Source of the DNA: a virus
Strand: one strand, 5' to 3'
Length of the DNA stretch: 64,000 nt
Virus record (IMG/VR): IMGVR_UViG_3300025646_000031
Coordinates: 6,462-70,461 of that record
Translations under genes and position numbers: made by a program
The notes under the pieces: model-generated
What the model was told of the DNA's origin: nothing
Databases searched by the model: none
Seen by the model: only the letters and a program-made list of their open reading frames with translations
Part shown: positions 1 to 64,000 of the stretch, piece after piece
Numbering within the stretch: the first letter of the stretch is position 1
Layout: each line of letters starts with the position of its first letter

Positions 1-1
1 A

Positions 2-1225
2 TTTATCCAAGAACTTCATATCTATGTACCAATGAAAGTTGCTGAGTTGATCAGCAAGATAACATCATTCAGTTTTAAACTTACTCTTTTTGGTATTACT
101 ATTGATGTTCTAAAGATTGCCACACGAGAAGAACAAGAAAGAATCAAAATGCAGATATGTGAGAAAATAGACTTTCTCTATAATGCAATGCCAGAGGCGT
201 ATCAAACTTATGACGGTACATTTGGTGTTGATGATGAGAGAGCAAGATGTCAAGCAATCTGGAGTTGGTTCAAATCCGAAATACAAGATTGGTTAGTTAA
301 TGGTGTATTCAAACTCATTAAGACATTAATCAAAATCTTTAAAGTTATATGGAAAGCATTAGGACTTCCTGATCTCTCAGCTCTCTTTGAATTTGATGTT
401 GCAGGTTTTATTAGTGCAGCTATTGGTAAATTTAAAGATAAAATTAATGATATACGAGAAGACTTAAAAAAGGATGACCTAAGTCAACAAGTGAGAGAGG
501 CACTTAATAAACAATTGCAATCTCTTAGAGAACAGGTATGTCAAACATTAGAGAGTTTAAACATTTTAGGTTTTGGTGTGTTAGATTTACTTGGTGGAGA
601 AATCAGAAGTACAGTGAGATCATGTGATGAAACTATTCAGGCATACATAGAAGCATTCAGAGATTTTGCAATCAATTGGAAAAAGAAATTACTCTTTGAT
701 TGGATAAAAATTATTAAGAAATTCTTTGATAAGATTGGACTTGGTTCAATCTTTAAACCAATTACAATAACATTTTGTGATATACTTAGATTAATAGGCT
801 TTGACTTTAGCATACCAGGTGGTATCAGTGCTGGTCTTGCTGGTCTCGCCGCTAAACAAATTGTTGATGTTGATGACTCACAAGTATTCAACAGAAATGT
901 AACTGTAAGAGGATCAGGAACAGTTTTTGAGTATTTAGAAATTGAAGATGAGAACGGTGCAAAGAGAAGAGTTACAAGTCAAACAGAATTAGATACAATA
1001 CAAGAAAGAGCTGAAAATGTTAATGTTGCATACTACAAAGCAGATGGTCAGACTGATACTTTTATCGTACCAGGCGGAAAAGGAAACTTACAGGTATACA
1101 TCAACAACAAAAGAATCGTCAATACAGCTGCTCTAGGTGTAACTTCATTTACATTGTTCAGAAATTATATACGATTTGCTGAAGTACCAAAAGAAGGTGA
1201 TAATATTTCACTGGTTAGAATATAA
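2..1225 (+). CDS. Hypothetical baseplate-region protein, probably 5'-truncated by the window edge
   Basis: The frame of the 32..1225 ORF is open back to nt 2. It has two amphipathic Trp/Lys/Ile helical segments and a C-terminal ADGQTDTF...VYIN...IRF...P..GD module like those in other structural proteins here. Lies directly before gp25. Confidence 0.6.
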   Translation, partial: FIQELHIYVPMKVAELISKITSFSFKLTLFGITIDVLKIATREEQERIKMQICEKIDFLYNAMPEAYQTYDGTFGVDDERARCQAIWSWFKSEIQDWLVNGVFKLIKTLIKIFKVIWKALGLPDLSALFEFDVAGFISAAIGKFKDKINDIREDLKKDDLSQQVREALNKQLQSLREQVCQTLESLNILGFGVLDLLGGEIRSTVRSCDETIQAYIEAFRDFAINWKKKLLFDWIKIIKKFFDKIGLGSIFKPITITFCDILRLIGFDFSIPGGISAGLAGLAAKQIVDVDDSQVFNRNVTVRGSGTVFEYLEIEDENGAKRRVTSQTELDTIQERAENVNVAYYKADGQTDTFIVPGGKGNLQVYINNKRIVNTAALGVTSFTLFRNYIRFAEVPKEGDNISLVRI

Positions 1226-1240
1226 AACACTTAAAAAGTT

Positions 1241-1248
1241 TATAAATA
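1241..1248 (+). promoter_or_regulatory. T4-type late promoter (TATAAATA)
   Basis: Exact gp55 consensus, 5 nt before the gp25 ATG. Confidence 0.8.
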
Positions 1249-1253
1249 GTTAA

Positions 1254-1670
1254 ATGGTTGACATAGTAAACGAAGGAAAAACAGTTGCAGTCAAAGAAAG
1301 TTTTGCAGATTTAAACATTCTTATGACTCCTCACCCAATCACTGGTGATATAACACTTAAAACAGACGCTGAGGCGATAAAAAGATCAGTAAGAAACATA
1401 GTGATGACTAATTTTTACGAGAGACCATTTAAACCTAATTTAGGAACTTCTTTAAGAAATCAACTTTTTGAGTTAAATGATCTGAGAGTAAGATCAGTAG
1501 TATCAAAGAGAGTTAAAAGTTCTTTAGAGAAGTTAGAACCTAGAATTTCAGATGTACAAATGTCGTTTGGTGACATGGACAGTAATAATTTGTATGTAAC
1601 TGTCTTCTATACTATTAGAAACAGTCAAAGGACACAAGAAGTAGAATTCACAGTTAAAAGGATAAGATAA
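1254..1670 (+). CDS. gp25: Baseplate wedge subunit gp25
   Basis: AIKRSVRNIVMTNFYERPF..LG...LFE and LEPRI motifs; precedes gp6. Confidence 0.9.
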   Translation: MVDIVNEGKTVAVKESFADLNILMTPHPITGDITLKTDAEAIKRSVRNIVMTNFYERPFKPNLGTSLRNQLFELNDLRVRSVVSKRVKSSLEKLEPRISDVQMSFGDMDSNNLYVTVFYTIRNSQRTQEVEFTVKRIR

Positions 1671-3544
1671 TGGCAGTAAAAAGTTCACTATTAAATATTT
1701 CTGATTTAGATTTCGATAAAATTGCTTCAAATCTAAAAGTTTATCTCAAAGGACAAGATAAATTTAAAGATTACAACTTTGAAGGATCTACAATGTCATT
1801 GTTGATTGATCTTTTAGCGTATGCATCTCACATAAGTGCCTTCAATACAAACTTGGCAGCTTCAGAGATGTTTTTAGATTCAGCACAAATTAGAAAGAAT
1901 GTTGTATCAAGAGCAAAAGATTTGGGTTTTGTACCTGCATCTGAAACATCTGCTATAGCAAAGGTTGAACTTATATTGTCAGATGTTAGAAATCCAGATG
2001 GTACATATCCAACTGCAACAGAAATGACTCTATTAAGAGGTTCAGTATTCTCAACAGTGTTTGATCGTTTAAATGTGCAATTTGTTACAACAAACTCAGT
2101 TAAACCAGTTCAAAATGGTAATGAATACAGATACGAAAATGTAGAGATCGCACAGGGTACATACATTACTGATACATTCATTAACGATTTACAAATTAAG
2201 AACTCTAAGTTTGTAATATCTAATGAAAGAGTTGACAGATCAACTCTATCAGTTGCAGTTACTTCAAATGGTATTACAGACACATACAATCTTTCAACAG
2301 ATGTATCAACCATCACTACAACTTCTAAAGTATACTACACACAAGAAAACGAAGAAGGCTTCATAGAGATTTATTTTGGTGATGGTATTCTAGGCAAACA
2401 ATTATTGGATGGTGATCAAATTGATGTCACATATATTGTTGTTGATAAAGACCATGCAAATGGCGCTAATATCTTTTCATTACTAACTTCTATTAACGGT
2501 TTCTCATCATCTACAGTTATCACACAACAAAAGGCAACAGGTGGTGGCGAAAGAGAATCTATCGAGTCTATCAAGTTTAAGGCAAACAAATTCTTTACAT
2601 CACAAAACAGATTAGTTACACTTAACGACTATAAAGCAAAAGTAACAGAGTATTACCCAAATGCTGATGCTGTTGCTGTATGGGGTGGAGAAGATAACGA
2701 TCCACCTGAATATGGAAAAGTTTTCCTTGCAATCAAACCAGCAAATGCAGATTACTTAACTACAGAAGAAAAAAGAGTTATAACACAAAACTTAAGAAAA
2801 CTCAACATGTTAACAGTGAGACCTACAATTGTCGATCCAGAAATCATTAAGATATTGGTCTCAACAACATTCAAATATAACCCAAATCAAACACAATTAA
2901 CATTAGGTGAGATTGAAACTTTAGTCTCAAACTCTATTATAGATTTTGATAAAAATAACCTAAACAACTTTGATGCAATCTTTAGACATTCTAAGTTAGT
3001 TAGATCAATTGATGATGCCAATTCTTCAATTCTTTCAAACATCACTAATATCAGGTTAAGAAAACAAGAAGATATGTCTGTAAATATCGGACAATCAAAA
3101 GGTTTCTCAGTTGAGTTTGGCAACAGTCTTTACAATCCTCATTCAGGTCACAGTGGTGCAACTGGAGGAATTTTATCAACAACAGGTTTTTTACTAGATG
3201 GTGATAGTAATACATACTATTTTGATGATGATGGTATGGGTAATATCAGACGATACAAGTTATCAGCATCTACAAGAATATATACAGATTCACAGGCGGG
3301 TACAATAAATTACTCGACTGGAAAACTAACAATTGATGCATTGACAATTGCTTCTACAGCAAACACCAATACATCTATTGACTTTACCGTGATACCAAAT
3401 AGTTATGATGTGGTAGCAACTAGAGGTTCTCTAATTGATATCTCTTCTGAAAATATATCGGTTAAAGGTGAAGTAGACACCATCGCAAGTGGTGAGTCTA
3501 GTGCAGGTGTAGGATTCAATTCAACACCTTCAACTAGTTACTAA
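1670..3544 (+). CDS. gp6: Baseplate wedge subunit gp6
   Basis: LDFDKI...FKDYNFEGS, EMFLDSA..R, FGDG, QNRLVT..DY and WGGE..PP.YGKV motifs. Confidence 0.92.
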   Translation: MAVKSSLLNISDLDFDKIASNLKVYLKGQDKFKDYNFEGSTMSLLIDLLAYASHISAFNTNLAASEMFLDSAQIRKNVVSRAKDLGFVPASETSAIAKVELILSDVRNPDGTYPTATEMTLLRGSVFSTVFDRLNVQFVTTNSVKPVQNGNEYRYENVEIAQGTYITDTFINDLQIKNSKFVISNERVDRSTLSVAVTSNGITDTYNLSTDVSTITTTSKVYYTQENEEGFIEIYFGDGILGKQLLDGDQIDVTYIVVDKDHANGANIFSLLTSINGFSSSTVITQQKATGGGERESIESIKFKANKFFTSQNRLVTLNDYKAKVTEYYPNADAVAVWGGEDNDPPEYGKVFLAIKPANADYLTTEEKRVITQNLRKLNMLTVRPTIVDPEIIKILVSTTFKYNPNQTQLTLGEIETLVSNSIIDFDKNNLNNFDAIFRHSKLVRSIDDANSSILSNITNIRLRKQEDMSVNIGQSKGFSVEFGNSLYNPHSGHSGATGGILSTTGFLLDGDSNTYYFDDDGMGNIRRYKLSASTRIYTDSQAGTINYSTGKLTIDALTIASTANTNTSIDFTVIPNSYDVVATRGSLIDISSENISVKGEVDTIASGESSAGVGFNSTPSTSY

Positions 3545-3615
3545 TTATGCGTAAGTGATCGTGAGTCCCACGAGTAATTTCCCATTTATTTGGATTATAT
3601 TGGAGGATATAAAAA

Positions 3616-4089
3616 ATGGCAGATAAAAAAATAAGTGCATTAACAGCAGTAGCAGATAGTGATATCGGTGCAGATGATCTATTACACATTGTTGACAATC
3701 CTGGTGGCACGCCAGTAAATAAAAAGATGACCATTGGTCAGTTATTCGAAAATATCCCAACTCACCTTGCAGTTGATGATATAGCATCACTAACAGCAAC
3801 CGCTTCAAACTTAGCATCTACTTTTGCTACAGCATTTGATGGTGGTTCTTTCAGTGGTAACACATCTTTCACATTAGATGACGGTACCGACACTGGTCAA
3901 ATTAAAGTGATGTACATGAGTTCATTTCACGGTTCTTCATACACTGCAACCGTGACAGTATCATCATGGGGTTATTCTTCAACTACTTCAAATCAATTAG
4001 TATTTGATGCTTTAGGAGAAGCAGTCATTCTATTCTGGAATGGTGCAAACTGGTTCCCAATTGGTTCAGTTGGAGTAACTATTAGTTAA
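3616..4089 (+). CDS. Small virion structural protein
   Basis: GGAGG SD. MADKKISAL..DDLL N-terminus is typical of phage structural proteins; Ser/Thr-rich beta composition. Confidence 0.6.
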   Translation: MADKKISALTAVADSDIGADDLLHIVDNPGGTPVNKKMTIGQLFENIPTHLAVDDIASLTATASNLASTFATAFDGGSFSGNTSFTLDDGTDTGQIKVMYMSSFHGSSYTATVTVSSWGYSSTTSNQLVFDALGEAVILFWNGANWFPIGSVGVTIS

Positions 4090-4091
4090 TC

Positions 4092-7000
4092 ATGTCACAC
4101 GAAAAATATGTCATAGATAGTTTGTCGCAAAGATTGCCAGGTCTTCTACCTGAATTTGTCAGAGAAGAAGCACCAGTCTTTGAACAATTTCTAAAGGCAT
4201 ATTTTGAGTACTTAGAACACGAGATTCTAACATTAGAATCTCAAAGTGATATAGATGGCATACTATTAGAAGACGGCGATGGTTCTATGTTATTAGAACC
4301 ATCGACTGTTTTACCTGATCCAGATGCAGAGAGTTCTAAGATAGTTTTCGAAAGAACTGCAACGAATACAAATTCAAATGCAGATCCTTTTAAACCAGGC
4401 GAATACATTTATGGAAAAACAAATGGTTCAGTCGCAAAGATTGATCTTATAAACGGCAACACACTTTTCATATCAAGTATTTCAGGAATAGGTTTCTCAA
4501 ACGGAGAAATCGTTGAAGGTAGAGACGGTGGTCAGACTGGTACGGTTTCATCTTACAAACAAAATACAATTGTTGCCAATAATAGATTATTGGATATGGG
4601 AGATATTGACCATACTTCTGAAGAATTTATCCAATATTTCCAAAAAGATTTTGTACCGTCATTAGACTTAACTAATGTACCAAACAAAAGACTAGCAATC
4701 AAACACATCAAAGAACTTTATCAAACAAAAGGTACAGAAGAGTCAGTTAAGTTCTTAATGAGAATACTTTTCGGACAAGATTCTGAACTTAGATATCCAA
4801 TAAACGAAACAATATTTGTATCAGATTCAGAATATAAAGAACAACGAAGACTTGTTGTAGTGATGGACAAAGATACACTACCACAAGCAACAGATAAAAT
4901 TACAAAATTTGATACAGACGGAAGAACTGTATTAGCACAATCAATTGTTGAGAATGTATATGTAGAAGATGTTGCATCATACACATATTCGATTCATATA
5001 AAAAACAATCATTACGGAACATTCTCAGATGGAGATGCCGTAACATTTTTAGATAGAGACGACAAAACAACATTCACTGGTACTATCAAAGGTATCATTG
5101 CAGGAACCAATTTAGACAATTCATCTGTTTATGTTAAACATGATGATGATGGTATTATTCTTTTAGAAGATGGCGCTGGTCTCACACTAGAAACTGCTTC
5201 AACAGGTTCAATGTATCTTTTAAATGATAAGATACATTTTAGTGGTGCTAAAGGCGATAATGATGTTATTAAATCAGAGTCAGTAGTTGATGGTCTCACT
5301 TATGGTCCTATTACACATGTTTATATTGAAGATGATGGACAAAATTATGATGCAGGTGATCTAATTGTATTTGAAGATAGTCTTAGATCAGGTGGTGCAG
5401 AAGCAGTAATCGGTTCTGTAGGCGATGAACTTCTTTTAGAAAACATAGTCGCATGGGGTCAATTTGAAGTTACTGCAAGTGTTGGTCAAACATTATTTAA
5501 TGGTGTAGACGATAATGGCAATAGAATATTCTTTAACGACAATATAGTTAGAGTCTTTGTAGATGGCCTAGAAAAAACTAGAACAACAGATTTCACATTC
5601 CAAAACGATAGAATCACATTCTTAACTCCTTTGTCAGGCGGTGAGTTAGTTGAAATCTATACATCTTTCAATAGATTGATGTATGAAGATGGCACTCTAA
5701 TAAACCAAGAAACAACAGTTGGTAATATCAGATCAATACAAATCAATGATGGTGGTTGGTATAATAGTGTACCAAGAGTATATCCTGGCGGTTACATTTA
5801 CTTTGATAACATAACAGGTTTCCAAGAAGGCGAAGTTGTTACAGGAACAAATTCTTCCGCAACTGCAACTATTCTAAGACTTGAACCAAAGAAAAATAGA
5901 ATCGTTGTTAAAAGAGAATCGACAGACACAGGTGTGTTTATTGACGGAGAACAAATTACAGGTGGTACTTCAAGTACACAAAAATTAAATAAGAACACAA
6001 CTGTTTCATCAGGAACAGGCGCTAAGATATTTGCATATGGCGAAAACATTGGCGGTGTTCAATCTATCAATATACAAGATCAAGGTTACAACTTCAGTAG
6101 TGATGGTGTCTTATCATCATCATCTTTTGTACCAATGTTGATCAAAACACCAACTGCAAATTTAACAAGAGATATAGAACTTACAGGTGATATCTCAGGT
6201 GCAACTGCAAAAGTTGTATCTTATGATGCAGATAGACACATATTAACTGTTAAAGATTTAGATGGTTGGTTCTTAGATAACGAAACCGTTTCTTACAATA
6301 ATATAGATGAATTTGATGTAATTAAATTTGATCCTTTCACTGGTCGTGGTACACGAGCTGGTGAAGGTATCATGCAAAAACAATTCTTAGATGTTAAATC
6401 TTTCCTTGATGAAGATGCATCTAATATACATGATGGTAGATATTATCAAACACATTCGTATGTCATCAAAGTTGGTGAATCTATCAACAAATGGAGAGGT
6501 GCATTAAAAGACCTAATTCACCCAGCAGGTCATATATTCTTCGGTGAAGTTGCAATCAAAAACGAAATAGATGCATCTATCGTAGAAACTAGATTCAGAC
6601 CTACAATTATAATTGGTTTAGAAGTTGTACCTTATGTTGTAAATGCTTTCACAAACTCAATGAGAGAAGTTGAAATTTACACTAATGCAGATGAGATGAA
6701 TACACCATTAGTTGTACTCAGAGATGCAGGTGGAGATCAATCATCAAATTCTCGAAACGAGAATGCTCATTTCAATGTAAACATACAACAATTACATTCA
6801 TTATCATCTTCACAGGTAGGTCTACTTACAAATAATGGTATACCTACAGTTCTATCGTTAGATACTGCAGATAATAATTATCTAGTTAGAAGTACAGAGA
6901 GAAGACCTGCAATTGAAGGTAAAATATACACATCATATGATATTATAGATGAAGTATTGATATTAGAAGATGGTGGTCGAATAGAATTAGAAGAAGAACT

Positions 7001-7526
7001 GTGTGCAGTAAGAATGGAACCTTCAAAAGACGCAAGAGTCAAAGGTGATTTCGGTGATACATTCATATTAGAGTCAGGTGAGACACTTAGATTAGAAAGT
7101 GCAACAATAGATGAACCAGTTCACTATTTTACAACTGAAAGATCAATAGAACTCAAAGACAAATACTTCTTATACGAAGATGGAAACAGAATCATCTTCG
7201 AAGACGGTGATGCAATCTCAGATGAGGATGCAGGTAGTCACAGTTATACTTCTTTTGTCCCATTAGGGTCAACTTATAGAACAATAAATACAATATCAAA
7301 TCAACAGACTTACAGCATCTCTTATTACTTAAAAGATGAAACAGATGAAGATGATTTCTTATTAGAAGATGGTACAGGTAATGTTCTAAGTGAAGAAACA
7401 CGACCTGAAGGCATTAGAATTTATGACTTAGAACATTATCTACCAAAAATGTATGTTGCAGATTTACCTCTGCACGAAAGAAGACGAACAAATTTAACAT
7501 TTAATGCTTACATAAAGTCGGCATAG
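4092..7526 (+). CDS. gp7: Baseplate wedge initiator gp7-like protein
   Basis: LPEFVRE...FLKAYFEYLE, IKELYQTKGTEES.KFLMRILFG, YYQ.HSY and HPAG..FG motifs; sits between gp6 and gp8; many LLEDG repeats. Confidence 0.75.
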   Translation: MSHEKYVIDSLSQRLPGLLPEFVREEAPVFEQFLKAYFEYLEHEILTLESQSDIDGILLEDGDGSMLLEPSTVLPDPDAESSKIVFERTATNTNSNADPFKPGEYIYGKTNGSVAKIDLINGNTLFISSISGIGFSNGEIVEGRDGGQTGTVSSYKQNTIVANNRLLDMGDIDHTSEEFIQYFQKDFVPSLDLTNVPNKRLAIKHIKELYQTKGTEESVKFLMRILFGQDSELRYPINETIFVSDSEYKEQRRLVVVMDKDTLPQATDKITKFDTDGRTVLAQSIVENVYVEDVASYTYSIHIKNNHYGTFSDGDAVTFLDRDDKTTFTGTIKGIIAGTNLDNSSVYVKHDDDGIILLEDGAGLTLETASTGSMYLLNDKIHFSGAKGDNDVIKSESVVDGLTYGPITHVYIEDDGQNYDAGDLIVFEDSLRSGGAEAVIGSVGDELLLENIVAWGQFEVTASVGQTLFNGVDDNGNRIFFNDNIVRVFVDGLEKTRTTDFTFQNDRITFLTPLSGGELVEIYTSFNRLMYEDGTLINQETTVGNIRSIQINDGGWYNSVPRVYPGGYIYFDNITGFQEGEVVTGTNSSATATILRLEPKKNRIVVKRESTDTGVFIDGEQITGGTSSTQKLNKNTTVSSGTGAKIFAYGENIGGVQSINIQDQGYNFSSDGVLSSSSFVPMLIKTPTANLTRDIELTGDISGATAKVVSYDADRHILTVKDLDGWFLDNETVSYNNIDEFDVIKFDPFTGRGTRAGEGIMQKQFLDVKSFLDEDASNIHDGRYYQTHSYVIKVGESINKWRGALKDLIHPAGHIFFGEVAIKNEIDASIVETRFRPTIIIGLEVVPYVVNAFTNSMREVEIYTNADEMNTPLVVLRDAGGDQSSNSRNENAHFNVNIQQLHSLSSSQVGLLTNNGIPTVLSLDTADNNYLVRSTERRPAIEGKIYTSYDIIDEVLILEDGGRIELEEELCAVRMEPSKDARVKGDFGDTFILESGETLRLESATIDEPVHYFTTERSIELKDKYFLYEDGNRIIFEDGDAISDEDAGSHSYTSFVPLGSTYRTINTISNQQTYSISYYLKDETDEDDFLLEDGTGNVLSEETRPEGIRIYDLEHYLPKMYVADLPLHERRRTNLTFNAYIKSA

Positions 7527-7527
7527 T

Positions 7528-7546
7528 TATAAATAGTATATAAATA
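7528..7546 (+). promoter_or_regulatory. Tandem late promoters
   Basis: TATAAATA at 7528 and 7539, upstream of the GAGGAG SD of gp8. Confidence 0.75.
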
Positions 7547-7565
7547 ATCTGAGGAGATTAAAAAA

Positions 7566-9026
7566 ATGGCAGCAATTATAACAGAAAAGTTTAGAGTACA
7601 CAACGCTAAACAGTTTAAAGAGGATTTTGGTGAATCTGCATCATCATCTTATATTTTCATAGGAAGACCATGGGCATGGTCAGACGATAATAATCCACCT
7701 TCACCTGCAAACGGTATTGGAGAAGAAGTAGATGCATGGTCAGATATGATCGCAATGAAGAAGGTTTCTTCTTCAGATGTATCACACGGTTTAACAAGAC
7801 ATAACTGGACTTCAGGAACATCTTACGATGAGTATGCACACGATTACTCATCATCAAATCAAACACCTGCAACATCACAAAATAGTTTGTTTGATGGAAG
7901 ATTTTATGTCATAACAGACGAGTATCATGTCTATAAGTGTATCAGAACAGGTAGAGATGCAAGTGGCGCTGTAGTTACTTCAGATGTAAAACCAACAGGT
8001 ACAAGTTCAACAGCTATTGTTACAACCTCAGACTCAAACGCTGCTTCAGGTCGTGGTTATCAATGGAAATACATGTACACAATTTCTGCCTCAGACACAA
8101 TTAAATTTGTAACTAACGACTTTATTCCTGTCAAAACTCTCGGTGCTCAAACAGAGATTGATGGTACAGGAACATCTGGTGAAATGGGTTCATCAGCAAC
8201 AGATGATGGTTCATCACAATGGGATGTTGAAAATGACGCCGTTGACGGTGCAATCTATCATGTAAGAGTAGATGCAGGTGGATCAGGTTATAATGACGGA
8301 ACATATACTTCAGTCGCAATTGACGGAGATGGTTCAAGTGGTGCATGTACAGTTGTAGTGTCATCTGGTGCAGTTTCTTATGTAACAGTGACAACAAATG
8401 GTTCTGGTTATAAGAGAGCATCTATAGACATAGACGGTATTACAGGCATTGGTTCAGGTTCAAACGCAAGTGTTACACCTATCATCTCACCAATTATTGG
8501 ACATGGTGCAGATCCAGTACAAGAACTTGGTGGTAACTATGTAATCGTAAACTCAAGACTTGAGTTTGCAGAAGGTTCAGGAGACTTCCCAACAGACAAC
8601 GATTTCCGAAGAATTGGTATTGTTCAAGATCCATTTACAGTAGGTACAACAACAGTTGCAACAGCAACAACATTGTCTGCTTACAAAAAAATGACACTAT
8701 CTTCTGTGTCAGGTTTATCAGTTGATGATGTAATCTTAGATGCTTCATCTGATGGTGCTGGTGTTGCAGTAGGAAGAATTCTATCAATAACAGGAAATGT
8801 AGTTTCTTATATTCCAGTTGCAAACAGTGAAGGTGGTTATGCCGACTTCGCAGCTGCTGATACAGTTTATAAGGGTGGTTCATCAATTGGTACAGTATCT
8901 TCAGTTGACGCTAATTTCCCAGAAGTTGAAAAATATTCTGGTCAAATTATGTACATCGAAAATAGAGGCGCAGTATCAAGAGCTGCTGACCAGATTGAAG
9001 ATATTAAGTTAATTATTGAAATGTAA
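7566..9026 (+). CDS. gp8: Baseplate wedge subunit gp8
   Basis: MAAIITEKFR, FYVITDEYHVYKC, YQWKYMYTI, GHG.DP..ELG and QIEDIKLIIE motifs. Confidence 0.88.
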   Translation: MAAIITEKFRVHNAKQFKEDFGESASSSYIFIGRPWAWSDDNNPPSPANGIGEEVDAWSDMIAMKKVSSSDVSHGLTRHNWTSGTSYDEYAHDYSSSNQTPATSQNSLFDGRFYVITDEYHVYKCIRTGRDASGAVVTSDVKPTGTSSTAIVTTSDSNAASGRGYQWKYMYTISASDTIKFVTNDFIPVKTLGAQTEIDGTGTSGEMGSSATDDGSSQWDVENDAVDGAIYHVRVDAGGSGYNDGTYTSVAIDGDGSSGACTVVVSSGAVSYVTVTTNGSGYKRASIDIDGITGIGSGSNASVTPIISPIIGHGADPVQELGGNYVIVNSRLEFAEGSGDFPTDNDFRRIGIVQDPFTVGTTTVATATTLSAYKKMTLSSVSGLSVDDVILDASSDGAGVAVGRILSITGNVVSYIPVANSEGGYADFAAADTVYKGGSSIGTVSSVDANFPEVEKYSGQIMYIENRGAVSRAADQIEDIKLIIEM

Positions 9027-9029
9027 TTT

Positions 9030-9049
9030 AAGGGGATTTATCCCCTTTT
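9030..9049 (+). terminator. Probable intrinsic terminator
   Basis: AAGGGGA-ttta-TCCCCTT stem with a short T tail after the gp8 stop. Confidence 0.6.
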
Positions 9050-9064
9050 AAAAAGAGAAGGAAT

Positions 9065-12000
9065 ATGCAGAAGACTGATTTAAATATCACTCCATACTAT
9101 GATGATTTTAGTGAAGATAAAAACTTTCAAAAAGTTTTATATAGAGCTGGTAGACCTCTTCAAGCAAGAGAGTTAACACAAACCCAATCAATACTTCAAA
9201 ATCAAATAGAGAGATTTGGTAATCACTTCTTCAAAGAAGGTTCTATCATTCAAGGTGCTCAGACAGATGTTAGTATGGATTACTACTATGTCAAAGTATC
9301 ATCTGCAAACCCTAATTCAAATGGTGATGCGAATGTAGAAACATACAGAACATCATCACATTTATCTTTTATAAAAGGTAAAACTTCAGGCGTAGTTGCT
9401 CAAATATTTGCATCATCTGCTGAAACTTCAGATGATCCTCTTACACTTTATGTGAAATACTATTCACAAGGTACAGATTCATCAAACTCAACTGCTTTTA
9501 CAGCAAATGAAGAACTTCAATTTGTAACATTAGATTCTGATGGTAATGCTACTGCAACTTCAAGTAATAATGAATTTACAGTTTTAGCGAGTACAGAAAC
9601 ACCAAATGGTCGTGCTTCAATTGCAAACATTTCAGAGGGTGTGGTATTCTTACGAGGTTTCTTCTGTAAAGTAGATGCACAACAATTAATCTTAGAAAAA
9701 TATTCAGGCAGACCATCATATAGAGTTGGTTTGAAAATAACTGAAGAGATCATTACTTCAGCAAATGATAGTTCCCTTTTAGACAACGCAACAGGAACAA
9801 ATAACGAAAACGCTGCTGGTGCAGACAGATTAAAACTATCATTAACTCTTTCAAAGTATCTTTTAACAGACACAGATGATGTTAACTTTGTAGAGTTTGT
9901 AAGAGTTAATAATGGCACTATCGAATTATCAATTCAAAATCCAATCTACAACGAAATAGAAAACACACTTGCACGAAGAACTTTTGATGCAAATGGTGAC
10001 TTTGTTGTAAGACAGTTCACACACAATTTTAGAGAACATTTAGACGATACTACAAACAGAGGTTACTATACTTCTGCAAATGGTGGTGATGAAACAAAAG
10101 TAATCATGCAAGTATCGCCAGGTAAAGCATATGTAAAAGGTTACGAAATAGAAAAGATTGGTACAACACCTATTACATTAAACAAAGCAAGAACAACAGT
10201 TACATTAGACAACGCAAATACACCTATTAGATTAGGAAACTTTTTACGAGTAACTAATGCACATTCATTACCTGAATTTGGTAACGAATCAGGTACAGAT
10301 GCACAAAGTCCATTTCAATATTGTAAATTATGGCCAAGTATAATCTCAAGTCCAGGTGCAGAAAACTCAGAAGATTATATCGGTTTTGCAAGAGTTAGAG
10401 ATATCACTTTAAATCAAGGAACAGATACATCAAATGTTTATGATGATTCTTCTAAATGGGAATTATCAATGTTTGACATTAAGATGTTTACTAAGATATC
10501 TTATTCTGGTCATTCAGGAACAGCACAAGCTGGAGATAAGATTACAGGTTCGTCTTCAGGTGCAACAGGTATTTTAGTATACGATAATAATTCAAATGCC
10601 ATATATTTGCACGATGTTGTAGGAAACTTTACAACTTCAGACGCTTTATCTTCAGAAGGTGTTGGTGATTTTTCAATCACTTCTGGTCAGAATACTGCAG
10701 TTAGAGACTACAACATAGATAGAGTTAGATCGATTACACAAGATCCAAAAGAAACAAGTAGAGAAACATTTACTGCTGATTTAGTAGTTGATGCAGAATT
10801 CTCACTTGCTGGTACTGTTACATTTACAAATGCAAGTGCAACTGTTACAGGTTTTGGTACAAGATTTGCCGCTCAACTTAGAGAAGGCGATAAGATTTAT
10901 AATCCTGGTAACTCAGAATACTTAATAGTATCATCTGTAGCAAGTGACACATCACTTACTCTTACAGGTAATGCTGGCGGTGGTTATCAAGGTAAATCAA
11001 CTAGATTTAGAACACAATTATACAACCAAGATCAAACTGCAAACATATTTGCTTGGCCGAGAGATTTTGTAAAATCACATACTGCAGAATCAGTAACTAT
11101 CAGAAGACAACAAGTAATAACAGTTGATGGATCTGGTACATTTACATTAAACACAGGTTCAAACGGAACATTTGGTTCTATTAATACAGATAACTTCACT
11201 CTTGCTGTTATCGAACAGAAATCTTCAGGCACACCTGATTACAGTAATGGTGATTTATTAAACATAGAAGATTTCACAATATCAGGACCAACCTCTTCAG
11301 GTACAGGTCAAACTTTAACAGTTCAAGGTTTAACCAATGATGATGGTGCAATTATTAAAGCGACATTTACTGTCACTGTAACTGATCCTGTTAATAGATC
11401 AAAAACACTTAGACAAGGTAGACTACTCAAGGTTGGTAGTAGTAGAACTGCAGGTGGTTTTTATGGAACTGCATATAATGATTCTGAAATATCACTTGGT
11501 GTTTCAGATATTCATAGAATTCGTGCAATTTATATGGGTACGACACCATTACCACCTAGTGCAACACTAAACAGTATCAGTGGCACTTTCACTTTATATG
11601 AAACAGTTGTAGGACAAACTTCAGGTGCAAGAGCAACACTAATCGATTATAACGGTTCAAGTGCAACATCATATTGGTATTATACGAATGCAAATAAATT
11701 TGTAGACGGAGAGACAATTGTTGGTCAAACTTCATCAGCATTCTGTACAATAAGTGGTGTATCACAAGGTTCACAAAACATTGTAAGTCGTTACTTCTTT
11801 GATGATGGTCAAAGAGATGGTTTCTATGATTTAGGAAAATTAATTAGAAAACCAGGTAATCCTGCACCTAATGCCCCTATTTTAATCGTATTTGATTACT
11901 TCACATCAACAGGTAGTGGTGATTTCTACGATATCAATTCTTATGGTTCAGTAGACTATGACGATATTCCCGTATACTCACCAAACAAAGTTGATTTGGG

Positions 12001-15000
12001 TGGTTTAGAACCTGATGGTACATTTGAATTATCTGATTGTGTAGATTTCAGACCAAATGTAGGACAAGTTTTAGGTACTACAACATTCTCAACTGATACA
12101 CCAGATGTATCTTCACCTGTTGACTTGAGTAATAGTACAAGTGGTTCAGTTTACTCACCATTCTCATATGTAAATGGTAGATCGTTCTTGTCATCAAGAA
12201 CAGGCATCACAGCAACAGGTGCAAATGCAGTAGATACACCAGTCAATCAATCAAGTGTTATTGGTGATATAGATTTTTATGTAAGTAGAATAGATAAAGT
12301 ATATCTACACAAATCTGGTAAATTCCAAATTGCAACTGGAGACCCAGCACTTACACCAACAAAACCAAAATCAGTTGACGATTGTATAGAACTATTTGAA
12401 GTAACAATTCCTGCTTATACAAAAAATTTAAATGACATTAAAGTAAGATCAAAAGATCATAGACGATTCACAATGTCAGACATTGGCAAGATTAATAATC
12501 GTGTCACAAACCTAGAAAGAATTACATCATTATCTCTTTTAGAAAAAGATGTACAAGGTAAACAAATTTTAGATGCTGATGGTTTTGATAGATTCAAATC
12601 AGGTTTCTTAGTAGACAACTTTAGAGGTCATAAAGTTGGCGATGTATTTCATCCAGATTACAATTGTAGTATTGATGGCAAGAAAGGTCATTTAAGACCA
12701 AAATCATTCCAACAGTTCTTTGATATTTCTTTAGATAGTTCTACATCAAGTAACTACGCAAAAACAGGCGATCTAATTACATTGCCTTATACTGCATATT
12801 CTTGGATAAATCAAAACAAGGCATCTAGATCAATCAATGTAAACCCATATAATGTTTATGCATTTGTTGGTAATGTTAAACTAACTCCTGCTACAGATAT
12901 ATGGCAAGACACTGAAAGATTACCAGATGTAAGAATCAATAGAGAAGGTACCTTTGACGCTATGAAAGCGAAAGGCGATATTGGTACAGTATGGAATGAT
13001 TGGCAAACAACATGGATTGGTGAACCTACAGTTGTATCAACCGAAACAGTATCACAAGAAAATGGATATTGGGAAGGCGACCCAACACAAGGTGGTCAAT
13101 GGGTTGCAGGTTCAGAAACAAGAAGAGAAATTACTGAAACGCCAGAGAATCAAACAAGAACTGGTATTGTAACTTCAGTAGTTGAAGACTTTGTAGAAAC
13201 AAGAAACGATAGAGTAGTATCAGTTTCAATTATACCTTTCATGAGAGCAAGAACAATTGAAATTGATGCTAAAGGTTTAAAACCAAATACAAATCATTAT
13301 TTCTTCTTTGATGGAATTAGAGTCGATGGATATGTAAGACCATACAGCACAACTTACTCACAAGACAGTGGAACAACTGTTTCATCAGGTGTGAAAACAG
13401 ATGGTAACGGTAGACTTCGTGCATACTTTGAATTGCCGAATAGTACAACTCAAAGTTTCCCAACAGGTTCTAGAAAATTACAAATAACATCAAGTTACTA
13501 TGATTTACCAGCACCTGCATCACACGGTAGTGCTATCTATCAGGCACAAGGTCTATTACAATCTAACCAAACAGAGATTACTTCTACACGAAATGGTAGA
13601 GTTATTTTTGAAACAATATCAGATTCAAGACAAATTATTAGAACGGGTGAACAATTAAACCAATATGCTTGGGATACAAATGCACCTCCAGTAGATAACA
13701 TACCACCAGATGATGGCGGCGCACCTGACCCTATTGTTGAAGATGAAATTGATAATCCACCACTAGCAGATGATCCAGATCCTAGAGAGACAGGTCGAAG
13801 AAGACAAACTCCACCAATTAGAAGAAATGATAACAGAGAAATAGATGGCGGTTACATGGATCCCCTTGCACAATCATTTATGGTTGATGCAGCTACAGGT
13901 GTTATGTTAACATCTATTGATGTTTATTTTAGAACAAAATCAGATAGTTTACCTGTAACAGTTGAAATTAGAAACATGGTGAACGGTTATCCAGGTCAAA
14001 TTATTCTACCGTTCTCTCAAACAACACTTACACCTTCTCAAGTCAATGTGACAGAAGATGGAGCAACTGCAACAACATTTACATTCGAATCACCTGTCTT
14101 CTTAGAAGAAGGTAAAGAATACTGTTTTGTAGTTCTGTCAAATTCAAATGATTATGAGGTATTCATTTCTAGAATGGGTGAAACCGATCTAGTAACTGGT
14201 CAGACAATTTCAGGTCAACCATATGCAGGTTCTTTATTTGTATCTCAGAATGCATCAACTTGGACTGCAGAACAAACAGACGATCTCAAATTTAATTTGA
14301 AGGCTGCTAAGTTTGATGTTTCAAAAACATCAAATATTGTTTTTGAAAATGATGCACTATCTTCAAGTAAGTTACAAGAAAACCCAATTCAAACATTTAG
14401 TGGTCAAACATATGTGAAAGTTTATAATTATTCACATGGCATGTACTCAACATCATCTAATGTTATATTAACACAAATAGAGGGTGATAAAGAAGGTGTG
14501 GTATTAAACATATCTCATTCTTCTTCAGGAACATTACCTGTTGCTGGCACATACTCTAGTCAGTCAACTACAGATACCGTTGGTTCTGGTACAGGTTGTA
14601 CAGTAGAAGTTGTAATCAGTGGTACTGCTGGTAACGAAATTATCAACAGTGTAAAAATAGAAAATGGTGGTTCAGATTATACAACATCTTCTTCATTAGA
14701 AATTACAAACTTGGGTGGTGAGACTAATACGATCACTATAGATGTAGATACAGTTGGTGATACATTAGGTGGAATACCAGTTGATGCAATCAATGCTACA
14801 TTTACTGCTATTGCAAATATTGGCATGGACTCATTTACAGTCACACCTGACCTCTCATCATATGACTTTGTATCAAGTTATTCTGCATCATCTTCAACAG
14901 TAGGTGGTGGTAGAGATGTTAGATCAACTAGAAACTATTACTTTGATGTCATTCACACTATGATACCTAATATATTATTTGCAGATACAAGAATATTCTC

Positions 15001-15694
15001 ATCAATATATGGTACATATATGGATACACCAGAGGGAACAAACTTCGGTACAGTCTATAACAGACAATCAAGTTTAACAAAGATTACATTAAATGATAAC
15101 TCATTCTTGGGAAGTCCTAGAATTGTTGCATCACCTATTAATGAAACTAATGAAATGTCTTCAGGCAAATCATTTAAAATTGATTTACAATTGAAATCAT
15201 TCAACGCCAATGTTTCACCAATTATTGATGTTGCAACAATAGGCTGTTTAGGTATTATGAACAGACTAAACAACATAGATTCATCTAGTGATGTACCAAC
15301 AGGTACAACTTATGTTGCATCAACTGAACCTGATGGTGATAACAATGCATTCGTTTACTGCACTAAGAAAGTAAACTTAAAAACACCTGCAACTGCTATT
15401 AGAATAACTGCAGATGTTTTCAGACCATCAGGAAATGAAATTAAGTTGTTATACAAAATATTAAAGAATGATGATAACACACCTTGGGATGATATTGGTT
15501 GGAATTATTTCAACTCAGATGGTTCTGCAGATACTTCAATACCTGCAGATGGTAAAAACTTTAAAGAATATGAATTTACTGCAGAAGACTTGGCAGAGTT
15601 CAGTGCATTTGCAGTTAAGATAGTAGGGCAAGGAAACAATACAAGTAGAGTACCAGTGATATCTGCTTTAAGATGTATTGCACTTGCAACATAA
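9065..15694 (+). CDS. Giant virion structural protein, VrlC/DUF4815-like
   Basis: N-terminal PYYDDF...KVLYR.GRPLQARELTQ.QSILQNQ, DRFKSGFLVDNF and DPLAQSF motifs; 2209 aa; follows gp8 as in marine T4-like phages. Confidence 0.8.
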   Translation: MQKTDLNITPYYDDFSEDKNFQKVLYRAGRPLQARELTQTQSILQNQIERFGNHFFKEGSIIQGAQTDVSMDYYYVKVSSANPNSNGDANVETYRTSSHLSFIKGKTSGVVAQIFASSAETSDDPLTLYVKYYSQGTDSSNSTAFTANEELQFVTLDSDGNATATSSNNEFTVLASTETPNGRASIANISEGVVFLRGFFCKVDAQQLILEKYSGRPSYRVGLKITEEIITSANDSSLLDNATGTNNENAAGADRLKLSLTLSKYLLTDTDDVNFVEFVRVNNGTIELSIQNPIYNEIENTLARRTFDANGDFVVRQFTHNFREHLDDTTNRGYYTSANGGDETKVIMQVSPGKAYVKGYEIEKIGTTPITLNKARTTVTLDNANTPIRLGNFLRVTNAHSLPEFGNESGTDAQSPFQYCKLWPSIISSPGAENSEDYIGFARVRDITLNQGTDTSNVYDDSSKWELSMFDIKMFTKISYSGHSGTAQAGDKITGSSSGATGILVYDNNSNAIYLHDVVGNFTTSDALSSEGVGDFSITSGQNTAVRDYNIDRVRSITQDPKETSRETFTADLVVDAEFSLAGTVTFTNASATVTGFGTRFAAQLREGDKIYNPGNSEYLIVSSVASDTSLTLTGNAGGGYQGKSTRFRTQLYNQDQTANIFAWPRDFVKSHTAESVTIRRQQVITVDGSGTFTLNTGSNGTFGSINTDNFTLAVIEQKSSGTPDYSNGDLLNIEDFTISGPTSSGTGQTLTVQGLTNDDGAIIKATFTVTVTDPVNRSKTLRQGRLLKVGSSRTAGGFYGTAYNDSEISLGVSDIHRIRAIYMGTTPLPPSATLNSISGTFTLYETVVGQTSGARATLIDYNGSSATSYWYYTNANKFVDGETIVGQTSSAFCTISGVSQGSQNIVSRYFFDDGQRDGFYDLGKLIRKPGNPAPNAPILIVFDYFTSTGSGDFYDINSYGSVDYDDIPVYSPNKVDLGGLEPDGTFELSDCVDFRPNVGQVLGTTTFSTDTPDVSSPVDLSNSTSGSVYSPFSYVNGRSFLSSRTGITATGANAVDTPVNQSSVIGDIDFYVSRIDKVYLHKSGKFQIATGDPALTPTKPKSVDDCIELFEVTIPAYTKNLNDIKVRSKDHRRFTMSDIGKINNRVTNLERITSLSLLEKDVQGKQILDADGFDRFKSGFLVDNFRGHKVGDVFHPDYNCSIDGKKGHLRPKSFQQFFDISLDSSTSSNYAKTGDLITLPYTAYSWINQNKASRSINVNPYNVYAFVGNVKLTPATDIWQDTERLPDVRINREGTFDAMKAKGDIGTVWNDWQTTWIGEPTVVSTETVSQENGYWEGDPTQGGQWVAGSETRREITETPENQTRTGIVTSVVEDFVETRNDRVVSVSIIPFMRARTIEIDAKGLKPNTNHYFFFDGIRVDGYVRPYSTTYSQDSGTTVSSGVKTDGNGRLRAYFELPNSTTQSFPTGSRKLQITSSYYDLPAPASHGSAIYQAQGLLQSNQTEITSTRNGRVIFETISDSRQIIRTGEQLNQYAWDTNAPPVDNIPPDDGGAPDPIVEDEIDNPPLADDPDPRETGRRRQTPPIRRNDNREIDGGYMDPLAQSFMVDAATGVMLTSIDVYFRTKSDSLPVTVEIRNMVNGYPGQIILPFSQTTLTPSQVNVTEDGATATTFTFESPVFLEEGKEYCFVVLSNSNDYEVFISRMGETDLVTGQTISGQPYAGSLFVSQNASTWTAEQTDDLKFNLKAAKFDVSKTSNIVFENDALSSSKLQENPIQTFSGQTYVKVYNYSHGMYSTSSNVILTQIEGDKEGVVLNISHSSSGTLPVAGTYSSQSTTDTVGSGTGCTVEVVISGTAGNEIINSVKIENGGSDYTTSSSLEITNLGGETNTITIDVDTVGDTLGGIPVDAINATFTAIANIGMDSFTVTPDLSSYDFVSSYSASSSTVGGGRDVRSTRNYYFDVIHTMIPNILFADTRIFSSIYGTYMDTPEGTNFGTVYNRQSSLTKITLNDNSFLGSPRIVASPINETNEMSSGKSFKIDLQLKSFNANVSPIIDVATIGCLGIMNRLNNIDSSSDVPTGTTYVASTEPDGDNNAFVYCTKKVNLKTPATAIRITADVFRPSGNEIKLLYKILKNDDNTPWDDIGWNYFNSDGSADTSIPADGKNFKEYEFTAEDLAEFSAFAVKIVGQGNNTSRVPVISALRCIALAT

Positions 15695-15695
15695 T

Positions 15696-15908
15696 ATGGA
15701 TGATTATGCAAAAGTTGAAGGACATTCATCTCTAATTAGAGATAATAAATCAACTGCTGTTATCAATACAGATATAGAAGCATATTATCTGGCAAGAAAA
15801 AGAAAAGAGATGTTTAAGTCTCAAAGAAATGAAATAAATACACTAAAGGAAGAAGTTAACAATATCAAAAACATTCTTCTGCAACTAGTAGAGAAAATAA
15901 ATGGCTAA
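15696..15908 (+). CDS. Small conserved phage protein with C-terminal coiled coil
   Basis: KVEGH..LIRD..S.AVIN motif; ATG at 15696 just after the previous stop is the likelier start. Confidence 0.65.
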   Translation: MDDYAKVEGHSSLIRDNKSTAVINTDIEAYYLARKRKEMFKSQRNEINTLKEEVNNIKNILLQLVEKING

Positions 15909-17256
15909 GACAGTAGACAATTTTAGTACTATAGAAAACTTTAGAACGAGGTATAATGAACTCGCCACCGATGTTGGTGATATTGCAGGTCTTAGAAGTT
16001 CAATTGGTGGTGCAACACTTGTAGATGCACTCAACACTTTAGAAGATAAATCATTTTTCTTTCAAGAATTTATTTTCAATGCAACTGCATCTCAAACCAC
16101 ATTTAGTGGTAATGATGAATTTGACAATGAACTAAGATTCAAAAGAAATAGAATTCAAGTTTTCAAAAACGGTAATCATCTATTAGAAGATGATGATTAC
16201 ATTATCGGAGGCCCATCAGGAAGTTTCCACACTTCTATTATTCTAAACTCAGGTGCATCTCTAAATGATAAAATTGTCATCTATGCATATACTGGTTCCT
16301 TTGAAGGAACAGCTGCATCTTCTAATATTGTAGGATATTTTTCAGAGTCAACACTAAACACTATTTACAATACTAACGATAATGGTATTATTCTAAATGG
16401 TGATAACTCTACACCTACAACACAACTACAATCAGGTTATACAATTCAACTTGCAGGTAAGTCATATGCAGAAGATGATATTACGCTTGCAAGTGGTAAG
16501 ACATTAAATGCACCTATTATTACAGATGGTACTGCACAAATCACAGGTGGAGTCGGAACTTCATTCTCAAGTATTACTTCAACAAATTTTGTAGGTAATC
16601 TAACAGGTAATATTACCTCAACAGGAACATCAACATTTTCAAATATAGATGTCAACGGTGGTGCAATAGACGGTGCTGTTATTGGTGCAAACTCAGCAGC
16701 TGCAATCACTGGTACAACAATTACCGCAAGTACTAACTTCTCAGGAAATCTAACAGGTAATGTCACTGGTAATGTGACAGGAACAGTTTCAAGTTTATCT
16801 AACCACGATACAGATGATGTAGCAGAAGGATCAACTAACCAATACTTCACAAACGCAAGAGCAGACGCTAGAATCGCAGCTGCTAGTATAGAAGATTTGT
16901 CAGATGTACACACATTAGGAACACCAACTGCTGGTCAGATACTTGCATGGAATGCTTCAAATAATAGATTTGAAATAGCAGACAATGCAACAGTTTCAGG
17001 AAGTATTACAGAAACAACAAATAAATACTTTACAGATGCCAGAGTAAATGATGTAATATCTGCTGGTTCAGGTCTTGCTAAATCTTATAATGCAGGCACT
17101 AGTGATCCTTTAGATGGTGTCGCAACATTATCTGTAAATACATCAAACGGTATCAAAATAGACGGTGATGATGTAGAGTTAGATTACGAAACAACTAGTA
17201 CTACACCTACAAGTGTAGGATCAACAGCTACAGGTCATCTGTGGTTTGTGATATAA
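15901..17256 (+). CDS. Fibre-like structural protein (cassette 1 anchor)
   Basis: GNLTGNVTG repeats, DTDDVAEGSTNQYFT motif, C-terminal STTP....GHLW. Confidence 0.7.
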   Translation: MAKTVDNFSTIENFRTRYNELATDVGDIAGLRSSIGGATLVDALNTLEDKSFFFQEFIFNATASQTTFSGNDEFDNELRFKRNRIQVFKNGNHLLEDDDYIIGGPSGSFHTSIILNSGASLNDKIVIYAYTGSFEGTAASSNIVGYFSESTLNTIYNTNDNGIILNGDNSTPTTQLQSGYTIQLAGKSYAEDDITLASGKTLNAPIITDGTAQITGGVGTSFSSITSTNFVGNLTGNITSTGTSTFSNIDVNGGAIDGAVIGANSAAAITGTTITASTNFSGNLTGNVTGNVTGTVSSLSNHDTDDVAEGSTNQYFTNARADARIAAASIEDLSDVHTLGTPTAGQILAWNASNNRFEIADNATVSGSITETTNKYFTDARVNDVISAGSGLAKSYNAGTSDPLDGVATLSVNTSNGIKIDGDDVELDYETTSTTPTSVGSTATGHLWFVI

Positions 17257-17272
17257 TGAAAAATGGTGAATA

Positions 17273-18385
17273 ATGGCAGACGAAATTTATATAAACACAG
17301 GAAGTACATTTCAACAACCGTATAACGCTAGAACACCTGCAAACGCCCAACAACCTTATATTGCTAATGCACAGCAACCTTATCCATACATTGCGAATGC
17401 ACAACAACCTTATATAGCAAACGCACAGCAACCGTATCCATATATTGCGAATGCACAACAGCCATACATTGCTAATGCACAGCAACCATATCCTTATATT
17501 GCCAATGCACAACAACCTTATATAGCAAATGCACGGCAACCATATCCTTATATTGCCAATGCACAACAACCATATATAGCAAATGCAAGAAACCCATTTA
17601 CATATGCTAGACAGGCACAGACACCATATCCTTACATAGTAAACGCTAGATCACCGTTTACTTATCAGGTGCCATTTATAACTCAGCAACCATACACTTT
17701 TAATGCTAGAACGCCGTTTACTTATCAGGCACAAGGTCGTGTACCTGCAAGTGCCCAACAACCATATACCTTTAGTGCCAGAAGACCTGCAGTAGGTAGA
17801 ATACCTTACATATATGCAGGTGATACAAGTTATATTGGTTCGAGTGGTTTAATTATAGATGATTGGGCTGAAACTAGTTCTGGTGGTGTTACCTCAGTTG
17901 CTGGTGTAATAATTTATGCTTACTACAGTAGTGCTAGTGAAATTCAACTAAAAGCACACATTTACTCTGCTGAGGATACTAGTTGGTACAACACTTCAAA
18001 TGTGCTTCAGGATCCCACTGCAGGAAAAGATTTACCACCAAACAATTTATTATACAAAATAGAAGATGTTGAAAGTGGTTATACTGTTAGATACTCTATA
18101 ACTGGTGGTACAACTACAACAGGAGATGATTATGCTACGGTGACTGGTTATAGTAGTTCTCCTGCAAATGCTAGTATGAGCCCGATTGTAGGTTCAATTT
18201 CAACAACTACTATACGAGGTGTCTTATTTAGGCATGTTGTAACTGTTAGTGACGGTGAATCTGCAAGTGGTGATACTTTGTTTGATAATGTTTCATTTAT
18301 ATTTGAAAAATCTGGTTCAACAACCTTTACAAAAACCTTTGATATCTTCTGTAATGCAAGTGCAGATTCTTATGGAGGGCAATAA
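17273..18385 (+). CDS. Pro/Tyr/Gln repeat protein A1 with C-terminal globular domain
   Basis: N-terminal DEIYIN, 20 Pro-delimited units (17318-17803), then about 190 aa of non-repetitive beta-rich sequence. Confidence 0.85.
   Translation: MADEIYINTGSTFQQPYNARTPANAQQPYIANAQQPYPYIANAQQPYIANAQQPYPYIANAQQPYIANAQQPYPYIANAQQPYIANARQPYPYIANAQQPYIANARNPFTYARQAQTPYPYIVNARSPFTYQVPFITQQPYTFNARTPFTYQAQGRVPASAQQPYTFSARRPAVGRIPYIYAGDTSYIGSSGLIIDDWAETSSGGVTSVAGVIIYAYYSSASEIQLKAHIYSAEDTSWYNTSNVLQDPTAGKDLPPNNLLYKIEDVESGYTVRYSITGGTTTTGDDYATVTGYSSSPANASMSPIVGSISTTTIRGVLFRHVVTVSDGESASGDTLFDNVSFIFEKSGSTTFTKTFDIFCNASADSYGGQ
17318..17803 (+). repeat. Coding tandem repeat of 18/24/30-nt units (A1)
   Basis: Unit lengths in aa: 6,6,8,10,8,10,8,10,8,10,8,10,10,6,6,8,10,6,8,6. 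Confidence 0.9.
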
Positions 18386-18387
18386 TA

Positions 18388-18639
18388 ATGGCAGTAACAT
18401 TTACTATTGATAATGTAGAATTGATAAGTACAACACATACTACAAGAAATGAAGAAGATGTTGTAATAAACACTTTTGAAAAGAATAAAACCTTTGCAAC
18501 AGTAACCTTTACAGATGGTACTAATTCTGTCACTAGACAATATAGTGTGAGAAACACAGAATATGCAAATTCTGATAATTTTAATAGTAGATTACAAAAT
18601 GTCGCAAACTTTTTAGAAACAGAGGTATGGAGTAGTTAA
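18388..18639 (+). CDS. Small hypothetical protein inside cassette 1
   Basis: GGAGG SD; packed tightly between A1 and B1. Confidence 0.7.
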   Translation: MAVTFTIDNVELISTTHTTRNEEDVVINTFEKNKTFATVTFTDGTNSVTRQYSVRNTEYANSDNFNSRLQNVANFLETEVWSS

Positions 18640-18641
18640 AG

Positions 18642-19286
18642 ATGCCTGTAGGTCAACAACCATATATCTATCAACAACCTTACATTGCTTCAGGTAGCAC
18701 TCCTATTATCGTTCAACAACCATATCCTTATATTGCAGAAGCTAGACAACCCTATATTGCTCAAGGTAGAACACCGACACCTGCTAGATATCCAGCTGAT
18801 GCTCAACAACCTTTTACTTTTCAGGCACAAGGTCAGACACCTTATCCGTATATTGCAGCTGCACAGCAACCATTTACCTATCAGGCTAGATCACCGTTTA
18901 CATATGCTAGACAAGGTCAAACACCGTTCACATATCAGAACAGGCAACCGTTCACATATGCAACACAAGGCAGAACGCCATTTACCTATCAGAACAGAAC
19001 TCCGTTCACATATGAAACACAAGGTAGAACACCATTTACCTATTCGAATAGAACGCCGTTTACTTATGCTAGACAAGGTCAAACACCGTTCACATATCAG
19101 AACAGGCAACCGTTCACATATCAAAATCCTTACATTGCAACAAGACCTATAGGTCCACTTGCAAAAGTTAAAGGCGTGTATGTAAACCAAGGTGGGTCTG
19201 TAGTACAAGTTGATGAAATCTATGTAAACAATTCTGGTACATTAGAAAAAATTCATCAACATCCATCTCAACCGTTTGACACCTAA
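18642..19286 (+). CDS. Pro/Tyr/Gln repeat protein B1
   Basis: GGAG SD; 20 units (18660-19145); C-terminal VKGVYVN..G...DEIYVN motif. Confidence 0.85.
   Translation: MPVGQQPYIYQQPYIASGSTPIIVQQPYPYIAEARQPYIAQGRTPTPARYPADAQQPFTFQAQGQTPYPYIAAAQQPFTYQARSPFTYARQGQTPFTYQNRQPFTYATQGRTPFTYQNRTPFTYETQGRTPFTYSNRTPFTYARQGQTPFTYQNRQPFTYQNPYIATRPIGPLAKVKGVYVNQGGSVVQVDEIYVNNSGTLEKIHQHPSQPFDT
18660..19145 (+). repeat. Coding tandem repeat (B1), mirror of A1
   Basis: Unit lengths in aa: 6,8,6,10,8,6,6,10,10,8,10,8,10,8,10,8,10,8,6,6; a 57-nt block is identical at 18903 and 19065. Confidence 0.9.
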
Positions 19287-19304
19287 AATTGCATAAATAG
19301 TTAT

Positions 19305-19637
19305 ATGGCTATCATTGCAAACCTATACATAGATCAAGGAACAGACTTCAGTATAACAGTTGATGTAACTGATAGTGCAGGTGATATTTTAGAACTAAGT
19401 GATTACACAGCAGCTGCACAAATTAGAAAAACTTATAGTTCATCATCTGTCAGTGCGACCTTTGCTACTTCAATTGCAGAGTTAGCAGGTCAAGTAACTA
19501 TTTCTTTGACTGATACACAAACAGCTGCACTTGAAGCAGGTAGATATGTGTACGATCTAAATATAACAAGTTCTGCAGGTTTAGTCACAAGAGTGATTGA
19601 AGGACAGGCAATCGTAACGCCTGGCGTAACAAGGTAA
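19305..19637 (+). CDS. Small virion structural protein (fibre/baseplate adaptor-like)
   Basis: NLYIDQGTDF...AQIRK...GRYVYDL...TRVIEG...V.PGVT pattern common in T4-like marine phages; CATAAATA promoter at 19292. Confidence 0.7.
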   Translation: MAIIANLYIDQGTDFSITVDVTDSAGDILELSDYTAAAQIRKTYSSSSVSATFATSIAELAGQVTISLTDTQTAALEAGRYVYDLNITSSAGLVTRVIEGQAIVTPGVTR

Positions 19638-19641
19638 TAAT

Positions 19642-19857
19642 ATGTCAAATATCAAAGCAAGAGTTTTACAAACAAACACAATTCGTGCAAAGCAAGTAGC
19701 GATTGGTAACTCATCAACCAATGTAAACTTGTCTGCAAAATCTATCAATGAACTTGCAGATGTTAATGTTACTGAAACAGATGATGGACTTCTTTCTTAT
19801 GATGCAGCTACCGACAAGTGGGTTACAAAAACCAATATAGACGGCGGAACATTTTAG
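19642..19857 (+). CDS. Small fibre-associated protein
   Basis: L.DV....DDGLLSYD..T.KW motif; ends IDGGTF. Confidence 0.65.
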   Translation: MSNIKARVLQTNTIRAKQVAIGNSSTNVNLSAKSINELADVNVTETDDGLLSYDAATDKWVTKTNIDGGTF

Positions 19858-19860
19858 TTT

Positions 19861-19868
19861 TATAAATA
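19861..19868 (+). promoter_or_regulatory. Late promoter
   Basis: TATAAATA, followed by a ~135-nt leader. Confidence 0.8.
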
Positions 19869-20003
19869 CTCATAACAATCAAGGTGTCATTCAGTGAGAC
19901 ACGACCCACATAGTGAGTGGACTGATATATAATGTATTCTTCTAGGGATAGTGAACTAGAAATAAGCTTATTAAAAAATAAATTCATTTTTTAGGAGAAA
20001 AAA

Positions 20004-21572
20004 ATGGCAACAGTTATTCAAATTAAAAGATCAACTGGCGTAACCGCTCCTACGACTTCAGACTTATCTGAAGGCGAATTAGCGTATGTTCAGGATAGAT
20101 CAAACTCTGGTGCTGGTGCGAAACTTTATATTGAGTCAGTAGATTCTGATAACAGTACTCCTCTTATTCACGCAATTGGTGGTAAGTACTTTACAGACAT
20201 GCTTGCTGGTACTTCAGCTACTCCTGCAAACTTCAAAGTATCTAACGGTTCAACCTCAGGTGGTTCTGTTCAGTTCTTAGAAGATTCAGACAATGGTACA
20301 AACTTTGTAGCATTGAAAGCTGCAGATTCAATCGCATCTTCACTAACTTTTGTATTGCCTTCTTCAGACGGTAGTGCAAACCAAGTATTAGCAACGGACG
20401 GTTCAGGTAACCTTTCGTTCTTATCAACAACTTCAACTCTTGCTGGTGCAACAGACACAGATATCTCATCACCTACTTCAGGACAAATTATTGTTCATGA
20501 TGGTGTTGATAGTTTTGATAATGTTAGCATCTCAGGAGACGCTACATTAGCTTCAGATGGTACATTGACTATCGCTGCTAACGCTGTTCAAGTAGGAAAC
20601 ATTGACTTCTTAGTTGACGAAGACAACATGGCTTCAGACTCAGATGTTAAAGTTCCAACTCAGCAATCAGTTAAAGCTTATGTTGATGCACAAGTAACAG
20701 CTCAAGACTTAGATGTTTCAGACGGAACTACAGCAATTGATATTGACTTAGATTCTGAAACTCTTTCAATCTTAGGTGGTACTGGTGTAACATCAACTGC
20801 TTCAGGTACAAGTGTCACACTTGCTATCGGTCAGTCAGTTGGTACAACTGATAATGTTCAGTTCAACAATGTTCAAGTTGACGGAACTCTTACTTCAGAT
20901 GACTTAACATCAGCAAACATTACTGCTACAGGTAACTTGACTGTTTCAGGTAACTTGACTGTTAATGGTACAACAACTACTGTAAACTCAACAACTACTT
21001 CAGTTGCTGATCCAGTATTTGAAATCGGTGATGATTCCTCAGACGATAACCTAGATCGTGGTATCAAATTCCTATGGAATGATGGTTCTGCTAAAGTAGG
21101 TTTCTTTGGTATGGATGATTCTGATTCTAAATTCAAATTTATTGCAAACGCAACAGATACCTCTTCAGTATTCTCAGGTTCACTTGGAAATGCTGCTTTC
21201 GGTGGTTTAGAAGCAACAGGACTTGCACTTTCAGGTTCTATTACTTCAGTTGACGGTTCTGCTCCTACTGCTGGACAATTACTCATTGGTAACGGTTCAA
21301 ACGGAGATATGGAACTTGCAACTATTACTGCTGGTGAAGGTATTGATATCACAAATGCTGACGGTGCAATTACAATAGATGCAGAAGTTGCTACATCATC
21401 AAATCTTGGTGTTGCATCATTCGGTGGAAGTTACTTTACAGTAACAGCTGGTGATGTTGCAATCAACGATGCTACAACATCTGCAAAAGGTATTGCTTCT
21501 TTCTCAAGTGATAACTTTACAGTAACCTCAGGTGCTGTAACTGTTACTGCTATAGATGGTGGTACATTCTAA
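20004..21572 (+). CDS. Tail fibre-like protein
   Basis: AGGAG SD; IQIKRS...L.EGELA N-terminus, GNLTV.GTTTTVNS motif, ends IDGGTF. Confidence 0.75.
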   Translation: MATVIQIKRSTGVTAPTTSDLSEGELAYVQDRSNSGAGAKLYIESVDSDNSTPLIHAIGGKYFTDMLAGTSATPANFKVSNGSTSGGSVQFLEDSDNGTNFVALKAADSIASSLTFVLPSSDGSANQVLATDGSGNLSFLSTTSTLAGATDTDISSPTSGQIIVHDGVDSFDNVSISGDATLASDGTLTIAANAVQVGNIDFLVDEDNMASDSDVKVPTQQSVKAYVDAQVTAQDLDVSDGTTAIDIDLDSETLSILGGTGVTSTASGTSVTLAIGQSVGTTDNVQFNNVQVDGTLTSDDLTSANITATGNLTVSGNLTVNGTTTTVNSTTTSVADPVFEIGDDSSDDNLDRGIKFLWNDGSAKVGFFGMDDSDSKFKFIANATDTSSVFSGSLGNAAFGGLEATGLALSGSITSVDGSAPTAGQLLIGNGSNGDMELATITAGEGIDITNADGAITIDAEVATSSNLGVASFGGSYFTVTAGDVAINDATTSAKGIASFSSDNFTVTSGAVTVTAIDGGTF

Positions 21573-21601
21573 TAAAAGTCATCAACTATAGGAGAATATA
21601 A

Positions 21602-22429
21602 ATGGCAACATTAATACAGTTCAAAAGAAGTTCTACTCAAGGGGCTGCACCAAGCACTGGTGACTTGTCTCTTGGAGAATTAGCTGTCAATACTTATCAC
21701 GGTAGATTTTATACCGAGAAAAATGATGGTACAGCTGCTGTTGTGGAAGTAGGATCTAATCCTTCTACACTTACTGTAAATGATGCATTTTCGTTCCCTA
21801 CAAGTGATGGTTCCGCAAACCAAATACTTAAAACAGATGGTTCAGGAACTCTTAGTTGGGCTGACCAACCATCTTCTGGCGTAACAAATTTCACTTACAC
21901 CATTTCATCTACAACAACCTCAATTACAGGTTCAGATGATAATTCACAAACACTTTCCTATACCGCAGGTACAGAACAAGTGTATATCAATGGTGTGAAA
22001 TTAGTCGGAGGTGGTGCAGACTATACTGCTACCAGTTCATCTACAATCACTTTGACAGAGAATGCTCTGAGCGGTGATGTAGTCGAAGTTGTTGCAATTA
22101 CAGAAGCGGCAAACTTAGTACAAGGTTTCTTTACTACAGTTACCACTTCTACAACAACTTCTGATCAGGTACTATCATCAAACGCAGTTGCAAATAAAGC
22201 AATTAAGTATGTTATCAATGCTACACATTCTAGTGCTGGTACACATGCTGCTGAAGTCTTATTGATCAATGATGGTTCAAGTGCATACTTCGTACAATAT
22301 GGCGATGTATACTCTAGTGCTTCATTGTTCACTTTGAGTTCAGATGTAAATTCAGGAAATATGAGATTACTTGTAACTCCTGCCAATACTAATACAACAT
22401 TTGATACATTTCAAATAAGATTAACATAG
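21602..22429 (+). CDS. Fibre-associated structural protein
   Basis: IQFKRS...L.LGELA N-terminus, P.SDG.ANQ.L.TDGSG.LSW motif; C-terminal domain paralogous to 22439. Confidence 0.7.
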   Translation: MATLIQFKRSSTQGAAPSTGDLSLGELAVNTYHGRFYTEKNDGTAAVVEVGSNPSTLTVNDAFSFPTSDGSANQILKTDGSGTLSWADQPSSGVTNFTYTISSTTTSITGSDDNSQTLSYTAGTEQVYINGVKLVGGGADYTATSSSTITLTENALSGDVVEVVAITEAANLVQGFFTTVTTSTTTSDQVLSSNAVANKAIKYVINATHSSAGTHAAEVLLINDGSSAYFVQYGDVYSSASLFTLSSDVNSGNMRLLVTPANTNTTFDTFQIRLT

Positions 22430-22438
22430 GGGTAAAAA

Positions 22439-22849
22439 ATGGCTAAAACAAACGCATTTAAAGTTGCTGAGTTGATTAGAGTGTTTTCTTATGATACATC
22501 TAATGATGTCATTACTACTTCTAAAGAGTTGGATACTAAGCATAGAACATCTACAGCTGCAACATATACTTCTACCACAGAAGTCGCTCTTGATACATTT
22601 GCTCATGCAGATTTCAGAGCTGCAAGATATGTTATTGCAATGTCAGAAGGTGCTAACTATCATTCAACTGAAATAGTATTAGTACATGACGGAAGTACAG
22701 TAACCATGACTCAATATGGTACATTGAAAAATAACAGTGTCGCATCATTTGACGCTGATATCAGTGGATCAGACTTGAGATTACTGATTACACCTGCTTC
22801 AGCAAACAGTACAACAGTTAAGTTTCACAGAACTCTAGTCGGTTCTTAG
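22439..22849 (+). CDS. Structural protein paralogous to the C-terminus of 21602
   Basis: Shared H..E.L...DG....QYG and RLL.TPA pattern. Confidence 0.7.
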   Translation: MAKTNAFKVAELIRVFSYDTSNDVITTSKELDTKHRTSTAATYTSTTEVALDTFAHADFRAARYVIAMSEGANYHSTEIVLVHDGSTVTMTQYGTLKNNSVASFDADISGSDLRLLITPASANSTTVKFHRTLVGS

Positions 22850-22868
22850 AACTTTTTTACAAAAAACG

Positions 22869-22897
22869 AAAGGGGGACTTTATGTCCCCCTTTTTTT
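22869..22897 (+). terminator. Intrinsic terminator
   Basis: AAAGGGGGAC-tttat-GTCCCCCTTT stem with T run. Confidence 0.85.
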
Positions 22898-22910
22898 ACA
22901 TTCTAAATGT

Positions 22911-22918
22911 TATAAATA
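22911..22918 (+). promoter_or_regulatory. Late promoter
   Basis: TATAAATA. Confidence 0.8.
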
Positions 22919-22944
22919 GTTATATTATTTCGGAATAACACAAT

Positions 22945-24957
22945 ATGGCAACTCAAAAAAAATTCATTGCAGACCTAGGATTTGAAACTCCAAGTGATTT
23001 GACTGTAAATGGTAATGCAACCATTGATGGAAATGCAACTGTAACAGGAAATCTTACTGTTAACGGAACATCAACCACAGTTAACTCAACCACTACATCT
23101 GTAACAGACTCAATGATTGAGCTTGCGAATGCGAATACAGGTTCAGATACACTTGATATTGGTATATACGGAAACTATGATGATGGTTTATCAGATGGTG
23201 GTGCAAGTGAATACACAGGTTTATTCAGAGATGCTTCAGACTCAACTTGGAAACTCTTTGATGGTTTAGAAGAAGAACCTACCACAACAGTCAATACAGC
23301 AGGAACAGGTTACGCAAAAGCAGCCTTAGAAGTTGGCGATCTATCTTGTACTACACTTACTGCAACTAACAGTCTTACAGGTGCAAGTATTACCTACCCA
23401 ACCTCAGACGGCACTGCTGGACAGTTTTTACAAACTGATGGAAGTGGAACATTATCATTTACTTCTGTTACAAGTTATTCTGATTCAGATGTAGAATCAT
23501 ACTTAGATGGTGGAACATCAACCCCTATTTTAGCAAATGCAACATTTGGTGGAATGAAACTTTTAAACCAAGCGGGCGGTGGTTCTATAGGATTAAATAG
23601 AGACCCTGCTGATGGCAATTATGTTGGTTCTGCAAGTTTACAAAGATTCCAAATCAACGGCCCACAAAGTGGTTCAGACTTTTTAGATTTTCAATCTTAT
23701 AACAGCAGTGGAACATATACAGGAAGTTTTTATCTAAATGCTGGCAAGCTTGGTATAGGCACAAACGCTCCTGACGATTTGCTTCATGTCTATGCAGGAA
23801 ATTCAGGAGCTACACCACATAGTCTCTCAGCAATGAATATTGAAAGTAGTTCAGATGTTGCAATGAATTTCCTAACTCCAAATACATCTCAAGCACAAAT
23901 AAGATTTGCAGACCCACAAGACGATGGAAAAGGCATTATTGGTTATAATCACAATGGTGATTACATGTTTTTTGCAACCAATGGGCCTGAGAAAATGAGA
24001 CTAAATTCTGACGGAAATCTCGGCGTTGGTATATCTACCATAGAACAACTCGGTTCAGATAGTGTATACCCAAGAATACAATCATATAGTTCCGATACAT
24101 CAGGACATTTCTGTGGATTGATGATTGGTCGTCCTAATTCACCAGGACTTGAATCATCAATGGCATTTACTGTTGGCGGAATTATGGTTGGAAAGATACA
24201 ACATGACTATGTTGCAGAAAATCATAACGATATGTCATTTCACCTTAGAGGTTCTTCAGGAGGTGGAGATATAGAGGTAATGAGACTGTGGGCTGGTTCA
24301 GGTAATGATACAGCTTTATTGGTAGGTAGAACAACAAGGTCTTGGGCTAATGCAGCTTTAGAAGTAGAAAGTAATGCAAGAATAGGAAACATATACCTAA
24401 CTGGTAGTGGTTCAGACAGCACAATATCAGCAGGTAATGCAAGCTATAAATTTAGCACAGCAACTGTAAATTGTGGTGCAACTGATTTAGATTTTGATGT
24501 AAATGTTGTAGTAACTGGTGTAGGAATCGCAAATAGATTTAAAGTTGATTCCCCAACTGGTGATACATATACAAATGATGGAACAATATCCTCATTATCA
24601 GATATAAGAGTTAAAACAGATATAAATGATTTGACAGATGGTCTTGAAATAGTAAAACAATTAAGGCCAGTTACTTTTAAATATAACGATAATTCAACAG
24701 ATGATGATGGAAATGGTATGTTGGCAGCTGCAGACGATAAAATTCGTTATGGATTTATTGCACAAGAGGTAGAAGAAGTTGCTCCTCATTATGTAGAAAC
24801 ATCAACAAGAAAAATAAACAATGAAGAAGTTAATGATTTTAAATCTTTATCAACAACAAGAATGATACCTATGTTATTTAAAGCCATCCAAGAACAACAA
24901 ACCATCATTGAAGACCTCAAAGCAAGAATAGAAACATTAGAGAACGCAAATTCGTAA
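22945..24957 (+). CDS. Tail fibre/spike with C-terminal peptidase S74 intramolecular chaperone
   Basis: LGIGT..P...LHV and EKMRL...GNLGVG repeats; S/DIRVKTDI...L.PV.F.Y...GFIAQEV...coiled-coil C-terminus. Confidence 0.85.
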   Translation: MATQKKFIADLGFETPSDLTVNGNATIDGNATVTGNLTVNGTSTTVNSTTTSVTDSMIELANANTGSDTLDIGIYGNYDDGLSDGGASEYTGLFRDASDSTWKLFDGLEEEPTTTVNTAGTGYAKAALEVGDLSCTTLTATNSLTGASITYPTSDGTAGQFLQTDGSGTLSFTSVTSYSDSDVESYLDGGTSTPILANATFGGMKLLNQAGGGSIGLNRDPADGNYVGSASLQRFQINGPQSGSDFLDFQSYNSSGTYTGSFYLNAGKLGIGTNAPDDLLHVYAGNSGATPHSLSAMNIESSSDVAMNFLTPNTSQAQIRFADPQDDGKGIIGYNHNGDYMFFATNGPEKMRLNSDGNLGVGISTIEQLGSDSVYPRIQSYSSDTSGHFCGLMIGRPNSPGLESSMAFTVGGIMVGKIQHDYVAENHNDMSFHLRGSSGGGDIEVMRLWAGSGNDTALLVGRTTRSWANAALEVESNARIGNIYLTGSGSDSTISAGNASYKFSTATVNCGATDLDFDVNVVVTGVGIANRFKVDSPTGDTYTNDGTISSLSDIRVKTDINDLTDGLEIVKQLRPVTFKYNDNSTDDDGNGMLAAADDKIRYGFIAQEVEEVAPHYVETSTRKINNEEVNDFKSLSTTRMIPMLFKAIQEQQTIIEDLKARIETLENANS

Positions 24958-25046
24958 AAAACTTCCCTAAAACATATCGTTTGAAGAGTAAGACTTACTA
25001 AATACATGTGTATATACCCAAAAACATTTTTTAGGACACACTAAAC

Positions 25047-25280
25047 ATGGCAACACAAAACAAATTTGTTATCGAATACGGACTTAGTGTAGGTTCTACA
25101 GAAGTAATCACATCTTCAGGTAAAATCGTTGCAGCTGCAATCTCAGACTTAGACACAGACGATCTTTCAGAAGGTTCTACAAATGTTTACTTCTCGACCT
25201 CCAGAGTCGATACTCATCTAGCAGACGGAACTGCATCAAAAACATTAAACAATGTTCAGATTGATGGAGGCACACTATAA
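25047..25280 (+). CDS. Miniature fibre-module protein
   Basis: N-terminus paralogous to 25280 (GSTEVI.SSGKI); DTDDLSEGSTN.YF motif; ends IDGGTL. Confidence 0.7.
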   Translation: MATQNKFVIEYGLSVGSTEVITSSGKIVAAAISDLDTDDLSEGSTNVYFSTSRVDTHLADGTASKTLNNVQIDGGTL

Positions 25281-26752
25281 TGGCAGGCGAAAAGAATTTC
25301 GTAGTTAAGAATGGTATTTCAATCGGTTCAACCGAAGTCATATCATCTTCAGGTAAAATTGCAGCTGCAGCTTTATCATCAAATACAGATTTCACAGAAC
25401 AGGTACAAGATATTGTCGGTGCTTTTATCACAGGAACAGGTTCAACAACAGTAACCTACAACGATGCTGGTGATGCACTTACAATCTCATCAACAGGTAA
25501 AACCGAAGAAGAAATCCAAGATATCGTTGGTGCTCAGTTAGTAACTAACGGTTCACATACAAATATCACTGCATCTTATGATGATGCTGGTGATGGTGCT
25601 ATTGATCTTTCTATTTCAGACGCAACTATTCAATCTAAGATTACTGCTGGAACTGGTGTGTCGGTTTCAAGTGGTCAAGTTAGTATCGGTCAGGCAGTAG
25701 GAACTTCAGATTCGCCCACATTTGCAGGTATGACACTTACAGGTGCATCAACAGTTTCAGGACATATTCTTCCTAGTGCTGATGTTACCTACGACTTAGG
25801 TTCAGCATCGTATCAATGGCGAGATGTCTATGTTGGTCCAGGATCTTTGTATGTTAACGGACAAAAGGTATTAGAAGATAACTCAGGAACAATTGTTGTT
25901 TCTGCTGATTCAGATCAGAATCTTCAGATAAAAACTGCTGGTAGTGGTGACATTGAGTTTAATCCATCAGGCACAGGTATTATTCAAGCAAAAGGTACAC
26001 TTCAAATGCTTGATGGTGAGTTAATCACTAACAGTGCTGGTAACAATGTTGCATTCGGAAACAATATCAGTGTAGATCAGATCGCTTCAAGAAGTGCAGA
26101 CACTAACTTAGTATTGAGTGGTAATGGAACAGGTAATGTTACACTTAATGATTCAGTTGTAATCACAGGTGACCTTACAGTTTCAGGAACTACAACTACT
26201 GTTAACTCAGAGACAATCAACCTTGCAGATAACATTCTAAACCTAAACTCTGATTTCACTTCAGGTGTACCAACACAGGATGCAGGTTTAAGTATCTCAA
26301 GAGGTGGTTCAGCAGCAAAAACATTCTTATGGGATGAGACTAACGATAGATGGACAGTCGGTTCAGAATCTATGGTCGCAGGAACATTCATTGGTAACCT
26401 AACTGGTGCAGTCACAGGTAATGCATCTACTGCTTCTGCTCTTTCAAGTGCAGTAACAGTTTCACTTTCAGGTGATGCTTCAGGTAGTGCAACATTTACA
26501 AGTGCAGGAGATACTGCTTCAATATCGGTTACAGTTGCAGATGATTCACACAATCATATTATCGGAAATGTAGATGGACTACAAGCAGCTTTAGATGCAA
26601 AATATGGTAGTGGTTCTAATGCAACACTAGGTACAATAACAACAAGTAACGCAAGTAATTCAGGCGGATATGTAAGAAATATTTACCAATCAACATCAAC
26701 TCCAGGTTCTGGTGATGGTGCAGTTGGTGATTTGTGGATATATTATTCTTAA
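25280..26752 (+). CDS. Fibre-like structural protein (cassette 2 anchor)
   Basis: QDIVGA repeats, GDLTVSGTTTTVNS, H.H motif, C-terminal STP....GDLW. Confidence 0.75.
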   Translation: MAGEKNFVVKNGISIGSTEVISSSGKIAAAALSSNTDFTEQVQDIVGAFITGTGSTTVTYNDAGDALTISSTGKTEEEIQDIVGAQLVTNGSHTNITASYDDAGDGAIDLSISDATIQSKITAGTGVSVSSGQVSIGQAVGTSDSPTFAGMTLTGASTVSGHILPSADVTYDLGSASYQWRDVYVGPGSLYVNGQKVLEDNSGTIVVSADSDQNLQIKTAGSGDIEFNPSGTGIIQAKGTLQMLDGELITNSAGNNVAFGNNISVDQIASRSADTNLVLSGNGTGNVTLNDSVVITGDLTVSGTTTTVNSETINLADNILNLNSDFTSGVPTQDAGLSISRGGSAAKTFLWDETNDRWTVGSESMVAGTFIGNLTGAVTGNASTASALSSAVTVSLSGDASGSATFTSAGDTASISVTVADDSHNHIIGNVDGLQAALDAKYGSGSNATLGTITTSNASNSGGYVRNIYQSTSTPGSGDGAVGDLWIYYS

Positions 26753-26781
26753 TACTAAATAAGAATAATTAGTGAGGATAA

Positions 26782-28047
26782 ATGGTAACAGGTAATCAAA
26801 AGGTTAAGACCCCTACTGGTTGGAATTCCACGCAAGGTGCATGGGTTAAAACAGGTGCTACTACTTGGAAAGCAGTAGAACAAATCTATGTAAAAACGCC
26901 TACTGGTTGGAACAACGCTTCAGGTCAAGCATTAACACAACAACCATATCCTTATATAGCGAATGCTCAACAACCTTATATTGCTAATGCACAGCAACCT
27001 TATCCATATATAGCAAACGCCCAGCAACCTTATATCGCTAACGCTCAACAGCCTTATCCCTATATAGCGAATGCTCAGACACCCTATATCGCTAACGCTC
27101 AACAGCCTTATCCGTATATAGCAAACAGTCAGACACCATTCACATATCAAGCGAGGTCACCGTTTACATATAGTAATAGATATCCTGCAAATGCTCAGCA
27201 ACCTTACATTGCAAACAGTCAGACTCCATTTACATATAATAATAGATCGCCGTTTACATATAGTGCAAGATATCCTGCTAACGCTCAACAACCTTATATT
27301 GCAAACGCAAGACAACCGTTTACATATAATAATAGATCACCGTTTACATATAATGCAAGATATCCTGCTAACGCACAGCAACCGTACATAGCTAATGCTA
27401 GACAACCTGGCACATATCAGGTTCCTTTCAGTTATCGTGTTCCATACATCGCTAACGCTAGACAACCTGGCACATATCAAGTACCGTTTTCTTATCGAGT
27501 GCCTTATATTGCGAATGCTCAACAACCATTTACATATAGTTTTAGATTTCCATTCCTTTATCAATCAGCATTCCAGAAATTTGGATTTCAGGGTTGTTTC
27601 TTATGTTGTGTACATGATACTATGTTGGTGGCAACTGAGGAAGATATGAAAAGTATTTACGATTTAAATATAGGTGATAAAGTCATTTCACATAATTTTG
27701 AAACTGGACAAGATGAAGTAGTAGAAATAACCGATATCGTAATTGTTGATAGAGATGTAGATTACAAAGTCAACGATCTGATTATGACAGAAGACCATCC
27801 AGTTTACTTAGAGGGTGGCAGAAAAGCTTCAGTAAATCCTGATGCAACACTTTTAAACTACAAGCAAGAAGTTGATCAGTTAGTTGTTGGTGATAAAATG
27901 ATGAAACTTGATGGTTCATTAGAAGAAATTACTTCTATAGAACATTATGAGGGAAATCATAAAAACTTTGCAGTTCAAACCAAGTATAATAATTTCTACG
28001 CAAATGGACATTTGGTAGATTCAGTCATTGATAGAGGTAATAACTAA
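26782..28047 (+). CDS. Pro/Tyr/Gln repeat protein A2 with C-terminal Hint domain
   Basis: GAGG SD; three VKT...W motifs; 26 repeat units; Hint blocks CCVHDTMLV, L.IGDKV, TEDHP and NFYANGHLV. Confidence 0.85.
   Translation: MVTGNQKVKTPTGWNSTQGAWVKTGATTWKAVEQIYVKTPTGWNNASGQALTQQPYPYIANAQQPYIANAQQPYPYIANAQQPYIANAQQPYPYIANAQTPYIANAQQPYPYIANSQTPFTYQARSPFTYSNRYPANAQQPYIANSQTPFTYNNRSPFTYSARYPANAQQPYIANARQPFTYNNRSPFTYNARYPANAQQPYIANARQPGTYQVPFSYRVPYIANARQPGTYQVPFSYRVPYIANAQQPFTYSFRFPFLYQSAFQKFGFQGCFLCCVHDTMLVATEEDMKSIYDLNIGDKVISHNFETGQDEVVEITDIVIVDRDVDYKVNDLIMTEDHPVYLEGGRKASVNPDATLLNYKQEVDQLVVGDKMMKLDGSLEEITSIEHYEGNHKNFAVQTKYNNFYANGHLVDSVIDRGNN
26944..27549 (+). repeat. Coding tandem repeat (A2)
   Basis: Unit lengths in aa: 10,8,10,8,10,8,10,8,8,6,8,8,8,6,8,8,8,6,8,6,6,8,6,6,8,8. 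Confidence 0.9.
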
Positions 28048-28739
28048 TGCCAATAGCTGAAGGACAACAACCAACGATTGGAAATGCTAGGAGCCCTTTC
28101 ACCTATGAGGCGAGGTATCCAGCGATTGCTTACTATCCTGCTAACTATCAGAATCCGTTTACTTACGATGCTAGATATCCAGCGATTGCTTTCTATCCTG
28201 CTAACTATCAGAATCCGTTTACTTACAATGCTAGGTCGCCGTTTACTTATCGTGTGCCTTATATAGCAAATGCTCAACAACCATATATAGCTAACGGACA
28301 AAACCCATTTACTTATAACGCTAGATCACCGTTTACTTATCGAGTGCCTTATATTGCGAATGCTCAACAACCATACATAGCAAACGCTAGACAGCCTGGC
28401 ACATATAATGCTAGATCACCTTTTACCTATCAGGTTCCATACATTGCGAATGCTCAACAACCATACATAGCAAACGCTAGACAACCTGCAACATATCAAG
28501 CGCAAGGTAGAACTCCGTTCACATATCAGAACAGACAACCTTCTACATATGAAACACAAGGTAGAACTCCGTTCACATATCAGAACAGATCACCGTTCAC
28601 TTATGCTACACAAGGTAGAACTCCGTTCACATATCAGAACAGAACTCCGTTCACTTATGCTACACAAGGTAGAACACCAGTTGCTCGTTGGGATGGTGTG
28701 TTGACACAGCAGTGGCCTGCAACACCTGTATCTTCTTAG
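28047..28739 (+). CDS. Pro/Tyr/Gln repeat protein B2
   Basis: GAGGT SD; TAATG coupling to A2; almost entirely repeat. Confidence 0.85.
   Translation: MPIAEGQQPTIGNARSPFTYEARYPAIAYYPANYQNPFTYDARYPAIAFYPANYQNPFTYNARSPFTYRVPYIANAQQPYIANGQNPFTYNARSPFTYRVPYIANAQQPYIANARQPGTYNARSPFTYQVPYIANAQQPYIANARQPATYQAQGRTPFTYQNRQPSTYETQGRTPFTYQNRSPFTYATQGRTPFTYQNRTPFTYATQGRTPVARWDGVLTQQWPATPVSS
28071..28676 (+). repeat. Coding tandem repeat (B2), mirror of A2
   Basis: Unit lengths in aa: 8,8,6,6,8,6,6,8,6,8,8,8,6,8,8,8,6,8,8,10,8,10,8,10,8,10. Confidence 0.9.
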
Positions 28740-28742
28740 TGA

Positions 28743-28750
28743 TATAAATA
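28743..28750 (+). promoter_or_regulatory. Late promoter for the enzyme cluster
   Basis: TATAAATA. Confidence 0.75.
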
Positions 28751-28780
28751 TTATTATTAATCAATAATTTATTATGAAAA

Positions 28781-30379
28781 ATGACAGAGAAAAAAATACC
28801 TACTTGGAAAAGAAATCTAATTAGAATTACTTCTGTAGAAGAAGCAGAACAAATCAAACCATTAGATTATTCAAATAATTCCATTTTTAAATTACGAATG
28901 GATTTACCCACCTATCATTTGGGAACTCTATGTATCAATCGTTATTCAGATTATAACGAAACTTACAAAATACTGAAGTATCTTTTTGAAAACAAAATCT
29001 TACCACCTTTGAAAATTTTTAAATGGGGTGATGTAATTGCTGATCGAAAAGAAAAAAGATTGGCTTCTTTTAATGGTTTGAATTATCACTCAATGGTCTA
29101 TAACAGATTTCTACCTCATGGTTGGACATCTAAACCAGACCCAAAATATATTGGTGGTATGAATTTCCAATCAATTGATGGTGACGATAAGACCATACAT
29201 GATTATTGTATGGAAAAAGACGATCCGTACTACAACGATCAGGGCTGGTTAACTTCTTTAAATGCTTCTTACTATCATTCTGCTAAAGCACACTGGTTAG
29301 TTCATAGTATTCAAAAGGAAGGACTATGGGCGCCTGTTCAAGGATTGACATCAGGTACAAAAGAACGATACAGTATTTTCGCACATCCAGGTTCTATCAG
29401 ATCAGCTATTGTAGAAGAGATGCAAGATCCAGATTTAGTATGGCATGTTTGGGATTGTGTTGGTGTTATACCAACTGAACCAAAAACAGTTGATGAGTTT
29501 CTTCAGTTTTGGAAAGAAGTTTTAAATAAAAAAAATGTAAAACAAGATGAAATGTCTTTTATAATACAGGCAGGAGCAATTGAAGTACAAACAGATTTAG
29601 CAAGTTTAGAGTTTAGAAATGAAATATATGATTTCAATAAAAAGGTTTCAAAACTTGCAAAGAAAAAACCATTAAACATTTACATTGGTTATGATTCAAC
29701 ACACAATGATATAGAAAAGATTTCAAAATATTCTATAGAAGAATCTATTAAGAGAAATTTTTCAGGCGGCAATGATGGTAAGTATACACAATTTGTTCCT
29801 GAAATAAAAATGCTTGACATTTCTAAGATTCCAGAATATACTAGACCTTATGCAAATCAAAATACAGAGTTTACTTATAGTAGATTTTTAATTCCGTATT
29901 TAGAAAATTATGAAGGATTTAGCATCTTTGTAGATGATGATTTCATCTTTAATAAAACTATATTGTCATTGTTATATTACTTACATCCAGATGATGCAGT
30001 TGCATGTATTCAATATCCACAATACAAACATGATAACACTAAATTTGTTGGTGCAGTTAACATAGATTATCCAAGAAAACTATGGTCTAGTATGATGGTC
30101 TTTAATAATGGACATGAAGACTGCAAAAAACTAACACCTGAAACAATAAATACTTGGACAGGAAAACAGTTACATCAATTTGAATGGACTGAAAAGATCA
30201 GTAAGATACCTGAAAAATATATCTTTACTGAAGGTTATGATGATCCTGAAACTAAGTGGGATGTTTCAGGTTATCATTATACAAGAGGTGGTCCTTGGAT
30301 TGACGATATGGACTGTTCAAAAATTTCTAGGTTAGAAGTTTATGAAAAATTTAAAACGCTTTATGAAAGTGAGAGGTAA
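28781..30379 (+). CDS. GT-A fold glycosyltransferase (GT8/CDI-like) with an additional N-terminal domain
   Basis: IYIGYD, TEFTYSRFLIP, FVDDDF (DxD), YPRK.WSS and HYTRGGPW motifs in the C-terminal half. Confidence 0.8.
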   Translation: MTEKKIPTWKRNLIRITSVEEAEQIKPLDYSNNSIFKLRMDLPTYHLGTLCINRYSDYNETYKILKYLFENKILPPLKIFKWGDVIADRKEKRLASFNGLNYHSMVYNRFLPHGWTSKPDPKYIGGMNFQSIDGDDKTIHDYCMEKDDPYYNDQGWLTSLNASYYHSAKAHWLVHSIQKEGLWAPVQGLTSGTKERYSIFAHPGSIRSAIVEEMQDPDLVWHVWDCVGVIPTEPKTVDEFLQFWKEVLNKKNVKQDEMSFIIQAGAIEVQTDLASLEFRNEIYDFNKKVSKLAKKKPLNIYIGYDSTHNDIEKISKYSIEESIKRNFSGGNDGKYTQFVPEIKMLDISKIPEYTRPYANQNTEFTYSRFLIPYLENYEGFSIFVDDDFIFNKTILSLLYYLHPDDAVACIQYPQYKHDNTKFVGAVNIDYPRKLWSSMMVFNNGHEDCKKLTPETINTWTGKQLHQFEWTEKISKIPEKYIFTEGYDDPETKWDVSGYHYTRGGPWIDDMDCSKISRLEVYEKFKTLYESER

Positions 30380-30385
30380 AATAAA

Positions 30386-30952
30386 ATGAATATGAATACA
30401 GTGAATGCACTTGTGTATTGTGAAAACTCAAATCTCTATATTAGAAAACCTAATGGTTTAGAATATCAATTTGATAATGTTGATGCTCCTGCATTGGGTT
30501 TTGACTTTGATGTTTTAATCTACGAAGATGGATTAGAAACAAAGATATTAAAATGGAACGATGGTAAACCATTGCAGGAACAAGAACAATTTCCTTTATC
30601 AGACAATGAAAAGGACATGATTGAAACTTATATTGCAAATTCAGAACCGCCTGAAGGTGTCACTTTACAAAGACAATATGTTGAAAGATTAGAAAAAATT
30701 GCCGATGAATATGTCGACAGGTATATGTATCAACATAATTTTCGTGATTTAAACAAAGTTGTAGCAATTGGTAGAGAAGGATCAAATCATCCAAATAGAT
30801 CAGATGCTAGAAGAGTATTGGAGTATTTTGATGCAGTTTCAACTGTATTCATACAGGTTGTAGATCAAATCTATTCTTGTAGAGAAGATATGTTAAAAGA
30901 ATTCAGAGAATATGAAGTTCTTCTTCCTACTATTGTTAATCAATATGAATAA
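30386..30952 (+). CDS. Hypothetical protein, possibly tail-fibre-assembly-like
   Basis: GAGGT SD; helical C-terminus loosely resembles phage fibre assembly proteins (recalled, not searched). Confidence 0.45.
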   Translation: MNMNTVNALVYCENSNLYIRKPNGLEYQFDNVDAPALGFDFDVLIYEDGLETKILKWNDGKPLQEQEQFPLSDNEKDMIETYIANSEPPEGVTLQRQYVERLEKIADEYVDRYMYQHNFRDLNKVVAIGREGSNHPNRSDARRVLEYFDAVSTVFIQVVDQIYSCREDMLKEFREYEVLLPTIVNQYE

Positions 30953-31694
30953 AGAACTAGATGTAGTTCTAATAGATAAACCATTTGATATAAAAGAACT
31001 ACCCCTAAAATCAGTTTATGTTTTAGATGATTGGTTGTGTGATTCATTACACCATTATTTTGATAATTGGGTAACAAAAAACCAAATATGGGCAAAAACA
31101 AATCAAGTAGATTCACATAGTAAAACTGGTTTACCACATCATAGTTTTTGGGGTACATCCTTCTTAAGAGACGATTTTCAATCAGAGCCTGGTATTGGGA
31201 AAGAAAATACCTTTTTTGTTAAATACATAATAAGAAGATTACAAACAGAGTTTAGTTTTAAATGGACCAGATTTCAGTATGCTGGCATGAATTCCCAAAC
31301 AGTAGGTTTACACGGCACAACACATTCGGATTGTCAAGATGAAGATGATTGGAATCTATCATTTCTATACTATACAAATAGATATTGGAACCCTAAATGG
31401 GGTGGTAAATTAAGATTGTATGATAAAGTTGTTCAGTCGCCTGAACATGATGATATGATGCAAGGTGTACACGGCAGAACAGAACACATTAAAAACTATC
31501 AAATTGCAGAAGTGGATTTCAAACCTAATAGGCTTGTAATGTTTGATGGTAGAATACCTCACGGAGCTGATGCTCCAAATGAAAGCGCTAAATACATGGA
31601 TAGAAGATCGCTAGTGATAAGAGGCGATGAAGTTAGACTAATTAAAGATAAAAAAGAGTTTTATAATGCCAACGATAGAGTTCACTTGTTATAA
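30945..31694 (+). CDS. 2OG-Fe(II) oxygenase
   Basis: H-S-D, WGG.L, FKPNRLVMFDG.IPH...R motifs. Confidence 0.85.
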   Translation: MNKELDVVLIDKPFDIKELPLKSVYVLDDWLCDSLHHYFDNWVTKNQIWAKTNQVDSHSKTGLPHHSFWGTSFLRDDFQSEPGIGKENTFFVKYIIRRLQTEFSFKWTRFQYAGMNSQTVGLHGTTHSDCQDEDDWNLSFLYYTNRYWNPKWGGKLRLYDKVVQSPEHDDMMQGVHGRTEHIKNYQIAEVDFKPNRLVMFDGRIPHGADAPNESAKYMDRRSLVIRGDEVRLIKDKKEFYNANDRVHLL

Positions 31695-32553
31695 TTCTGA
31701 TACAGTAAAGTATTTTAAACCTGTACTTGCTAAAACTGTTTTACCAGATTGGTGGAAAACCATGAAGATACAGGAAATGACAAGATTTACAAAACAACAT
31801 ACAATACGATCCTGCCCAGCGATGGACGATTGGGTGAAATCTGGTTGGTATCTAGTTGCAAATAAAGATATAAGAGTCATTTGCGGAAAAGATAGAGATG
31901 GACAAGATACAGATAGTGAAAGTTATTCAACTGAAGATACGGAAGGAACTGGTTATTCATCGCCTCCACATCCAAGAGAACAATTTGGCAATGTATTCAA
32001 TTTCTTAGGAAAAAATAGAGCACCTATTAGAGATGCTTTTAAGATGAAGAATCCTTGGAATGTAATCACACCAAAGGGATATTCTTGTTTTTATATAGAT
32101 CCATTTTTACATCAAAACGAATTCTTTGCAACTTGGCCTGGCATTATAGATACAGACAAGTTTAATAAAAATATGGACAATGCACAAATCATTTTTTATC
32201 CTAAGGTAGATCATTCATTCACGATTTTAAAAGGCACGCCATTATGTCAGATCATTCCTTTTAAGAGAGAGGAATGGGTTGCAAGTTATCAATTTAGAGA
32301 TGTAAATGATTACATTAAAAATTTATCTCATATAACTTCGGAACAAAAAAATATGGATGAAAGACCTATGATAGAACACAAAAGAATGGCGCCAGATACA
32401 AATATTTTTAAAGCAGGACCTTATCGTAAACATGGATATTGGAGTGAAAAGGGCCAATATTTCAAGGAAGAAAGTCCACCACCTGAATGTCCTTTTCATA
32501 AAAAAGAAGAAAGTTCAGAGATACAATTGGAGTTTGATTTCAATGGCAGTTAG
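31666..32553 (+). CDS. Hypothetical beta-rich protein (DUF6065-like) of the type found beside phage oxygenases
   Basis: TIRSCPAM.D...GW, K..NPW...TPKGYS, PGIIDTD and KGTPLCQIIPFKRE.W motifs. Confidence 0.6.
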   Translation: MPTIEFTCYNSDTVKYFKPVLAKTVLPDWWKTMKIQEMTRFTKQHTIRSCPAMDDWVKSGWYLVANKDIRVICGKDRDGQDTDSESYSTEDTEGTGYSSPPHPREQFGNVFNFLGKNRAPIRDAFKMKNPWNVITPKGYSCFYIDPFLHQNEFFATWPGIIDTDKFNKNMDNAQIIFYPKVDHSFTILKGTPLCQIIPFKREEWVASYQFRDVNDYIKNLSHITSEQKNMDERPMIEHKRMAPDTNIFKAGPYRKHGYWSEKGQYFKEESPPPECPFHKKEESSEIQLEFDFNGS

Positions 32554-33241
32554 GTTATTATTTCCAACATTCATTTTTCATAGAAATCTCTTAGATAAGA
32601 ATTTACCTGAAGATAGAGGTATTACAAAGGAGTATTTAAATCTACTTAAACTAGAAATGGATAGTATGAGAAAAAATGATCCTAAGGGACGACAAATCTC
32701 TAATGCATATACAGGTTGGCAGTCAAATGATGGGTGTGAGAAAAGTCCAATATTTAAGAAGTTAATGCACTGTATTCAAATGGCTTTTTATGATGAAGTC
32801 TGGCCTTTTCATGGTGTTCAAAGAAAGGACATTACTTGTTTTGTGGGCAATTCGTGGGCAAACATCAATGATCGTTTAGCATGGAACAGACCTCATACTC
32901 ACAATGGTTGTTGGTATAGTGGAGTATTCTATGTTAGAGCAGATGGTGATGAGGGTGATATAAATTTCATAGATACTGATTCTAAAGTTGTTTCAGATTA
33001 TCCTGCAAGCTCTAGAACATGCACTAGTTGGAACTTTGCACCAAGATCAGGAGAATTGATTTTATTTCCTAGTGGTCTAATGCATATGGTAGAACCCAAT
33101 ATAACAGATAAAGATAGATATAGTATCTCTTTCAATTTAGTACATGATGTTAGAGGCAATTTGCATGGTCATATTGAGAACTATAATGAGAATGAATTTG
33201 TTTTTAATTTAAACGAAAAGGGTGATCCCATACTGAACTAG
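32543..33241 (+). CDS. Putative 2OG-Fe(II) oxygenase, TIGR02466-like
   Basis: WANIN...H.H...SGVFYV, G.LILFPS.L.H.V.PN...DR.SISFN; GGAG SD before 32543. Confidence 0.85.
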   Translation: MAVRLLFPTFIFHRNLLDKNLPEDRGITKEYLNLLKLEMDSMRKNDPKGRQISNAYTGWQSNDGCEKSPIFKKLMHCIQMAFYDEVWPFHGVQRKDITCFVGNSWANINDRLAWNRPHTHNGCWYSGVFYVRADGDEGDINFIDTDSKVVSDYPASSRTCTSWNFAPRSGELILFPSGLMHMVEPNITDKDRYSISFNLVHDVRGNLHGHIENYNENEFVFNLNEKGDPILN

Positions 33242-33258
33242 TTTTTCTAAATAGTAGT

Positions 33259-33519
33259 ATGGAAATTATACTAGATGCCCACCTTGTATGGAATGTAATA
33301 CTCACACTTCTATTAGGACCCTTAGGGTTTCTAGTACGAAACATTCTATCTGAACAAAAACGAATCGATATACTTCTGAACAAAACAAGAGAAGAGGTTG
33401 CTAAAGACTATGTGACCAGAGATGAGTTACAAGAAGATATGGAAAGATTAATGAGGTCGATTGAAAGAATTGACGCTAAAATAGATCGTTTGCAGAACAG
33501 AACTTACTTCCAAGATTAA
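33259..33519 (+). CDS. Small membrane-anchored coiled-coil protein
   Basis: One N-terminal hydrophobic helix followed by a coiled coil (YVTRDEL...IDAKIDRL). Confidence 0.65.
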   Translation: MEIILDAHLVWNVILTLLLGPLGFLVRNILSEQKRIDILLNKTREEVAKDYVTRDELQEDMERLMRSIERIDAKIDRLQNRTYFQD

Positions 33520-33525
33520 AATCAT

Positions 33526-33533
33526 TATAAATA
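33526..33533 (+). promoter_or_regulatory. Late promoter
   Basis: TATAAATA before gp13. Confidence 0.8.
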
Positions 33534-33565
33534 GTAGTAGAACATAATTTTTATGGATTATTACT

Positions 33566-34381
33566 ATGTCAGAACCAAACAGTAAAGCATCATTAAAAGA
33601 ATACATTAAGAGAAAACTAGGTGCGCCAGTTTTAGAGATCAATATAGATGATGATCAATTAGATGATAGAATTGATGAAGCGCTTCAATATTTTAGAGAA
33701 TTTCATTATGATGGATCGATCAAATGCTATCTAAAACATCAATTATCTGCAGATGAAATAACTACTATGAGGTCAGATGAGACCTTTACAGAGACAGCTG
33801 CTGGGTCACAAGTCCATACGGATCAACAATATAAACTACAACAGAATTATATCACACTGCCTGAGTTTGTCTTGTCTGTTATAAACATATTCCCATTTAA
33901 CGACAAACATAATCTCAATATGTTTGATCTTAGATATCAATTACGATTAAATGACATCTACGATTTAACAGCGACCAATATTTTGTATTATGAAATGGTA
34001 CAACAACATATTCAATTGATGGATCAGGTATTGGTTGGTAGAACACCTATCAATTATTCAACACATCAAAATAGATTATACTTACATATGGATATGAGTA
34101 GTATAAATGCAGATGAGTACATCATCATTGAGTGTTATAGAAAAATCGATCCTACAGACTTCACAGACATCTATAACGACATGTGGTTGAAAAGATATGC
34201 AACTGCATTAGTAAAATACCAATGGGCGGAGAACTTATCCAAGTTCTCAGGAATACAATTGCCTGGCGGAGTATCATTAGATGCAGGTCAAATGAAGACA
34301 GAGGCACAAGAGGCAATTACAAAATTAGAAGAAGAATCCAGACTGAATTATGAAATGCCAGTTATGGATTTAATGGGGTAG
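33566..34381 (+). CDS. gp13: Neck protein gp13
   Basis: LKEYI.RKLGAPV..IN.DDDQ..DRID.AL and KYQW..NL.KF.G..LPGGV motifs. Confidence 0.93.
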   Translation: MSEPNSKASLKEYIKRKLGAPVLEINIDDDQLDDRIDEALQYFREFHYDGSIKCYLKHQLSADEITTMRSDETFTETAAGSQVHTDQQYKLQQNYITLPEFVLSVINIFPFNDKHNLNMFDLRYQLRLNDIYDLTATNILYYEMVQQHIQLMDQVLVGRTPINYSTHQNRLYLHMDMSSINADEYIIIECYRKIDPTDFTDIYNDMWLKRYATALVKYQWAENLSKFSGIQLPGGVSLDAGQMKTEAQEAITKLEEESRLNYEMPVMDLMG

Positions 34382-34385
34382 CTAA

Positions 34386-35234
34386 ATGCCAACCAATGTA
34401 TTTTTTAATCATGCAGTAAGCACTGAACAACATCTTTACGAAGATTTAGTTGTTGAGTCATTGCGATTTTATGGTCATGATGTATACTATCTACCTAGAG
34501 AGATTGTAGAAGAAGATAAAATACTAGGCGAAGATATCCAGTCTACTTTTGGTGATTCTTATCAAGTAGAGATGTACTTAGACAATGTTGAAGGTTTTGA
34601 AGGTGAAGACTTGTTTTCAAAATTTGGTGTTCAAGTACAAGAAGAAGCAACATTCACATTAGCACTTAGAACATGGGAAAGATTCATTTCTTTAGATAGC
34701 AACCTTGCAACAAGTCTAAGACCAAATGAAGGTGATCTCATATACTTCCCACTTTCAGGTTCTTTATTTGAAATACGATATGTAGAAGATCAGAATCCTT
34801 TCTTTCAAATCGGAAAACTTTTTGTCTTCAAACTCAAGTGTTCATTATTCGAATACTCAGGCGAAGACTTTGATACAAATATTGATGCTATTGATCTAGT
34901 AGAAGATCAGAATGCATACACTATTCAAATGACAATGGCAGATGGTTCAGGCAATTATTATCCAAATGAAAACATATCGTACAACAGTTCAGTGATAGGT
35001 GAAGTTGTATCATGGGTGCCTTCAACAAGTAAACTCACAATCAAAGATGTAACAAGAACATTAGAGGTGGGTGATACACTTGTGGGTGCTGGTGGTGCAT
35101 CATGGAATATATCATCAATTACTGATATACTTACAATCAATGCAAATGAAGGCCTTGCAACAAACAAAGAGTTTGAAGATGCAGAAACATCTTACCTAGA
35201 CTTTAGTGAAACAAATCCATTCGGTGAACCATAA
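34386..35234 (+). CDS. gp14: Neck protein gp14
   Basis: EQ.LYEDLV.ES...YG.DVYYLPR, RPNEGDLIYFP and DFSE.NPFG motifs. Confidence 0.93.
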   Translation: MPTNVFFNHAVSTEQHLYEDLVVESLRFYGHDVYYLPREIVEEDKILGEDIQSTFGDSYQVEMYLDNVEGFEGEDLFSKFGVQVQEEATFTLALRTWERFISLDSNLATSLRPNEGDLIYFPLSGSLFEIRYVEDQNPFFQIGKLFVFKLKCSLFEYSGEDFDTNIDAIDLVEDQNAYTIQMTMADGSGNYYPNENISYNSSVIGEVVSWVPSTSKLTIKDVTRTLEVGDTLVGAGGASWNISSITDILTINANEGLATNKEFEDAETSYLDFSETNPFGEP

Positions 35235-36271
35235 TGTTCGGCACATATTTTTACAATGAAACGATAAAGAGAAGTGTGTCTATCTTTGGTACTCTTTTCA
35301 ATAATATAAAGATCAAAAAAACTAAATCAGATGGTACTGTTCTAACTGAACAGATCGTGCCTATTTCATATGGCCCAAAACAGAAATGGTTGCAAAGACT
35401 CAATCAAGATCCCAAGGCAAGAGACGCCAATATTACTGCAATGACATTGCCAAGACTTGCATTTGAAATGACTGGTTTTGAATATGATGCTACTAGACAA
35501 CAAAACAAACTCATAAGACATTCAAAGTCTACAACAGAAACAGATGGTACAAATAGAAAGTATATGTATCAACCTGTACCATATAATTTAAATTTCACTC
35601 TCAGTGTTATGTGTAAAAATATGACAGATGCATTACAGATTGTAGAACAAATTTTACCATATTTTCAACCAGAATATACTGTTAGCATGAAAATGATTGA
35701 TGATATGTCAGATGTAAGAGATGTACCTATAGTACTGAATAACATAACTCTGGAAGATTCATATGAGGGTAATTATGAAGAAAGAAGAGTTATAACATAT
35801 AATCTAACTTTTACAATGAAAGTATACTTCTTCGGACCTGTTTACACTGGTGGAATCATCACCAATGTTATTGAAAGAGAATACATTAACGATCAGGCAG
35901 GAGTATTTACAACAAGTCAGATAGATCAATCTGGTCTTGTCAAAGAAGTTAAACATTACGAACCTGCATTCTCAGCGATTGCAAATACAGTTTCTAACTC
36001 GACTACAATCACTTTTGATACTGCAATAAATAGTAAGATAAGTGTTGGAGATGAAGTATTTTATACAGGAAACACACCTAATCCAACAATCAGTAGTATT
36101 GCAAATGATAAATTATCAATCATATTGAATACTGCTGTAACTATAACTGAACCGAAAACGATTATGTTTGTAGGATCAGTTGAACCAAATGACACATTTG
36201 TAGTTGCAGAAACAGTGACATTTTATGATGATGGTGCCAAAGAGACATTTAGTGAAACAGATGATAGTTAA
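35234..36271 (+). CDS. gp15: Tail sheath stabiliser/terminator gp15
   Basis: YFYNETI...FGTLFN, VP..YGPKQK, LPR..FE and QIVEQILPYFQP motifs. Confidence 0.93.
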   Translation: MFGTYFYNETIKRSVSIFGTLFNNIKIKKTKSDGTVLTEQIVPISYGPKQKWLQRLNQDPKARDANITAMTLPRLAFEMTGFEYDATRQQNKLIRHSKSTTETDGTNRKYMYQPVPYNLNFTLSVMCKNMTDALQIVEQILPYFQPEYTVSMKMIDDMSDVRDVPIVLNNITLEDSYEGNYEERRVITYNLTFTMKVYFFGPVYTGGIITNVIEREYINDQAGVFTTSQIDQSGLVKEVKHYEPAFSAIANTVSNSTTITFDTAINSKISVGDEVFYTGNTPNPTISSIANDKLSIILNTAVTITEPKTIMFVGSVEPNDTFVVAETVTFYDDGAKETFSETDDS

Positions 36272-36273
36272 TT

Positions 36274-36684
36274 ATGCCAAAAAATATAGATTCAAAATTA
36301 GATGATATCTTAGATATCTCTTCTGAAATAAAAACTCAAACAACAGAAGTAGTCAAAAAGGTTCCTGAGAAATCTCAGAATATTGAGAATGATTACAAAT
36401 ATGCCAGAGAGAATCTCTACAATCTCGTAGAGAGAGGACAAGATGCAATTGATGGCATACTAGATGTTTGTAAAGAAACAGAGAATCCTAGAGCATATGA
36501 AGTTGCAGGTCAATTAATTAAAACTGTAGGTGAAACTGCAGAAAAACTTTTAGATGTTCAAAAGAAACTAAAAGATTTAGAGAAAGAAGACGAACAGAAA
36601 ATAGGAGTTCAACACAACCACCTTTATGTGGGGTCAACTTCAGAACTGCAAAAGTTTCTGAAGAAATCAAAAACAGATGGTTAA
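36274..36684 (+). CDS. gp16: Terminase small subunit gp16
   Basis: DY.YAR.NLY, PRAYEV and VGSTSELQK motifs. Confidence 0.9.
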   Translation: MPKNIDSKLDDILDISSEIKTQTTEVVKKVPEKSQNIENDYKYARENLYNLVERGQDAIDGILDVCKETENPRAYEVAGQLIKTVGETAEKLLDVQKKLKDLEKEDEQKIGVQHNHLYVGSTSELQKFLKKSKTDG

Positions 36685-38260
36685 TCCAAAAAACGAAGGT
36701 TATCTTGGAAATACTCTGGTCAAAAGAGCTGGAGTTGAAACCAAGTATACAGAAGAGGAAATGCAGGAATACTTAAAGTGTTCCCAAGAACCTGTTCACT
36801 TCATAGAAAATTACACTCAAATTATTTCACTAGATGAGGGGTTAGTGCCGTTTACTCTTCGTGGATATCAAGAAGCATTAATAGATCATTACAACACTAA
36901 TCGTTTTAATGTTGTTCTTGCAAGTAGACAGAGTGGTAAGTCTATAACATCTTGTGCATACCTACTGTGGTTTTTATTGTTTCATCCAGAAGTAACAGTT
37001 GCTGTTCTTGCCAACAAAGGTGCAATTGCAAGAGAGATGATCGCAAGGATCGTAACCATGTTAGAGTCTGTTCCTTTCTTTCTACAACCTGGTGTTAAGA
37101 TACTTAACAAAGGAAGTATTGAATTCGCAAACGATTCTAAAATAGTTGCAGCTGCAACATCATCTAGTTCGATTCGTGGTATGTCAATAAATTTATTATA
37201 TCTCGATGAGTTTGCATTCGTTGAGGGTGCAGAAGAGTTCTATACATCAACTTATCCTGTAGTCACATCAGGTAAAGATTCAAAGGTTATTATTACATCT
37301 ACTGCAAATGGTGTTGGTAATATGTTCTACAAGATATATCAGTCTGCTGTTCATAATCAATCAGAGTACAAACATTTTACAATCAACTGGTTTGATGTGC
37401 CAGGCAGAGATGAAGAATGGAAAAAACAAACTATTGCAAACACTTCGGAAGCACAATTTGAACAAGAATATGGTAACAGTTTCTTAGGAACAGGTAACAC
37501 ACTTGTGAATGCAGACACATTATTAGGAATGAGGACAAGAGAACCAGAGTATGTTCAGAACTCATTTAAATTATATGAAAAACCACAAGAGGGTCATGTA
37601 TATGTATGTACTGTTGATGTGTCAAAAGGTCGTGGTTTAGACTATTCGACATTTAGTATTTTTGATACTTCTGTACAACCTTTCAAACAAGTTGCAACAT
37701 ATAGAGACAATATGATCAGTCCTATGTTGTTTCCAGACATCATAAATAAGTATTGTAAACCATATAATGATGCATTAGTTTTAGTTGAAAACAATGCAGA
37801 AGGCGCTATGGTTGCTACACAATTACATTATGATATTGAATATCCAAATGTTTTCACACAAGGACAACTGAAAGCAGAAGATATTGGTATCACAATGACT
37901 AAAAAGATAAAAAGAATTGGTTGTTCTACACTAAAAGAACTAACAGAAGAAAATAGATTGGAGTTAGTAGATAGAGAAACTATCACAGAATTGATGACTT
38001 TTGTTTCAAAGGGAAACACCTTTGAAGCAGATAGAGGTTTTCATGATGATTGTGTAATGAATTGTGTATTATTTTCATGGTTTGTAACCACTGAATATTT
38101 CACACATTTAACAGATAAATTAGTAAAAAATTTATTATATTCGGAACAACAGAAACAAATTGTTGAAGATATAGTTCCAGCAGGTATTTTTGATTATCAG
38201 AGAGAAGAATCATTTGTTGATCCTAATGGTGATAGATGGTTTATTGATGTTGTTGAATAA
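36677..38260 (+). CDS. gp17: Terminase large subunit gp17
   Basis: Walker A SRQSGKS, Walker B LYLDEFAF, TSTANG, nuclease DVSKG..DYS and HDD motifs. Confidence 0.96.
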   Translation: MVNPKNEGYLGNTLVKRAGVETKYTEEEMQEYLKCSQEPVHFIENYTQIISLDEGLVPFTLRGYQEALIDHYNTNRFNVVLASRQSGKSITSCAYLLWFLLFHPEVTVAVLANKGAIAREMIARIVTMLESVPFFLQPGVKILNKGSIEFANDSKIVAAATSSSSIRGMSINLLYLDEFAFVEGAEEFYTSTYPVVTSGKDSKVIITSTANGVGNMFYKIYQSAVHNQSEYKHFTINWFDVPGRDEEWKKQTIANTSEAQFEQEYGNSFLGTGNTLVNADTLLGMRTREPEYVQNSFKLYEKPQEGHVYVCTVDVSKGRGLDYSTFSIFDTSVQPFKQVATYRDNMISPMLFPDIINKYCKPYNDALVLVENNAEGAMVATQLHYDIEYPNVFTQGQLKAEDIGITMTKKIKRIGCSTLKELTEENRLELVDRETITELMTFVSKGNTFEADRGFHDDCVMNCVLFSWFVTTEYFTHLTDKLVKNLLYSEQQKQIVEDIVPAGIFDYQREESFVDPNGDRWFIDVVE

Positions 38261-38268
38261 TGATAGAT

Positions 38269-38276
38269 TATAAATA
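38269..38276 (+). promoter_or_regulatory. Late promoter
   Basis: TATAAATA before gp18. Confidence 0.8.
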
Positions 38277-38317
38277 AAACCGTAAAACAAAACTTTTTAC
38301 ATTAACAGGAGAAAAGT

Positions 38318-40312
38318 ATGGCATTTCAAGTATCACCAGGCGTACAAGTCAGCGAAATAGACTTGACAAATGTTGTGCCTGCAGTATCAAGCACTACAGG
38401 TGCTTTCGCAGGTACTTTCAAATGGGGCCCTGTTGATGAAGTAGTAACAGTTTCAGACGCTAAAGGTTTGGTAGATGAGTTCTTTTCACCTGCAAACACA
38501 AATGCTGGAGCTGAAGACTTTTATTCAGCAGAAGCATTCTTGAAATACGGTTCATCATTAAGGGTAATTAGAATTAACTCAACTGGTTTGTATAGTGCAA
38601 ACCAAGGCGGAAATTCAACAACACTTCTTAAGAATGAAAGCGAATACGAATCAACATACCAAGACGGTTCACAAAATGCAACCGTTGGTACATTCGTAGC
38701 AAGATATGCAGGTGCCTTAGGAAACTCATTAAAAGTTTCAGTATGTGCTTCATCCGATGCTTATTTTAACGATAGTGTAACTGCTGTAAACAATCCTTCT
38801 AATGAAGCTGCAGGACAATCAGTCATCACAGTAGATGATGGTTCTGTGTTTACAGTAAGAGATATCATTAAGTTTGCTGGACATGATACAAAATATCGTG
38901 TTACAAACATTGATACTAACGATATCACTATTCAAGCATTAGGCGAACCTACAGGCACTGGTCTAACAACAACAGTTAACGATAATACTAATATTGATAG
39001 ATACTGGGAGTTCTACAATTTATTTGATAGAGCACCAGGAACATCTGCTTCAGCAACAGCCGCTGGCGGTTCTGCTGACGAAATACATATTGTTGTCGTA
39101 GACGAAGACGGTACAATTACTGGAACTAAAAACCAAGTTTTAGAGATTCATGGTTTTGTATCTTTAGCATCCGACGCTAAAGATTCAGTAGGTAATTCAA
39201 ATTATTATAAAAAGGTTTTAGAAAGAGATTCTAAATGGATTTGGTGGACAGGTCACTCAACAAACATGATGGCTTCTGCAACTGCAGATGTAACTCACAC
39301 AGATTCAGCATCTAGTGCTTTTTCAAGACCTTCAACTCCAGAAAATTCATCACTAAGTGGTGGTGCAGACGGCAGATCCCCAACTGCTGCTCAAAAATAT
39401 GGAGCATGGAACACACATTTTGCAGATGCAGAAACAACAGACATATCAATTCTAATCGTTGGTTCTACAAGAACAGACAACGGTTCAGGTACAGATCAAG
39501 ATGTAGTTGCAGATCACAACACAATTGTGAATCAGGCAATACAACTTTGTGAAACTAGAAAAGATTGTATGGTGGTTGTTTCACCAAGAAGATCATCTGT
39601 AGTAAATGTAACATCTGAATCAACACAATTATCAAATGTTCTCGCAGATTACGCTTCAGTAACTTCAAGTTCATATGCAGTGTTGGATTCAGGTTGGGTG
39701 TATCAGTACGATAGATTCAATGATCGATATGTTTGGGTACCAGGTAACGCTCACACAGCGGGTATCATGGCAAGATCAGACTTATTAAGAGACCCATGGT
39801 TCTCACCTGCTGGTTTCTCAAGAGGTCAATACTTAGGTATTACTAAACTTGCTTTCAATCCAAAACAAGCAAGTAGAGATGACTTATATCGTGCAAGAGT
39901 TAACCCAATCGTTACATTCCCAGGTCAAGGAACAGTATTGTTCGGCGACAAAACAGCATTAACAACACCTTCAGCATTTGATAGAATCAATGTCAGAAGA
40001 CTGTTTATTGTATTAGAGAAAGCAATTGCAACAGCTGCTAAAGCACAACTCTTTGAATTCAACGATGCATTCACAAGAGCACAATTTAGAGCTGCAGTAG
40101 AACCTTTCCTAAGAGATGTAAAAAACAGAAGAGGTCTTGTAGATTTCTCAGTTTTATGTGATGAAACAAATAACACAGATACAGTCATTGACAGAAACGA
40201 ATTTGTTTGTTCAATCTTTGTAAAACCTGCAAGATCAATCAACTATATAACTTTAAACTTTATAGCTGCAAGAAGTGGTGTAGAGTTTGAAGAAATCTAC
40301 GGAGCAGTTTAA
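38318..40312 (+). CDS. gp18: Tail sheath protein gp18
   Basis: SPGV...EIDLT, F.WGP, PWFSPAG..RG and FDRINVRRLF motifs. Confidence 0.96.
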   Translation: MAFQVSPGVQVSEIDLTNVVPAVSSTTGAFAGTFKWGPVDEVVTVSDAKGLVDEFFSPANTNAGAEDFYSAEAFLKYGSSLRVIRINSTGLYSANQGGNSTTLLKNESEYESTYQDGSQNATVGTFVARYAGALGNSLKVSVCASSDAYFNDSVTAVNNPSNEAAGQSVITVDDGSVFTVRDIIKFAGHDTKYRVTNIDTNDITIQALGEPTGTGLTTTVNDNTNIDRYWEFYNLFDRAPGTSASATAAGGSADEIHIVVVDEDGTITGTKNQVLEIHGFVSLASDAKDSVGNSNYYKKVLERDSKWIWWTGHSTNMMASATADVTHTDSASSAFSRPSTPENSSLSGGADGRSPTAAQKYGAWNTHFADAETTDISILIVGSTRTDNGSGTDQDVVADHNTIVNQAIQLCETRKDCMVVVSPRRSSVVNVTSESTQLSNVLADYASVTSSSYAVLDSGWVYQYDRFNDRYVWVPGNAHTAGIMARSDLLRDPWFSPAGFSRGQYLGITKLAFNPKQASRDDLYRARVNPIVTFPGQGTVLFGDKTALTTPSAFDRINVRRLFIVLEKAIATAAKAQLFEFNDAFTRAQFRAAVEPFLRDVKNRRGLVDFSVLCDETNNTDTVIDRNEFVCSIFVKPARSINYITLNFIAARSGVEFEEIYGAV

Positions 40313-40324
40313 CAGGAGTAAACA

Positions 40325-40825
40325 ATGGCAAGTATAGATCAATTTAAAGCACAACTAATCGGAGGTGGACCAAGATCCAACCGATTTAGAGTATTCATTC
40401 CTAGAACAGGAAATAGAATCGAATTCTTGTGTTCAGCTGCTCAGATTCCTGCTGCTGATATTGGCGAGGTTAAAGTTAAATGGATGGGCAATGAATTAAA
40501 AATGCCTGGTGACAGAACATTCGCAGATTGGACTGTCACAATCATTAACGACATAGAATTCTCAGCCAGAACAGCATTAGAATTGTGGCAAGGTGAAATA
40601 GTCGGTTATGGTGACTCTCAAGGTTCTACATCTTTAGACTTTATGGTCGACAGAGCATATGTTGAACAGTTAGACAAATCAGATGCAGTATTAGCAAGAT
40701 ATGAATTCTTCAATATGTGGCCAAAAACTATTGCAGCTATCTCTCTCAGTTATGAAACTGGTGCTGATGCAGTGCAAACATTTGAGGCTACATTCGCTTT
40801 CTCACATTGGGAAAGAGTACTTTAA
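40325..40825 (+). CDS. gp19: Tail tube protein gp19
   Basis: GG.R.N.F.V and PGDRTF.DWTVTI.ND motifs. Confidence 0.93.
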   Translation: MASIDQFKAQLIGGGPRSNRFRVFIPRTGNRIEFLCSAAQIPAADIGEVKVKWMGNELKMPGDRTFADWTVTIINDIEFSARTALELWQGEIVGYGDSQGSTSLDFMVDRAYVEQLDKSDAVLARYEFFNMWPKTIAAISLSYETGADAVQTFEATFAFSHWERVL

Positions 40826-40854
40826 TTAGTGAGAAATAACACCCTATAAGGTGT

Positions 40855-40862
40855 TATAAATA
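40855..40862 (+). promoter_or_regulatory. Late promoter
   Basis: TATAAATA, 5 nt before the gp20 ATG. Confidence 0.8.
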
Positions 40863-40867
40863 AAATT

Positions 40868-42403
40868 ATGGAATTATTCGGGTTTGAAATCACTCGTAAG
40901 AGGGATGAACTAAGAGCAACTGAGGTCGCTAAGGCGCCCTCATTTGTTCCACCTGTCGATGATGACGGCACTCCTGTCATACAATCGCAACCAGGCGGTT
41001 TTATTACAGGAGGTGCATATGGTTCATACATTGACATGGAAGGTGGTATTAAGAATGAGGCAGAACTCATTCGAAGATACCGAGAAACTTCTTTAATTCC
41101 TGAAGTTGATTCAGCGATTGAAGATATTGTTAATGAGTGTATCACTTCTGATAGTTCAGATAGGATAGTATCACTCGATCTCAGAGATGTGAAACTCTCT
41201 GATAGTATCAAGTCAAAGATACAAGATGAGTTTTACCATATCCTAAACATAATGAAGTTCAATCAGAACTCTCATGAACTCTTCAGAAAATGGTACATAG
41301 ATGGAAGAATTTACTTTCATAAAGTTGTTGACAGTAAAAGACCTAAAGCAGGTATTGTCGACTTAAGAAATGTTGATCCTATAAAGATCAAAAAGGTCCG
41401 TAATATAGAAAAGGAAAGAGATCCAAAGACTAAGGTCGAAAGGATCAAGAAAATAGAAGAGTTTTATCTCTTCAACGATAAAGGTTTTGATAAGTCTGGT
41501 TCAGGCGAGGGTAATACCGTCAAAATCGCACCTGAGGCAGTATGTTACACTACTTCAGGTTTACTTGACTACACTAAGAATGTAGTAGTTGGGTATCTGC
41601 ATAAGGCATTGAAGACTGCAAATCAGTTATCAATGATAGAAGATGCACTTGTTATCTATAGGATTTCAAGGGCACCTGAAAGAAGAATTTTCTACATTGA
41701 TGTAGGTAACCTTCCAAAGGCAAAGGCAGAACAATATCTTGCAGATACAATGAACAGGTATAGAAATAAACTTGTTTATAATGCACAGACAGGTGAGATC
41801 AAAGATGATCGTAAACACATGTCTATGTTAGAAGATTTTTGGTTACCACGAAGAGAAGGTGGTAGAGGTACAGAGATCACTACTTTGCCAGGTGGGCAAA
41901 ACTTAGATGATATCGCAGATATAGAGTACTTCAAAAAGAAACTATATCATGCATTGAATGTACCATTCTCTAGAATGGAATCAGATAACGGATTCAATAT
42001 GGGTCGTACATCTGAGATTACTAGAGACGAATTGAAGTTTAATAAATTTACTAATAGACTTCAGAAAAAATTTGCAAGAGTATTTGTTGACATTCTTAGA
42101 ACTCAATTGATACTCAAAGAGATTGTAAGTGGTGAAGAATTTGATGAAGTTAAGGACTATTTACAATTTGATTTTGCAACCGACAACCATTTTACAGAGT
42201 TGAAGGATGCAGAAATACTTAGAGAAAGAGTTGATACTCTAAATTCTCTAGGTGATTTTGTCGGTAAATACTACTCACATGAATATGTAAGAAAGTATGT
42301 ACTAAGACAAACAGAAGATGAAATTAAGATCATTGACGCTCAGATCGAACAAGAAAAAGAATCAGGCGGAAATGAAAAAGAAGATGAATTTGGTGGATTT
42401 TAG
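40868..42403 (+). CDS. gp20: Portal protein gp20
   Basis: IYRISRAPERRIFYIDVGNLPK.KAEQY and EDFWLPRREGGRGTEITTLPGG motifs. Confidence 0.97.
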   Translation: MELFGFEITRKRDELRATEVAKAPSFVPPVDDDGTPVIQSQPGGFITGGAYGSYIDMEGGIKNEAELIRRYRETSLIPEVDSAIEDIVNECITSDSSDRIVSLDLRDVKLSDSIKSKIQDEFYHILNIMKFNQNSHELFRKWYIDGRIYFHKVVDSKRPKAGIVDLRNVDPIKIKKVRNIEKERDPKTKVERIKKIEEFYLFNDKGFDKSGSGEGNTVKIAPEAVCYTTSGLLDYTKNVVVGYLHKALKTANQLSMIEDALVIYRISRAPERRIFYIDVGNLPKAKAEQYLADTMNRYRNKLVYNAQTGEIKDDRKHMSMLEDFWLPRREGGRGTEITTLPGGQNLDDIADIEYFKKKLYHALNVPFSRMESDNGFNMGRTSEITRDELKFNKFTNRLQKKFARVFVDILRTQLILKEIVSGEEFDEVKDYLQFDFATDNHFTELKDAEILRERVDTLNSLGDFVGKYYSHEYVRKYVLRQTEDEIKIIDAQIEQEKESGGNEKEDEFGGF

Positions 42404-42412
42404 GAGTAAACC

Positions 42413-42583
42413 ATGAGTGAAATAAGTAAACAAATAGTAGATCAAATCGCTAATAAAGAATTTAGTGATGCAAAAGATTCAATCTTTCAAGGTCTACACA
42501 AAGCAGCTGCTGATACAGTAGACATGAAAAGAGTCGAAATGTCAACAGATTGGATGAACAAAGAAAAGGAAACTGAAAAGTAA
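42413..42583 (+). CDS. Small prohead core protein (gp67 position); not in the ORF track
   Basis: AGGAG SD; 56 aa MSEISKQIVDQIANKEFSDAKDSIFQGLHK...; fills the gap after gp20. Confidence 0.7.
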   Translation: MSEISKQIVDQIANKEFSDAKDSIFQGLHKAAADTVDMKRVEMSTDWMNKEKETEK

Positions 42584-42882
42584 TGAAAACTTTCCAACAA
42601 ATGAGTAGAGAATTGTCTGAAGCAAAAATGAAATTGCCTTCTGGTCATAAAGAACTCAAAACAGAATTAGTTAAAGTTGGGAGTAAAACATACGAATTGG
42701 TCTTTTCACAAAAAGGCAGTAAAGTACATGTCTTTTTAGATGGTATGGATACAGGTGAAGAATATAGAGATTTAAAAACTGCAGAGAAAGAAACAAAAAA
42801 TATCAAAGCAGTTTTAAAACAAATGGGAGAAGATTTCTCATTTGAAGAATTCAAGGAGATTTTCAATGAAACTAATATCTGA
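42583..42882 (+). CDS. Prohead core/internal protein (gp68 position)
   Basis: MKTFQQM..ELSE N-terminus resembles T4 capsid-targeting leaders; synteny. Confidence 0.55.
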   Translation: MKTFQQMSRELSEAKMKLPSGHKELKTELVKVGSKTYELVFSQKGSKVHVFLDGMDTGEEYRDLKTAEKETKNIKAVLKQMGEDFSFEEFKEIFNETNI

Positions 42883-43519
42883 ATTTAACGACTACGAAGT
42901 TTCACCAGTTATTGTAGAACAAAACGAAAAGGGCGAGAAAGAATACTTTATCGAAGGCATCTTCATGCAATCTGAAATCAAAAACAGAAACGGTAGAGTT
43001 TACCCCAAAAATATCATGGAGAAAGAAGTCAATCGTTACAGAGAACAATTCATTGACAAGAAAAGGGCATTCGGAGAGTTAGGACATCCTGAAGGCCCAA
43101 CAATCAATTTAGACAGAGTATCCCATTTGATAACATCTTTAGAAGAAGATGGTAACAATTTCGTGGGAAGAGCAAAGATTTTATCAACACCCAACGGTCA
43201 GATTGTCAGAAATCTGATCAATGACGGTGCAAAACTTGGTGTATCATCTAGAGGTCTAGGTTCACTAGAACAAAAGGGTGATGCTCAATATGTAAAAGGC
43301 GATTTTCAGTTGGCAACTGCCGCTGATATCGTTGCGGATCCTTCTGCACCTGAGGCCTTCGTTGAAGGAATCATGGAAGGAGTAGAGTGGATATATGAAA
43401 ATGGTATTCTAAAAGCACGAAGTGCAGAGAAAATGAGAGATGAACTCTTATCTGCAAAGAAAGTCAAATTAGAAGAAACCAAACTGAAGTTATGGAAACA
43501 GTTCGTTGAGAACTTATAA
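42866..43519 (+). CDS. gp21: Prohead protease gp21
   Basis: IEGIFMQ...NRNGRVYP, GELGHP, GVSSRG.GS and D.VADPSAP.AFV motifs; AGGAG SD. Confidence 0.95.
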   Translation: MKLISEFNDYEVSPVIVEQNEKGEKEYFIEGIFMQSEIKNRNGRVYPKNIMEKEVNRYREQFIDKKRAFGELGHPEGPTINLDRVSHLITSLEEDGNNFVGRAKILSTPNGQIVRNLINDGAKLGVSSRGLGSLEQKGDAQYVKGDFQLATAADIVADPSAPEAFVEGIMEGVEWIYENGILKARSAEKMRDELLSAKKVKLEETKLKLWKQFVENL

Positions 43520-43521
43520 CA

Positions 43522-43529
43522 TATAAATA
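43522..43529 (+). promoter_or_regulatory. Late promoter
   Basis: TATAAATA before gp22. Confidence 0.8.
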
Positions 43530-43559
43530 AATAATAGAAAACTCAAACAGGAGAAAAGT

Positions 43560-44894
43560 ATGGCAGAGTTAGATAAAAACCTAAAAGCAATTGGAGAGGC
43601 ACAACAGCCTGATTCAAATGCTGAGAAAGGTGACAAAGTAGCTCCAAAACAAGGTTCGAGTGATGCTGAATCAGTAAATGTTTCAGGTAAAGCTCCAGTC
43701 GTCAAACCTGAAGAAAATCCTGTTGACAAAGCTGTCGATGCCGTTCATAAGGCAGAAGACGAAACTAAACCTGTCAAAGATGCAGTTAACAAATTATCTG
43801 CACCTGCTGAGAAAGGTTCAAAGTTAAAAGAAGATGAAGATTCAGATGAAGTCAAACTTTCTAAAATGGAATCCATCAAGGCTGTCGTCAACACTATGAA
43901 GGATATGACTAAGGAAGAACTTCTAAAAACTTTTGGTCAAATATCAGAAGAAGAAGTTGACGAATCCTTGACTAAAGCAGAAGTCGCCAGAAAAATCGTT
44001 GAAACTTTAAAAGGTATGGACGAAGCAGATGTTGCTAAGTTCGCTGAAGGTTGGATGAAAAAAGGCGAAGAAGAGGAAGAAGAGGAAGAAGAACATGAAT
44101 CAGTTAAAGAAGAAACTGAAAATTCTTCCGAAGTTGAATCTTCACTAGTTGAGATTGAAGTAGAAGACGACCTCAATGCAATCTCAGAAGCACTCGAATT
44201 ATCAAAAGAGAATGCTGAGAAAGCAAGAACAATCTTTAAAGCGGCTGTTCAATCTAAAGTAAAAGAAATTAAAGAATCTTTAGAATCTCAGTATTCAGAA
44301 GAATTGAAAACCTCAGTAGAAAAAGTTAAAGCTGATCTATCAGAAGCTGTAGACAAGTATCTATCTTATTGTGCAGAAGAGTGGACGAAAGAAAACGAAC
44401 TCGCAATCGAAAGAGGTTTGAGATCAGAAATGACTGAAAACTTTATCGAAGGACTAAAAACATTGTTCGTAGAACATTATGTTGATGTACCAGAAGACAA
44501 GTATGATGTTATTGATGAACTCGCAAATCGTCTCGATGAGATGGAAGCAAAACTTGACAGTGAAGTCCAAAAAAATATGGAAATAACTGAAGAGAACGAC
44601 CAACTCAAAAGAGGTAACATTGTGAGACAGGCAGGTGAAGACCTAACTGAATCACAAAGAGAAAAACTAAATTCTCTATCAGAAGGAGTAGACTTCAAAG
44701 ATGCAGAAGATTTCGCAGAGAAAATTTCTGAAATCAAAGAAGCTTATTTCCCTACAGAGAAAGAAACTATTGCTGAAGAAACTGTAGTAGAAGAAGGTAC
44801 AGGAAGTTTTGAAGATGAAACATCTGAAAAAACTTACTCACCTGAAATGAATCAGTATCTAAAAGCGGTTTCTAAATTAAAACCACTAAGTTAA
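43560..44894 (+). CDS. gp22: Prohead scaffold gp22
   Basis: Acidic coiled coil; VDKYLSY..EEW..EN..AIE.G and F..GLK.LF.EHY motifs. Confidence 0.9.
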   Translation: MAELDKNLKAIGEAQQPDSNAEKGDKVAPKQGSSDAESVNVSGKAPVVKPEENPVDKAVDAVHKAEDETKPVKDAVNKLSAPAEKGSKLKEDEDSDEVKLSKMESIKAVVNTMKDMTKEELLKTFGQISEEEVDESLTKAEVARKIVETLKGMDEADVAKFAEGWMKKGEEEEEEEEEHESVKEETENSSEVESSLVEIEVEDDLNAISEALELSKENAEKARTIFKAAVQSKVKEIKESLESQYSEELKTSVEKVKADLSEAVDKYLSYCAEEWTKENELAIERGLRSEMTENFIEGLKTLFVEHYVDVPEDKYDVIDELANRLDEMEAKLDSEVQKNMEITEENDQLKRGNIVRQAGEDLTESQREKLNSLSEGVDFKDAEDFAEKISEIKEAYFPTEKETIAEETVVEEGTGSFEDETSEKTYSPEMNQYLKAVSKLKPLS

Positions 44895-44915
44895 TTTTAA
44901 AGGAGAAAATGTAAA

Positions 44916-46229
44916 ATGTTCTTATCAGAAAATTTACAACAAAAGTGGCAGCCTATTCTAGAGCACTCTGATCTTCCTGAGATCAAAGACAACTACAAGA
45001 AAGCTGTTACAGCAGTTATCCTCGAAAACCAAGAGAGAGCTTTATCAGAAGACAGAGCTACTCTTTCCGAGGCTGCACCTTTAAATGCTACTGGAAGTTC
45101 TGCAATCAATAATTGGGATCCAATTTTGATCTCATTAGTGAGAAGAGCTATGCCAAATCTCGTTGCATACGACATTTGCGGTGTTCAACCAATGACAGGT
45201 CCTACAGGTCTTATCTTTGCTATGAAAGCAAGATATAACGACTATCCAACAGCTGGCCGTGAGAGTAAATCAGAAGCATTGTTTAACGAAGCTCGTTCAA
45301 CATATTCTTCATCTGCTCAAACAACAACTGCTGGATTAGGTTCAGATCCTGTAAGTGATCCTTTTGATGCAACTGGTCCTGCCACCTATGCTGGTGATAC
45401 AGGTTCAGGTATGTCAACAGCATCTGCCGAATCACTCGGTGATGCAGCTGGCAACCACTTTGCAGAAATGTCTTTCACAATCGAGAAAGCAACTGTCACA
45501 GCAAAATCCAGAGCACTTAAAGCTGAGTATACACTCGAATTAGCACAAGACCTCAAAGCAATCCACGGTCTTGATGCAGAATCAGAATTAGCAAATATTC
45601 TTTCATCAGAAATTCTTGCTGAAATCAACAGAGAAGTCGTTAGAGAAGTAAACCTTCAAGCAAAAACTGGCGCTTCTGCAACATCAACACCAGGCACATT
45701 CAACTTAGATGTTGATGCAAATGGTAGATGGTCTGTTGAGAAATTCAAAGGATTGTTGTTCCAAATCGAAAGAGAATCAAATGTTATCGCTAAAGAAACA
45801 AGAAGAGGTAAAGGTAACTTTATCCTTTGTTCTTCAGATGTAGCATCTGCTCTTTCAATGGCAGGCGTACTTGACTACGCTCCTGCTCTTTCAACTAACT
45901 TGAATGTTGACGATACTGGCAATACATTTGCTGGTCTTCTAAACGGAAGAGTTAAAGTTTACATCGACCCATATGCTGGTGTTGATTACTTGACAGTTGG
46001 ATACAGAGGAAGCAACCCTTATGATGCAGGTCTTTTCTACTGCCCATATGTTCCATTACAAATGGTCAGAGCTGTTGGTGAAAACACTTTCCAACCAAAA
46101 ATCGGTTTCAAAACAAGATATGGAATGGTTCCAAACCCATTCGTAACATCTTCACCTTTGAGCGCCGTTGCAGGTGGTCGTGGAAACAACCAATACTTCA
46201 GAAAGTTAGCTGTTTCAAACATTCTGTAA
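44916..46229 (+). CDS. gp23: Major capsid protein gp23
   Basis: GVQPMTGPTGLIFAM, SRALKAEYTLELAQDLKAIHGLDAE and FQPKIGFKTRYG motifs. Confidence 0.98.
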   Translation: MFLSENLQQKWQPILEHSDLPEIKDNYKKAVTAVILENQERALSEDRATLSEAAPLNATGSSAINNWDPILISLVRRAMPNLVAYDICGVQPMTGPTGLIFAMKARYNDYPTAGRESKSEALFNEARSTYSSSAQTTTAGLGSDPVSDPFDATGPATYAGDTGSGMSTASAESLGDAAGNHFAEMSFTIEKATVTAKSRALKAEYTLELAQDLKAIHGLDAESELANILSSEILAEINREVVREVNLQAKTGASATSTPGTFNLDVDANGRWSVEKFKGLLFQIERESNVIAKETRRGKGNFILCSSDVASALSMAGVLDYAPALSTNLNVDDTGNTFAGLLNGRVKVYIDPYAGVDYLTVGYRGSNPYDAGLFYCPYVPLQMVRAVGENTFQPKIGFKTRYGMVPNPFVTSSPLSAVAGGRGNNQYFRKLAVSNIL

Positions 46230-46248
46230 GAATCTTACGATTCGAACT

Positions 46249-46278
46249 AAAGGGGATCTTTTTAGATCCCCTTTTTTT
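46249..46278 (+). terminator. Intrinsic terminator
   Basis: AAAGGGGATCT-tttt-AGATCCCCTTT stem with T run after gp23. Confidence 0.9.
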
Positions 46279-46317
46279 ATGCACTAAATAATATAAATAT
46301 CCTTAGGAGGGATTGTT

Positions 46318-46539
46318 ATGTCAGAATATGCAAAAAATGTGAAAGTGTTAGAAGGACCATGGGAGAGAAGTGCTTTTCCTGATGGTGAAGAAACTACAAA
46401 TGTAGTAAGTAGAACAGTGATCACACGATATGTTAAAGATGGTTATCTTTGTGAAGATGTTGTAACTAGAGAATACAAAAATGGTGATGATTACTTTGAT
46501 TCAACTACAAGCAAGAGGTTAATAAAACTTGGCAACTAA
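46318..46539 (+). CDS. Hypothetical protein
   Basis: TATAAATA at 46292; AGGAGG SD. Confidence 0.7.
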   Translation: MSEYAKNVKVLEGPWERSAFPDGEETTNVVSRTVITRYVKDGYLCEDVVTREYKNGDDYFDSTTSKRLIKLGN

Positions 46540-47068
46540 TATCAATAAATCCATTTTAAATAAGAACAATTTTAAACTTCTTATTGACAAAGTTCCTACA
46601 GTAGAATACTATGTACAAACTGTTTCAATACCAGGTATGCAATTTACTGAAACAGTTCAATCTGCAGGTATTGGTTTAGATGCTTATTTTCCAGGCGATA
46701 AAATTTCATTTGAAACATTATCTGTAAAGTTTTTAATAGATGAAGATTTGGAAAACTATAAAGAGATTTATGATTGGATAAATTCTATAGTTCCTATTTC
46801 TAATCCTGCTGATTATAAAAATTATACTGATACTGTTACTACTGATAGTGGTAAGTTCAGTTCTATAGAAAATGCACTCAATCAATATTCAGATATTACA
46901 CTTGTATTAAACACAAACAAAAATATACCTAACAGATACTTTAGATTCTACGATTGTTTCCCACTTTCATTAGGTGGTTTAGAGTTACAATCTGGTGGAG
47001 AGAATGAACCAGTATCTTGTGAAGTGACTTTTAGATTCTCATATTACGACATAAATACCTCTAGTTAA
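46529..47068 (+). CDS. gp3: Tail tube terminator/completion protein gp3
   Basis: F.L.I...P.VEY..Q.V.IPG, F.IDEDL.NY.EIY.W and F.D.FP.SL motifs; TTG start. Confidence 0.85.
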   Translation: MATNINKSILNKNNFKLLIDKVPTVEYYVQTVSIPGMQFTETVQSAGIGLDAYFPGDKISFETLSVKFLIDEDLENYKEIYDWINSIVPISNPADYKNYTDTVTTDSGKFSSIENALNQYSDITLVLNTNKNIPNRYFRFYDCFPLSLGGLELQSGGENEPVSCEVTFRFSYYDINTSS

Positions 47069-47096
47069 AAACACATTTTCGTGTTATAATTATAGT

Positions 47097-47540
47097 ATGA
47101 ACTTGGATCAAATCAAAGAAATGTGGAAAGAAGATTGTGAGATAGATGATATCGAACTTGATAAATCTTCTTTAGAAATACCCAAACTACATGCAAAGTA
47201 CTCAGAACTATTAACTGATAAAACTGTAGCATTAAAAAATCTACAGTTTAAATACAACATATTATTAAGAGATAAGTGGTTGTGGTATAATGCTAAGTTA
47301 GATGAAGATACCATTAAGAAATATGGTTGGAAAGATGATCCCTTTGATGGTGTTAAAGTGATGAAGAATGATATGAACTATTTCTTTAATTCAGATGAAG
47401 ATTTACAAAAGATTTCTGCACAAGTTGAATATCATAAAATCACCATAGACTTTCTCAAAGAATGTATGCAGAACATTACTTGGAGACATCAAACAATTAA
47501 GAACACAATAGATTGGCGTAAATTTATGTCAGGTGCATAA
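47097..47540 (+). CDS. uvsY: Recombination mediator UvsY
   Basis: W..D..ID..ELD..SL.IP.LH.KY and IKN.IDW.KF motifs. Confidence 0.88.
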   Translation: MNLDQIKEMWKEDCEIDDIELDKSSLEIPKLHAKYSELLTDKTVALKNLQFKYNILLRDKWLWYNAKLDEDTIKKYGWKDDPFDGVKVMKNDMNYFFNSDEDLQKISAQVEYHKITIDFLKECMQNITWRHQTIKNTIDWRKFMSGA

Positions 47541-48202
47541 TGATATTAAACAAGTATATTTGGGCATTACCGAACGCCTTTAGTGAAATTGAAGTGCAAG
47601 AGATCGAAAGACTTGCCTTACAAAATGAAATACAAGATGCATTAGTTGGTGACAATCAACTTTCAGAACACGGAGAAAAACAAGAAGGAAAGTCAGTTAG
47701 TGAAATTCGTACTTCTTCTCTTAGATGGATAGAAAATCTATCGCAACCTTTAGAAGATAAAGTAGCTGATCTTGTCAATCAATGTTATTCTGATACAGGT
47801 TGGTATTGGAATATACTACATCATCAAACATGGCAATATACAGTTTATAACGAACAACCCAATCGAAAGAAAGGTGACTTCTATACATGGCATACAGATG
47901 CTGGTCCAAACACATATGCTGATGGTACAATTAGGAAATTGAGTTGTACTATTCAATTATCTAACCCTAATGAGTATGAGGGTGGACACTTTCAGTGGTT
48001 AGATGCGACTGCGGAATTTGATAGAATGCAAGATTCTCCTATCATTAATATGACAAATTCAATACAAACTATACCTTTTAGTATGAAACAAAAAGGTACT
48101 ATCATATTTTTTCCGTCCTTTTTACATCATCAAGTAACACCAGTATTGAGGGGTCAAAGAAAATCATTAGTAGGATGGTTTGTAGGTCCTCCTTATGCCT
48201 AA
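47540..48202 (+). CDS. 2OG-Fe(II) oxygenase, prolyl-hydroxylase/PKHD-like
   Basis: Y.WHTD, RKLS.TIQLS.P.EYEGG and FPSFL.H.V.PV..G.RKSLV.W motifs. Confidence 0.9.
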   Translation: MILNKYIWALPNAFSEIEVQEIERLALQNEIQDALVGDNQLSEHGEKQEGKSVSEIRTSSLRWIENLSQPLEDKVADLVNQCYSDTGWYWNILHHQTWQYTVYNEQPNRKKGDFYTWHTDAGPNTYADGTIRKLSCTIQLSNPNEYEGGHFQWLDATAEFDRMQDSPIINMTNSIQTIPFSMKQKGTIIFFPSFLHHQVTPVLRGQRKSLVGWFVGPPYA

Positions 48203-49634
48203 TTCTATTAAAATCACACCTGTAGATGAAGTCTTTTTGACAGTAGAGTGTGATGATGGTCTCGCAAGAGACTTATATGAATTCTTCTCTTTCACTGTAC
48301 CCAATGCAAAATTCATGCCGTCTTATAGAAATAAGTTTTGGGATGGTAAAGTTAGACTTTTTTCATTGAAAACTAAAAAGATTTACATAGGTTTATTGCC
48401 TTATGTAGATGAATTCTGCAAAGAGAGGGGCTTTAAACTTGAGGGTATCAATACAGTTTTAGGTGACAAAACCAAACTTTCAGATGAAGATATAGACTAC
48501 TTTGTCAAGTCACTTGACTTGCCATTTGAACCAAGAGATTATCAACTGGAAGCATTCAAATCCGTAGCGCAATATGGAAGACAACTACTTTTATCGCCAA
48601 CTGCAAGTGGTAAATCTCTGATTATATATCTTATTCTTAGATGGTTTGAGGGTGAAATGAGATTTACAAATAGTTGCAAGTCTATTGTTATTGTACCCAC
48701 AACTTCACTTGTAGAACAAATGGCGAAAGATTTTTCAGATTATGGTTATAAAGATAAGGTCTGTAAGATATATCACGGTCAAGAAGTCTTTGATGCACCT
48801 ATTACAATCACTACATGGCAATCATTCAGTAAAGCACCAAAAGAAGTACTTCAATCATTTGATGTTGTGATTGGTGACGAAGCACACTTATTCAAAGCAC
48901 AAACACTGAAAGGCATCTTAGAGAAGATGAAACATACTTCTGTAAGAGTGGGTACGACAGGTACACTAGATGGTACAGAAGTACATAGACTACAACTTGA
49001 AGGTTTATTTGGGCCTGTTAAAAGAGTTACAACCTCTGCACAACTTATAGAAGAAGGCACAATAGCTGCGATTGATATACAATGTATCATACTTCGTCAT
49101 ACTAAACAGTCTAAGATGAGTTACCAAGAAGAAATGGACTATCTTGTTTCTAATGAGAAACGAAATCAGTTTATAGTCAATCTTGTATCGTCTCTAAAAG
49201 GCAATACCCTAGTGTTATTTCAGTATGTAGAGAAACATGGTGAAGTTCTGTACCCTATGTTAAATGGTAGAGTAAAAGATTTACATTATGTTTACGGTGG
49301 TACTGATACAGATGATAGAGAAAAGGTCAGAGAGATCGTAGAGAAGTCTAAAGAAAGTGTCATATTAGCGTCATACGGTACATTCTCTACAGGTGTTAAT
49401 ATCAAACGAATCAATAACATTGTCTTTGCATCACCATCAAAGTCTCGTATAAGAAATCTACAGTCTATTGGGAGAGGTCTTAGGAAGTCAGAAGACAAAG
49501 ATAATATGAGACTGTTTGATATAGCTGATGATCTACAAACAGATAACTATACTTTAAGTCACTTAAAAGAAAGAATAAATACTTATAACGGAGAGAATTT
49601 TCCCTATGAGATTATTCAGTTTGATTTAAAGTAA
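48195..49634 (+). CDS. uvsW: DNA helicase UvsW
   Basis: WDGK.RLF, SPTASGKS, DEAH, TGT and QSIGRGLR motifs. Confidence 0.95.
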   Translation: MPNSIKITPVDEVFLTVECDDGLARDLYEFFSFTVPNAKFMPSYRNKFWDGKVRLFSLKTKKIYIGLLPYVDEFCKERGFKLEGINTVLGDKTKLSDEDIDYFVKSLDLPFEPRDYQLEAFKSVAQYGRQLLLSPTASGKSLIIYLILRWFEGEMRFTNSCKSIVIVPTTSLVEQMAKDFSDYGYKDKVCKIYHGQEVFDAPITITTWQSFSKAPKEVLQSFDVVIGDEAHLFKAQTLKGILEKMKHTSVRVGTTGTLDGTEVHRLQLEGLFGPVKRVTTSAQLIEEGTIAAIDIQCIILRHTKQSKMSYQEEMDYLVSNEKRNQFIVNLVSSLKGNTLVLFQYVEKHGEVLYPMLNGRVKDLHYVYGGTDTDDREKVREIVEKSKESVILASYGTFSTGVNIKRINNIVFASPSKSRIRNLQSIGRGLRKSEDKDNMRLFDIADDLQTDNYTLSHLKERINTYNGENFPYEIIQFDLK

Positions 49635-50128
49635 TGGCAACACCAAGAGATTTACTACCAACAAAATACGAAGTTCTAAGATTACGAAACGGAATTGAAA
49701 TCTGTGGTATGACTAGAGACACAGGTGCAAAAATTGTAATTACTTTACCTATGATCTGTAGACTTTCTGCACCATCTAGAAAAGAAACTCTAGCAACTTT
49801 CTATCCATATGCACCTTTAACTTCTGATTATAATATAGAGTTTCCTTATGATTACATTGTTCATAGAAACAATATGAACACACAATACATTCCTTTTTAT
49901 GATGAAGCATCTTCTCAATGGATGTCAATGATTGAAAATAATAGTATACCATTAATTGATCCAAAAGAATTCACAAAAGCAAAAGATTATATGGATGATG
50001 TTTTACAAACAGTCATTGACGATATGAGAAAAAATCGTTTAGAAGATGAAGATCATCTTTACTATGAAGATCATTATGAAGAGTTTGAAAGATTAAAAAC
50101 TCCTAAAGATAAGAAAAAGATTCATTAG
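49634..50128 (+). CDS. Hypothetical protein at the conserved position after uvsW
   Basis: VLRL.NG.EI.G N-terminus (Sm-like pattern); ends KKKIH. Confidence 0.65.
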   Translation: MATPRDLLPTKYEVLRLRNGIEICGMTRDTGAKIVITLPMICRLSAPSRKETLATFYPYAPLTSDYNIEFPYDYIVHRNNMNTQYIPFYDEASSQWMSMIENNSIPLIDPKEFTKAKDYMDDVLQTVIDDMRKNRLEDEDHLYYEDHYEEFERLKTPKDKKKIH

Positions 50129-50203
50129 GATTATTTTCTTTATAAATAATCGCCGTATAACAAGGTGTTATATCAAATTATTAATGGAGTTTATAATACT
50201 AAA

Positions 50204-50347
50204 ATGACTGAATTGGTCGCAAAATTATCAAAGTTAAATAGAAAAAGAAAACAAGTCTCTCAAGCAGATGTGATTGAGGGATTAGAAGTAATGTTATTAC
50301 TTTCAATATTCGTAACATGCACATACGCTGTTGCACCCATAATATAA
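50204..50347 (+). CDS. Small membrane peptide 1 (47 aa)
   Basis: TATAAATA at 50141 and GGAG upstream; basic N-terminus with a C-terminal hydrophobic helix. Confidence 0.55.
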   Translation: MTELVAKLSKLNRKRKQVSQADVIEGLEVMLLLSIFVTCTYAVAPII

Positions 50348-50457
50348 TGAGAAAGTTAGAAACATGGGAAAAGGAAAATCTCCTTATGGCAGCTACTCTA
50401 CTTGTATTGATGAACACATTCTTAGTAGGGTTCTTTCATTTTGCTAACATAGCATGA
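50347..50457 (+). CDS. Small membrane peptide 2 (36 aa); not in the ORF track
   Basis: MRKLETWEKENLLMAATLLVLMNTFLVGFFHFANIA; TAATG and ATGA overlaps with its neighbours. Confidence 0.55.
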   Translation: MRKLETWEKENLLMAATLLVLMNTFLVGFFHFANIA

Positions 50458-50642
50458 GTGATCTAAATACTAATAAAGTATTGCAAGCAATCAATTTGTC
50501 TCCTCCTCTAAACGAAAACTTTTTTGATAAGTTAGAGAAGATGCATCCGATGAGACAGATTGTATATGCTACTATACTGCAGATTGTTGTATTTGGGTCT
50601 ATGATGTTGATATTTTATCTACTACATCTATTATTAGGATAG
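50454..50642 (+). CDS. Small membrane peptide 3 (62 aa)
   Basis: C-terminal hydrophobic helix; ATGA coupling. Confidence 0.6.
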   Translation: MSDLNTNKVLQAINLSPPLNENFFDKLEKMHPMRQIVYATILQIVVFGSMMLIFYLLHLLLG

Positions 50643-50773
50643 CTTCTTAACCGCAACATAGTTATGTTAACATATGGATCTTAATCCGTAAACCTATTTT
50701 TTACAAAAAAGTTAAATCAATAAATACCTAAAAACCCCTTGTAGAAATAAGGGTTTTGGTGTATTATCCATAC

Positions 50774-51331
50774 ATGACTACAAAAAAACAAAATGAACAT
50801 TATGTAAACAACAAAGAGTTTACAGAAGCAGTCGCTGAGTATTCTGAAGCAGTCCGTCTTGCAGAGACTAAAGGTAAAGATTTACCAAGAATGTCTGAGT
50901 ACATAGGAGAGTGTATCTATAAGATCGCAACAAGACTATCTACTCGCCCTAATTTTATCAATTACACTTACCGAGACGAAATGATTTGTGATGCAATTGA
51001 AAACTGCATTCAATATATCGGTAACTTCAATAGAGAAAAGTCAGATAATGCATTCGCATATATTACTCAGATTTGTTATTACGCCTTTCTAAGACGAATT
51101 CAAAAAGAAAAGAAACAAGTTTATATTAAACAGAAATCTATAGAAGAGTCAGGCATTACAATGGATGCCTTCGATACCTTTGATGGAACTCATGATCCAA
51201 ATCTTATCAATACCAATATTGAATGGATGCAAGATAACATGACTCGTGTTGAGTATGAACCTAGAAAGTCAAAAAGACAAAAAAAACAATCAAAACATAA
51301 TTTAGAAAACTTTACAGACGAAGAATGTTAA
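50774..51331 (+). CDS. gp55: Late transcription sigma factor gp55
   Basis: HYVNNKEF, NF.NYTYRDEMI.D.IEN and AFAY.TQI.YYAFLRRI.KEKKQ motifs. Confidence 0.95.
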   Translation: MTTKKQNEHYVNNKEFTEAVAEYSEAVRLAETKGKDLPRMSEYIGECIYKIATRLSTRPNFINYTYRDEMICDAIENCIQYIGNFNREKSDNAFAYITQICYYAFLRRIQKEKKQVYIKQKSIEESGITMDAFDTFDGTHDPNLINTNIEWMQDNMTRVEYEPRKSKRQKKQSKHNLENFTDEEC

Positions 51332-52392
51332 TAGCCATATTGAACGACACACATTGTGGAGTTCGTGGAGATATGATAGAAATGGCCAGATATCAAGGCC
51401 GATTCTATAACGAAATTTTCTTTCCATATCTAGACGAACACAACATCAAACACATTATTCATCTAGGTGATTACTTTGATCGTAGAAAGTTTATCAACTT
51501 TGCTTCTATGAAAGCGAACATCAAACACTTCATAGAACCTATGACAGAAAGAGGCATTACTATGGACCTCATCATAGGAAATCACGACACTTATTATAAG
51601 AACACTAATGATGTGAATGCACCTGAGTTGTTATTGTACAATCAACCTAATGTAAATGTTATCGCAGAATGTAAAGTCAAAGAGTATGATGGATTTAATA
51701 TCGCACTTGTACCTTGGATTAATAATGAGAACTATGCAGACTCAGTTGAGTTTTTACAATCTGCAAATGCATCATGGTGTATGGGACACTTTGAGTTTGA
51801 AGGTGCGGTTATGCAACCTGGTATGACCTGTCAACATGGTTTAGATCACTCATATGTGAAGAGATTCGATAAAGTACTCAGTGGACATTTTCATCATAAG
51901 TCAGAGTTTGCAAATGTTAGATATCTAGGATCACAAATGCAGTTCACTTGGTCAGACTTTGGTGATAACAAATACTTTCATATATTCAATACAGAGACAC
52001 AAGAGATTACACCTGTAATTAATCCACTTACAATGTTTGAAAAGGTGTTCTATGATGATACAAACGAAACTTTTGAAACTATTAGTAATAAAGATTATTC
52101 AAATGTAACAGGAAAGTTTACTAAGATTATTGTAGTTAATAAAGATAATCCATACTGGTTTGATACATTCTTAGATAAAGTGCATGGTAATACTCCACTT
52201 CATGTATCAGTGGTAGATGATAATAAACACATGGACTGGTTGAATGACGAAGACATGGGTGAAGTTGAAGACACGCTCACCATTTTAACCAAGTATATTG
52301 ATGGTTTAGATATACAAGGAAAGAAAAAACCACTTTCAGAATTAATGACCTCATTATACCATGAAGCACTTGATGAACATAATTACTTATGA
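51325..52392 (+). CDS. gp47: Recombination endonuclease subunit gp47 (Mre11-like)
   Basis: DTH.G, HLGD.FD.R, GNHD and SGHFH motifs. Confidence 0.95.
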   Translation: MLIAILNDTHCGVRGDMIEMARYQGRFYNEIFFPYLDEHNIKHIIHLGDYFDRRKFINFASMKANIKHFIEPMTERGITMDLIIGNHDTYYKNTNDVNAPELLLYNQPNVNVIAECKVKEYDGFNIALVPWINNENYADSVEFLQSANASWCMGHFEFEGAVMQPGMTCQHGLDHSYVKRFDKVLSGHFHHKSEFANVRYLGSQMQFTWSDFGDNKYFHIFNTETQEITPVINPLTMFEKVFYDDTNETFETISNKDYSNVTGKFTKIIVVNKDNPYWFDTFLDKVHGNTPLHVSVVDDNKHMDWLNDEDMGEVEDTLTILTKYIDGLDIQGKKKPLSELMTSLYHEALDEHNYL

Positions 52393-54107
52393 TAGTATTT
52401 AAAAAAGTTAGATATAAAAACTTATTGTCTTCTGGCAATAAGTTTACAGAAATACAATTAGACAAACATCAAACAACCTTAATTCTAGGTGAAAATGGTG
52501 CAGGTAAGTCTACATTACTTGATGCAATGTGTTTCGCACTTTATGGCAAAGGTTTTCGTAATCTTAAAAAAGAACTACTTATTAATTCAATTAATCAAAA
52601 AGAACTTCTAGTAGAACTAGAGTTTTCTATTGGCAAAAAAACTTATAAAGTTATTCGTGGTGCAAAACCAAATAGATTTGAGTTGTACTTGAATAATACT
52701 TTAATCAACCAAGATGCAACTATGAGAGACTATCAGGAACATTTAGAGAAGAACATTCTCAAAATGAGTTATAGATCGTTTACTCAGATTGCTATTTTGG
52801 GTTCTGCAAACTTCACACCTTTCATGCAACTTCGTGCTGTAGAAAGAAGAAGACTTGTAGAAGACCTACTAGATATCTCAATCTTTAGTACAATGGGAGA
52901 CATTCTAAAGAAAAGGATTTCTAGTCACAACATTGAAGTGAAAGAAACTAATCATGAAATCGATATTCTGGAAGAAAGAATCAGCGGTCTTAATGAACAA
53001 CTTAATGCACTCCGTGAGAATCGTGAACAGAAACTTAAAAAGTTTGAAGGGACTGTTGATGAAACAAATAAAAACATTGACTCACTCATGGAGAGAATAA
53101 ATGAAAAGACGAAAGATGTGGTGGAGAAAAAATCCACTATCAAGGATATCGATCCTCAAAAAGATCGACTTAAACAAGCAGTGGAGTTGGAGAGAAAGCT
53201 CTCGGAAAATTATTCTAAAGCACGGAAGCAAATAGAATTCTACGAATCAAATGATGAATGTCCAACATGTAAACAAGGTTTAGATGAAGAACATAAGAAA
53301 TCTCATATCAAAGAGATTAACGATAAAGCAATTGAGTTTCAACATGCCATGGAACAAATATCAGAAACGATAAATGAGGCAAAAAATAGACTAGAAGAAA
53401 TTCAACAAGTACAGGATGAAATTGATACAATACAAAAGAAGATTGGTATACTTCAAACTGAGATTATATCCAATCAAAAGTTCATTCAAAAGATTCAGAA
53501 AGAAATAGAAGACTTGAAGAATGAACAAAGTGGCAATTCTAATGTACAAGAGAGAATAGATGATAGTGAAGATAAGTTGGATATCTTACATAAAAAGAAA
53601 AAAAACTTAGTTGAACAAGGACATTATTTCGAAATAGGTCAGATGTTACTAAGAGATCAAGGCGTCAAACAGAAGATCATCAAACAGTATGTTCCTATTA
53701 TGAACAAGTTGATCAATAAGTACCTTGCATCTTTAGAGTTCTATGTTGGGTTTGAATTAAATGAGGCATTCGAAGAGACTATCAAGTCCAGATTCAGAGA
53801 CGAATTCAAGTATGATAACTTCTCACAAGGTGAAAAGATGAGAATCGACCTTGCACTTCTATTCACATGGAGAGCAGTTGCAAGAATGAAGAACTCAGTA
53901 AACACCAATCTATTGATATTAGACGAAGTATTTGATTCATCACTTGACACACAAGGAACAGACGACTTCTTAAAATTATTAAACACCTTGACAGAAAAGA
54001 CAAATGCATTTATTATAAGTCATAAAGGAGATGCTCTGTATGACAAATTCAATGATACCATTAGATTTGAGAAGTATAAAAATTTCTCTAGGGTTGCAGA
54101 GACATAA
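52389..54107 (+). CDS. gp46: Recombination ATPase gp46 (Rad50-like)
   Basis: GENGAGKST, CPTC zinc hook, FSQGEK, LILDEVFD and ISH motifs. Confidence 0.96.
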   Translation: MIVFKKVRYKNLLSSGNKFTEIQLDKHQTTLILGENGAGKSTLLDAMCFALYGKGFRNLKKELLINSINQKELLVELEFSIGKKTYKVIRGAKPNRFELYLNNTLINQDATMRDYQEHLEKNILKMSYRSFTQIAILGSANFTPFMQLRAVERRRLVEDLLDISIFSTMGDILKKRISSHNIEVKETNHEIDILEERISGLNEQLNALRENREQKLKKFEGTVDETNKNIDSLMERINEKTKDVVEKKSTIKDIDPQKDRLKQAVELERKLSENYSKARKQIEFYESNDECPTCKQGLDEEHKKSHIKEINDKAIEFQHAMEQISETINEAKNRLEEIQQVQDEIDTIQKKIGILQTEIISNQKFIQKIQKEIEDLKNEQSGNSNVQERIDDSEDKLDILHKKKKNLVEQGHYFEIGQMLLRDQGVKQKIIKQYVPIMNKLINKYLASLEFYVGFELNEAFEETIKSRFRDEFKYDNFSQGEKMRIDLALLFTWRAVARMKNSVNTNLLILDEVFDSSLDTQGTDDFLKLLNTLTEKTNAFIISHKGDALYDKFNDTIRFEKYKNFSRVAET

Positions 54108-54115
54108 ATAGTAGT

Positions 54116-55501
54116 ATGAAAAGTTTTTCAGAGTTCAATAATATACCAACCAAGTTAGACTTACCGAAAGTTCAACTTCGTGAGTTAACAGTTTCTCCAT
54201 ACTACACACAAAGAGGTCAAGCGAACCCATACTACGACCTAGACATTAAATTAGATGTAGTACAACAAACAGTAGGCAAAGGTGAGATTAAATTTAGAAA
54301 TGTTGAGAACCCTAGTGGTCAAGAACTATTATCAATCGGTAATGGAAAGTATTTCTTTCAAATAGAACTAGACGGAAAAGAAACACCTTACTATGTCAGA
54401 ACAACCAAGTCTGCAGTTAAAAGTCATTTTGGTATGAAACAAAGAAAAAATTCTACTGCTTCTTCAAATGTCAATGAATTATTAACTGTATATTTTCTTT
54501 TGCACACAAATGAATTAAAAATGGATGCTAAAGAATGGGAGTTAACAGTTACCAAAAAGAGTGGCGCTACAGGTGTTTTACTTGGTGATGGTGGCAAACT
54601 TACTTACGATCAATTGATATCTTTATTAGATGAAGATGAAACTGCTGAAAGAGACATAAAAATTGGTATGTCAAATGCAGTTGCTGTGTTAAATGATCTT
54701 GCAGGTAGTTCTATAAAGAATGTCTACTGGACACCTAGAGCAAAACCAGGTGGTATAAGTAAGAATAATCCTTCAGATGTAATAGTAGAAACTGATGCAG
54801 GTTTCATAGGATATTCAAACAAGATATCTGCTGGAAAAGATATGACTCCTAAAATGAATGCATCTATTGTTGCTCAGTTTGAAAAACTAGGAGATAGTAG
54901 ACAAATCAAAACAATTCAGAATTTTATAGACAACTCCTTGGACTTTGCTATATCTAACATTAAAGATAAGACAGTTAAAAAAGAAGTTGTTGTAAAATTT
55001 CAATCAGCTTTACATAGAGACAAATACACTGAAAGCGGTTCTAAGAAAAACTTTCATGCATTAGGAGTATTATTTACTACAAACAATCTTAATTTTTATG
55101 CAGACGATTTTTACTATCCTTTCAGAAACAATCTTATTTCTCTAGTATCTAAACATTTTAGTAATTCTACAAACTTATTGTACATGTTGAACACAATGGG
55201 ATACTACACATATCCAGATGCGAACTCTACTCCATGTCCATACAAATTATTAATAGGTTCAGAAAGTAAATCAACAATCAAAGATGTTGGTTCAAACGAA
55301 GAACTGAGAGCATTATTTTTAAACAAAGACGCCAGAAAATTGACAGGTATTAAAGTTGACTATACACAAGGTCAACAATCGTTTAGAGTTTCTTTTACAT
55401 TCAATAGAAAAAGTTATACATTGCCCATAACACTAAGAACAAGAAGTGCTGGTGGTTGGGCAGGAAAAGCACTATACATGTCATCATCAGGAATAATATA
55501 A
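54116..55501 (+). CDS. Hypothetical late protein, possible PD-(D/E)xK nuclease fold
   Basis: CATAAATA promoter at 54103; MKSFSEF leader; NE...PSDVIV......GYSNK pattern. Confidence 0.5.
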   Translation: MKSFSEFNNIPTKLDLPKVQLRELTVSPYYTQRGQANPYYDLDIKLDVVQQTVGKGEIKFRNVENPSGQELLSIGNGKYFFQIELDGKETPYYVRTTKSAVKSHFGMKQRKNSTASSNVNELLTVYFLLHTNELKMDAKEWELTVTKKSGATGVLLGDGGKLTYDQLISLLDEDETAERDIKIGMSNAVAVLNDLAGSSIKNVYWTPRAKPGGISKNNPSDVIVETDAGFIGYSNKISAGKDMTPKMNASIVAQFEKLGDSRQIKTIQNFIDNSLDFAISNIKDKTVKKEVVVKFQSALHRDKYTESGSKKNFHALGVLFTTNNLNFYADDFYYPFRNNLISLVSKHFSNSTNLLYMLNTMGYYTYPDANSTPCPYKLLIGSESKSTIKDVGSNEELRALFLNKDARKLTGIKVDYTQGQQSFRVSFTFNRKSYTLPITLRTRSAGGWAGKALYMSSSGII

Positions 55502-56130
55502 TGTATCAATTAGTAGAAGAAGCAAGTAAAGTATTACGAACACCACCAGAGTTATTTGACTTTGAGAAAGACGGAGATAAGGCACAAGAGATTGCCGATA
55601 AGATGTCTGAAGCAATGATCAAGTTTGGTGGTATAGGATTGTCTGCAAATCAGGTAGGTTTGAATTATAGAATGTTTGTGATGAAAACAGAAGATAAGGG
55701 CATCGTACCTTTCTTCAATCCAGAACTCACAAGAGTATCACAAGATACTGATATGATGAAAGAGGGTTGTTTATCATTTCCAGATATCTATTTAATGATT
55801 ACTAGATCAAAAGTGATTGAACTTAAGTATCAAGATGTAAAGGGCGAAGAACATACACTTATGTTGAATGGACTTGCAGCTAGATGTGTACAACATGAAA
55901 TAGATCACTTAAACGGAATACTGTTTTTACAAAGAGCCTCTAGATTGAAACTTGAGAGAGCATTGAAAGCAAGACCAAAAGAACAAAAGAAAAGAATTGA
56001 ATTTGAAAAAAGAATGGCAATTGCCAAATATCTTAAAAAGATAGAAGATGAAAAGGCACAAAAGAATGAATCAAAAAGTGAAGTTCCAGATCCTGTCAGT
56101 GAAACAATCACTGAGTCTACAGGAAGCTAA
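55501..56130 (+). CDS. def: Peptide deformylase
   Basis: GIGLSANQVG, EGCLSFP and QHEIDHLNG motifs; ATG at 55501 overlaps the upstream stop. Confidence 0.95.
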   Translation: MYQLVEEASKVLRTPPELFDFEKDGDKAQEIADKMSEAMIKFGGIGLSANQVGLNYRMFVMKTEDKGIVPFFNPELTRVSQDTDMMKEGCLSFPDIYLMITRSKVIELKYQDVKGEEHTLMLNGLAARCVQHEIDHLNGILFLQRASRLKLERALKARPKEQKKRIEFEKRMAIAKYLKKIEDEKAQKNESKSEVPDPVSETITESTGS

Positions 56131-56695
56131 ATCTGTAATAGATTACCATATTGCAAATAAACATCTTAGATCGATAGGTGACGGTTCGGATTATCGTGCA
56201 ATCAACAAAATTCATATAAAGAAACTTCACATTAGAGACATACTTAACCGATTGGAACAGATTGCAATCGGCGAAATTAAAAAACATACAGACGATACAG
56301 TATTCACCGAAATGTGTAATATAACTGAATGGTCTATCGGTGGTGTTCAAGAACCACATACAGATTTATATTCATCACATGAACTAAGAAATGAGGTCGA
56401 AAATGACGGTTCTCGTGCATGGACAGCAATCATATATCTAAATACTAATTATCGTGGTGGTAGAACATACTTTCCAAAATCTCAATACAATCCAGTAGAA
56501 TACATACATAATCCACAACCACAGGAGATGATTCTCTTTGAAGGCATACATCATTTACACGGTGTAGAAAAAGTTCGTGGCAACAGTCGTCATACTATTG
56601 CAATCTGGTTCACCAAAAATCCTAAAAAGATAATGACTGATTTGATCACAGAGGATTTAAGTTTAGATCAAATTTCATTGAGATATCCTAAATGA
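56048..56695 (+). CDS. 2OG-Fe(II) oxygenase (start uncertain)
   Basis: H-T-D, IIYLN..Y.GG.T.F and HGV..V.G..R.TI..W motifs. Confidence 0.85.
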   Translation: MKRHKRMNQKVKFQILSVKQSLSLQEAKSVIDYHIANKHLRSIGDGSDYRAINKIHIKKLHIRDILNRLEQIAIGEIKKHTDDTVFTEMCNITEWSIGGVQEPHTDLYSSHELRNEVENDGSRAWTAIIYLNTNYRGGRTYFPKSQYNPVEYIHNPQPQEMILFEGIHHLHGVEKVRGNSRHTIAIWFTKNPKKIMTDLITEDLSLDQISLRYPK

Positions 56696-57126
56696 TAGAT
56701 TTTTATGATGGCAATATCAACTCATTACTCGAATGGATAAAAACAGGCAAATACGAAACAGAAAATGCACCTGAACCATATTGGTCTTGGGTCTATGAAA
56801 GGTTGCCTGTAAAGTCAAACATTACACATGGTGTAGGGAAAATGAATGAACAATCTCCATATTTTGGTGATTGGTCTATACCATATCCACATGTACATAC
56901 ACGAAGTATGAAGTGGGATTCAAGAGTCTTCACCATTCTCACATATCTTGTTGCACCAGAAAAGGGTGGTGAGTTTGCATTAGGCGGTTTAAGTCCTAAT
57001 GATCCATATCAAGATATCACAATCAAACCTGGACTTACCATAGGTTCTTATGCAAATGTATGGCATGGGGTAAGACCAGTTCTTAAAGGCGAAAGAATCG
57101 TACTATTTACGATAGGTCATCCCTAA
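56692..57126 (+). CDS. Small 2OG-Fe(II) oxygenase-like protein
   Basis: PHVH, TYL..PE.GGE and WHGV.PV..G.R motifs. Confidence 0.75.
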   Translation: MIDFYDGNINSLLEWIKTGKYETENAPEPYWSWVYERLPVKSNITHGVGKMNEQSPYFGDWSIPYPHVHTRSMKWDSRVFTILTYLVAPEKGGEFALGGLSPNDPYQDITIKPGLTIGSYANVWHGVRPVLKGERIVLFTIGHP

Positions 57127-57155
57127 ACCATTGATCCTATAAGGTTTTTTAGGGG

Positions 57156-57185
57156 TTGACAATAGACCTCTTTTTTTGTTATCCT
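57156..57185 (+). promoter_or_regulatory. Early sigma70-type promoter
   Basis: TTGACA-18 nt-TATCCT; near copies at 57430 and 60074. Confidence 0.75.
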
Positions 57186-57219
57186 ATTCACATGATGAGA
57201 AATAAAAAAGGAGATATAA

Positions 57220-57423
57220 ATGTCACATCCAAATAATCAAGCACTTGCAGACAGAGCTGTAGATGATGCAGTAGAACTGGTTGCAAGTTTCAGTGATAAT
57301 AAAGTAAAACAAGTTCTTCACCTTAACTATGGAGTTAGGGATGGTGATAGAGACGACCTAATAGAATTCATTGCAAATGATTTCTTCTACGACTACATGA
57401 ATGCCCCTACACCAGTTGGTTGA
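57220..57423 (+). CDS. Hypothetical early protein
   Basis: AAGGAG SD; 67 aa. Confidence 0.7.
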   Translation: MSHPNNQALADRAVDDAVELVASFSDNKVKQVLHLNYGVRDGDRDDLIEFIANDFFYDYMNAPTPVG

Positions 57424-57429
57424 TAGGGG

Positions 57430-57459
57430 TTGACAATAGACCACATTTTTTGATACCAT
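57430..57459 (+). promoter_or_regulatory. Early sigma70-type promoter
   Basis: TTGACA-18 nt-TACCAT. Confidence 0.75.
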
Positions 57460-57465
57460 TATATT

Positions 57466-59796
57466 ATGAATGAGAATCTAAGAACACAAAAAGACAATCT
57501 TGCCAAATTAATGGCAACTGAAAATTTAACAATCGTGCATAGGAAAGTTCCTACTGCATACTTTGATATTAAGAATAGGGTACTTTGTTGTCCAATCCTC
57601 AAAGATGACCTTTCTCCTTATCTCTATGACTTATTCATGGGTCATGAGGTTGGACACGCCCTACACACTCCATTAGAAGGACTTCACTCCACTATTAAAG
57701 AAAACAGAACACTTAAAGGTTATCTTAATGTTATAGAAGATGTTAGAATTGAAAGAAAGATTAGAGACAAATTTTCAGGTCTTAGAAAGTCTTTCTTTAA
57801 GGCATACAATGAACTTATGGATATTGACTTCTTTGGAATTAAAAACAGAAACATACAAGAACTGTCTCTTATCGATAAGATTAACCTGATCACAAAAGTT
57901 GGTTCTAGAGTTAACATCAAATTAACAGACGAAGAACAAGTCTTCTTAGATAAGGCACTTGCTGTTGATACATGGGAAGATGTAGTATCAGTTGCACAAG
58001 AAATTTATGAGTGGTCAAAAGAGAATGAGACCAGAGACGAAAATGATGAATCAATCAAAACTTTGATGGACAATTTAGAGATCGAAGAAGATGATGAAGT
58101 TGATCTAGGTGAAGAAGATTATCCTTTTGAACCATACACTGGTGAAGAAGATGAAGATTACGAAGATGATGAAGATGTAGAAGACTACTTTAACGATCCT
58201 GATGATACTCTTCCAGATTTAGATGAAGAATTAAAAGAAACTGGTTCAATTCAAAACGATAGAAGTGGCGGTAAATATGACGATAAAGATGGCGCTAGAG
58301 AGTCATTAACAGAACATAATGCTCATAACAATGAAGATATGTTCCAATCAGAAGACAATCACATTAGAGTTCAAAAAGATTTAAAAGAATTTTTCAACTC
58401 AGACTTCATGAAAAATAATGAATTTGTTGTCTCATATAAAACTCTTTTAAAAGACCTTGATGAGTGGTTTGCGGAAAAAGAAAACAGAACTTACAATTCC
58501 TCTTACGACATGAAAGACATTCAGAGATTAGCGCTTGTTACTGCCAAAAAATTAGAAAACAGAAACAAAAAGTTAGTCATGCATATGGCAAAAGAATTTG
58601 AAATGAGACAGACTGCCTTGAGAAGTGTCAAGGCACTTACTGGTAAAACTGGTCAACTTGATATGAATAGACTTGCCAAGTATCAGATTGTTGATGATGT
58701 ATTTAAAAGGGTTACTTATCTTCCAGATGGTAAGAATCATGGTGTCAATGTTTTAGTTGATTGGTCTGGTTCAATATCAAGGGAAGTTTGTGATCTCTTA
58801 GAACAAGCTATCATTCTTACAATGTTCTGTAGAAAAACAAATATACCACACAGAGTTTATCTTTTCTCAGATCAGTATTTAAAAGGTTTTGATGATTATT
58901 CGGGAAGAGGTTTAGAGTGTTTAGTAGAATTGTTCTCAGATAAACAATCAAACAAAGACTTCTACAGTGTGTTAAAACTTGTTTCTCATATCTGGAACAA
59001 TTTTAGATTCGACAATGCTTCTTGGAGAGGCATTGATAAATTCTTAGATCAATGGAAAACTTGGTACAACGAAGACTTCAAAGGTTATACAGACGATAGA
59101 TGGTTACAAATTCCATTTAATTATACTTTGCCTAATAGTTTAAGTCTTGGTGGTACACCTCTTAACGGCGCTTTGATCTACATGAGAAAACTTCTTCCAG
59201 AGTTCAACAAAAACTACAGCATTGAGAAGTCAATTTTGACAGTGATTACTGATGGTGAAAGTCATGAATCTCCAATACTGAAAAATACAGACGAAGAAAC
59301 TAAACAAATTAACGAACAAATAGATCCAAATGATCAGTATTCTTATAGAACTAGACAGAAAAGCGAACTTATTGATCCATATAACAGAAGAGTTTATCTA
59401 GTATCTAGTAATGGGTATTACAATTTTGCAAGAACACAAAACCTATTAGAGTGGGTTTCTGACTCATGTAATACAATCAATACAGGTTATTTCATAATTA
59501 GTAAAAAAAATGAAGCAATAGACATACTAGAAAAATCAGGTGTGCCTGGTGGTTATAGAACTCATGAGAACGATTGGACAGATATTAGAAAGTTTGGTAA
59601 AGTTTACTCAGTCAAGGGTTACAACAAACTGTTTATCACTACTTCAAATAATTTATCAGTGCAAGGTGATGACGAACTGGACAACGATCTAATTGATGCC
59701 ACAAAGGCAAAAATAAGAGGCGCTTTTCTGAAAAATCAGAGAGGCAAAGTAACTTCAAGATTTTTAACTAATGAGTTTATTAAGGAGATAGCATAA
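57466..59796 (+). CDS. CobT-like protein: HExxH metallopeptidase-like domain, acidic linker, vWA domain
   Basis: GHEVGHAL, NV.ED.RIE, MIDAS DWSGS, GGTPL and ITDGE motifs. Confidence 0.85.
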   Translation: MNENLRTQKDNLAKLMATENLTIVHRKVPTAYFDIKNRVLCCPILKDDLSPYLYDLFMGHEVGHALHTPLEGLHSTIKENRTLKGYLNVIEDVRIERKIRDKFSGLRKSFFKAYNELMDIDFFGIKNRNIQELSLIDKINLITKVGSRVNIKLTDEEQVFLDKALAVDTWEDVVSVAQEIYEWSKENETRDENDESIKTLMDNLEIEEDDEVDLGEEDYPFEPYTGEEDEDYEDDEDVEDYFNDPDDTLPDLDEELKETGSIQNDRSGGKYDDKDGARESLTEHNAHNNEDMFQSEDNHIRVQKDLKEFFNSDFMKNNEFVVSYKTLLKDLDEWFAEKENRTYNSSYDMKDIQRLALVTAKKLENRNKKLVMHMAKEFEMRQTALRSVKALTGKTGQLDMNRLAKYQIVDDVFKRVTYLPDGKNHGVNVLVDWSGSISREVCDLLEQAIILTMFCRKTNIPHRVYLFSDQYLKGFDDYSGRGLECLVELFSDKQSNKDFYSVLKLVSHIWNNFRFDNASWRGIDKFLDQWKTWYNEDFKGYTDDRWLQIPFNYTLPNSLSLGGTPLNGALIYMRKLLPEFNKNYSIEKSILTVITDGESHESPILKNTDEETKQINEQIDPNDQYSYRTRQKSELIDPYNRRVYLVSSNGYYNFARTQNLLEWVSDSCNTINTGYFIISKKNEAIDILEKSGVPGGYRTHENDWTDIRKFGKVYSVKGYNKLFITTSNNLSVQGDDELDNDLIDATKAKIRGAFLKNQRGKVTSRFLTNEFIKEIA

Positions 59797-60068
59797 TGGA
59801 AACATTAAAAGTAGATATGGATTATCATTGGGGAGGACCAAATGAGTACAGTAAATTTGCAGATGCAATTGCTGAAATAGGTCCAAGTCCGTGTATGAAG
59901 TTCGATTGTGAAAGAAAAAAAGCATGTGCGGAAGAAGGAGTTGAATGCAAGGCATTCAGATTTTGGGTCAATAATGGTTCATTGTCAACGATAAGAAAGG
60001 TCAATGGCAAGAAAACCGAAGTATCCATTGAAGAGGATTGCACAAGAATTTTAAGAATTTGTGAATAA
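59796..60068 (+). CDS. Small Cys-rich hypothetical protein
   Basis: AGGAG SD; PC...C....C......C pattern. Confidence 0.65.
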   Translation: METLKVDMDYHWGGPNEYSKFADAIAEIGPSPCMKFDCERKKACAEEGVECKAFRFWVNNGSLSTIRKVNGKKTEVSIEEDCTRILRICE

Positions 60069-60073
60069 AAAGG

Positions 60074-60103
60074 TTGACAGTAGGTACACTTTTTTGATAG
60101 GAT
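60074..60103 (+). promoter_or_regulatory. Early sigma70-type promoter
   Basis: TTGACA-18 nt-TAGGAT. Confidence 0.75.
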
Positions 60104-60144
60104 GGACACATGATGAGAAATAAGAAAAACAAAGGAGGCTGCTT

Positions 60145-61389
60145 ATGACTTTATCCGTAGGTGATACTGTGACCATTAATGGTCAGAATATCAAACTTCA
60201 AGCCAACAAGATTGAGTTCTTACAAGAACTATCTAAGGCATATCCAGACCAAACGGTCTTTTCAAAGGAAGAACTAGATAATTTTGGTTCTACTCCTTAT
60301 TGGGTTTACTCTAAAAAATATCCTTTTAGGGCAGACAAAGATGCAACCATTTTTGATTTAACGCCACTCATGTCTAGTGGTTATAAATCAGTGCCAGTTC
60401 CAAAGGCAAAGATGTCTGTTGTAATTCCTGCAAAAAAACCCTCAAATATGCCAGTCGCTGCTCAGACTGAAACACTTAATGTCTTAGAAGACAATGTTAA
60501 AATTGTTCCAGAAAAGATGTCTAACTATGTTCCATTTGGTCACTTCAAAGATGTAGAGAATATCATCAACTCTAAGATATTCTTTCCAGTTTTTGTAACT
60601 GGTCTTTCAGGCAATGGTAAGACACTTATGATCGAACAAGTATGTGCTAAGTTGAAGAGAGAACTCTATAGAGTTAATATCACTATTGAAACAGATGAAG
60701 ACGATCTAATGGGTGGTCATACTCTGGTCAATGGCAATATTGAGTTTAGAGAAGGTCCTGTTATCAAGGCAATGAGAAAAGGCGCTGTACTTCTCTTAGA
60801 CGAAGTTGATCTTGGTTCTAACAAACTTATGTGTCTACAGTCAGTTCTTGAAGGTAAAGGATATCTGATTAAGAAAACTGGTGAGTGGGTAACTCCTAAA
60901 GAAGGTTTCACTATTCTTGCTACTGCAAACACTAAAGGTCAAGGTTCAGAAGATGGTAAGTTCATTGGAACTCAGATCATGAACGAAGCGATGTTAGAAA
61001 GGTTTGCGATCACTATGCAACAAGAATATCCACCAGTCAACATTGAGAGAAAAATTCTCTCTAAAGAAATGGAGTTGACTGGCGATGTTGATTCAGATTT
61101 CGTTGAGAAACTTGTCGATTGGGCAGACATTATCAGAAAGACCTACTACGAGGGTGCGATTGATGATGTTATCACAACAAGAAGACTTGTTCACATTGTC
61201 AATGCATTCAGAATGTTTGGCGACAAACTTAAGTCTATTCAAATGTGTATCTCAAGGTTTGATGAAGAAACCAGAAATGCAGTTCTAGACCTCTATTCTA
61301 AAATAGATTCTGGAGTTGATCTGAATTCAGAAAACCCTGTTGACGAAAAATCTAATTCAGATTATAATGATCAAGATGAGTATATTTAA
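60145..61389 (+). CDS. cobS: CobS-like MoxR-family AAA+ ATPase
   Basis: GLSGNGKT, LLLDEVD, ATANTKGQG and NEA.LERF motifs; partner vWA gene upstream. Confidence 0.88.
   Translation: MTLSVGDTVTINGQNIKLQANKIEFLQELSKAYPDQTVFSKEELDNFGSTPYWVYSKKYPFRADKDATIFDLTPLMSSGYKSVPVPKAKMSVVIPAKKPSNMPVAAQTETLNVLEDNVKIVPEKMSNYVPFGHFKDVENIINSKIFFPVFVTGLSGNGKTLMIEQVCAKLKRELYRVNITIETDEDDLMGGHTLVNGNIEFREGPVIKAMRKGAVLLLDEVDLGSNKLMCLQSVLEGKGYLIKKTGEWVTPKEGFTILATANTKGQGSEDGKFIGTQIMNEAMLERFAITMQQEYPPVNIERKILSKEMELTGDVDSDFVEKLVDWADIIRKTYYEGAIDDVITTRRLVHIVNAFRMFGDKLKSIQMCISRFDEETRNAVLDLYSKIDSGVDLNSENPVDEKSNSDYNDQDEYI
61340..61368 (+). promoter_or_regulatory. Sigma70-type promoter inside the 3' end of cobS
   Basis: TTGACG-17 nt-TATAAT. 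Confidence 0.7.
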
Positions 61390-61669
61390 GAAAAAAATTG
61401 ATTACAAATATAATGAGGACAATCTCTTAAAAGAATTGGCCTCTTATATTGACCGAACTTATGATCAACATTACTCACTAAACAAATACCAGTCCACTGA
61501 ATTTATTATTGACAGTGGACATGGCGAGGGTTTTTGTATCGGCAATATTATGAAATATGCACAACGATACGGAAAGAAAGGTGGAAAGAATAGAGCAGAC
61601 TTACTAAAAGTTCTGCACTATGCTTTGTTTATGTTACATGTACACGATAAACAGGAGGCTGAAAAGTGA
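61376..61669 (+). CDS. DUF3310-like protein
   Basis: HY...Q..E.I...G.GFC.GN..KY..RYGKK.G...DL.K..HY pattern. Confidence 0.8.
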   Translation: MSIFKKKIDYKYNEDNLLKELASYIDRTYDQHYSLNKYQSTEFIIDSGHGEGFCIGNIMKYAQRYGKKGGKNRADLLKVLHYALFMLHVHDKQEAEK

Positions 61670-62334
61670 TGAAAATTAGTAACGACACACGGAATATCCT
61701 AAAGAACTTTTCTACTATCAATAGTGGAATCAAAGTGAAAGAGGGTAACAAGTTAGAGACAATCTCTAATATGAAAAATATACTTGCAGTTGCAACTGTA
61801 AGTGAAGACTTCCCAAAAGAGTTTTCAATCTATAATCTAAATGAATTCTTAGGTGCAACATCTTTGATGCAAGATCCAGAATTTCAATTTGGTGATGTAA
61901 GTTTGACTATTGCAGATAGCAATTCTGCTATGTCTTACTTCTATGCAAGTGATGGAATGGTAACTTCACCTGAGAAGATGGTAACAATGCCAGACTCAGA
62001 AGTCAAAATTGATATCTCATCACAACTGCTATCTGATCTAAATAAAGCAGCTAGTGTTCTAGGTGTAAACGATTTAGTCTTAGAAAGTGATGGTACTAAA
62101 ATGACACTCACCGTAAAAGATAAGAAGAATGCTACATCTAATACATTCTCTAGGATTGTAGGTGAAGGAAATGGTGTGAAGTTCACATTTAATTTCAAAA
62201 TTGAAAATCTAAAAATCTTAGATGGTAACTATGAAGTGTTTGTTTCTTCAAAAGGAATCTCAAACTTCAAAAACAAAGATGTAGATTTAGAGTATTTTAT
62301 TGCACTGGAACCAGATTCAAAATACAATGTGTAA
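61666..62334 (+). CDS. gp45: Sliding clamp gp45
   Basis: T..ILKNFSTIN, F.IY.LNEFL, FK.ENLK...G.Y.V and YFIALE motifs. Confidence 0.95.
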   Translation: MMKISNDTRNILKNFSTINSGIKVKEGNKLETISNMKNILAVATVSEDFPKEFSIYNLNEFLGATSLMQDPEFQFGDVSLTIADSNSAMSYFYASDGMVTSPEKMVTMPDSEVKIDISSQLLSDLNKAASVLGVNDLVLESDGTKMTLTVKDKKNATSNTFSRIVGEGNGVKFTFNFKIENLKILDGNYEVFVSSKGISNFKNKDVDLEYFIALEPDSKYNV

Positions 62335-62352
62335 CATATATATTAAGTGTGT

Positions 62353-62448
62353 GAGTAAAGTTCCAGTCTCTGCTCTACTCTCGGGAGTGACTCAATCTCA
62401 TCATCTTAGGGTGAGTCACACTCAGAACTCGGTGGGGAGTTCTGTCTT
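62353..62448 (+). promoter_or_regulatory. Structured leader before gp44
   Basis: Perfect 8-bp stems GTGACTCA/TGAGTCAC and CAGAACTC/GAGTTCTG; the second covers the GGAG SD. Confidence 0.55.
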
Positions 62449-63396
62449 ATGAAAAACGAATTTTTATTCGTAGAAAAGTATCGTCCTCAAACAATTGAGG
62501 ACACGATACTTCCTAAATCAATCAAAGACACTTTCAAAGAATTTGTAAAACAAAATGAGATTCCTAATCTCATGTTGTGTGGTTCTGCAGGTGTCGGTAA
62601 AACAACAATCGCAAAGGCACTTTGTAATGAGTTAGGTGCAGACTTCATTGTGATCAATGGTTCAGATGAAGGCAGACTTATAGATACACTCAGAACAAAG
62701 ATCAAAAACTTTGCATCAACTGTTTCTCTTAGTGGTGGTCCGAAAGTAGTTATACTTGACGAAGCAGATTACATATCTGCTGACTCAGTACAACCTGCTC
62801 TTCGAGGATTTATCGAAGAGTTTAGTTCTAACTGTAGATTTTTCTTTACTTGTAATTACAAGAACAGAATTATTGAACCTCTACATTCTCGAACAACCGT
62901 TATTGACTTTTCTCTAACACCTAAAGACAAACAATTACTTGCAGGACAGTTTCTTACAAGACTCATATACATCTGTAAAGAAGAGAACATTAAGTATGAT
63001 CATAAAGTTCTTGCAGAACTTATACTCAAGTTCTTTCCAGATTTTCGTAGGTGTTTAAATGAAGTTCAAAGATATGGTGTAAGTGGTGTAATTGATAGTG
63101 GTTTATTATCAACTCTATCAGAAGAAAAACTAACACCACTTATCGATATGATAAAAGATAAAAATTGGTCAGGTATGAGAAAGTGGGTTGCACAAAACTC
63201 AGACAATGATTTCAATACATTGTTTAGAAAAATATTTGATGCACTTGAGAGTAGATTAGAACCTTCAAGTATACCTGCTTGTGTTTTACTGATTGCAGAC
63301 TATCAACACAAGGCTGCATTCGCAATGGATTCTGAGATAAACTTTGTTGCTTGTTTGACAGAGATTATGTCTGAATGTAAATTTAAAGGAGACTGA
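62449..63396 (+). CDS. gp44: Clamp loader large subunit gp44
   Basis: VEKYRP, GSAGVGKTT, ILDEAD and PLHSR motifs. Confidence 0.95.
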   Translation: MKNEFLFVEKYRPQTIEDTILPKSIKDTFKEFVKQNEIPNLMLCGSAGVGKTTIAKALCNELGADFIVINGSDEGRLIDTLRTKIKNFASTVSLSGGPKVVILDEADYISADSVQPALRGFIEEFSSNCRFFFTCNYKNRIIEPLHSRTTVIDFSLTPKDKQLLAGQFLTRLIYICKEENIKYDHKVLAELILKFFPDFRRCLNEVQRYGVSGVIDSGLLSTLSEEKLTPLIDMIKDKNWSGMRKWVAQNSDNDFNTLFRKIFDALESRLEPSSIPACVLLIADYQHKAAFAMDSEINFVACLTEIMSECKFKGD

Positions 63397-63397
63397 T

Positions 63398-63697
63398 ATG
63401 GGACAATATGATGATAGAGTAAACAGACAACGACTTCTTTTAGAAGCAGAAAAGTGGGCAAAAGAAGTTGATGGTATACATGCACATTCAATCAGCAGTA
63501 TGTGGTACGATACAAGACCACAAGATACCGAAGATGGTAAAGGTGTTATTGATGTACAGTATAACAGTGGTCTCATCAAAAGAACTTGTGATGATGGTGC
63601 AGTCGTTTACTTTGGGGAAGAACTCAAAGGTGATGATCTTGTTGCAGAATATACAAGAAGAAAAGTACCGTCTGAAGCAATGAAAATAATTAGATAA
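63398..63697 (+). CDS. Hypothetical protein inserted between gp44 and gp62
   Basis: AGGAG SD; tightly coupled at both ends. Confidence 0.7.
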   Translation: MGQYDDRVNRQRLLLEAEKWAKEVDGIHAHSISSMWYDTRPQDTEDGKGVIDVQYNSGLIKRTCDDGAVVYFGEELKGDDLVAEYTRRKVPSEAMKIIR

Positions 63698-64000
63698 TGA
63701 CTAAACGAAATCCTTTTGATTTTGTAAAGTCAGTCTCTTATGACAAAAAAGATATCATGGTTGATGATATCGAAGAGAAATCATATCAACCATTTTTAAC
63801 TAACAAAGCATTATCTTATCACCAAGATTCAATCTTTTTCACAAATGAAATGAATGTTAGGCATAGTCTGGATAATCGTCTTCAATACTCTTTTTATCTA
63901 AATACCCTTAGAAAAAGGCAAAGATTTTCTACATGGAATAAACCATATATTAGTAAAAAACTTGATGCCATACGAGAGTATTATCAGATAAGCACCAGAG
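63697..64000 (+). CDS. gp62: Clamp loader small subunit gp62 (3'-truncated)
   Basis: MTKRNPFDFVKS...YQPFLTNKALS...NEMN...QY.FY.N.LRKR.RFS.W; open to the window end. Confidence 0.88.
   Translation, partial: MTKRNPFDFVKSVSYDKKDIMVDDIEEKSYQPFLTNKALSYHQDSIFFTNEMNVRHSLDNRLQYSFYLNTLRKRQRFSTWNKPYISKKLDAIREYYQISTR

What the first reader, a model, noticed from the sequence alone, without database searches (positions are those of the whole stretch)
17273..19286. Independent second mirror pair with a different barcode (cassette 1)
Seen: A1 units are 6,6,8,10,8,10,8,10,8,10,8,10,10,6,6,8,10,6,8,6, and B1 read backwards is identical (20 of 20, 162 aa each; PYPY and PTP counted within a unit). The same complementarity holds, including the swap: A1 PFTYARQAQT faces B1 PYPYIAAAQQ, and the next A1 PYPYIVNARS faces B1 PFTFQAQGQT. 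The more diverged distal units still keep their lengths. Finding the rule twice with different sequences makes chance very unlikely. Inference: the differing barcodes let A1 pair fully only with B1 and A2 only with B2, giving two orthogonal stalks. A1 carries a ~190 aa globular domain at the predicted tip, a candidate adhesin, with the 83-aa 18388 protein as possible cap or chaperone.
Basis: partly seen in the sequence, partly recalled or inferred. Interest (0 to 1): 0.9.

Follow-up and report, generated by a model that had tools for sequence, protein, structure and literature searches.

The report
Mirror-coded two-protein phage fibre stalk
Two neighbouring genes of an uncultured marine T4-like phage encode proline-punctuated repeat proteins that match unit for unit when one is read backwards, which points to a long two-chain, head-to-tail fibre stalk held in register by a pairing code that I did not find described.

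Summary
A1 (17273..18385) and B1 (18642..19286) each hold 20 proline-started units of 6, 8 or 10 residues (162 aa). The A1 length series equals the B1 series read backwards, 20 of 20; 0 of 20000 order shuffles reach this. PYIA-type units always face PFTY-type units.

The rule is general. Of 58 distinct barcode pairs in related viral contigs, 22 mirror perfectly and 35 reach at least 0.92, with runs up to 69 units. 1550 of 1624 in-register unit pairs hold exactly one aromatic xTY unit. Covariation peaks at even, antiparallel position pairs.

Natural single-chain forms join an A-type start and a B-type end. They sit in the same genomic slot, and their two arms obey the same code.

Best reading: A1 and B1 pair antiparallel and in register. 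This forms an out-and-back stalk on the upstream fibre, with A1's beta-sandwich domain at the tip. Binding itself is not shown.

Orthogonality to cassette 2 is only partly supported, and the role of the 83-aa gene is unknown. No Pfam or PHROG family, cultured phage or paper matched. Earlier follow-ups of this scan found the same kind of pair on other DNA.

The parts
15901..17256 (+). Upstream fibre-like gene (451 aa) ending ...GSTATGHLWFVI. Proposed carrier of the stalk.
   Evidence: It matches phrog_697 structural protein at 5.4e-07. In every type-1 row that shows an upstream ORF (9 rows), that ORF ends ...GHLWFVI. The same holds for 10 of 11 single-chain loci. Attachment to it is inferred.
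17273..17317 (+). A1 N-terminal end module (residues 1-15, MADEIYINTGS...). One copy of an [IV]Y[IV]N..G motif.
   Evidence: It is conserved at the start of all type-1 A proteins and of the single-chain forms.
17318..17803 (+). A1 repeat array: 20 units, 162 aa (residues 16-177).
   Evidence: Unit parse is. All 27 aromatic residues sit at even unit positions, and there is no His, Cys or Lys.
17804..18385 (+). A1 C-terminal globular domain (residues 178-370), predicted to sit at the fold point (tip).
   Evidence: AF2 gives pLDDT 80.8, pTM 0.80, 12 strands and no helix. Only 7 relatives at E<=1e-3 were found among 1.84 billion representatives. There is no clear PDB fold match.
18388..18639 (+). 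m83, an 83-aa gene between A1 and B1; function unknown.
   Evidence: No Pfam or PHROG family matches. Among the 14 mid-ORF sequences compared (one of them the window's own gene), only the L001 counterpart is similar. Against L001 it has 60 identical, 6 synonymous and 16 amino-acid-changing codons.
18660..19145 (+). B1 repeat array: 20 units, 162 aa (residues 7-168), the mirror complement of the A1 array.
   Evidence: All 32 aromatic residues sit at even unit positions.
19146..19286 (+). B1 C-terminal end module (residues 169-214) with two copies of the [IV]Y[IV]N..G motif.
   Evidence: It is conserved at the end of type-1 B proteins and of the single-chain forms.
19305..19637 (+). Downstream 110-aa gene, LtfC-like. 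Syntenic partner of type-1 cassettes.
   Evidence: It matches phrog_1084 at 1.5e-28 and phrog_3304 'L-shaped tail fiber protein assembly' at 3.6e-24. It follows all 10 type-1 split rows and 10 of 11 single-chain loci.
26782..28739 (+). Cassette 2 (A2 26782..28047, B2 28047..28739), the comparator pair with another barcode and other end modules.
   Evidence: It mirrors in 26 of 26 units. The A2 C-terminus gives sub-threshold Hint-clan hits.

Best explanation
A1 and B1 are the two halves of one fibre stalk. Their 162-residue arrays lie side by side in opposite directions and in exact register. Each proline-bounded unit of A1 faces a unit of the same length in B1, and a small-residue unit (PYIA, PANA) always faces an aromatic unit (PFTY). 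The A1 N-terminus and the B1 C-terminus therefore meet at the proximal end, and together they carry three copies of a similar short motif. The A1 beta-sandwich domain sits at the distal tip as the likely host-contact part. The stalk most likely hangs on the C-terminal end of the upstream fibre protein, inside the host-recognition region of a T4-like marine myovirus. Shown here: the mirror and the complementarity, their conservation through many length changes, residue covariation in antiparallel order, and fused single-chain versions. Inferred: physical pairing, extended beta-like strands, attachment to the upstream fibre, the tip's role in adsorption, and the number of A/B pairs per fibre.
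For: (1) A1 equals reversed B1 in 20 of 20 units, and 0 of 20000 shuffles reach this. A2/B2 match in 26 of 26.
(2) Comparison: 109 adjacent pairs in 117 sources gave 58 distinct barcode pairs. 22 of them mirror over the whole shorter array (17-44 units) and 35 score at least 0.92. Mirrored runs reach 68-69 units (L064, L070).
(3) A parse-free count of coinciding unit-start prolines is higher antiparallel than parallel in 67 of 68 distinct sequence pairs, with 1 equal.
(4) The cognate partner is strictly the best among all partners with another barcode in 44 of 57 cases, ties in 4 and is worse in 9.
(5) Close relatives differ by unit insertions and deletions in both partners at mirrored places. 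Examples are L022 against L026, and L099, L092, L084 and L079, each perfectly matched.
(6) 1550 of 1624 in-register unit pairs (95.4%) hold exactly one xTY-type unit. About 54% is expected from the marginals.
(7) Mutual information between paired units peaks at even-even, antiparallel position pairs: 8-aa units 2-6 0.84, 4-6 0.75, 6-2 0.63; 6-aa units 2-6 1.20; 10-aa units 8-2 and 10-2 1.03. The maxima of 1000 partner shuffles are 0.19-0.41.
(8) Aromatic residues sit only at even unit positions, 27 of 27 in A1 and 32 of 32 in B1. This is an unbroken two-residue period over 162 residues, as in an extended strand with one aromatic face.
(9) Natural single-chain proteins carry the A-type start, an array, a middle region of about 100 aa, a second array and the B-type end. 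11 of 73 type-1 loci hold such a form in the same slot between the same neighbour genes. In 12 of 12 of them, arm 1 against reversed arm 2 scores 54-145 with a matrix learned from split pairs. Parallel scores are 15-29, and unit shuffles reach at most 40-63.
(10) No DNA inverted repeat links the two genes, so the mirror is kept at protein level.
(11) Context: the genes lie in a T4-like structural module, between fibre-like genes, with conserved neighbours.
Against: There is no physical evidence of binding, of incorporation into the virion or of the stoichiometry. No cultured phage carries the genes, so no micrograph or proteome can be consulted.
Exceptions exist. In 9 of 57 barcode pairs the cognate is not the best partner; these are cut ORFs, near-identical relatives and diverged loci. 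In L021 one partner lacks three units (20 aa) that the other keeps. In the diverged type-1 loci L009, L013, L017 and L018 the proline register is weak (0.29-0.38). There only the matrix-based score still favours the antiparallel order: 59-89 against 30-39 parallel and shuffle maxima of 31-51.
In single-chain forms the simple proline count did not clearly beat its control.
Mutual information is inflated by shared ancestry of co-duplicated units, although ancestry does not explain its restriction to even, antiparallel position pairs.
Both arrays are net positive (Arg 10 and 13, acidic 0 and 3), so pairing would have to overcome like charge.
Confidence: 0.75

Rival explanations
1. The stalk is a trimer of hairpins (A3B3, six strands) built like the stem of the T4 gp37 needle, not a single two-chain duplex. 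The A/B pairing would then be one of several contacts around a threefold axis.
For: In T4 gp37 the stem is made of residues 882-931 and 960-1009, with the tip 932-959 inserted between them. The proximal domain D10 is made of residues 811-881 and 1010-1026. A small residue (G921) packs on an aromatic one (F970) of another subunit in the trimer core (PMC6957217, passages read). The topology matches the single-chain forms here. The small-against-aromatic rule here is similar. One apolar aromatic face needs burial, which a bundle would give.
Against: The arrays hold no His-x-His motif and no His at all. No sequence relative was found in the PDB or in Pfam. The end modules carry three motif copies per A/B pair, one in A1 and two in B1. 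That would fit one pair per trimeric carrier equally well. Stoichiometry could not be tested.
Confidence: 0.35
2. A1 and B1 do not touch each other. Each lies along a common third partner, for example the upstream fibre shaft or a host polymer, in opposite directions. The mirror then reflects the template and not mutual pairing.
For: The cassette always follows a fibre-like gene. Mirror lengths alone would also arise if both chains had to fit one template.
Against: Unit types are complementary between A and B, not alike. Residues covary between A and B. Arrays range from about 20 to about 70 units, and the listed upstream proteins range from 77 to 910 aa; whether the two lengths track each other was not tested. 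Fused forms keep the code within one chain.
Confidence: 0.06
3. The pair does bind, but it is not a lasting part of the virion. It would be an assembly scaffold, a length ruler or a chaperone pair for the fibres.
For: Fibre modules often hold assembly factors. The next gene is LtfC-like, annotated in PHROGs as fibre assembly. Virion presence was not tested.
Against: Many A proteins carry variable globular C-terminal domains at the predicted tip. That is the pattern of receptor-binding proteins and not of chaperones. The length and sequence diversity resembles host-range determinants in a host-recognition cluster (PMC7029224, passages read).
Confidence: 0.1
4. The mirror is chance, or a by-product of how the units were cut.
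For: The parse drops the first 5-aa piece of B1 and treats PYPY and PTP as internal.
Against: 0 of 20000 shuffles reach the match in either cassette. One fixed parse gives 22 perfect mirrors among 58 different barcodes. The parse-free proline count agrees in 67 of 68 pairs.
Confidence: 0.01

Closest known systems
Needle (domains D10-D11) of the T4 long tail fibre tip protein gp37 (PDB 2XGF as cited in PMC6957217)
   Same: Both are phage fibre tips in which the chain runs out along a thin stem, forms a small tip and runs back, so the first and last segments meet at the proximal end. In gp37 the stem is 882-931 plus 960-1009, the tip is 932-959 and D10 is 811-881 plus 1010-1026. A small residue packs against an aromatic one across strands (G921 on F970). 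The single-chain forms here have this topology.
   Different: gp37 is one chain per hairpin, a homotrimer, with arms of 50 residues and no repeats. [quoted passage not shown] That these sites are His-x-His motifs is recalled from the literature. Here the arms are 162 residues in this cassette, and mirrored runs of 68-69 units occur in relatives (roughly 540 residues by my estimate from the unit lengths). They are built of 6/8/10-residue units with a type and length code, are mostly split into two genes, and hold no His. No sequence similarity was found.
Antiparallel coiled-coil arms of SMC/Rad50-type proteins, and the side-by-side antiparallel alpha/beta spectrin heterodimer (recalled; no call)
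   Same: These are long rods made of two antiparallel segments whose irregularities must match in mirror order. Spectrin does this with two separate repeat proteins.
   Different: Those are alpha-helical, with heptads or 106-aa repeats, and are cellular. Here the units are 6-10 residues long, proline-bounded and have a strict two-residue period, which fits strands. This comparison is from memory and was not tested.
Adhesin gp38 on the tip of gp37 in T2- and S16-like phages (recalled; no call)
   Same: A separate gene product is mounted on the distal end of a trimeric fibre and carries the receptor contact.
   Different: gp38 is a single compact protein with glycine-rich helices and not a two-chain repeat stalk. 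The only trace here is an Atlas structure row for B1 with TM 0.27 to a GP38-family cluster, which is not meaningful.

Membership tests
T4 gp37 needle (D10-D11) | The stem is formed by two antiparallel segments flanking an inserted tip, with both ends in the proximal domain. | tested here: met
   Tested at sequence level only: mirror arrays, single-chain forms with an A-type start and a B-type end, and an antiparallel code between their arms. The gp37 layout was read.
T4 gp37 needle (D10-D11) | Metal-binding histidines along the stem. H929 of the three chains coordinates an iron; the His-x-His form of the motif is recalled. | tested here: not met
   The four arrays hold 0 His and 0 HxH. The only HxH lies at B1 residue 205, outside the array.
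T4 gp37 needle (D10-D11) | Detectable sequence relationship to gp37. | tested here: not met
   There is no Pfam family for A1 or B1. phmmer against all PDB chain sequences gave no match at E<=1 for B1. For A1 it gave only an antibody chain at E 0.46.
T4 gp37 needle (D10-D11) | Homotrimer. | not testable with these tools
   The one complex job gave no verdict. Stoichiometry needs experiment.
Hint / intein-like domain (only for the A2 C-terminus of the comparator cassette) | A match to a Hint-clan profile above its curated cut-off. | tested here: inconclusive
   Five Hint-clan Pfam families hit below cut-off: Hint_2 1.3e-3, Vint 4.9e-3, Hint 8e-3, PT-HINT 0.013 and Hom_end_hint 0.14. Longer relatives of the family carry precomputed Hint or intein Pfam hits. 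A1 has no such domain.
Known phage protein families (PHROGs) and Pfam | Any profile match for A1, m83 or B1. | tested here: not met
   0 families in Pfam at E<=0.01 and 0 in PHROGs at E<=0.001 for the three proteins. For m83 the only hit is Gp77 at E 0.096.

The most novel reading that the evidence does not exclude
These proteins form a new kind of protein duplex. Two polypeptides pair antiparallel over hundreds of residues through a modular code. Unit length sets the register, and small-against-aromatic unit types set the partner. The code evolves by compensatory unit insertions and deletions much as an RNA stem does. It gives phages length-tunable, mutually exclusive fibre stalks and a fold that current predictors do not know.
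Probability: 0.5. Interest if true: 0.92.

Novelty: categorically new. Interest (0 to 1): 0.85.

Why it matters
If the pairing is real, it is a sequence-readable rule for how two protein chains find each other and stay in register over 50 nm or more. That is rare outside coiled coils and collagen, and it could be reused to build heterospecific protein rods.

For phage biology, it would explain how abundant marine T4-like phages change fibre length and tip domains by matched unit gains and losses. It would also explain how one virion can carry two stalks that do not mix.

It also marks a widespread family that has no annotation: 271 longer relatives at E<=1e-10 and well over 100 viral contigs.

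Tried and rejected
Structure prediction of the pair: complex prediction on A1(1-200) plus B1 returned 'no answer' (score 0.00, partner pLDDT under 50). It counts neither for nor against binding.

AlphaFold2 on the natural single-chain form P0036, with an alignment of 12 such proteins, gave pLDDT 30.2 and pTM 0.16, so no usable model.

Search for cultured relatives found nothing. Megablast of 15 kb found only a 66-bp match to cyanophage P-RSM6. tblastn of B1, of the A2 N-terminus and of the B1 C-terminus against 50,697 phage records found nothing; the low-complexity filter may hide repeats. B2 found nothing in Pelagibacter phages HTVC008M and Mosig or in Methylophilales phage Melnitz, 0 of 3. 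The same tool did find the genes in the window's own record.

Cellular genomes: only 1 locus among one genome each of 185,579 species. It is a 9.6-kb contig of a Verrucomicrobiales MAG, too little to name a host.

Fold of the A1 tip domain: Foldseek against the PDB gave nothing at E<=0.001. VIA-align against 48,161 chains gave a best Z of 5.8 (6kjk_A, rmsd 4.3, 109 aligned), in the range of common beta-sandwich resemblance. BFVD gave 8 matches at E<=0.001, none with a named function.

m83: no relationship to the other small inter-genic ORFs by phmmer or hhalign (probability under 1%). The Atlas look-alikes are unnamed viral clusters.

Literature: five full-text searches found no description. 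They were 'tail fiber / antiparallel / heterodimer / cyanophage', 'Hint domain / tail fiber / bacteriophage', 'pelagimyophage / tail fiber', the peptide words PYIANA, PFTYQ and PYPYIA anywhere (2 unrelated muscle papers), and 'tail fiber / two-gene / antiparallel / repeat / marine / T4-like'. Only listings and abstracts were seen for these, apart from passages of PMC7029224 and PMC6957217. Supplementary files were not opened and could hold relevant sequences.

A DNA inverted repeat was considered as the cause of the mirror and rejected.

A simple proline-coincidence test on single-chain forms was not discriminating, for example 18 against 16 and 13 against 13. It was replaced by the matrix-based test.
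Full report
WHAT IS THERE. The window is the structural region of an uncultured T4-like myovirus. Baseplate wedge, sheath, portal, scaffold, major head protein and large terminase are recognised by PHROGs. The window is part of a 70,461-bp IMG/VR record rated 39% complete. The major head protein is about 65% identical to those of Methylophilales phage Melnitz and of Pelagibacter phages HTVC008M and Mosig. All genes lie on the + strand. The finding covers three tightly packed genes: A1 (17273..18385, 370 aa), m83 (18388..18639, 83 aa) and B1 (18642..19286, 214 aa). A second cassette, A2 (26782..28047) and B2 (28047..28739), lies 7.5 kb downstream.

I cut the proteins before each proline and kept PYPY and PTP inside a unit. 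A1 residues 16-177 and B1 residues 7-168 then each give 20 units of 6, 8 or 10 residues, 162 aa in all. The A1 series equals the reversed B1 series in 20 of 20 units. None of 20000 shuffles of the unit order reaches this; the best was 16. The best parallel match is 13 of 15. A2 and B2 match in 26 of 26 units. The cross pairs reach 10 of 20. Unit types are complementary: PYIA-type units face PFTY-type units, including at the place where the types swap sides. There is no DNA inverted repeat between the genes, so no mutational mechanism produces a mirror on the same strand. Both genes show far more synonymous than amino-acid-changing differences against a 93%-identical relative: A1 83 against 40, B1 33 against 14.

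THE RULE IS GENERAL AND CO-EVOLVES. Searching viral contigs with B1 and B2 brought 30 and 79 loci. In all sources together, 109 adjacent same-strand gene pairs carry such arrays, with 58 distinct barcode pairs. Of these, 22 mirror over the whole shorter array (17-44 units) and 35 score 0.92 or more. The longest mirrored runs have 68-69 units. Even rare 4-residue units are mirrored (L116, L066). Many apparent mismatches are parsing effects, for example a 10-unit facing 4+6, or 16 facing 8+8.

Without any unit parse, coinciding unit-start prolines are more numerous antiparallel than parallel in 67 of 68 distinct sequence pairs. The cognate partner beats every partner with another barcode in 44 of 57 cases, ties in 4 and loses in 9. 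The losers are mostly cut ORFs, near-identical relatives and diverged loci. Related phages differ by unit gains and losses that appear at mirrored places in both partners. Examples are L022 against L026, and the series L099, L092, L084, L079. L021 is an exception: one partner lacks three units.

In four diverged type-1 loci the proline register is weak (0.29-0.38). A residue-pairing matrix learned from other pairs still scores them 59-89 antiparallel, against 30-39 parallel and shuffle maxima of 31-51.

A RESIDUE-LEVEL CODE. Of 1624 in-register unit pairs, 1550 contain exactly one aromatic xTY-type unit. Only 7 are xTY with xTY and 1 is YIA with YIA. Mutual information between positions of paired units peaks at even-numbered positions in antiparallel order. 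For 8-residue units the values are 2-6 0.84, 4-6 0.75 and 6-2 0.63. All are far above the maxima of 1000 partner shuffles. The N-terminal half of one unit thus covaries with the C-terminal half of its partner.

In the proline-opposite-proline register the most enriched opposite pairs are I-R, P-P, F-Q, G-Y and A-Y, leaving out the rare E-F pair (62 cases) that tops the list. Every aromatic residue of A1 (27 of 27) and B1 (32 of 32) sits at an even unit position. Because all units have even length, this two-residue period runs unbroken through the array. I read this as extended strands with one aromatic face. That is an inference. At about 3.3 Angstrom per residue, 162 residues would span roughly 50 nm.

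FUSED FORMS. Among longer relatives of B2 there are 271 at E<=1e-10, all unnamed or labelled hypothetical. Some of them are natural single chains. They have the A-type start, an array, a middle region of about 100 aa, a second array and the B-type end. In viral contigs, 11 of 73 type-1 loci hold such a gene in the same slot. In 10 of the 11 the upstream gene ends ...GHLWFV, and in 10 of the 11 the LtfC-like gene follows. In 12 of 12 such proteins the first arm scored against the reversed second arm gives 54-145. Parallel scores are 15-29, and unit shuffles reach at most 40-63. By the usual gene-fusion argument, fused and split forms of one function support direct contact of A and B. They also fix the topology: out, tip, back.

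ENDS, TIP AND NEIGHBOURS. Two end types exist. Type 1, which includes cassette 1, starts MADEIYINTGS and ends with two copies of a similar [IV]Y[IV]N..G motif. Type 2, which includes cassette 2, starts with three VKT...W motifs and ends ...RWDG...WPATP. Each type follows its own fibre-like gene, with a conserved last stretch...GHLWFVI for type 1 and ...GDLW[IV][LY]YS for type 2. Each type also has its own downstream gene. Many contigs carry both types. This fits the 'host recognition cluster' described for pelagimyophages (PMC7029224, passages read).

The A1 C-terminal 193 residues fold confidently as an all-beta domain (pLDDT 80.8). It has few relatives, 7 at E<=1e-3, and no convincing known fold. 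Other A proteins end in other globular domains, in a Hint-like domain or in short glycine-rich tails. This is the variability expected of a receptor-binding tip.

Small ORFs of 82-100 aa lie between A and B where A has a large domain. m83 is related only to its L001 counterpart and changes fast: 16 amino-acid-changing against 6 synonymous codons. Its role is open.

ORTHOGONALITY. With a matrix trained without the window's relatives, the cognate scores are A1/B1 164 and A2/B2 290. The cross pairs score 84 and 96, same-protein pairs (A1/A1, B1/B1, A2/A2, B2/B2) 37-129, and parallel pairings 42 or less. The cassettes share an alternating 10/8 run of 8 units (series), so partial cross-pairing cannot be excluded. 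The distinct end modules may add specificity.

COMPARISON WITH WHAT IS KNOWN. Earlier follow-ups of this scan, on other genomes, reached the same reading and named the T4 gp37 needle as the closest known. I read the cited paper. The gp37 stem is made of residues 882-931 and 960-1009 around an inserted tip, and a glycine packs on a phenylalanine of another subunit. The topology is the same. The arrays here have no histidine, no detectable sequence relationship, arms three to ten times longer, a repeat code, and mostly two genes. I therefore do not file them as gp37 relatives. Whether the stalk is a two-chain duplex or a trimer of hairpins remains open. I found no description in five literature searches.

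VERDICT. Antiparallel coded pairing is the best explanation, with confidence 0.75. It rests on comparative sequence evidence only. The structure predictions gave no usable answer.

Noticed in passing
window 27580-28044 (C-terminus of A2): This Hint-like domain hits five Hint-clan Pfam families below cut-off. A nearly identical module ends the A proteins of L012 and of the type-1 locus L003, and each is followed at once by the B gene. Many longer relatives carry precomputed Hint or intein Pfam hits. It may cut itself off the stalk end.
   Followed up: partly
window, 12 sites from 1241 to 50148: TATAAATA, recalled as the T4 late promoter word, occurs 12 times, all on the + strand and, where I compared positions with the ORF list, just ahead of gene starts. 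About 6.9 are expected, and 4 of 100 shuffles reach 12. None lies between 7546 and 19861, so cassette 1 may belong to one long late transcript together with the baseplate and fibre genes upstream.
   Followed up: no
L021 2100-2918 compared with L022 1095-1973: In L021 the A-like partner lacks three units (6,6,8; 20 aa) that L022 has, while the B-like partners are identical. It is either a tolerated bulge or an assembly collapse in the repeats.
   Followed up: no
window 28781-30379: This 532-aa gene (phrog_28018 at 7.1e-37, weak Glyco_transf_8) has a counterpart of about 470-550 aa directly after the type-2 cassette in every row that shows a downstream ORF. It may modify the Thr- and Tyr-rich stalk, or it may just be the next conserved gene.
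   Followed up: no
loci L064, L070, L074, L078, L079, L083, L084, L092, L093, L095, L099 (between the A and B genes): Small ORFs of 85-100 aa sit between A and B when A has a large C-terminal domain. Two of the sequence groups are related (hhalign probability 90.9%), but none is related to m83.
   Followed up: partly
L120 (NYWG01000101.1, 9.6-kb contig of a Verrucomicrobiales MAG): This is the only match to B2 among one genome each of 185,579 prokaryote species. It is probably a phage contig binned with the MAG and was not examined further.
   Followed up: no
window 22945-24957: By eye, the C-terminal part of this 670-aa fibre-like protein resembles the self-cleaving intramolecular chaperone domain of tailspikes. 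That is a recalled resemblance; no profile search was run on it.
   Followed up: no
window 18388-18639 (m83) compared with L001: m83 has more amino-acid-changing (16) than synonymous-only (6) codon differences against its 93%-related locus. This is unlike A1 (40 against 83) and B1 (14 against 33).
   Followed up: no

What the first reader, a model, noticed from the sequence alone, without database searches (positions are those of the whole stretch)
26782..28739. Mirror-image, complementary repeat barcodes in adjacent genes: a candidate sequence-coded antiparallel protein zipper (cassette 2)
Seen: cutting both proteins at the repeat proline (PYPY counted as one unit), A2 reads 10,8,10,8,10,8,10,8,8,6,8,8,8,6,8,8,8,6,8,6,6,8,6,6,8,8. 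B2 read from C- to N-terminus gives the identical series (26 of 26 units, 202 aa each). Unit types are complementary, not identical: PYPYIANAQQ opposite PFTYATQGRT, PYIANAxx opposite PFTYxxRx, PANAQQ opposite PFTYRV, PGTYQV opposite PANYQN, PFSYRV opposite PAIA(F/Y)Y. Where A2 switches to FTY-type units, B2 switches to IANA-type. All lengths are even, as expected for beta-strand in/out alternation. Both genes are on the same strand, so this is not a DNA inverted repeat. Inference: the two chains pair antiparallel and in register, bulky aromatics against small residues, forming a long thin stalk whose partner and length are set by a code analogous to base pairing. I know of no described phage fibre built this way.
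Basis: partly seen in the sequence, partly recalled or inferred. Interest (0 to 1): 0.95.

Follow-up and report, generated by a model that had tools for sequence, protein, structure and literature searches.

The report
Mirror-coded two-protein phage fibre
Two neighbouring late genes of an uncultured aquatic T4-like phage encode repeat proteins that match unit for unit, in length and in opposite type, when one is read backwards, so the two chains most likely zip together head-to-tail into a long thin fibre of a design I did not find described.

Summary
A2 (26782-28047) and B2 (28047-28739) each carry 26 proline-started units (202 aa). The length series of A2 equals that of B2 read backwards, 26 of 26. 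Opposite units are of complementary type.

This is not chance and not a DNA palindrome. All 46 distinct homologous pairs, of 12 to 71 units, keep the mirror above every one of 200 shuffles. Repeat lengths of partners correlate at r = 0.985, and the own partner ranks first in 35 of 39 pairs. Residue covariation runs on the anti-diagonal. Even positions are apolar and odd positions polar in 3527 of 3529 units.

Natural single-chain versions exist in which an A-like N-arm and a B-like C-arm fold back with the same code.

Best reading: an antiparallel, in-register A:B beta duplex that forms a fibre shaft. A2 ends in a Hint/BIL-fold domain. Physical binding is not shown, and structure predictors gave no usable model.

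This scan has already noted the same phenomenon in at least 14 other genomes. I found no description in print.

The parts
22911..22918 (+). T4-type late-promoter-like TATAAATA that heads the operon 22945-28739 (fibre genes, A2, B2)
   Evidence: 12 of 12 matches in the window lie on the + strand. This match sits just before the ORF at 22945. The total count is only weakly above chance: 12 found against 6.87 expected, and 4 of 100 shuffles reach 12.
26782..26943 (+). A2 N-terminal domain (residues 1-54; three VKTPxGW-like strands), conserved in the family
   Evidence: One search lists the invariant columns M1 G4 Q6 V8 K9 T10 P11 G13 W14 ... Q53 in 40 sequences.
26944..27549 (+). A2 repeat array: 26 Pro-started units of 6, 8 or 10 residues (residues 55-256, 202 aa)
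   Evidence: even positions are 41% aromatic and 0% charged; odd positions are 0% aromatic.
27550..27594 (+). Short aromatic/Gly linker (residues 257-271) between the array and the Hint-like domain
27595..28047 (+). A2 C-terminal Hint / bacterial-intein-like (BIL) fold domain (residues 272-421) plus stop. It has the N-terminal Cys and T-x-x-H-P, but LVDS in place of the C-terminal His-Asn.
   Evidence: AF2 pLDDT 88.8, pTM 0.85. Foldseek best hits are the BIL2 domain 6y75 (E 3e-11, TM 0.84), the BIL domain 2lwy, inteins, and Hedgehog 1at0. Alignment; C-terminal ends. Pfam gives only a sub-threshold AXH hit.
28047..28070 (+). B2 N-terminus (residues 1-8); the start codon overlaps the A2 stop (ATGA)
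28071..28676 (+). B2 repeat array: 26 units (residues 9-210, 202 aa), the reverse and type-complement of the A2 array
28677..28739 (+). B2 C-terminal tail (PV.RWDG.L.QQWPATP.SS, residues 211-230) plus stop, conserved in the family. In an antiparallel duplex it lies next to the A2 N-terminal domain.
   Evidence: One search lists the invariant columns R214 W215 D216 W223 P224 P227 in 40 sequences.
17273..18385 (+). A1 of cassette 1: short N-terminus (MADEIYIN...), 20 units (162 aa), then a roughly 190-aa globular C-terminal domain
18388..18639 (+). 83-aa ORF that exactly fills the gap between A1 and B1; a possible assembly factor for the A1 tip domain
   Evidence: ORFs of 95 and 100 aa fill the same gap in L041 and L062. 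Function not tested.
18642..19286 (+). B1 of cassette 1: 20 units mirroring A1, then a C-terminal KVKGVYVN...DEIYVN module that echoes the A1 N-terminus
28743..28750 (+). Next late-promoter-like TATAAATA; marks the end of the fibre operon and the start of the glycosyltransferase/oxygenase operon
   Evidence: One search gives a weak Glyco_transf_8 hit on 28781-30379.

Best explanation
A2 and B2 are the two strands of a protein duplex.

Each chain is one very long amphipathic beta-type strand. It is punctuated by Pro every 6, 8 or 10 residues. Even positions are aromatic or Ala; odd positions are polar and carry all the charges.

The chains lie antiparallel and in register. Unit k of A2 faces unit 27-k of B2. 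An IANA-type unit always faces an FTY-type unit of the same length, with a bulky residue against a small one on the apolar face. The order of unit lengths and types therefore works as a reverse-complement-like code. It fixes the partner, the register and the length. This phage's two cassettes are mutually non-matching.

The conserved A N-terminal domain and the conserved B C-terminal tail meet at one end, probably the virion-proximal end. The variable A C-terminus and the short B N-terminus meet at the other end, the tip. In A2 the tip end carries a Hint/BIL domain. That domain probably cuts itself off at its N-terminal Cys.

Because one face of the duplex is apolar, several duplexes (three, by analogy with other fibres) probably bundle into a thin shaft. 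If the chains are fully extended the shaft is about 65-70 nm long.

Shown: the mirror, the type complementarity, the covariation, the parity, the fused forms, the Hint fold, and the late-operon context. Inferred: physical pairing, beta conformation, bundling, polarity on the virion, and Hint cleavage.
For: (1) Exact mirror of A2 and B2, 26 of 26 units. No shuffle of 200,000 reached it.

(2) The search for related loci gave 79 loci. Of these, 8 held only one repeat ORF and were dropped. The rest, plus the two window cassettes, collapse to 46 distinct barcode pairs of 12-71 units. In 46 of 46 the mirror score exceeds the maximum of 200 shuffles and also the forward score. 13 of the 46 are exact.

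(3) The mirror holds when gene order is B then A (L060, L067, L077, L078).

(4) Opposite units are of complementary type in 751 of 769 8-residue pairs, 537 of 617 6-residue pairs and 258 of 268 10-residue pairs.

(5) In 39 complete distinct pairs, repeat lengths run from 162 to 532 aa and correlate between partners at r = 0.985. The own partner ranks first among 39 in 35 cases. The mean own score is 0.80, against 0.14 for A:A, 0.10 for B:B and 0.26 for A:B parallel. In the window, A2-B2 scores 22 of 26, A1-B1 14 of 20, and the two crosses 5 and 5.

(6) Related phages show compensating changes. Between L027 and L033 a block is replaced at mirrored places in both genes.

(7) Mutual information between opposite units lies on i+j = L and L+2 and on even-even cells, not on i = j. 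It exceeds all 200 shuffles made within the same locus, length and type.

(8) Side-chain volumes anticorrelate across the pair: r = -0.59 at i+j = L and -0.37 at L+2 for even positions.

(9) Parity: 3527 of 3529 units have even length. Even positions of A2 are 41% aromatic and 0% charged; odd positions are 0% aromatic.

(10) Single-chain relatives exist. 43 of the 179 proteins held carry both the A1-like N-terminus and the B1-like C-terminus. A1 aligns to residues 1-216 of the 531-aa protein of L094 (E 8e-20), and B1 aligns to residues 309-506 (E 5e-35). In P0004, P0003 and P0006 the N-arm (about residues 28-152) pairs unit by unit with the reversed C-arm (about residues 299-423), with complementary types in 35 of 40 equal-length pairs.

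(11) The genes sit in a late operon with fibre genes; the upstream gene 22945-24957 carries Peptidase_S74 at E 7.7e-17. Five larger relatives also carry two cassettes each.
Against: There is no direct evidence that the proteins bind, that they are in the virion, or that they are beta-structured.

The exact register is not fixed. Mutual information and volume complementarity favour i+j = L and L+2 about equally.

The mirror is not always perfect. 33 of the 46 distinct pairs differ from an exact mirror, by end overhangs, local 8/10 swaps, or contig truncation. L030 lacks 3 units in A relative to L027 while B is unchanged. The own partner is not top-ranked in 4 of 39 pairs.

In single-chain forms the proline barcode mirrors above all shuffles in only 4 of the 19 tested (a fifth equals the shuffle maximum, and one scores higher forward than mirrored). 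One subgroup uses 7-residue units of like type in both arms; these are the 17 I:I pairs. Even length and type complementarity are therefore not universal rules.

Units within an array are related by duplication, so the covariation statistics overstate independence.

No isolate phage among 50,697 GenBank records carries the genes, so no virion proteome or micrograph can be consulted.
Confidence: 0.75

Rival explanations
1. A and B still pair antiparallel unit by unit, but the product is not an extended ribbon. It would be a compact interdigitated beta-solenoid or beta-helix, with turns at the prolines and A and B rungs stacked alternately. That gives a short thick rod of about 10 nm rather than a filament of about 65 nm.
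For: Each unit has a short beta-prone core (YIA or FTY) followed by polar residues. Higher-order periods of 18, 20 and 30 residues resemble solenoid rung lengths. Known phage shafts such as T4 gp5C use 8-residue repeats (recalled). The covariation reports only antiparallel unit contacts, so it fits this model too.
Against: Even unit length in 3527 of 3529 units, and an uninterrupted even/odd polarity pattern across unit borders, are what a continuous strand needs. A solenoid can reset parity at each turn and does not need this. Rung length would also vary along the rod (18, 20, 22, 28, 30 residues), which stacks poorly. Neither argument is decisive.
Confidence: 0.12
2. The duplex is not part of the finished fibre. 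It would act as an assembly ruler or scaffold that sets the length or register of another fibre protein, or as a decoration elsewhere on the particle.
For: After Hint cleavage, A2 would carry no recognisable receptor-binding tip. Array length varies widely between phages, from 162 to 532 aa, as expected of a ruler.
Against: Other A proteins carry 150-200-aa C-terminal domains followed by a small ORF. That is the usual layout of a fibre tip plus its assembly factor. The genes are co-transcribed with fibre genes from a late-type promoter. No candidate measured partner was identified.
Confidence: 0.07
3. There is no physical pairing. The mirror is a by-product of DNA-level events such as inverted duplication, gene conversion or antisense coding, or of chance in low-complexity sequence.
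For: Both genes share unit vocabulary and tandem DNA periods of 54, 60 and 90 bases.
Against: There is no inverted repeat in the region. The antisense frames of A2 read as unrelated Leu/Ile/Cys/Arg-rich peptides. An inversion would not keep both genes coding on one strand. The mirror persists through dozens of different barcodes and in both gene orders. Chance is excluded.
Confidence: 0.02

Closest known systems
Needle (domains D10-D11) of the T4 long-tail-fibre tip protein gp37
   Same: It is the distal fibre part of a T4-like phage. The chain runs out to the tip and back, so N- and C-terminal stretches lie side by side: D10 is built from residues 811-881 and 1010-1026, and the protein is a trimer (passages of PMC6957217). 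The single-chain relatives found here have the same out-and-back topology. The lead came from earlier notes of this scan.
   Different: gp37 is one chain, and its core is held by seven irons on His residues. A2 and B2 are two chains, have no His in their arrays, and have no Pfam or PDB sequence match. Their register is set by a unit code that extends over 200-530 residues. The six-stranded description of the needle (Bartual et al. 2010) is recalled, not read.
Bacterial intein-like (BIL) / Hint autoprocessing domains (for example the BIL2 domain of the Tetrahymena BUBL locus, PDB 6y75; C. thermocellum BIL, 2lwy; Hedgehog HhC, 1at0)
   Same: The A2 C-terminal domain has this fold: TM 0.84, E 3e-11. 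It has the N-terminal Cys and T-x-x-H. Homologues reach the Pfam cut-offs for Vint, Hint or Intein_splicing.
   Different: This applies to the appended domain only, not to the zipper. The A2 domain lacks the C-terminal His-Asn and ends the protein, so at most N-terminal cleavage or transfer is possible. That BIL domains can ligate their N-extein to amines is recalled from the literature, not read here.
Streptococcal antigen I/II stalk (A-region helix wrapped by P-region polyproline helix)
   Same: Two repeat regions of different type pair antiparallel over a long distance to make a thin stalk with both ends together. This is recalled, and was also named in earlier notes of this scan.
   Different: It is one chain and pairs an alpha helix with a PPII helix, not beta strands. 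It has no variable-length unit barcode and is not a phage protein. Not tested here.
Tandem beta-zipper of bacterial fibronectin-binding repeats on fibronectin F1 modules
   Same: An ordered array of short motifs binds an ordered array of partners by antiparallel strand addition, so order along one chain is the reverse of order along the other (recalled).
   Different: The partner there is a string of folded modules of a host protein. Here both partners are extended repeat chains encoded side by side.
Antiparallel coiled-coil arms (SMC/Rad50) and heterodimeric leucine zippers
   Same: They form long two-stranded rods whose partner and register are set by a periodic residue code (recalled; also named).
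   Different: They have heptad periodicity and are helical. Here the periodicity is two residues and Pro recurs every 6-10 residues, which excludes long helices.

Membership tests
T4 gp37-type needle (out-and-back fibre tip) | One chain that runs out and back, so both flanks sit at the same end | tested here: not met
   A2 and B2 are two ORFs, and no fused form of the cassette-2 type was found among the 179 proteins held. The feature is met only by cassette-1-type single-chain relatives.
T4 gp37-type needle (out-and-back fibre tip) | His residues lining the core that bind iron | tested here: not met
   There is no His in any of the 52 units of A2 and B2. The defining feature is taken from passages of PMC6957217.
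T4 gp37-type needle (out-and-back fibre tip) | Sequence or profile similarity to gp37 | tested here: not met
   No Pfam family, no PHROG, and no PDB chain at E up to 1 apart from an unrelated esterase at E 0.16.
T4 gp37-type needle (out-and-back fibre tip) | Trimer with six antiparallel strands | not testable with these tools
   The complex predictor gave no answer and the monomer model was of low confidence (see Tried and rejected).
Hint / intein / BIL superfamily (A2 residues 272-421 only) | Hint fold | tested here: met
   AF2 pLDDT 88.8. 56 PDB matches at E <= 0.001, headed by BIL domains, inteins and Hedgehog HhC.
Hint / intein / BIL superfamily (A2 residues 272-421 only) | N-terminal nucleophile (Cys) and block-B T-x-x-H | tested here: met
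   Invariant Cys and His-Pro columns in 15 sequences; A2 reads TEDHP.
Hint / intein / BIL superfamily (A2 residues 272-421 only) | C-terminal His-Asn and a +1 nucleophile (needed for true splicing) | tested here: not met
   A2 has LVDS, and the protein ends 8 residues later. 11 of the 13 distinct domains from loci listed first end in VHN plus 4-6 residues, but their +1 residue is G, M, I or L.
Hint / intein / BIL superfamily (A2 residues 272-421 only) | Pfam gathering score | tested here: not met
   A2 itself gets only AXH at 20.8 bits against a cut-off of 33. The score is met in homologues: L013 (Vint 32.5/27, Hint 31.4/29.7), L043 (Intein_splicing 45.1/35.8) and L072 (Vint 31.1/27).
Collagen-like triple helix | Gly at every third residue | tested here: not met
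   Gly makes up 2-7% of even positions and is not among the nine commonest residues at odd positions. The period is 2 residues within units of 6, 8 or 10.
Coiled-coil zipper | Heptad apolar pattern in helix-compatible sequence | tested here: not met
   Strict two-residue alternation with Pro every 6-10 residues.
Homotrimeric parallel beta shafts of phage and adenovirus fibres (triple beta-helix, triple beta-spiral) | One chain type; identical repeats run in parallel | tested here: inconclusive
   The code scores A:A at 0.14, B:B at 0.10 and parallel A:B at 0.26, against 0.80 for antiparallel A:B. That argues against homomeric or parallel pairing, but no structure is available.

The most novel reading that the evidence does not exclude
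The duplex is closed covalently. The Hint/BIL domain at the end of A makes a thioester at the tip end, exactly where the N-terminus of B lies in the antiparallel duplex. It then hands the A chain to an amine of B, either the alpha-amine or a Lys, or to another tip protein. This would produce after translation the same hairpin that the single-chain relatives encode directly. In most relatives, which have His-Asn plus a 4-6-residue basic tail, the domain would instead splice out and restore the Gly-run plus short basic tail seen in the Hint-less homologues. Together with the unit code, this would be a natural, programmable, orthogonal protein duplex with enzymatic end-joining.
Probability: 0.12. 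Interest if true: 0.95.

Novelty: categorically new. Interest (0 to 1): 0.9.

Why it matters
If the two chains pair as the comparative data indicate, this is a natural protein-protein recognition system that works like nucleic-acid strands. It has two complementary unit types in three lengths, read antiparallel. It evolves by compensating insertions and substitutions in two genes. It comes in mutually non-matching versions within one genome.

That matters in three ways. It would be a new structural principle for fibrous proteins. It would be a ready-made set of dozens of orthogonal, length-defined pairing modules for protein engineering. And it would be a rare case in which co-evolution of two proteins can be read directly from sequence.

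The genes are also widespread in uncultured T4-like phages of aquatic bacteria. I found 79 and 30 loci in IMG/VR and hundreds of protein clusters. These phages' host-recognition structures are unknown.

Tried and rejected
**Complex prediction.** I ran A2 residues 1-271 with B2, each with a 40-row alignment. The verdict was 'no answer': ipSAE 0.00 in both runs, controls not run, and partner pLDDT under 50. This is no evidence either way.

**AF2 of a single-chain relative.** I folded P0004 (482 aa) with alignment A3 of 43 fused proteins. Mean pLDDT was 36.2 and pTM 0.17. Only strands 20-37 and 412-429 and the C-terminal module were modelled. This is unusable, and I could not inspect which strands pair.

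**ESM Atlas look-up of B2**. Its own model has pLDDT 0.48, and the neighbours are hypothetical viral proteins. Nothing was learned.

**Searches of GenBank phages.** tblastn with A2 found only a 25%-coverage hit in Mycobacterium phage ThetaBob, which I take as compositional. tblastn with B2 found nothing. blastn 'distant' with 26900-28739 found nothing, and megablast with 22945-26752 found nothing. The tool notes that the low-complexity filter and the exclusion of near-identical records may hide matches.

**Isolate phages.** B2 was not found in HTVC008M, Melnitz or Mosig. The tool notes that an empty answer without a positive control shows little.

**Family libraries.** Pfam and PHROGs gave nothing on A1, B1, A2 or B2. 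Weak Cementoin, Cornifin and DUF1388 hits on relatives are below cut-off and compositional.

**Literature.**
- The motif strings PYIANA, IANAQQ, PFTYQN and PFTYNAR have 0 occurrences. All listed hits came from the fifth string, YIANAR, inside unrelated words.
- Four word searches on phage fibres, antiparallel heteromers and beta-ribbons gave nothing relevant.
- The two-protein chain-like fibre of podophage A1002 (passages of PMC13730344) consists of globular dimers on a rope protein and is unrelated.

**Sequencing runs**. The stretch is held by 20 runs of 12 studies, labelled freshwater, estuary and marine. Contigs of one metatranscriptome library (X10) are identical over parts of A2 and B2. 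The tool warns that DNA can be present in such libraries, so transcription is not shown. Parts without cover mean nothing. Joints seen in X19 at 90% likeness are most likely relatives or repeat mis-joins.

**Rejected ideas.** I rejected antisense coding or an inverted duplication, chance, self-pairing of A or of B, and a sequencing-error split of one gene (the separate A and B layout recurs in 46 distinct pairs, with spacers from an overlap to about 330 bases).
Full report
**What is there.**
- The window is part of a 70.5-kb IMG/VR virus record with an estimated completeness of 39%.
- It is a T4-like myovirus. Sheath, portal, major head protein and terminase are recognised.
- The major head protein is 65% identical to those of Pelagibacter phage HTVC008M, Methylophilales phage Melnitz and Pelagibacter phage Mosig.
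- A2 (26782-28047, 421 aa) and B2 (28047-28739, 230 aa) lie on the + strand with an ATGA overlap.
- They close a run of fibre-like genes that follows a T4-type late-promoter motif at 22911. The next such motif, at 28743, starts a glycosyltransferase/oxygenase operon.
- The layout fits the 'host recognition cluster' described for pelagimyophages and cyanomyophages (passages of PMC7029224).

**Anatomy of A2 and B2.**
- A2 has a 54-aa N-terminal domain, 26 proline-started units (202 aa), a 15-aa linker and a 150-aa C-terminal domain.
- B2 has 8 N-terminal residues, 26 units (202 aa) and a 20-aa tail.

**The observation.**
- The unit-length series of A2 equals that of B2 read backwards, 26 of 26.
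- Forward reading matches at 8 positions, and the best circular shift matches at 15.
- No shuffle among 200,000 reached 26. The multiset has 2.5 billion orders.
- Cassette 1 (A1 17273-18385, B1 18642-19286) is an independent exact mirror of 20 units.
- There is no inverted DNA repeat, and the antisense frames of A2 read as unrelated peptides.

**Does the rule hold elsewhere?**
- A scan of IMG/VR with B2 gave 146 matching stretches, of which 80 were kept, in 79 distinct loci.
- Eight of the loci hold only one repeat ORF because the contig ends, and I dropped them.
- The rest, plus the two window cassettes, collapse to 46 distinct barcode pairs of 12 to 71 units. Six of these are cut by a contig end.
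- In all 46 the mirror score exceeds the maximum of 200 shuffles of the partner's units, and also the forward score. Thirteen are exact mirrors.
- Gene order is reversed (B before A) in four loci, and the mirror still holds.
- In 39 complete, distinct typed pairs the array lengths run from 162 to 532 aa and correlate at r = 0.985.
- The own partner scores best among the 39 B proteins in 35 cases; the other ranks are 2, 2, 6 and 6.
- Antiparallel A:A, antiparallel B:B and parallel A:B score 0.14, 0.10 and 0.26, against 0.80 for the true antiparallel pair.
- The window's two cassettes do not cross-match: 5 and 5, against 22 of 26 and 14 of 20.
- Related phages show compensated changes, for example L027 against L033, where a block is replaced at mirrored places in both genes.
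- Five larger relatives also carry two cassettes about 9-10 kb apart. Cassette-1-type pairs from 30 further loci are mirrored by eye, with local 8/10 swaps and merged units where a Pro is lost.

**Residue-level evidence.**
- Among 1663 equal-length opposite unit pairs from 53 locus pairs, types are complementary in 751 of 769 8-mers, 537 of 617 6-mers and 258 of 268 10-mers. In the 6-mers, 74 are a third Tyr-Tyr class and 6 are like with like.
- Mutual information between positions of opposite units is concentrated on even-even cells with i+j = L or L+2, not on i = j. It exceeds all 200 controls in which B units were swapped within the same locus, length and type.
- Side-chain volumes anticorrelate across the pair on the even face: r = -0.59 at i+j = L, -0.37 at L+2 and -0.01 at L+4.
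- Across the family, 3527 of 3529 units have even length.
- Even positions are 34-41% aromatic with almost no charge. Odd positions hold Pro, Gln, Arg, Thr, Asn and Ile and no aromatics. So one two-residue alternation runs unbroken through hundreds of residues.
- That pattern is the signature of a continuous amphipathic strand.
- Pro always falls on the same edge and face, which would leave the inter-chain hydrogen bonds intact and block the outer edges. This last point is inference.

**Single-chain versions.**
- In one relative (record G004, locus L094) the cassette-1 position holds a single 531-aa ORF.
- A1 aligns to its residues 1-216, start to start (E 8e-20). B1 aligns to residues 309-506, end to end (E 5e-35).
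- A protein search with this ORF gave 405 relatives at E <= 1e-5, of which 120 were listed. I fetched the 42 that cover 97-100% of it.
- Of the 179 proteins held after a second search, 43 carry both the A1-like N-terminus and the B1-like C-terminal module. 49 carry only the A1-like N-terminus, 31 carry only the A2-like one, one is a hybrid (P0019: A1-like start, B2-like tail), one carries only the B1-like C-terminal module, and 54 match none of my motifs.
- In P0004, P0003 and P0006 the N-arm (about residues 28-152) pairs unit by unit with the reversed C-arm (about residues 299-423), with complementary types in 35 of 40 equal-length pairs.
- This intrachain mirror can only mean that the chain folds back on itself. 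It shows that the A-B split is a variant of a hairpin.
- Against a simple rule: only 4 of the 19 single-chain proteins tested have a proline barcode mirror above all shuffles, and a fifth equals the shuffle maximum. A subgroup (P0042-P0076) uses 7-residue PxAAxxx units of like type in both arms.
- No single-chain form of the cassette-2 type was seen.

**The ends.**
- The A N-terminal domain and the B C-terminal tail are the conserved parts. In an antiparallel duplex they meet.
- The other end is variable. A may end in a Gly run plus 10-15 residues, in a Gly run plus a Hint domain, or in a 150-200-aa domain of another kind.
- Where A has such a globular end, a small ORF fills the A-B gap: window 18388-18639, and L041 and L062. 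This resembles the fibre-tip-plus-assembly-factor layout of other phages. The comparison is inference.

**The A2 C-terminal domain.**
- It folds with confidence (pLDDT 88.8). It matches BIL domains, inteins and the Hedgehog autoprocessing domain; the best hit is 6y75 at E 3e-11 and TM 0.84.
- It keeps the Cys and the T-x-x-H-P motif but has LVDS where most relatives have VHN.
- Relatives reach the Pfam cut-offs.
- In most relatives the residues after His-Asn are a 4-6-residue basic tail. Excising the domain would therefore leave a Gly run plus a short basic tail, as in the Hint-less homologues. I read the domain as an intein-like insertion near the tip end. This is inference.

**Mechanism proposed.**
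- A2 and B2 form an antiparallel, in-register duplex, with the unit code acting as partner, register and length determinant.
- The apolar even face is buried by bundling of duplexes, probably three.
- The product is a thin shaft of about 65-70 nm for 202 residues if the chains are fully extended.
- The conserved end docks to the virion and the variable end is distal.
- Steps shown and steps inferred are listed under Best explanation.

**Comparison with known systems.**
- The nearest system is the needle of T4 gp37, a trimer in which each chain runs out and back. D10 is made of residues 811-881 and 1010-1026, and seven irons sit on His residues (passages of PMC6957217).
- The topology is the same. 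Chain number, metal sites, sequence and the coded repeat differ, and three of its four defining features tested here are not met.
- The other analogues are listed under Closest known systems.
- No Pfam, PHROG or PDB sequence match exists. No GenBank phage carries the genes. The motif strings do not occur in the 8.4 million papers and preprints searched.

**Earlier notes of this scan.**
- The same phenomenon was noted, and confirmed by follow-up agents, in at least 14 other genomes.
- I took from those notes the gp37, antigen I/II and SMC comparisons.
- The mirror tests, the controls, the single-chain forms, the parity and volume analyses and the Hint fold are my own calls.

**Verdict.** Binding and structure remain untested. 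The design is not described in the sources I could search.

Noticed in passing
window 18388-18639: An 83-aa ORF exactly fills the gap between A1 and B1. ORFs of 95 and 100 aa fill the same gap in L041 (5710-5997) and L062 (5423-5725), which by eye resemble each other. They occur where A ends in a globular, non-Hint domain. They may be tip-assembly factors.
   Followed up: partly
L013, L021, L023-L025, L028, L043, L050, L069, L072, L079 (C-termini of A genes): Most Hint-bearing A proteins read Gly-run, Cys ... VHN, then a 4-6-residue basic tail. Hint-less A proteins read Gly-run, then 10-15 residues ending in K or R. This looks like an intein-like insertion whose removal would restore the Hint-less tail. 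The +1 residue is not a nucleophile.
   Followed up: partly
protein P0019 (502 aa): A single-chain protein with the cassette-1-type N-terminus and the cassette-2-type C-terminal RWDG tail. The end modules of the two cassette types therefore recombine.
   Followed up: no
proteins P0042-P0076: A subgroup of single-chain forms carries runs of 7-residue PxAAxxx units at mirrored places in both arms. This is an odd-length, like-with-like pairing that breaks the even-length and complementary-type rules.
   Followed up: partly
L027 against L030: The A arrays differ by three units (71 against 68) at the tip end while the B arrays are identical (70 units). A short overhang at that end seems to be tolerated.
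   Followed up: no
window 28781-33241: Directly after B2, behind its own late-promoter motif (28743), lie a weak Glyco_transf_8-like gene and further tightly packed genes. Earlier notes read these as oxygenases. Whether they modify the Pro/Tyr/Asn-rich fibres is open.
   Followed up: no
window, 12 sites: All 12 TATAAATA matches are on the + strand, and those checked sit just upstream of ORF starts (for example 22911, 28743, 38269, 40855, 43522). The count itself is only weakly above chance: 12 against 6.87 expected.
   Followed up: partly
window 26000-29500 in public runs: Contigs identical to this stretch occur in runs labelled freshwater, estuary and marine, from 12 studies. 'Marine' may be too narrow a label for this phage.
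   Followed up: partly
window 17273-17320 and 19150-19260: The A1 N-terminus (DEIYIN) and the B1 C-terminal module (VKGVYVN ... DEIYVN) share a motif. The same motif pair frames every single-chain relative. In a fold-back structure these would form one small end domain.
   Followed up: partly

What the first reader, a model, noticed from the sequence alone, without database searches (positions are those of the whole stretch)
27592..28047. Hint domain lacking the C-terminal His-Asn at the predicted tip of stalk 2
Seen: after the repeats come GCFLCCVHDTMLV (block A Cys), TEDHP (block B TxxH) and NFYANGHLVDS, where splicing inteins have VHN. Established: Hint domains with Cys and TxxH but no terminal Asn can do N-terminal thioester cleavage without splicing, as in Hedgehog. 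Inference: it self-removes after assembly, or ligates a nucleophile to the new stalk tip. Speculatively the nucleophile could be the B2 N-terminus, which the mirror register places next to this site, or a host surface molecule.
Basis: partly seen in the sequence, partly recalled or inferred. Interest (0 to 1): 0.75.

Follow-up and report, generated by a model that had tools for sequence, protein, structure and literature searches.

The report
Self-cleaving Hint cap on phage fibre
The last 146 residues of a repeat-rich fibre protein of a marine T4-like phage form a genuine intein-like (Hint) domain that keeps the residues needed to cut itself off but has lost those needed for splicing, and it behaves as a swappable, probably self-removing cassette.

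Summary
ORF 26782..28047 (A2, 421 aa) ends in a Hint domain (Cys276–Ser414). Pfam gives only sub-threshold hits to six Hint-clan families. An AlphaFold2 model is confident (pLDDT 87), and Foldseek places it among BIL domains, inteins and Hedgehog (best 6e-11).

- **Conservation:** Cys1, T-x-D-H and the NFY…LV motif occur in 64 of 64 close homologues. All 64 have Asp-Ser where inteins have His-Asn, and all stop 5–9 residues later. Splicing and Asn-driven C-cleavage are therefore excluded.
- **Cassette behaviour:** 82% nucleotide identity to an unrelated phage protein covers only 27600–28036.
- **Orthologues:** among 71 loci with an A gene visible, 33 A proteins have no Hint, 15 have a different His-Asn Hint, 22 have another C-terminal domain, and 1 has this type.

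Best reading (0.65) is autocatalytic N-terminal cleavage that sheds the Hint and leaves a 31-kDa fibre protein. Ligation to B2 or a host molecule is not supported but not excluded (about 0.12). I rate it a new variant of a known kind, of moderate interest. Nothing was tested biochemically.

The parts
26782..28047 (+). A2 precursor ORF, 421 aa, 47.9 kDa
26782..26931 (+). Conserved N-terminal beta-rich region (res 1-50, 'VKTPTGWN' twice), shared with all A orthologues. It is presumably the virion-attachment end.
   Evidence: AF2 gives strands at pLDDT 58-68. The attachment role is inferred.
26936..27527 (+). Tandem repeat arrays of the passenger: 54-nt (QQPYPYIANAQQPYIANA), 90-nt and 60-nt units
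   Evidence: No confident monomer fold.
27595..27606 (+). N-extein junction C272-F-L-C275 (CxxC at -4..-1). The predicted scissile bond is C275|C276.
   Evidence: C..CC present in 63 of 64 close homologues and absent from distant relatives. A2 has only these three Cys.
27607..28023 (+). Hint domain, C276 to S414
   Evidence: AF2 pLDDT >90 over the core. Foldseek to BIL2, CthBIL, gp41-1, Hedgehog and Vint.
27607..27609 (+). Cys276 = Hint residue 1, the predicted nucleophile
   Evidence: Invariant. Cys in 140 of 145 full domains of the wider family.
27787..27798 (+). Block B, T336-E-D-H339
   Evidence: T-x-D-H in 64 of 64 homologues. T 137 and H 143 of 145 in the wider family.
27991..28023 (+). 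Block F/G motif NFYANGHLV, ending in D413-S414 where inteins have His-Asn
   Evidence: Aligns to NFVANGLLV of the Spl DnaX mini-intein, stopping 2 residues before that chain's end. DS in 64 of 64.
28024..28047 (+). 7-residue tail VIDRGNN plus stop; there is no C-extein. Codons R418-G419 contain GAGG (28034-28037), 9 nt before the B2 start.
   Evidence: Reading GAGG as a Shine-Dalgarno site is an inference.
27600..28036 (.). DNA cassette shared with an unrelated phage protein (L004) at 82% nt identity; flanks are unrelated
28047..28739 (+). B2, 230 aa repeat protein. Its start overlaps the A2 stop (TAATG). No Lys, no Cys.
   Evidence: The A/B pair is conserved in 79 viral loci.

Best explanation
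A2 is made as a 47.9-kDa precursor: a conserved N-terminal region, a Lys-free Pro/Tyr/Asn/Gln-rich repeat shaft, and a C-terminal Hint (intein-like) autoprocessing cassette. After the Hint folds, Cys276 attacks the carbonyl of Cys275 (N-to-S acyl shift, helped by Thr336 and His339 of block B). The resulting thioester is resolved by water or a small thiol. This releases the mature 31.4-kDa fibre protein (residues 1-275, ending ...GCFLC) and a free acidic 16.5-kDa Hint.

The terminal Asn is replaced (Asp413-Ser414) and only 7 residues follow, so no succinimide formation, C-terminal cleavage or splicing can occur. The cassette is a mobile, interchangeable, self-removing module. Its benefit is not resolved. 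It could be a folding or solubility cap for a basic, aggregation-prone shaft, analogous to the S74 intramolecular chaperone on the neighbouring fibre gene. It could be a conserved 3' recombination handle. Or it could be a tolerated selfish passenger.

Shown: the sequence, the fold, the conservation, and the cassette and orthologue pattern. Inferred: every chemical step and the fate of the Hint.
For: - **Fold:** pLDDT 87.3. Foldseek to BIL2 6y75 gives 6e-11, followed by CthBIL 2lwy, the gp41-1 intein, Hedgehog 1at0 and Vint 8r2c. 88 BFVD matches at E<=0.001 include phage 'Hint domain containing' proteins.
- **Catalytic residues under selection:** Cys1 motif 64/64, T-x-D-H 64/64, NFY 64/64, Asp-Ser 64/64, tails of 5-9 aa, at 47-91% identity.
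- **Wider family** (4934 representatives at E<=1e-3). In the 145 full domains examined, Asn-less ends are almost always terminal: DS has <=15 aa after the domain in 23 of 26, and HS in 12 of 14. HN domains have a median of 194 aa after them.
- **Passengers differ.** 47 of 65 belong to an unrelated 'MALP..' class and 15 are repeat-rich. One Hint is fused to a lambda gpI-like tail assembly protein.
- **Cassette boundaries:** 82% nt identity to L004 only over 27600-28036. The orthologue L038 matches the passenger and B2 but not the Hint.
- **Orthologous A proteins** (71 loci with A visible): 33 end in a short G-rich tail with no Hint, 15 carry a different His-Asn Hint, 22 carry another ~160-aa domain, and 1 carries Hint-DS. 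The mature shaft therefore works without a Hint.
- **Charge contrast:** passenger pI 9.8 against Hint pI 4.4.
- **Chemistry:** review passages state that Hint domains without the C-terminal apparatus perform N-terminal cleavage.
Against: - There is no biochemical or proteomic evidence of cleavage for any member.
- No isolate phage in the 50,697-record collection carries the domain (tblastn E<=1), so no virion mass spectrometry exists to consult.
- Pfam scores are all below the gathering cut-offs.
- In the weak profile alignment to the DnaX intein (E 0.99), the position aligned with the intein's 'YDIEV' Asp is Ala. If that Asp matters for the acyl shift (recalled role), activity could be reduced.
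- Invariant Asp413-Ser414-Val415 and the conserved C..C at -4/-1 imply a function that simple hydrolysis does not explain.
- The closest solved structure, BIL2, ligates its N-extein to lysines rather than merely cleaving.
Confidence: 0.65

Rival explanations
1. Thioester capture (ligation). The Cys275 thioester made by the Hint is attacked by an amine or hydroxyl instead of water. Candidates are the alpha-amine of B2, joining A2 and B2 head-to-tail, a lysine of another virion protein, or a host-surface molecule. The result would be a covalent adduct at the new fibre end.
For: - The best structural match, BIL2 of the Tetrahymena BUBL locus, conjugates its N-extein to lysines without ATP.
- Type A BILs ligate through a free alpha-amine.
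- A2 and B2 are translationally coupled (TAATG), and their repeat periods are mirrored (54/90/60 against 60/90/54 nt).
- B2 has no Lys, so its N-terminus is its only amine.
- The invariant DSV and the CxxC at -4/-1 are unexplained by plain hydrolysis.
Against: - The same cassette precedes unrelated downstream genes, including small membrane proteins, in other phages.
- 33 of 71 A/B loci have no Hint at all.
- B N-termini differ between the two Hint-DS lineages.
- There is no nucleophile-recruiting region such as the Hedgehog sterol-recognition region; only 7 residues follow the Hint.
- The absence of Lys is a property of the repeats generally, not specific to Hint-bearing loci.
Confidence: 0.12
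2. Retained, non-cleaving domain. The Hint fold stays on the mature protein as a structural or receptor-binding tip, and its intein-like residues have no catalytic role.
For: - It lies at the C-terminal, hypervariable end of the A family, where 22 of 71 orthologues carry a ~160-aa non-repeat domain instead.
- Non-catalytic uses of the Hint fold are imaginable. The recurrent AXH Pfam hits (29 of 30 members) hint at a similarity to a non-catalytic module.
Against: - Cys1, Thr and His of block B are invariant across 47-91% identity and near-invariant in the wider family.
- A receptor-binding tip would not be expected to be shared at 82% nt identity by unrelated phages while the rest of the protein differs.
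- Orthologues function without it.
Confidence: 0.1
3. Decaying intein or BIL relic. It would be a formerly splicing His-Asn element, like those of the A orthologues, that lost Asn and is now inert or only partly active.
For: Orthologous A proteins carry His-Asn Hints at the same site. The tails of those Hints resemble the tails of Hint-less A proteins, so a splicing ancestor at this site is plausible.
Against: - The window's Hint is not derived from the orthologues' Hint. That region barely aligns and is instead 82-84% identical to a cassette on other passengers.
- Asp-Ser is fixed in 64 of 64 homologues. Asn-less terminal forms make up a large, conserved clade, which indicates selection rather than decay.
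Confidence: 0.05

Closest known systems
Bacterial intein-like (BIL) domains, types A and B (Amitai et al. 2003; seen only as described in review passages)
   Same: Hint fold with a Cys1 nucleophile and TxxH, and no +1 nucleophile. They sit in hypervariable, non-conserved secreted or structural proteins, and auto-cleavage dominates over splicing. The solved BILs (6y75, 2lwy) are the top structural matches.
   Different: Type A ends in His-Asn; this domain ends in Asp-Ser. Type B is said to lack similarity to block G; this domain keeps the block F/G motif NFYANG.LV. This one lies at the extreme C-terminus of a phage fibre protein with a 7-residue tail.
BIL2 of the Tetrahymena thermophila BUBL1 polyubiquitin locus (PDB 6Y75/6TMM)
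   Same: Best Foldseek hit (E 6e-11, TM 0.74/0.82, 20% identity). It makes a thioester at Cys1.
   Different: BIL2 has a C-terminal Asn (the crystallised mutant is C1A-N143A) and is flanked by ubiquitin-like domains. It transfers its N-extein to lysines. No such flanks or targets are seen here.
Hedgehog C-terminal autoprocessing (Hog) domain (PDB 1AT0)
   Same: A C-terminal Hint without terminal Asn that performs only the N-terminal thioester reaction and releases the N-terminal product. Foldseek E 9.7e-6.
   Different: Hedgehog carries a sterol-recognition region after the Hint and uses cholesterol as the nucleophile. Here only 7 residues follow the Hint.
Peptidase_S74 intramolecular chaperone of phage tail fibres and endosialidases
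   Same: A self-cleaving C-terminal module on phage fibre proteins. One sits on the neighbouring fibre gene 22945..24957 (Pfam E 7.7e-17). It is the functional analogy for a removable assembly cap.
   Different: The fold and chemistry are unrelated (a Ser-Lys protease, recalled). A2 has no S74 match.
His-Asn Hint domains on orthologous A proteins of related marine myophages (e.g. L038, L048, L068)
   Same: The same host protein and the same C-terminal site after the repeat shaft, followed by the B gene.
   Different: They form a different Hint lineage (CF.AGT.., TGGHP, VLVHN plus a 4-7 aa tail) and reach Pfam thresholds (Vint 32.5, Hint 31.4, Intein_splicing 45.1). They keep Asn, so they could cleave at both ends or splice to the short tail.
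PT-HINT pretoxin domains of polymorphic toxins
   Same: Weak Pfam similarity. They are autoproteolytic Hints in long filamentous or repeat proteins (abstract and tables).
   Different: PT-HINT lies upstream of a C-terminal toxin domain that it releases. Nothing lies downstream here.

Membership tests
Hint (Hedgehog/intein) superfamily | Hint fold | tested here: met
   AF2 pLDDT 87.3. Foldseek found 53 PDB matches at E<=0.001, and all printed rows are BILs, inteins, Hedgehog or Vint.
Hint (Hedgehog/intein) superfamily | Block A N-terminal Cys/Ser nucleophile and block B T-x-x-H | tested here: met
   C276 and T336/H339 are invariant in 64/64 homologues and in alignments A1 and A2.
Hint (Hedgehog/intein) superfamily | Score above the gathering threshold of a Pfam Hint-clan model | tested here: not met
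   Best scores on the domain alone: Hint_2 19.1 against 28.4, Intein_splicing 17.8 against 35.8, Vint 16.8 against 27, Hint 16.1 against 29.7, PT-HINT 15.7 against 27.7.
Class 1 intein | C-terminal Asn (usually His-Asn) for succinimide formation | tested here: not met
   Asp413-Ser414 at the aligned positions. DS in 64/64 homologues.
Class 1 intein | C-extein starting with Cys/Ser/Thr, and insertion inside a conserved host protein | tested here: not met
   Only VIDRGNN follows, then the stop. The B2 frame is closed by TAA two codons before its ATG, so there is no fusion by frameshift.
Type A BIL | Conserved C-terminal His-Asn without a +1 nucleophile | tested here: not met
   There is no His-Asn. 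The orthologues' Hints do meet this feature.
Type B BIL | Intein motifs present except the C-terminal motif; cleavage uncoupled from splicing | tested here: inconclusive
   The definition was seen only in review passages. No type B reference sequences or model were at hand. This domain retains most of block G, which fits poorly.
Hedgehog/Hog | Sterol/adduct-recognition region after the Hint | tested here: not met
   Seven residues follow S414. Tails are 5-9 aa in 64/64 homologues.
Any autoprocessing Hint | Demonstrated Cys1-dependent cleavage | not testable with these tools
   This needs expression and mass spectrometry.
Peptidase_S74 intramolecular chaperone | Match to PF13884 | tested here: not met
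   A2 has no hit. The neighbouring ORF 22945..24957 has one.

The most novel reading that the evidence does not exclude
The Asn-less Hint is not merely shed. It would arm the fibre end with a Cys275 thioester, perhaps relayed to Cys272 as a thiolactone through the conserved C-x-x-C. That group would then be captured by an amine. The target could be the single amine of the Lys-free partner B2, which would fuse A2 and B2 head-to-tail into a mirrored hairpin fibre. Or it could be a host-surface molecule, giving covalent adsorption. Either would be the first Hint-driven protein ligation in virion assembly or host attachment.
Probability: 0.12. Interest if true: 0.85.

Novelty: new variant of a known kind. 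Interest (0 to 1): 0.55.

Why it matters
- **A second kind of self-removing cap.** If cleavage is confirmed, phage fibres would have a second, chemically distinct self-removing C-terminal module besides the S74 chaperone. It is built on intein chemistry and is widespread in marine phages: 4934 representative proteins match the profile.
- **Unusual natural contrasts.** The cassette moves between unrelated fibre genes. The same fibre protein also occurs with an Asn-less Hint, with a His-Asn Hint, or with none. These contrasts can be used to ask what such a domain contributes: folding, solubility, recombination, or nothing.
- **Possible tools.** Natural, compact, N-cleaving-only Hint domains may be useful for making protein C-terminal thioesters.
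- **Annotation.** Pfam misses this clade at its thresholds, so many phage 'hypothetical proteins' could be reannotated.

Tried and rejected
- **Complex prediction** on three copies of the Hint domain, testing a trimeric chaperone-like assembly, returned 'no answer' (score 0.00). It is not used as evidence either way.
- **Full-length A2 model with 34 sequences.** The repeats got pLDDT 32-41 and no secondary structure. This says nothing about a 'stalk'.
- **phmmer of the domain alone against PDB** gave only two chance lectin hits (E 0.37 and 1.4). The profile search was needed.
- **Isolate phage collection.**
  - Megablast of 22000-32000 found no match.
  - tblastn of A2 found only a repeat match in a mycobacteriophage.
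  - tblastn of the Hint alone found no match at E<=1.
- **PHROGs** gave nothing useful for A2 or B2.
- **Frameshift or read-through fusion of A2 to B2** is rejected. B2 is in another frame, and that frame has a TAA two codons before its ATG.
- **C275 as the nucleophile** is rejected. Distant relatives have a single Cys, and it aligns with C276.
- **Literature.**
  - Searches found no paper describing a C-terminal Asn-less Hint on phage fibre proteins.
  - One search found no paper linking AXH and Hint.
  - The library holds open-access papers only, and supplementary files were not consulted.
  - One search failed on term syntax and was not repeated.

Full report
**Context.** The window lies in a 70,461-base viral record estimated to be 39% complete. 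All genes are on the + strand and G+C is about 35%. PHROG matches identify a T4-like myophage: baseplate wedge, neck, terminase, sheath, portal and scaffold. The portal protein is 57% identical to those of Methylophilales phage Melnitz and Pelagibacter phage Mosig.

The finding lies at the end of a block of fibre genes running from 20004 to 28739. One of them, 22945..24957, ends in a Peptidase_S74 intramolecular chaperone. The block is followed by non-structural genes.

**The observation.**
- a 50-residue N-terminal region;
- tandem repeats at 26936-27527, with units of 54, 90 and 60 nt;
- a short linker ending in G271-C-F-L-C-C276;

A2 has only three cysteines: 272, 275 and 276.

**Is it a Hint domain?** Sequence models alone are equivocal.
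- Pfam gives only sub-threshold hits, but they fall on Vint, Hint_2, Hint, PT-HINT and Intein_splicing.
- Among 30 aligned family members scanned one by one, 13, 11, 10, 5 and 4 hit Vint, PT-HINT, Hint_2, Hint and Intein_splicing respectively at E<=0.1.
- A profile of the family against all PDB sequences returned three hits at E<=10, all inteins. They aligned the block A region to gp41-1 and the block F/G region (NFYAnGiLV against NFVANGLLV) to the Spl DnaX mini-intein.

Structure settles it.
- An AF2 model of residues 255-421, built with a 30-sequence alignment, has pLDDT 87.3 and pTM 0.81.
- Foldseek against PDB gives BIL2 of Tetrahymena BUBL1 (E 6e-11, TM 0.74/0.82). Next come the Clostridium thermocellum BIL, gp41-1, DnaB and DnaE inteins, the Hedgehog autoprocessing domain and a Vint domain.
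- BFVD returns many phage proteins labelled as containing a Hint domain, some combined with collagen or fibronectin repeats.
- The protein-language-model atlas agrees.

**Catalytic inventory.**
- A search restricted to residues 268-421 found 64 homologues at 47-91% identity, all from metagenomes.
- In all 64 the Cys1 motif C-[VI]-H-x-x-M, T-x-D-H and NFY are present. The two residues aligned with the intein His-Asn are Asp-Ser. The protein stops 5-9 residues later.
- C276 is invariant. C272 and C275 occur as C-x-x-C-C in 63 of 64. More distant relatives replace them with a Gly-rich linker and a single Cys, which aligns with C276. C276 is therefore residue 1 of the Hint, and C275 is the -1 residue.
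- Those distant relatives end in His-Ser or Asp-Ser, never in Asn.

With no Asn and no C-extein, succinimide formation, C-terminal cleavage and splicing are excluded. Only the N-terminal acyl shift and thioester resolution remain. That is the chemistry described for Hedgehog and for cleavage-only BILs in the review passages I read.

**The wider family.** A 10-sequence domain profile matched 4934 representative proteins at E<=1e-3, with 927 at <=1e-10. I re-analysed the 150 listed plus 11 earlier proteins. That gave 299 domain hits in 151 proteins, of which 145 domains cover both ends.
- Cys occupies position 1 in 140 of 145. Thr and His of block B occur in 137 and 143.
- 77 domains end in His-Asn and mostly lie inside longer proteins (median 194 residues after the domain). 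They are often in head-to-tail arrays such as '..VHN-K-C|CF..'.
- Asn-less domains are almost always at the very end of the protein: DS in 23 of 26, HS in 12 of 14, and the rarer pairs likewise.

Loss of Asn thus goes with terminal position, and the terminal Asn-less form is a conserved clade rather than decay.

**A mobile cassette.** The passengers in front of this Hint are unrelated.
- Of 65 close family members, 47 share a 'MALP..' N-terminus typical of a protein encoded after large S74-bearing fibre genes in other phages. 15 are repeat-rich like A2, and 3 are different again.
- One relative is a lambda gpI-like tail assembly protein (phrog_32), encoded between gpK-like and gpJ-like genes.
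- At the DNA level, the window and locus L004 (a different phage type with a different passenger) share 82% identity only over 27600-28036, which is the CxxCC junction plus the Hint. The flanks do not match.

**Orthologues of A2.** B2 (28047..28739) retrieved 146 matching stretches, of which 79 loci were kept. They define a conserved A/B gene pair in marine myophages. A has the N-terminus M-[AV]-[ST]-G-x-Q-x-VKTP, and B has the C-terminus RQGRTPV-x-RWDG..QQWPATP.

A is not visible in 8 loci because the contigs are cut. Among the other 71:
- 33 A proteins (20 distinct tails) end shortly after the repeats in a Gly-rich tail such as ..PFGGGGGFNSYMPLFDQR, with no Hint;
- 22 (11 distinct) carry a non-repeat domain of about 160 aa;
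- 15 (11 distinct) carry a different Hint, 'GGGG|CF.AGT', 'TGGHP', 'VLVHN' plus a 4-7-residue tail with no +1 nucleophile;
- 1 carries the Asp-Ser type. That locus is on the same contig as L001.

The His-Asn Hints reach Pfam thresholds (L038: Vint 32.5 against 27 and Hint 31.4 against 29.7; L068: Intein_splicing 45.1 against 35.8). The window's A2 aligns well with L038's A through residue 270, and hardly at all in the Hint.

So the same fibre protein exists without a Hint, with a type-A-BIL-like Hint, or with the Asn-less cassette. The mature shaft evidently does not need the Hint, which is what one expects of a module that removes itself. The short tails after His-Asn (GYYGKH, GGGKK, MFKK) resemble the ends of the Hint-less proteins. 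This suggests that those elements splice or cleave to regenerate a similar C-terminus. That last step is inference.

**Mechanism proposed.**
1. The precursor is 47.9 kDa.
2. The Hint folds.
3. Cys276 attacks the Cys275 carbonyl.
4. The thioester is resolved by water or a thiol.
5. The products are a 31.4-kDa basic shaft protein (pI 9.8) and a 16.5-kDa acidic Hint (pI 4.4).

Everything after the fold is inferred from family knowledge.

Why the cassette is kept is open. It could be a solubility or folding cap, in parallel with the S74 chaperone next door. It could be a conserved 3' homology arm that eases exchange of tip modules. Or it could be an intein-like selfish passenger, whose catalytic residues are maintained because failure to cleave would damage the host protein. 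Conservation cannot separate these three.

**The ligation idea.**

For it:
- BIL2, the closest structure, transfers its N-extein to lysines.
- Type A BILs ligate through a free alpha-amine.
- The A2 stop overlaps the B2 start (TAATG).
- The repeat periods of A2 and B2 are mirrored.
- B2 has no lysine, so its N-terminus is its only amine.
- The invariant Asp-Ser-Val and the C-x-x-C at -4/-1 lack an explanation.

Against it:
- The cassette is followed by unrelated genes elsewhere.
- Nearly half of the A/B loci lack any Hint.
- B N-termini differ between the two Hint-DS lineages.
- No adduct-recognition region exists.
- Lysine-free repeats are general to the family.

I give it about 0.12.

**Limits.**
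- No biochemistry exists, and no isolate phage carries the domain.
- Model coordinates could not be inspected.
- Only 150 of the 4934 profile hits were returned.
- Monomer modelling of the repeats was uninformative.
- The homotrimer test gave no answer.
- The literature statement rests on an open-access library, without supplementary files.

**Verdict.** It is a real, conserved, Asn-less C-terminal Hint cassette on a phage fibre protein, most likely self-cleaving. I rate it a new variant of a known kind.

Noticed in passing
window 26782-28739 and loci L026-L104: A2 and B2 belong to a conserved two-gene repeat-protein system of marine T4-like myophages. 146 stretches matched and 79 loci were kept. 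The order of repeat periods is mirrored: A2 has 54/90/60 nt and B2 has 60/90/54 nt. In five loci the gene order is B then A.
   Followed up: partly
L038:2703-4001, L048:2571-4001, L068:2648-3952, L094:2475-3986 and others: Orthologues of A2 carry a different Hint ending in VLVHN plus a 4-7-residue tail (GYYGKH, GGGKK, ISTK, MQKR). It has no +1 Cys/Ser/Thr, so it is like a type A BIL. The tails resemble the C-termini of Hint-less orthologues, as if the element splices or cleaves near the extreme C-terminus.
   Followed up: partly
L015:2941-4239: The same Hint family, ending ..ILVSWVDSR, is fused to a lambda gpI-like tail assembly protein (phrog_32). The gene lies between a gpK-like gene and a gpJ-like gene of more than 1370 aa.
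   Followed up: no
proteins P0073, P0074, P0087, P0111, P0116: Long proteins hold head-to-tail arrays of 3-7 His-Asn Hint domains joined by 1-5 residues ('VHN-K-C|CF', 'VHN-KGGGG|CF'). A Cys at position -1 is common in the wider family (66 of 145 domains). Some arrays end in an Asn-less terminal Hint.
   Followed up: no
window 27736-27909 (res 319-376): The best Pfam hit is the AXH module of ataxin-1/HBP1 (E 5.7e-4, below threshold). It recurs in 29 of 30 family members (best 1.9e-6) and covers the TEDHP..GD region. No paper linking AXH and Hint was found, so it is unexplained.
   Followed up: partly
window 28034-28037: GAGG lies 9 nt upstream of the B2 start, inside the codons for R418-G419 of the Hint tail. 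Conservation of 'RG' in the tail may therefore reflect the ribosome-binding site of the downstream gene.
   Followed up: no
window 22945-24957: The neighbouring 670-aa fibre protein ends in a Peptidase_S74 intramolecular chaperone domain (Pfam E 7.7e-17). Two chemically different self-cleaving C-terminal modules may therefore sit in one fibre gene cluster.
   Followed up: no
window 28047-28739 and 26782-27606: B2 has no Lys and no Cys (pI 9.9). The A2 passenger is also basic (pI 9.8), with Lys only in the first 38 residues and at position 266. The Hint is acidic (pI 4.4).
   Followed up: no
L052-L091 (22 loci): In these orthologues the A protein ends in a non-repeat domain of about 156-170 aa (e.g. 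..SLALF..LRIDVTK). A gap of about 300 nt precedes the B gene. This may be a receptor-binding tip and was not characterised.
   Followed up: no
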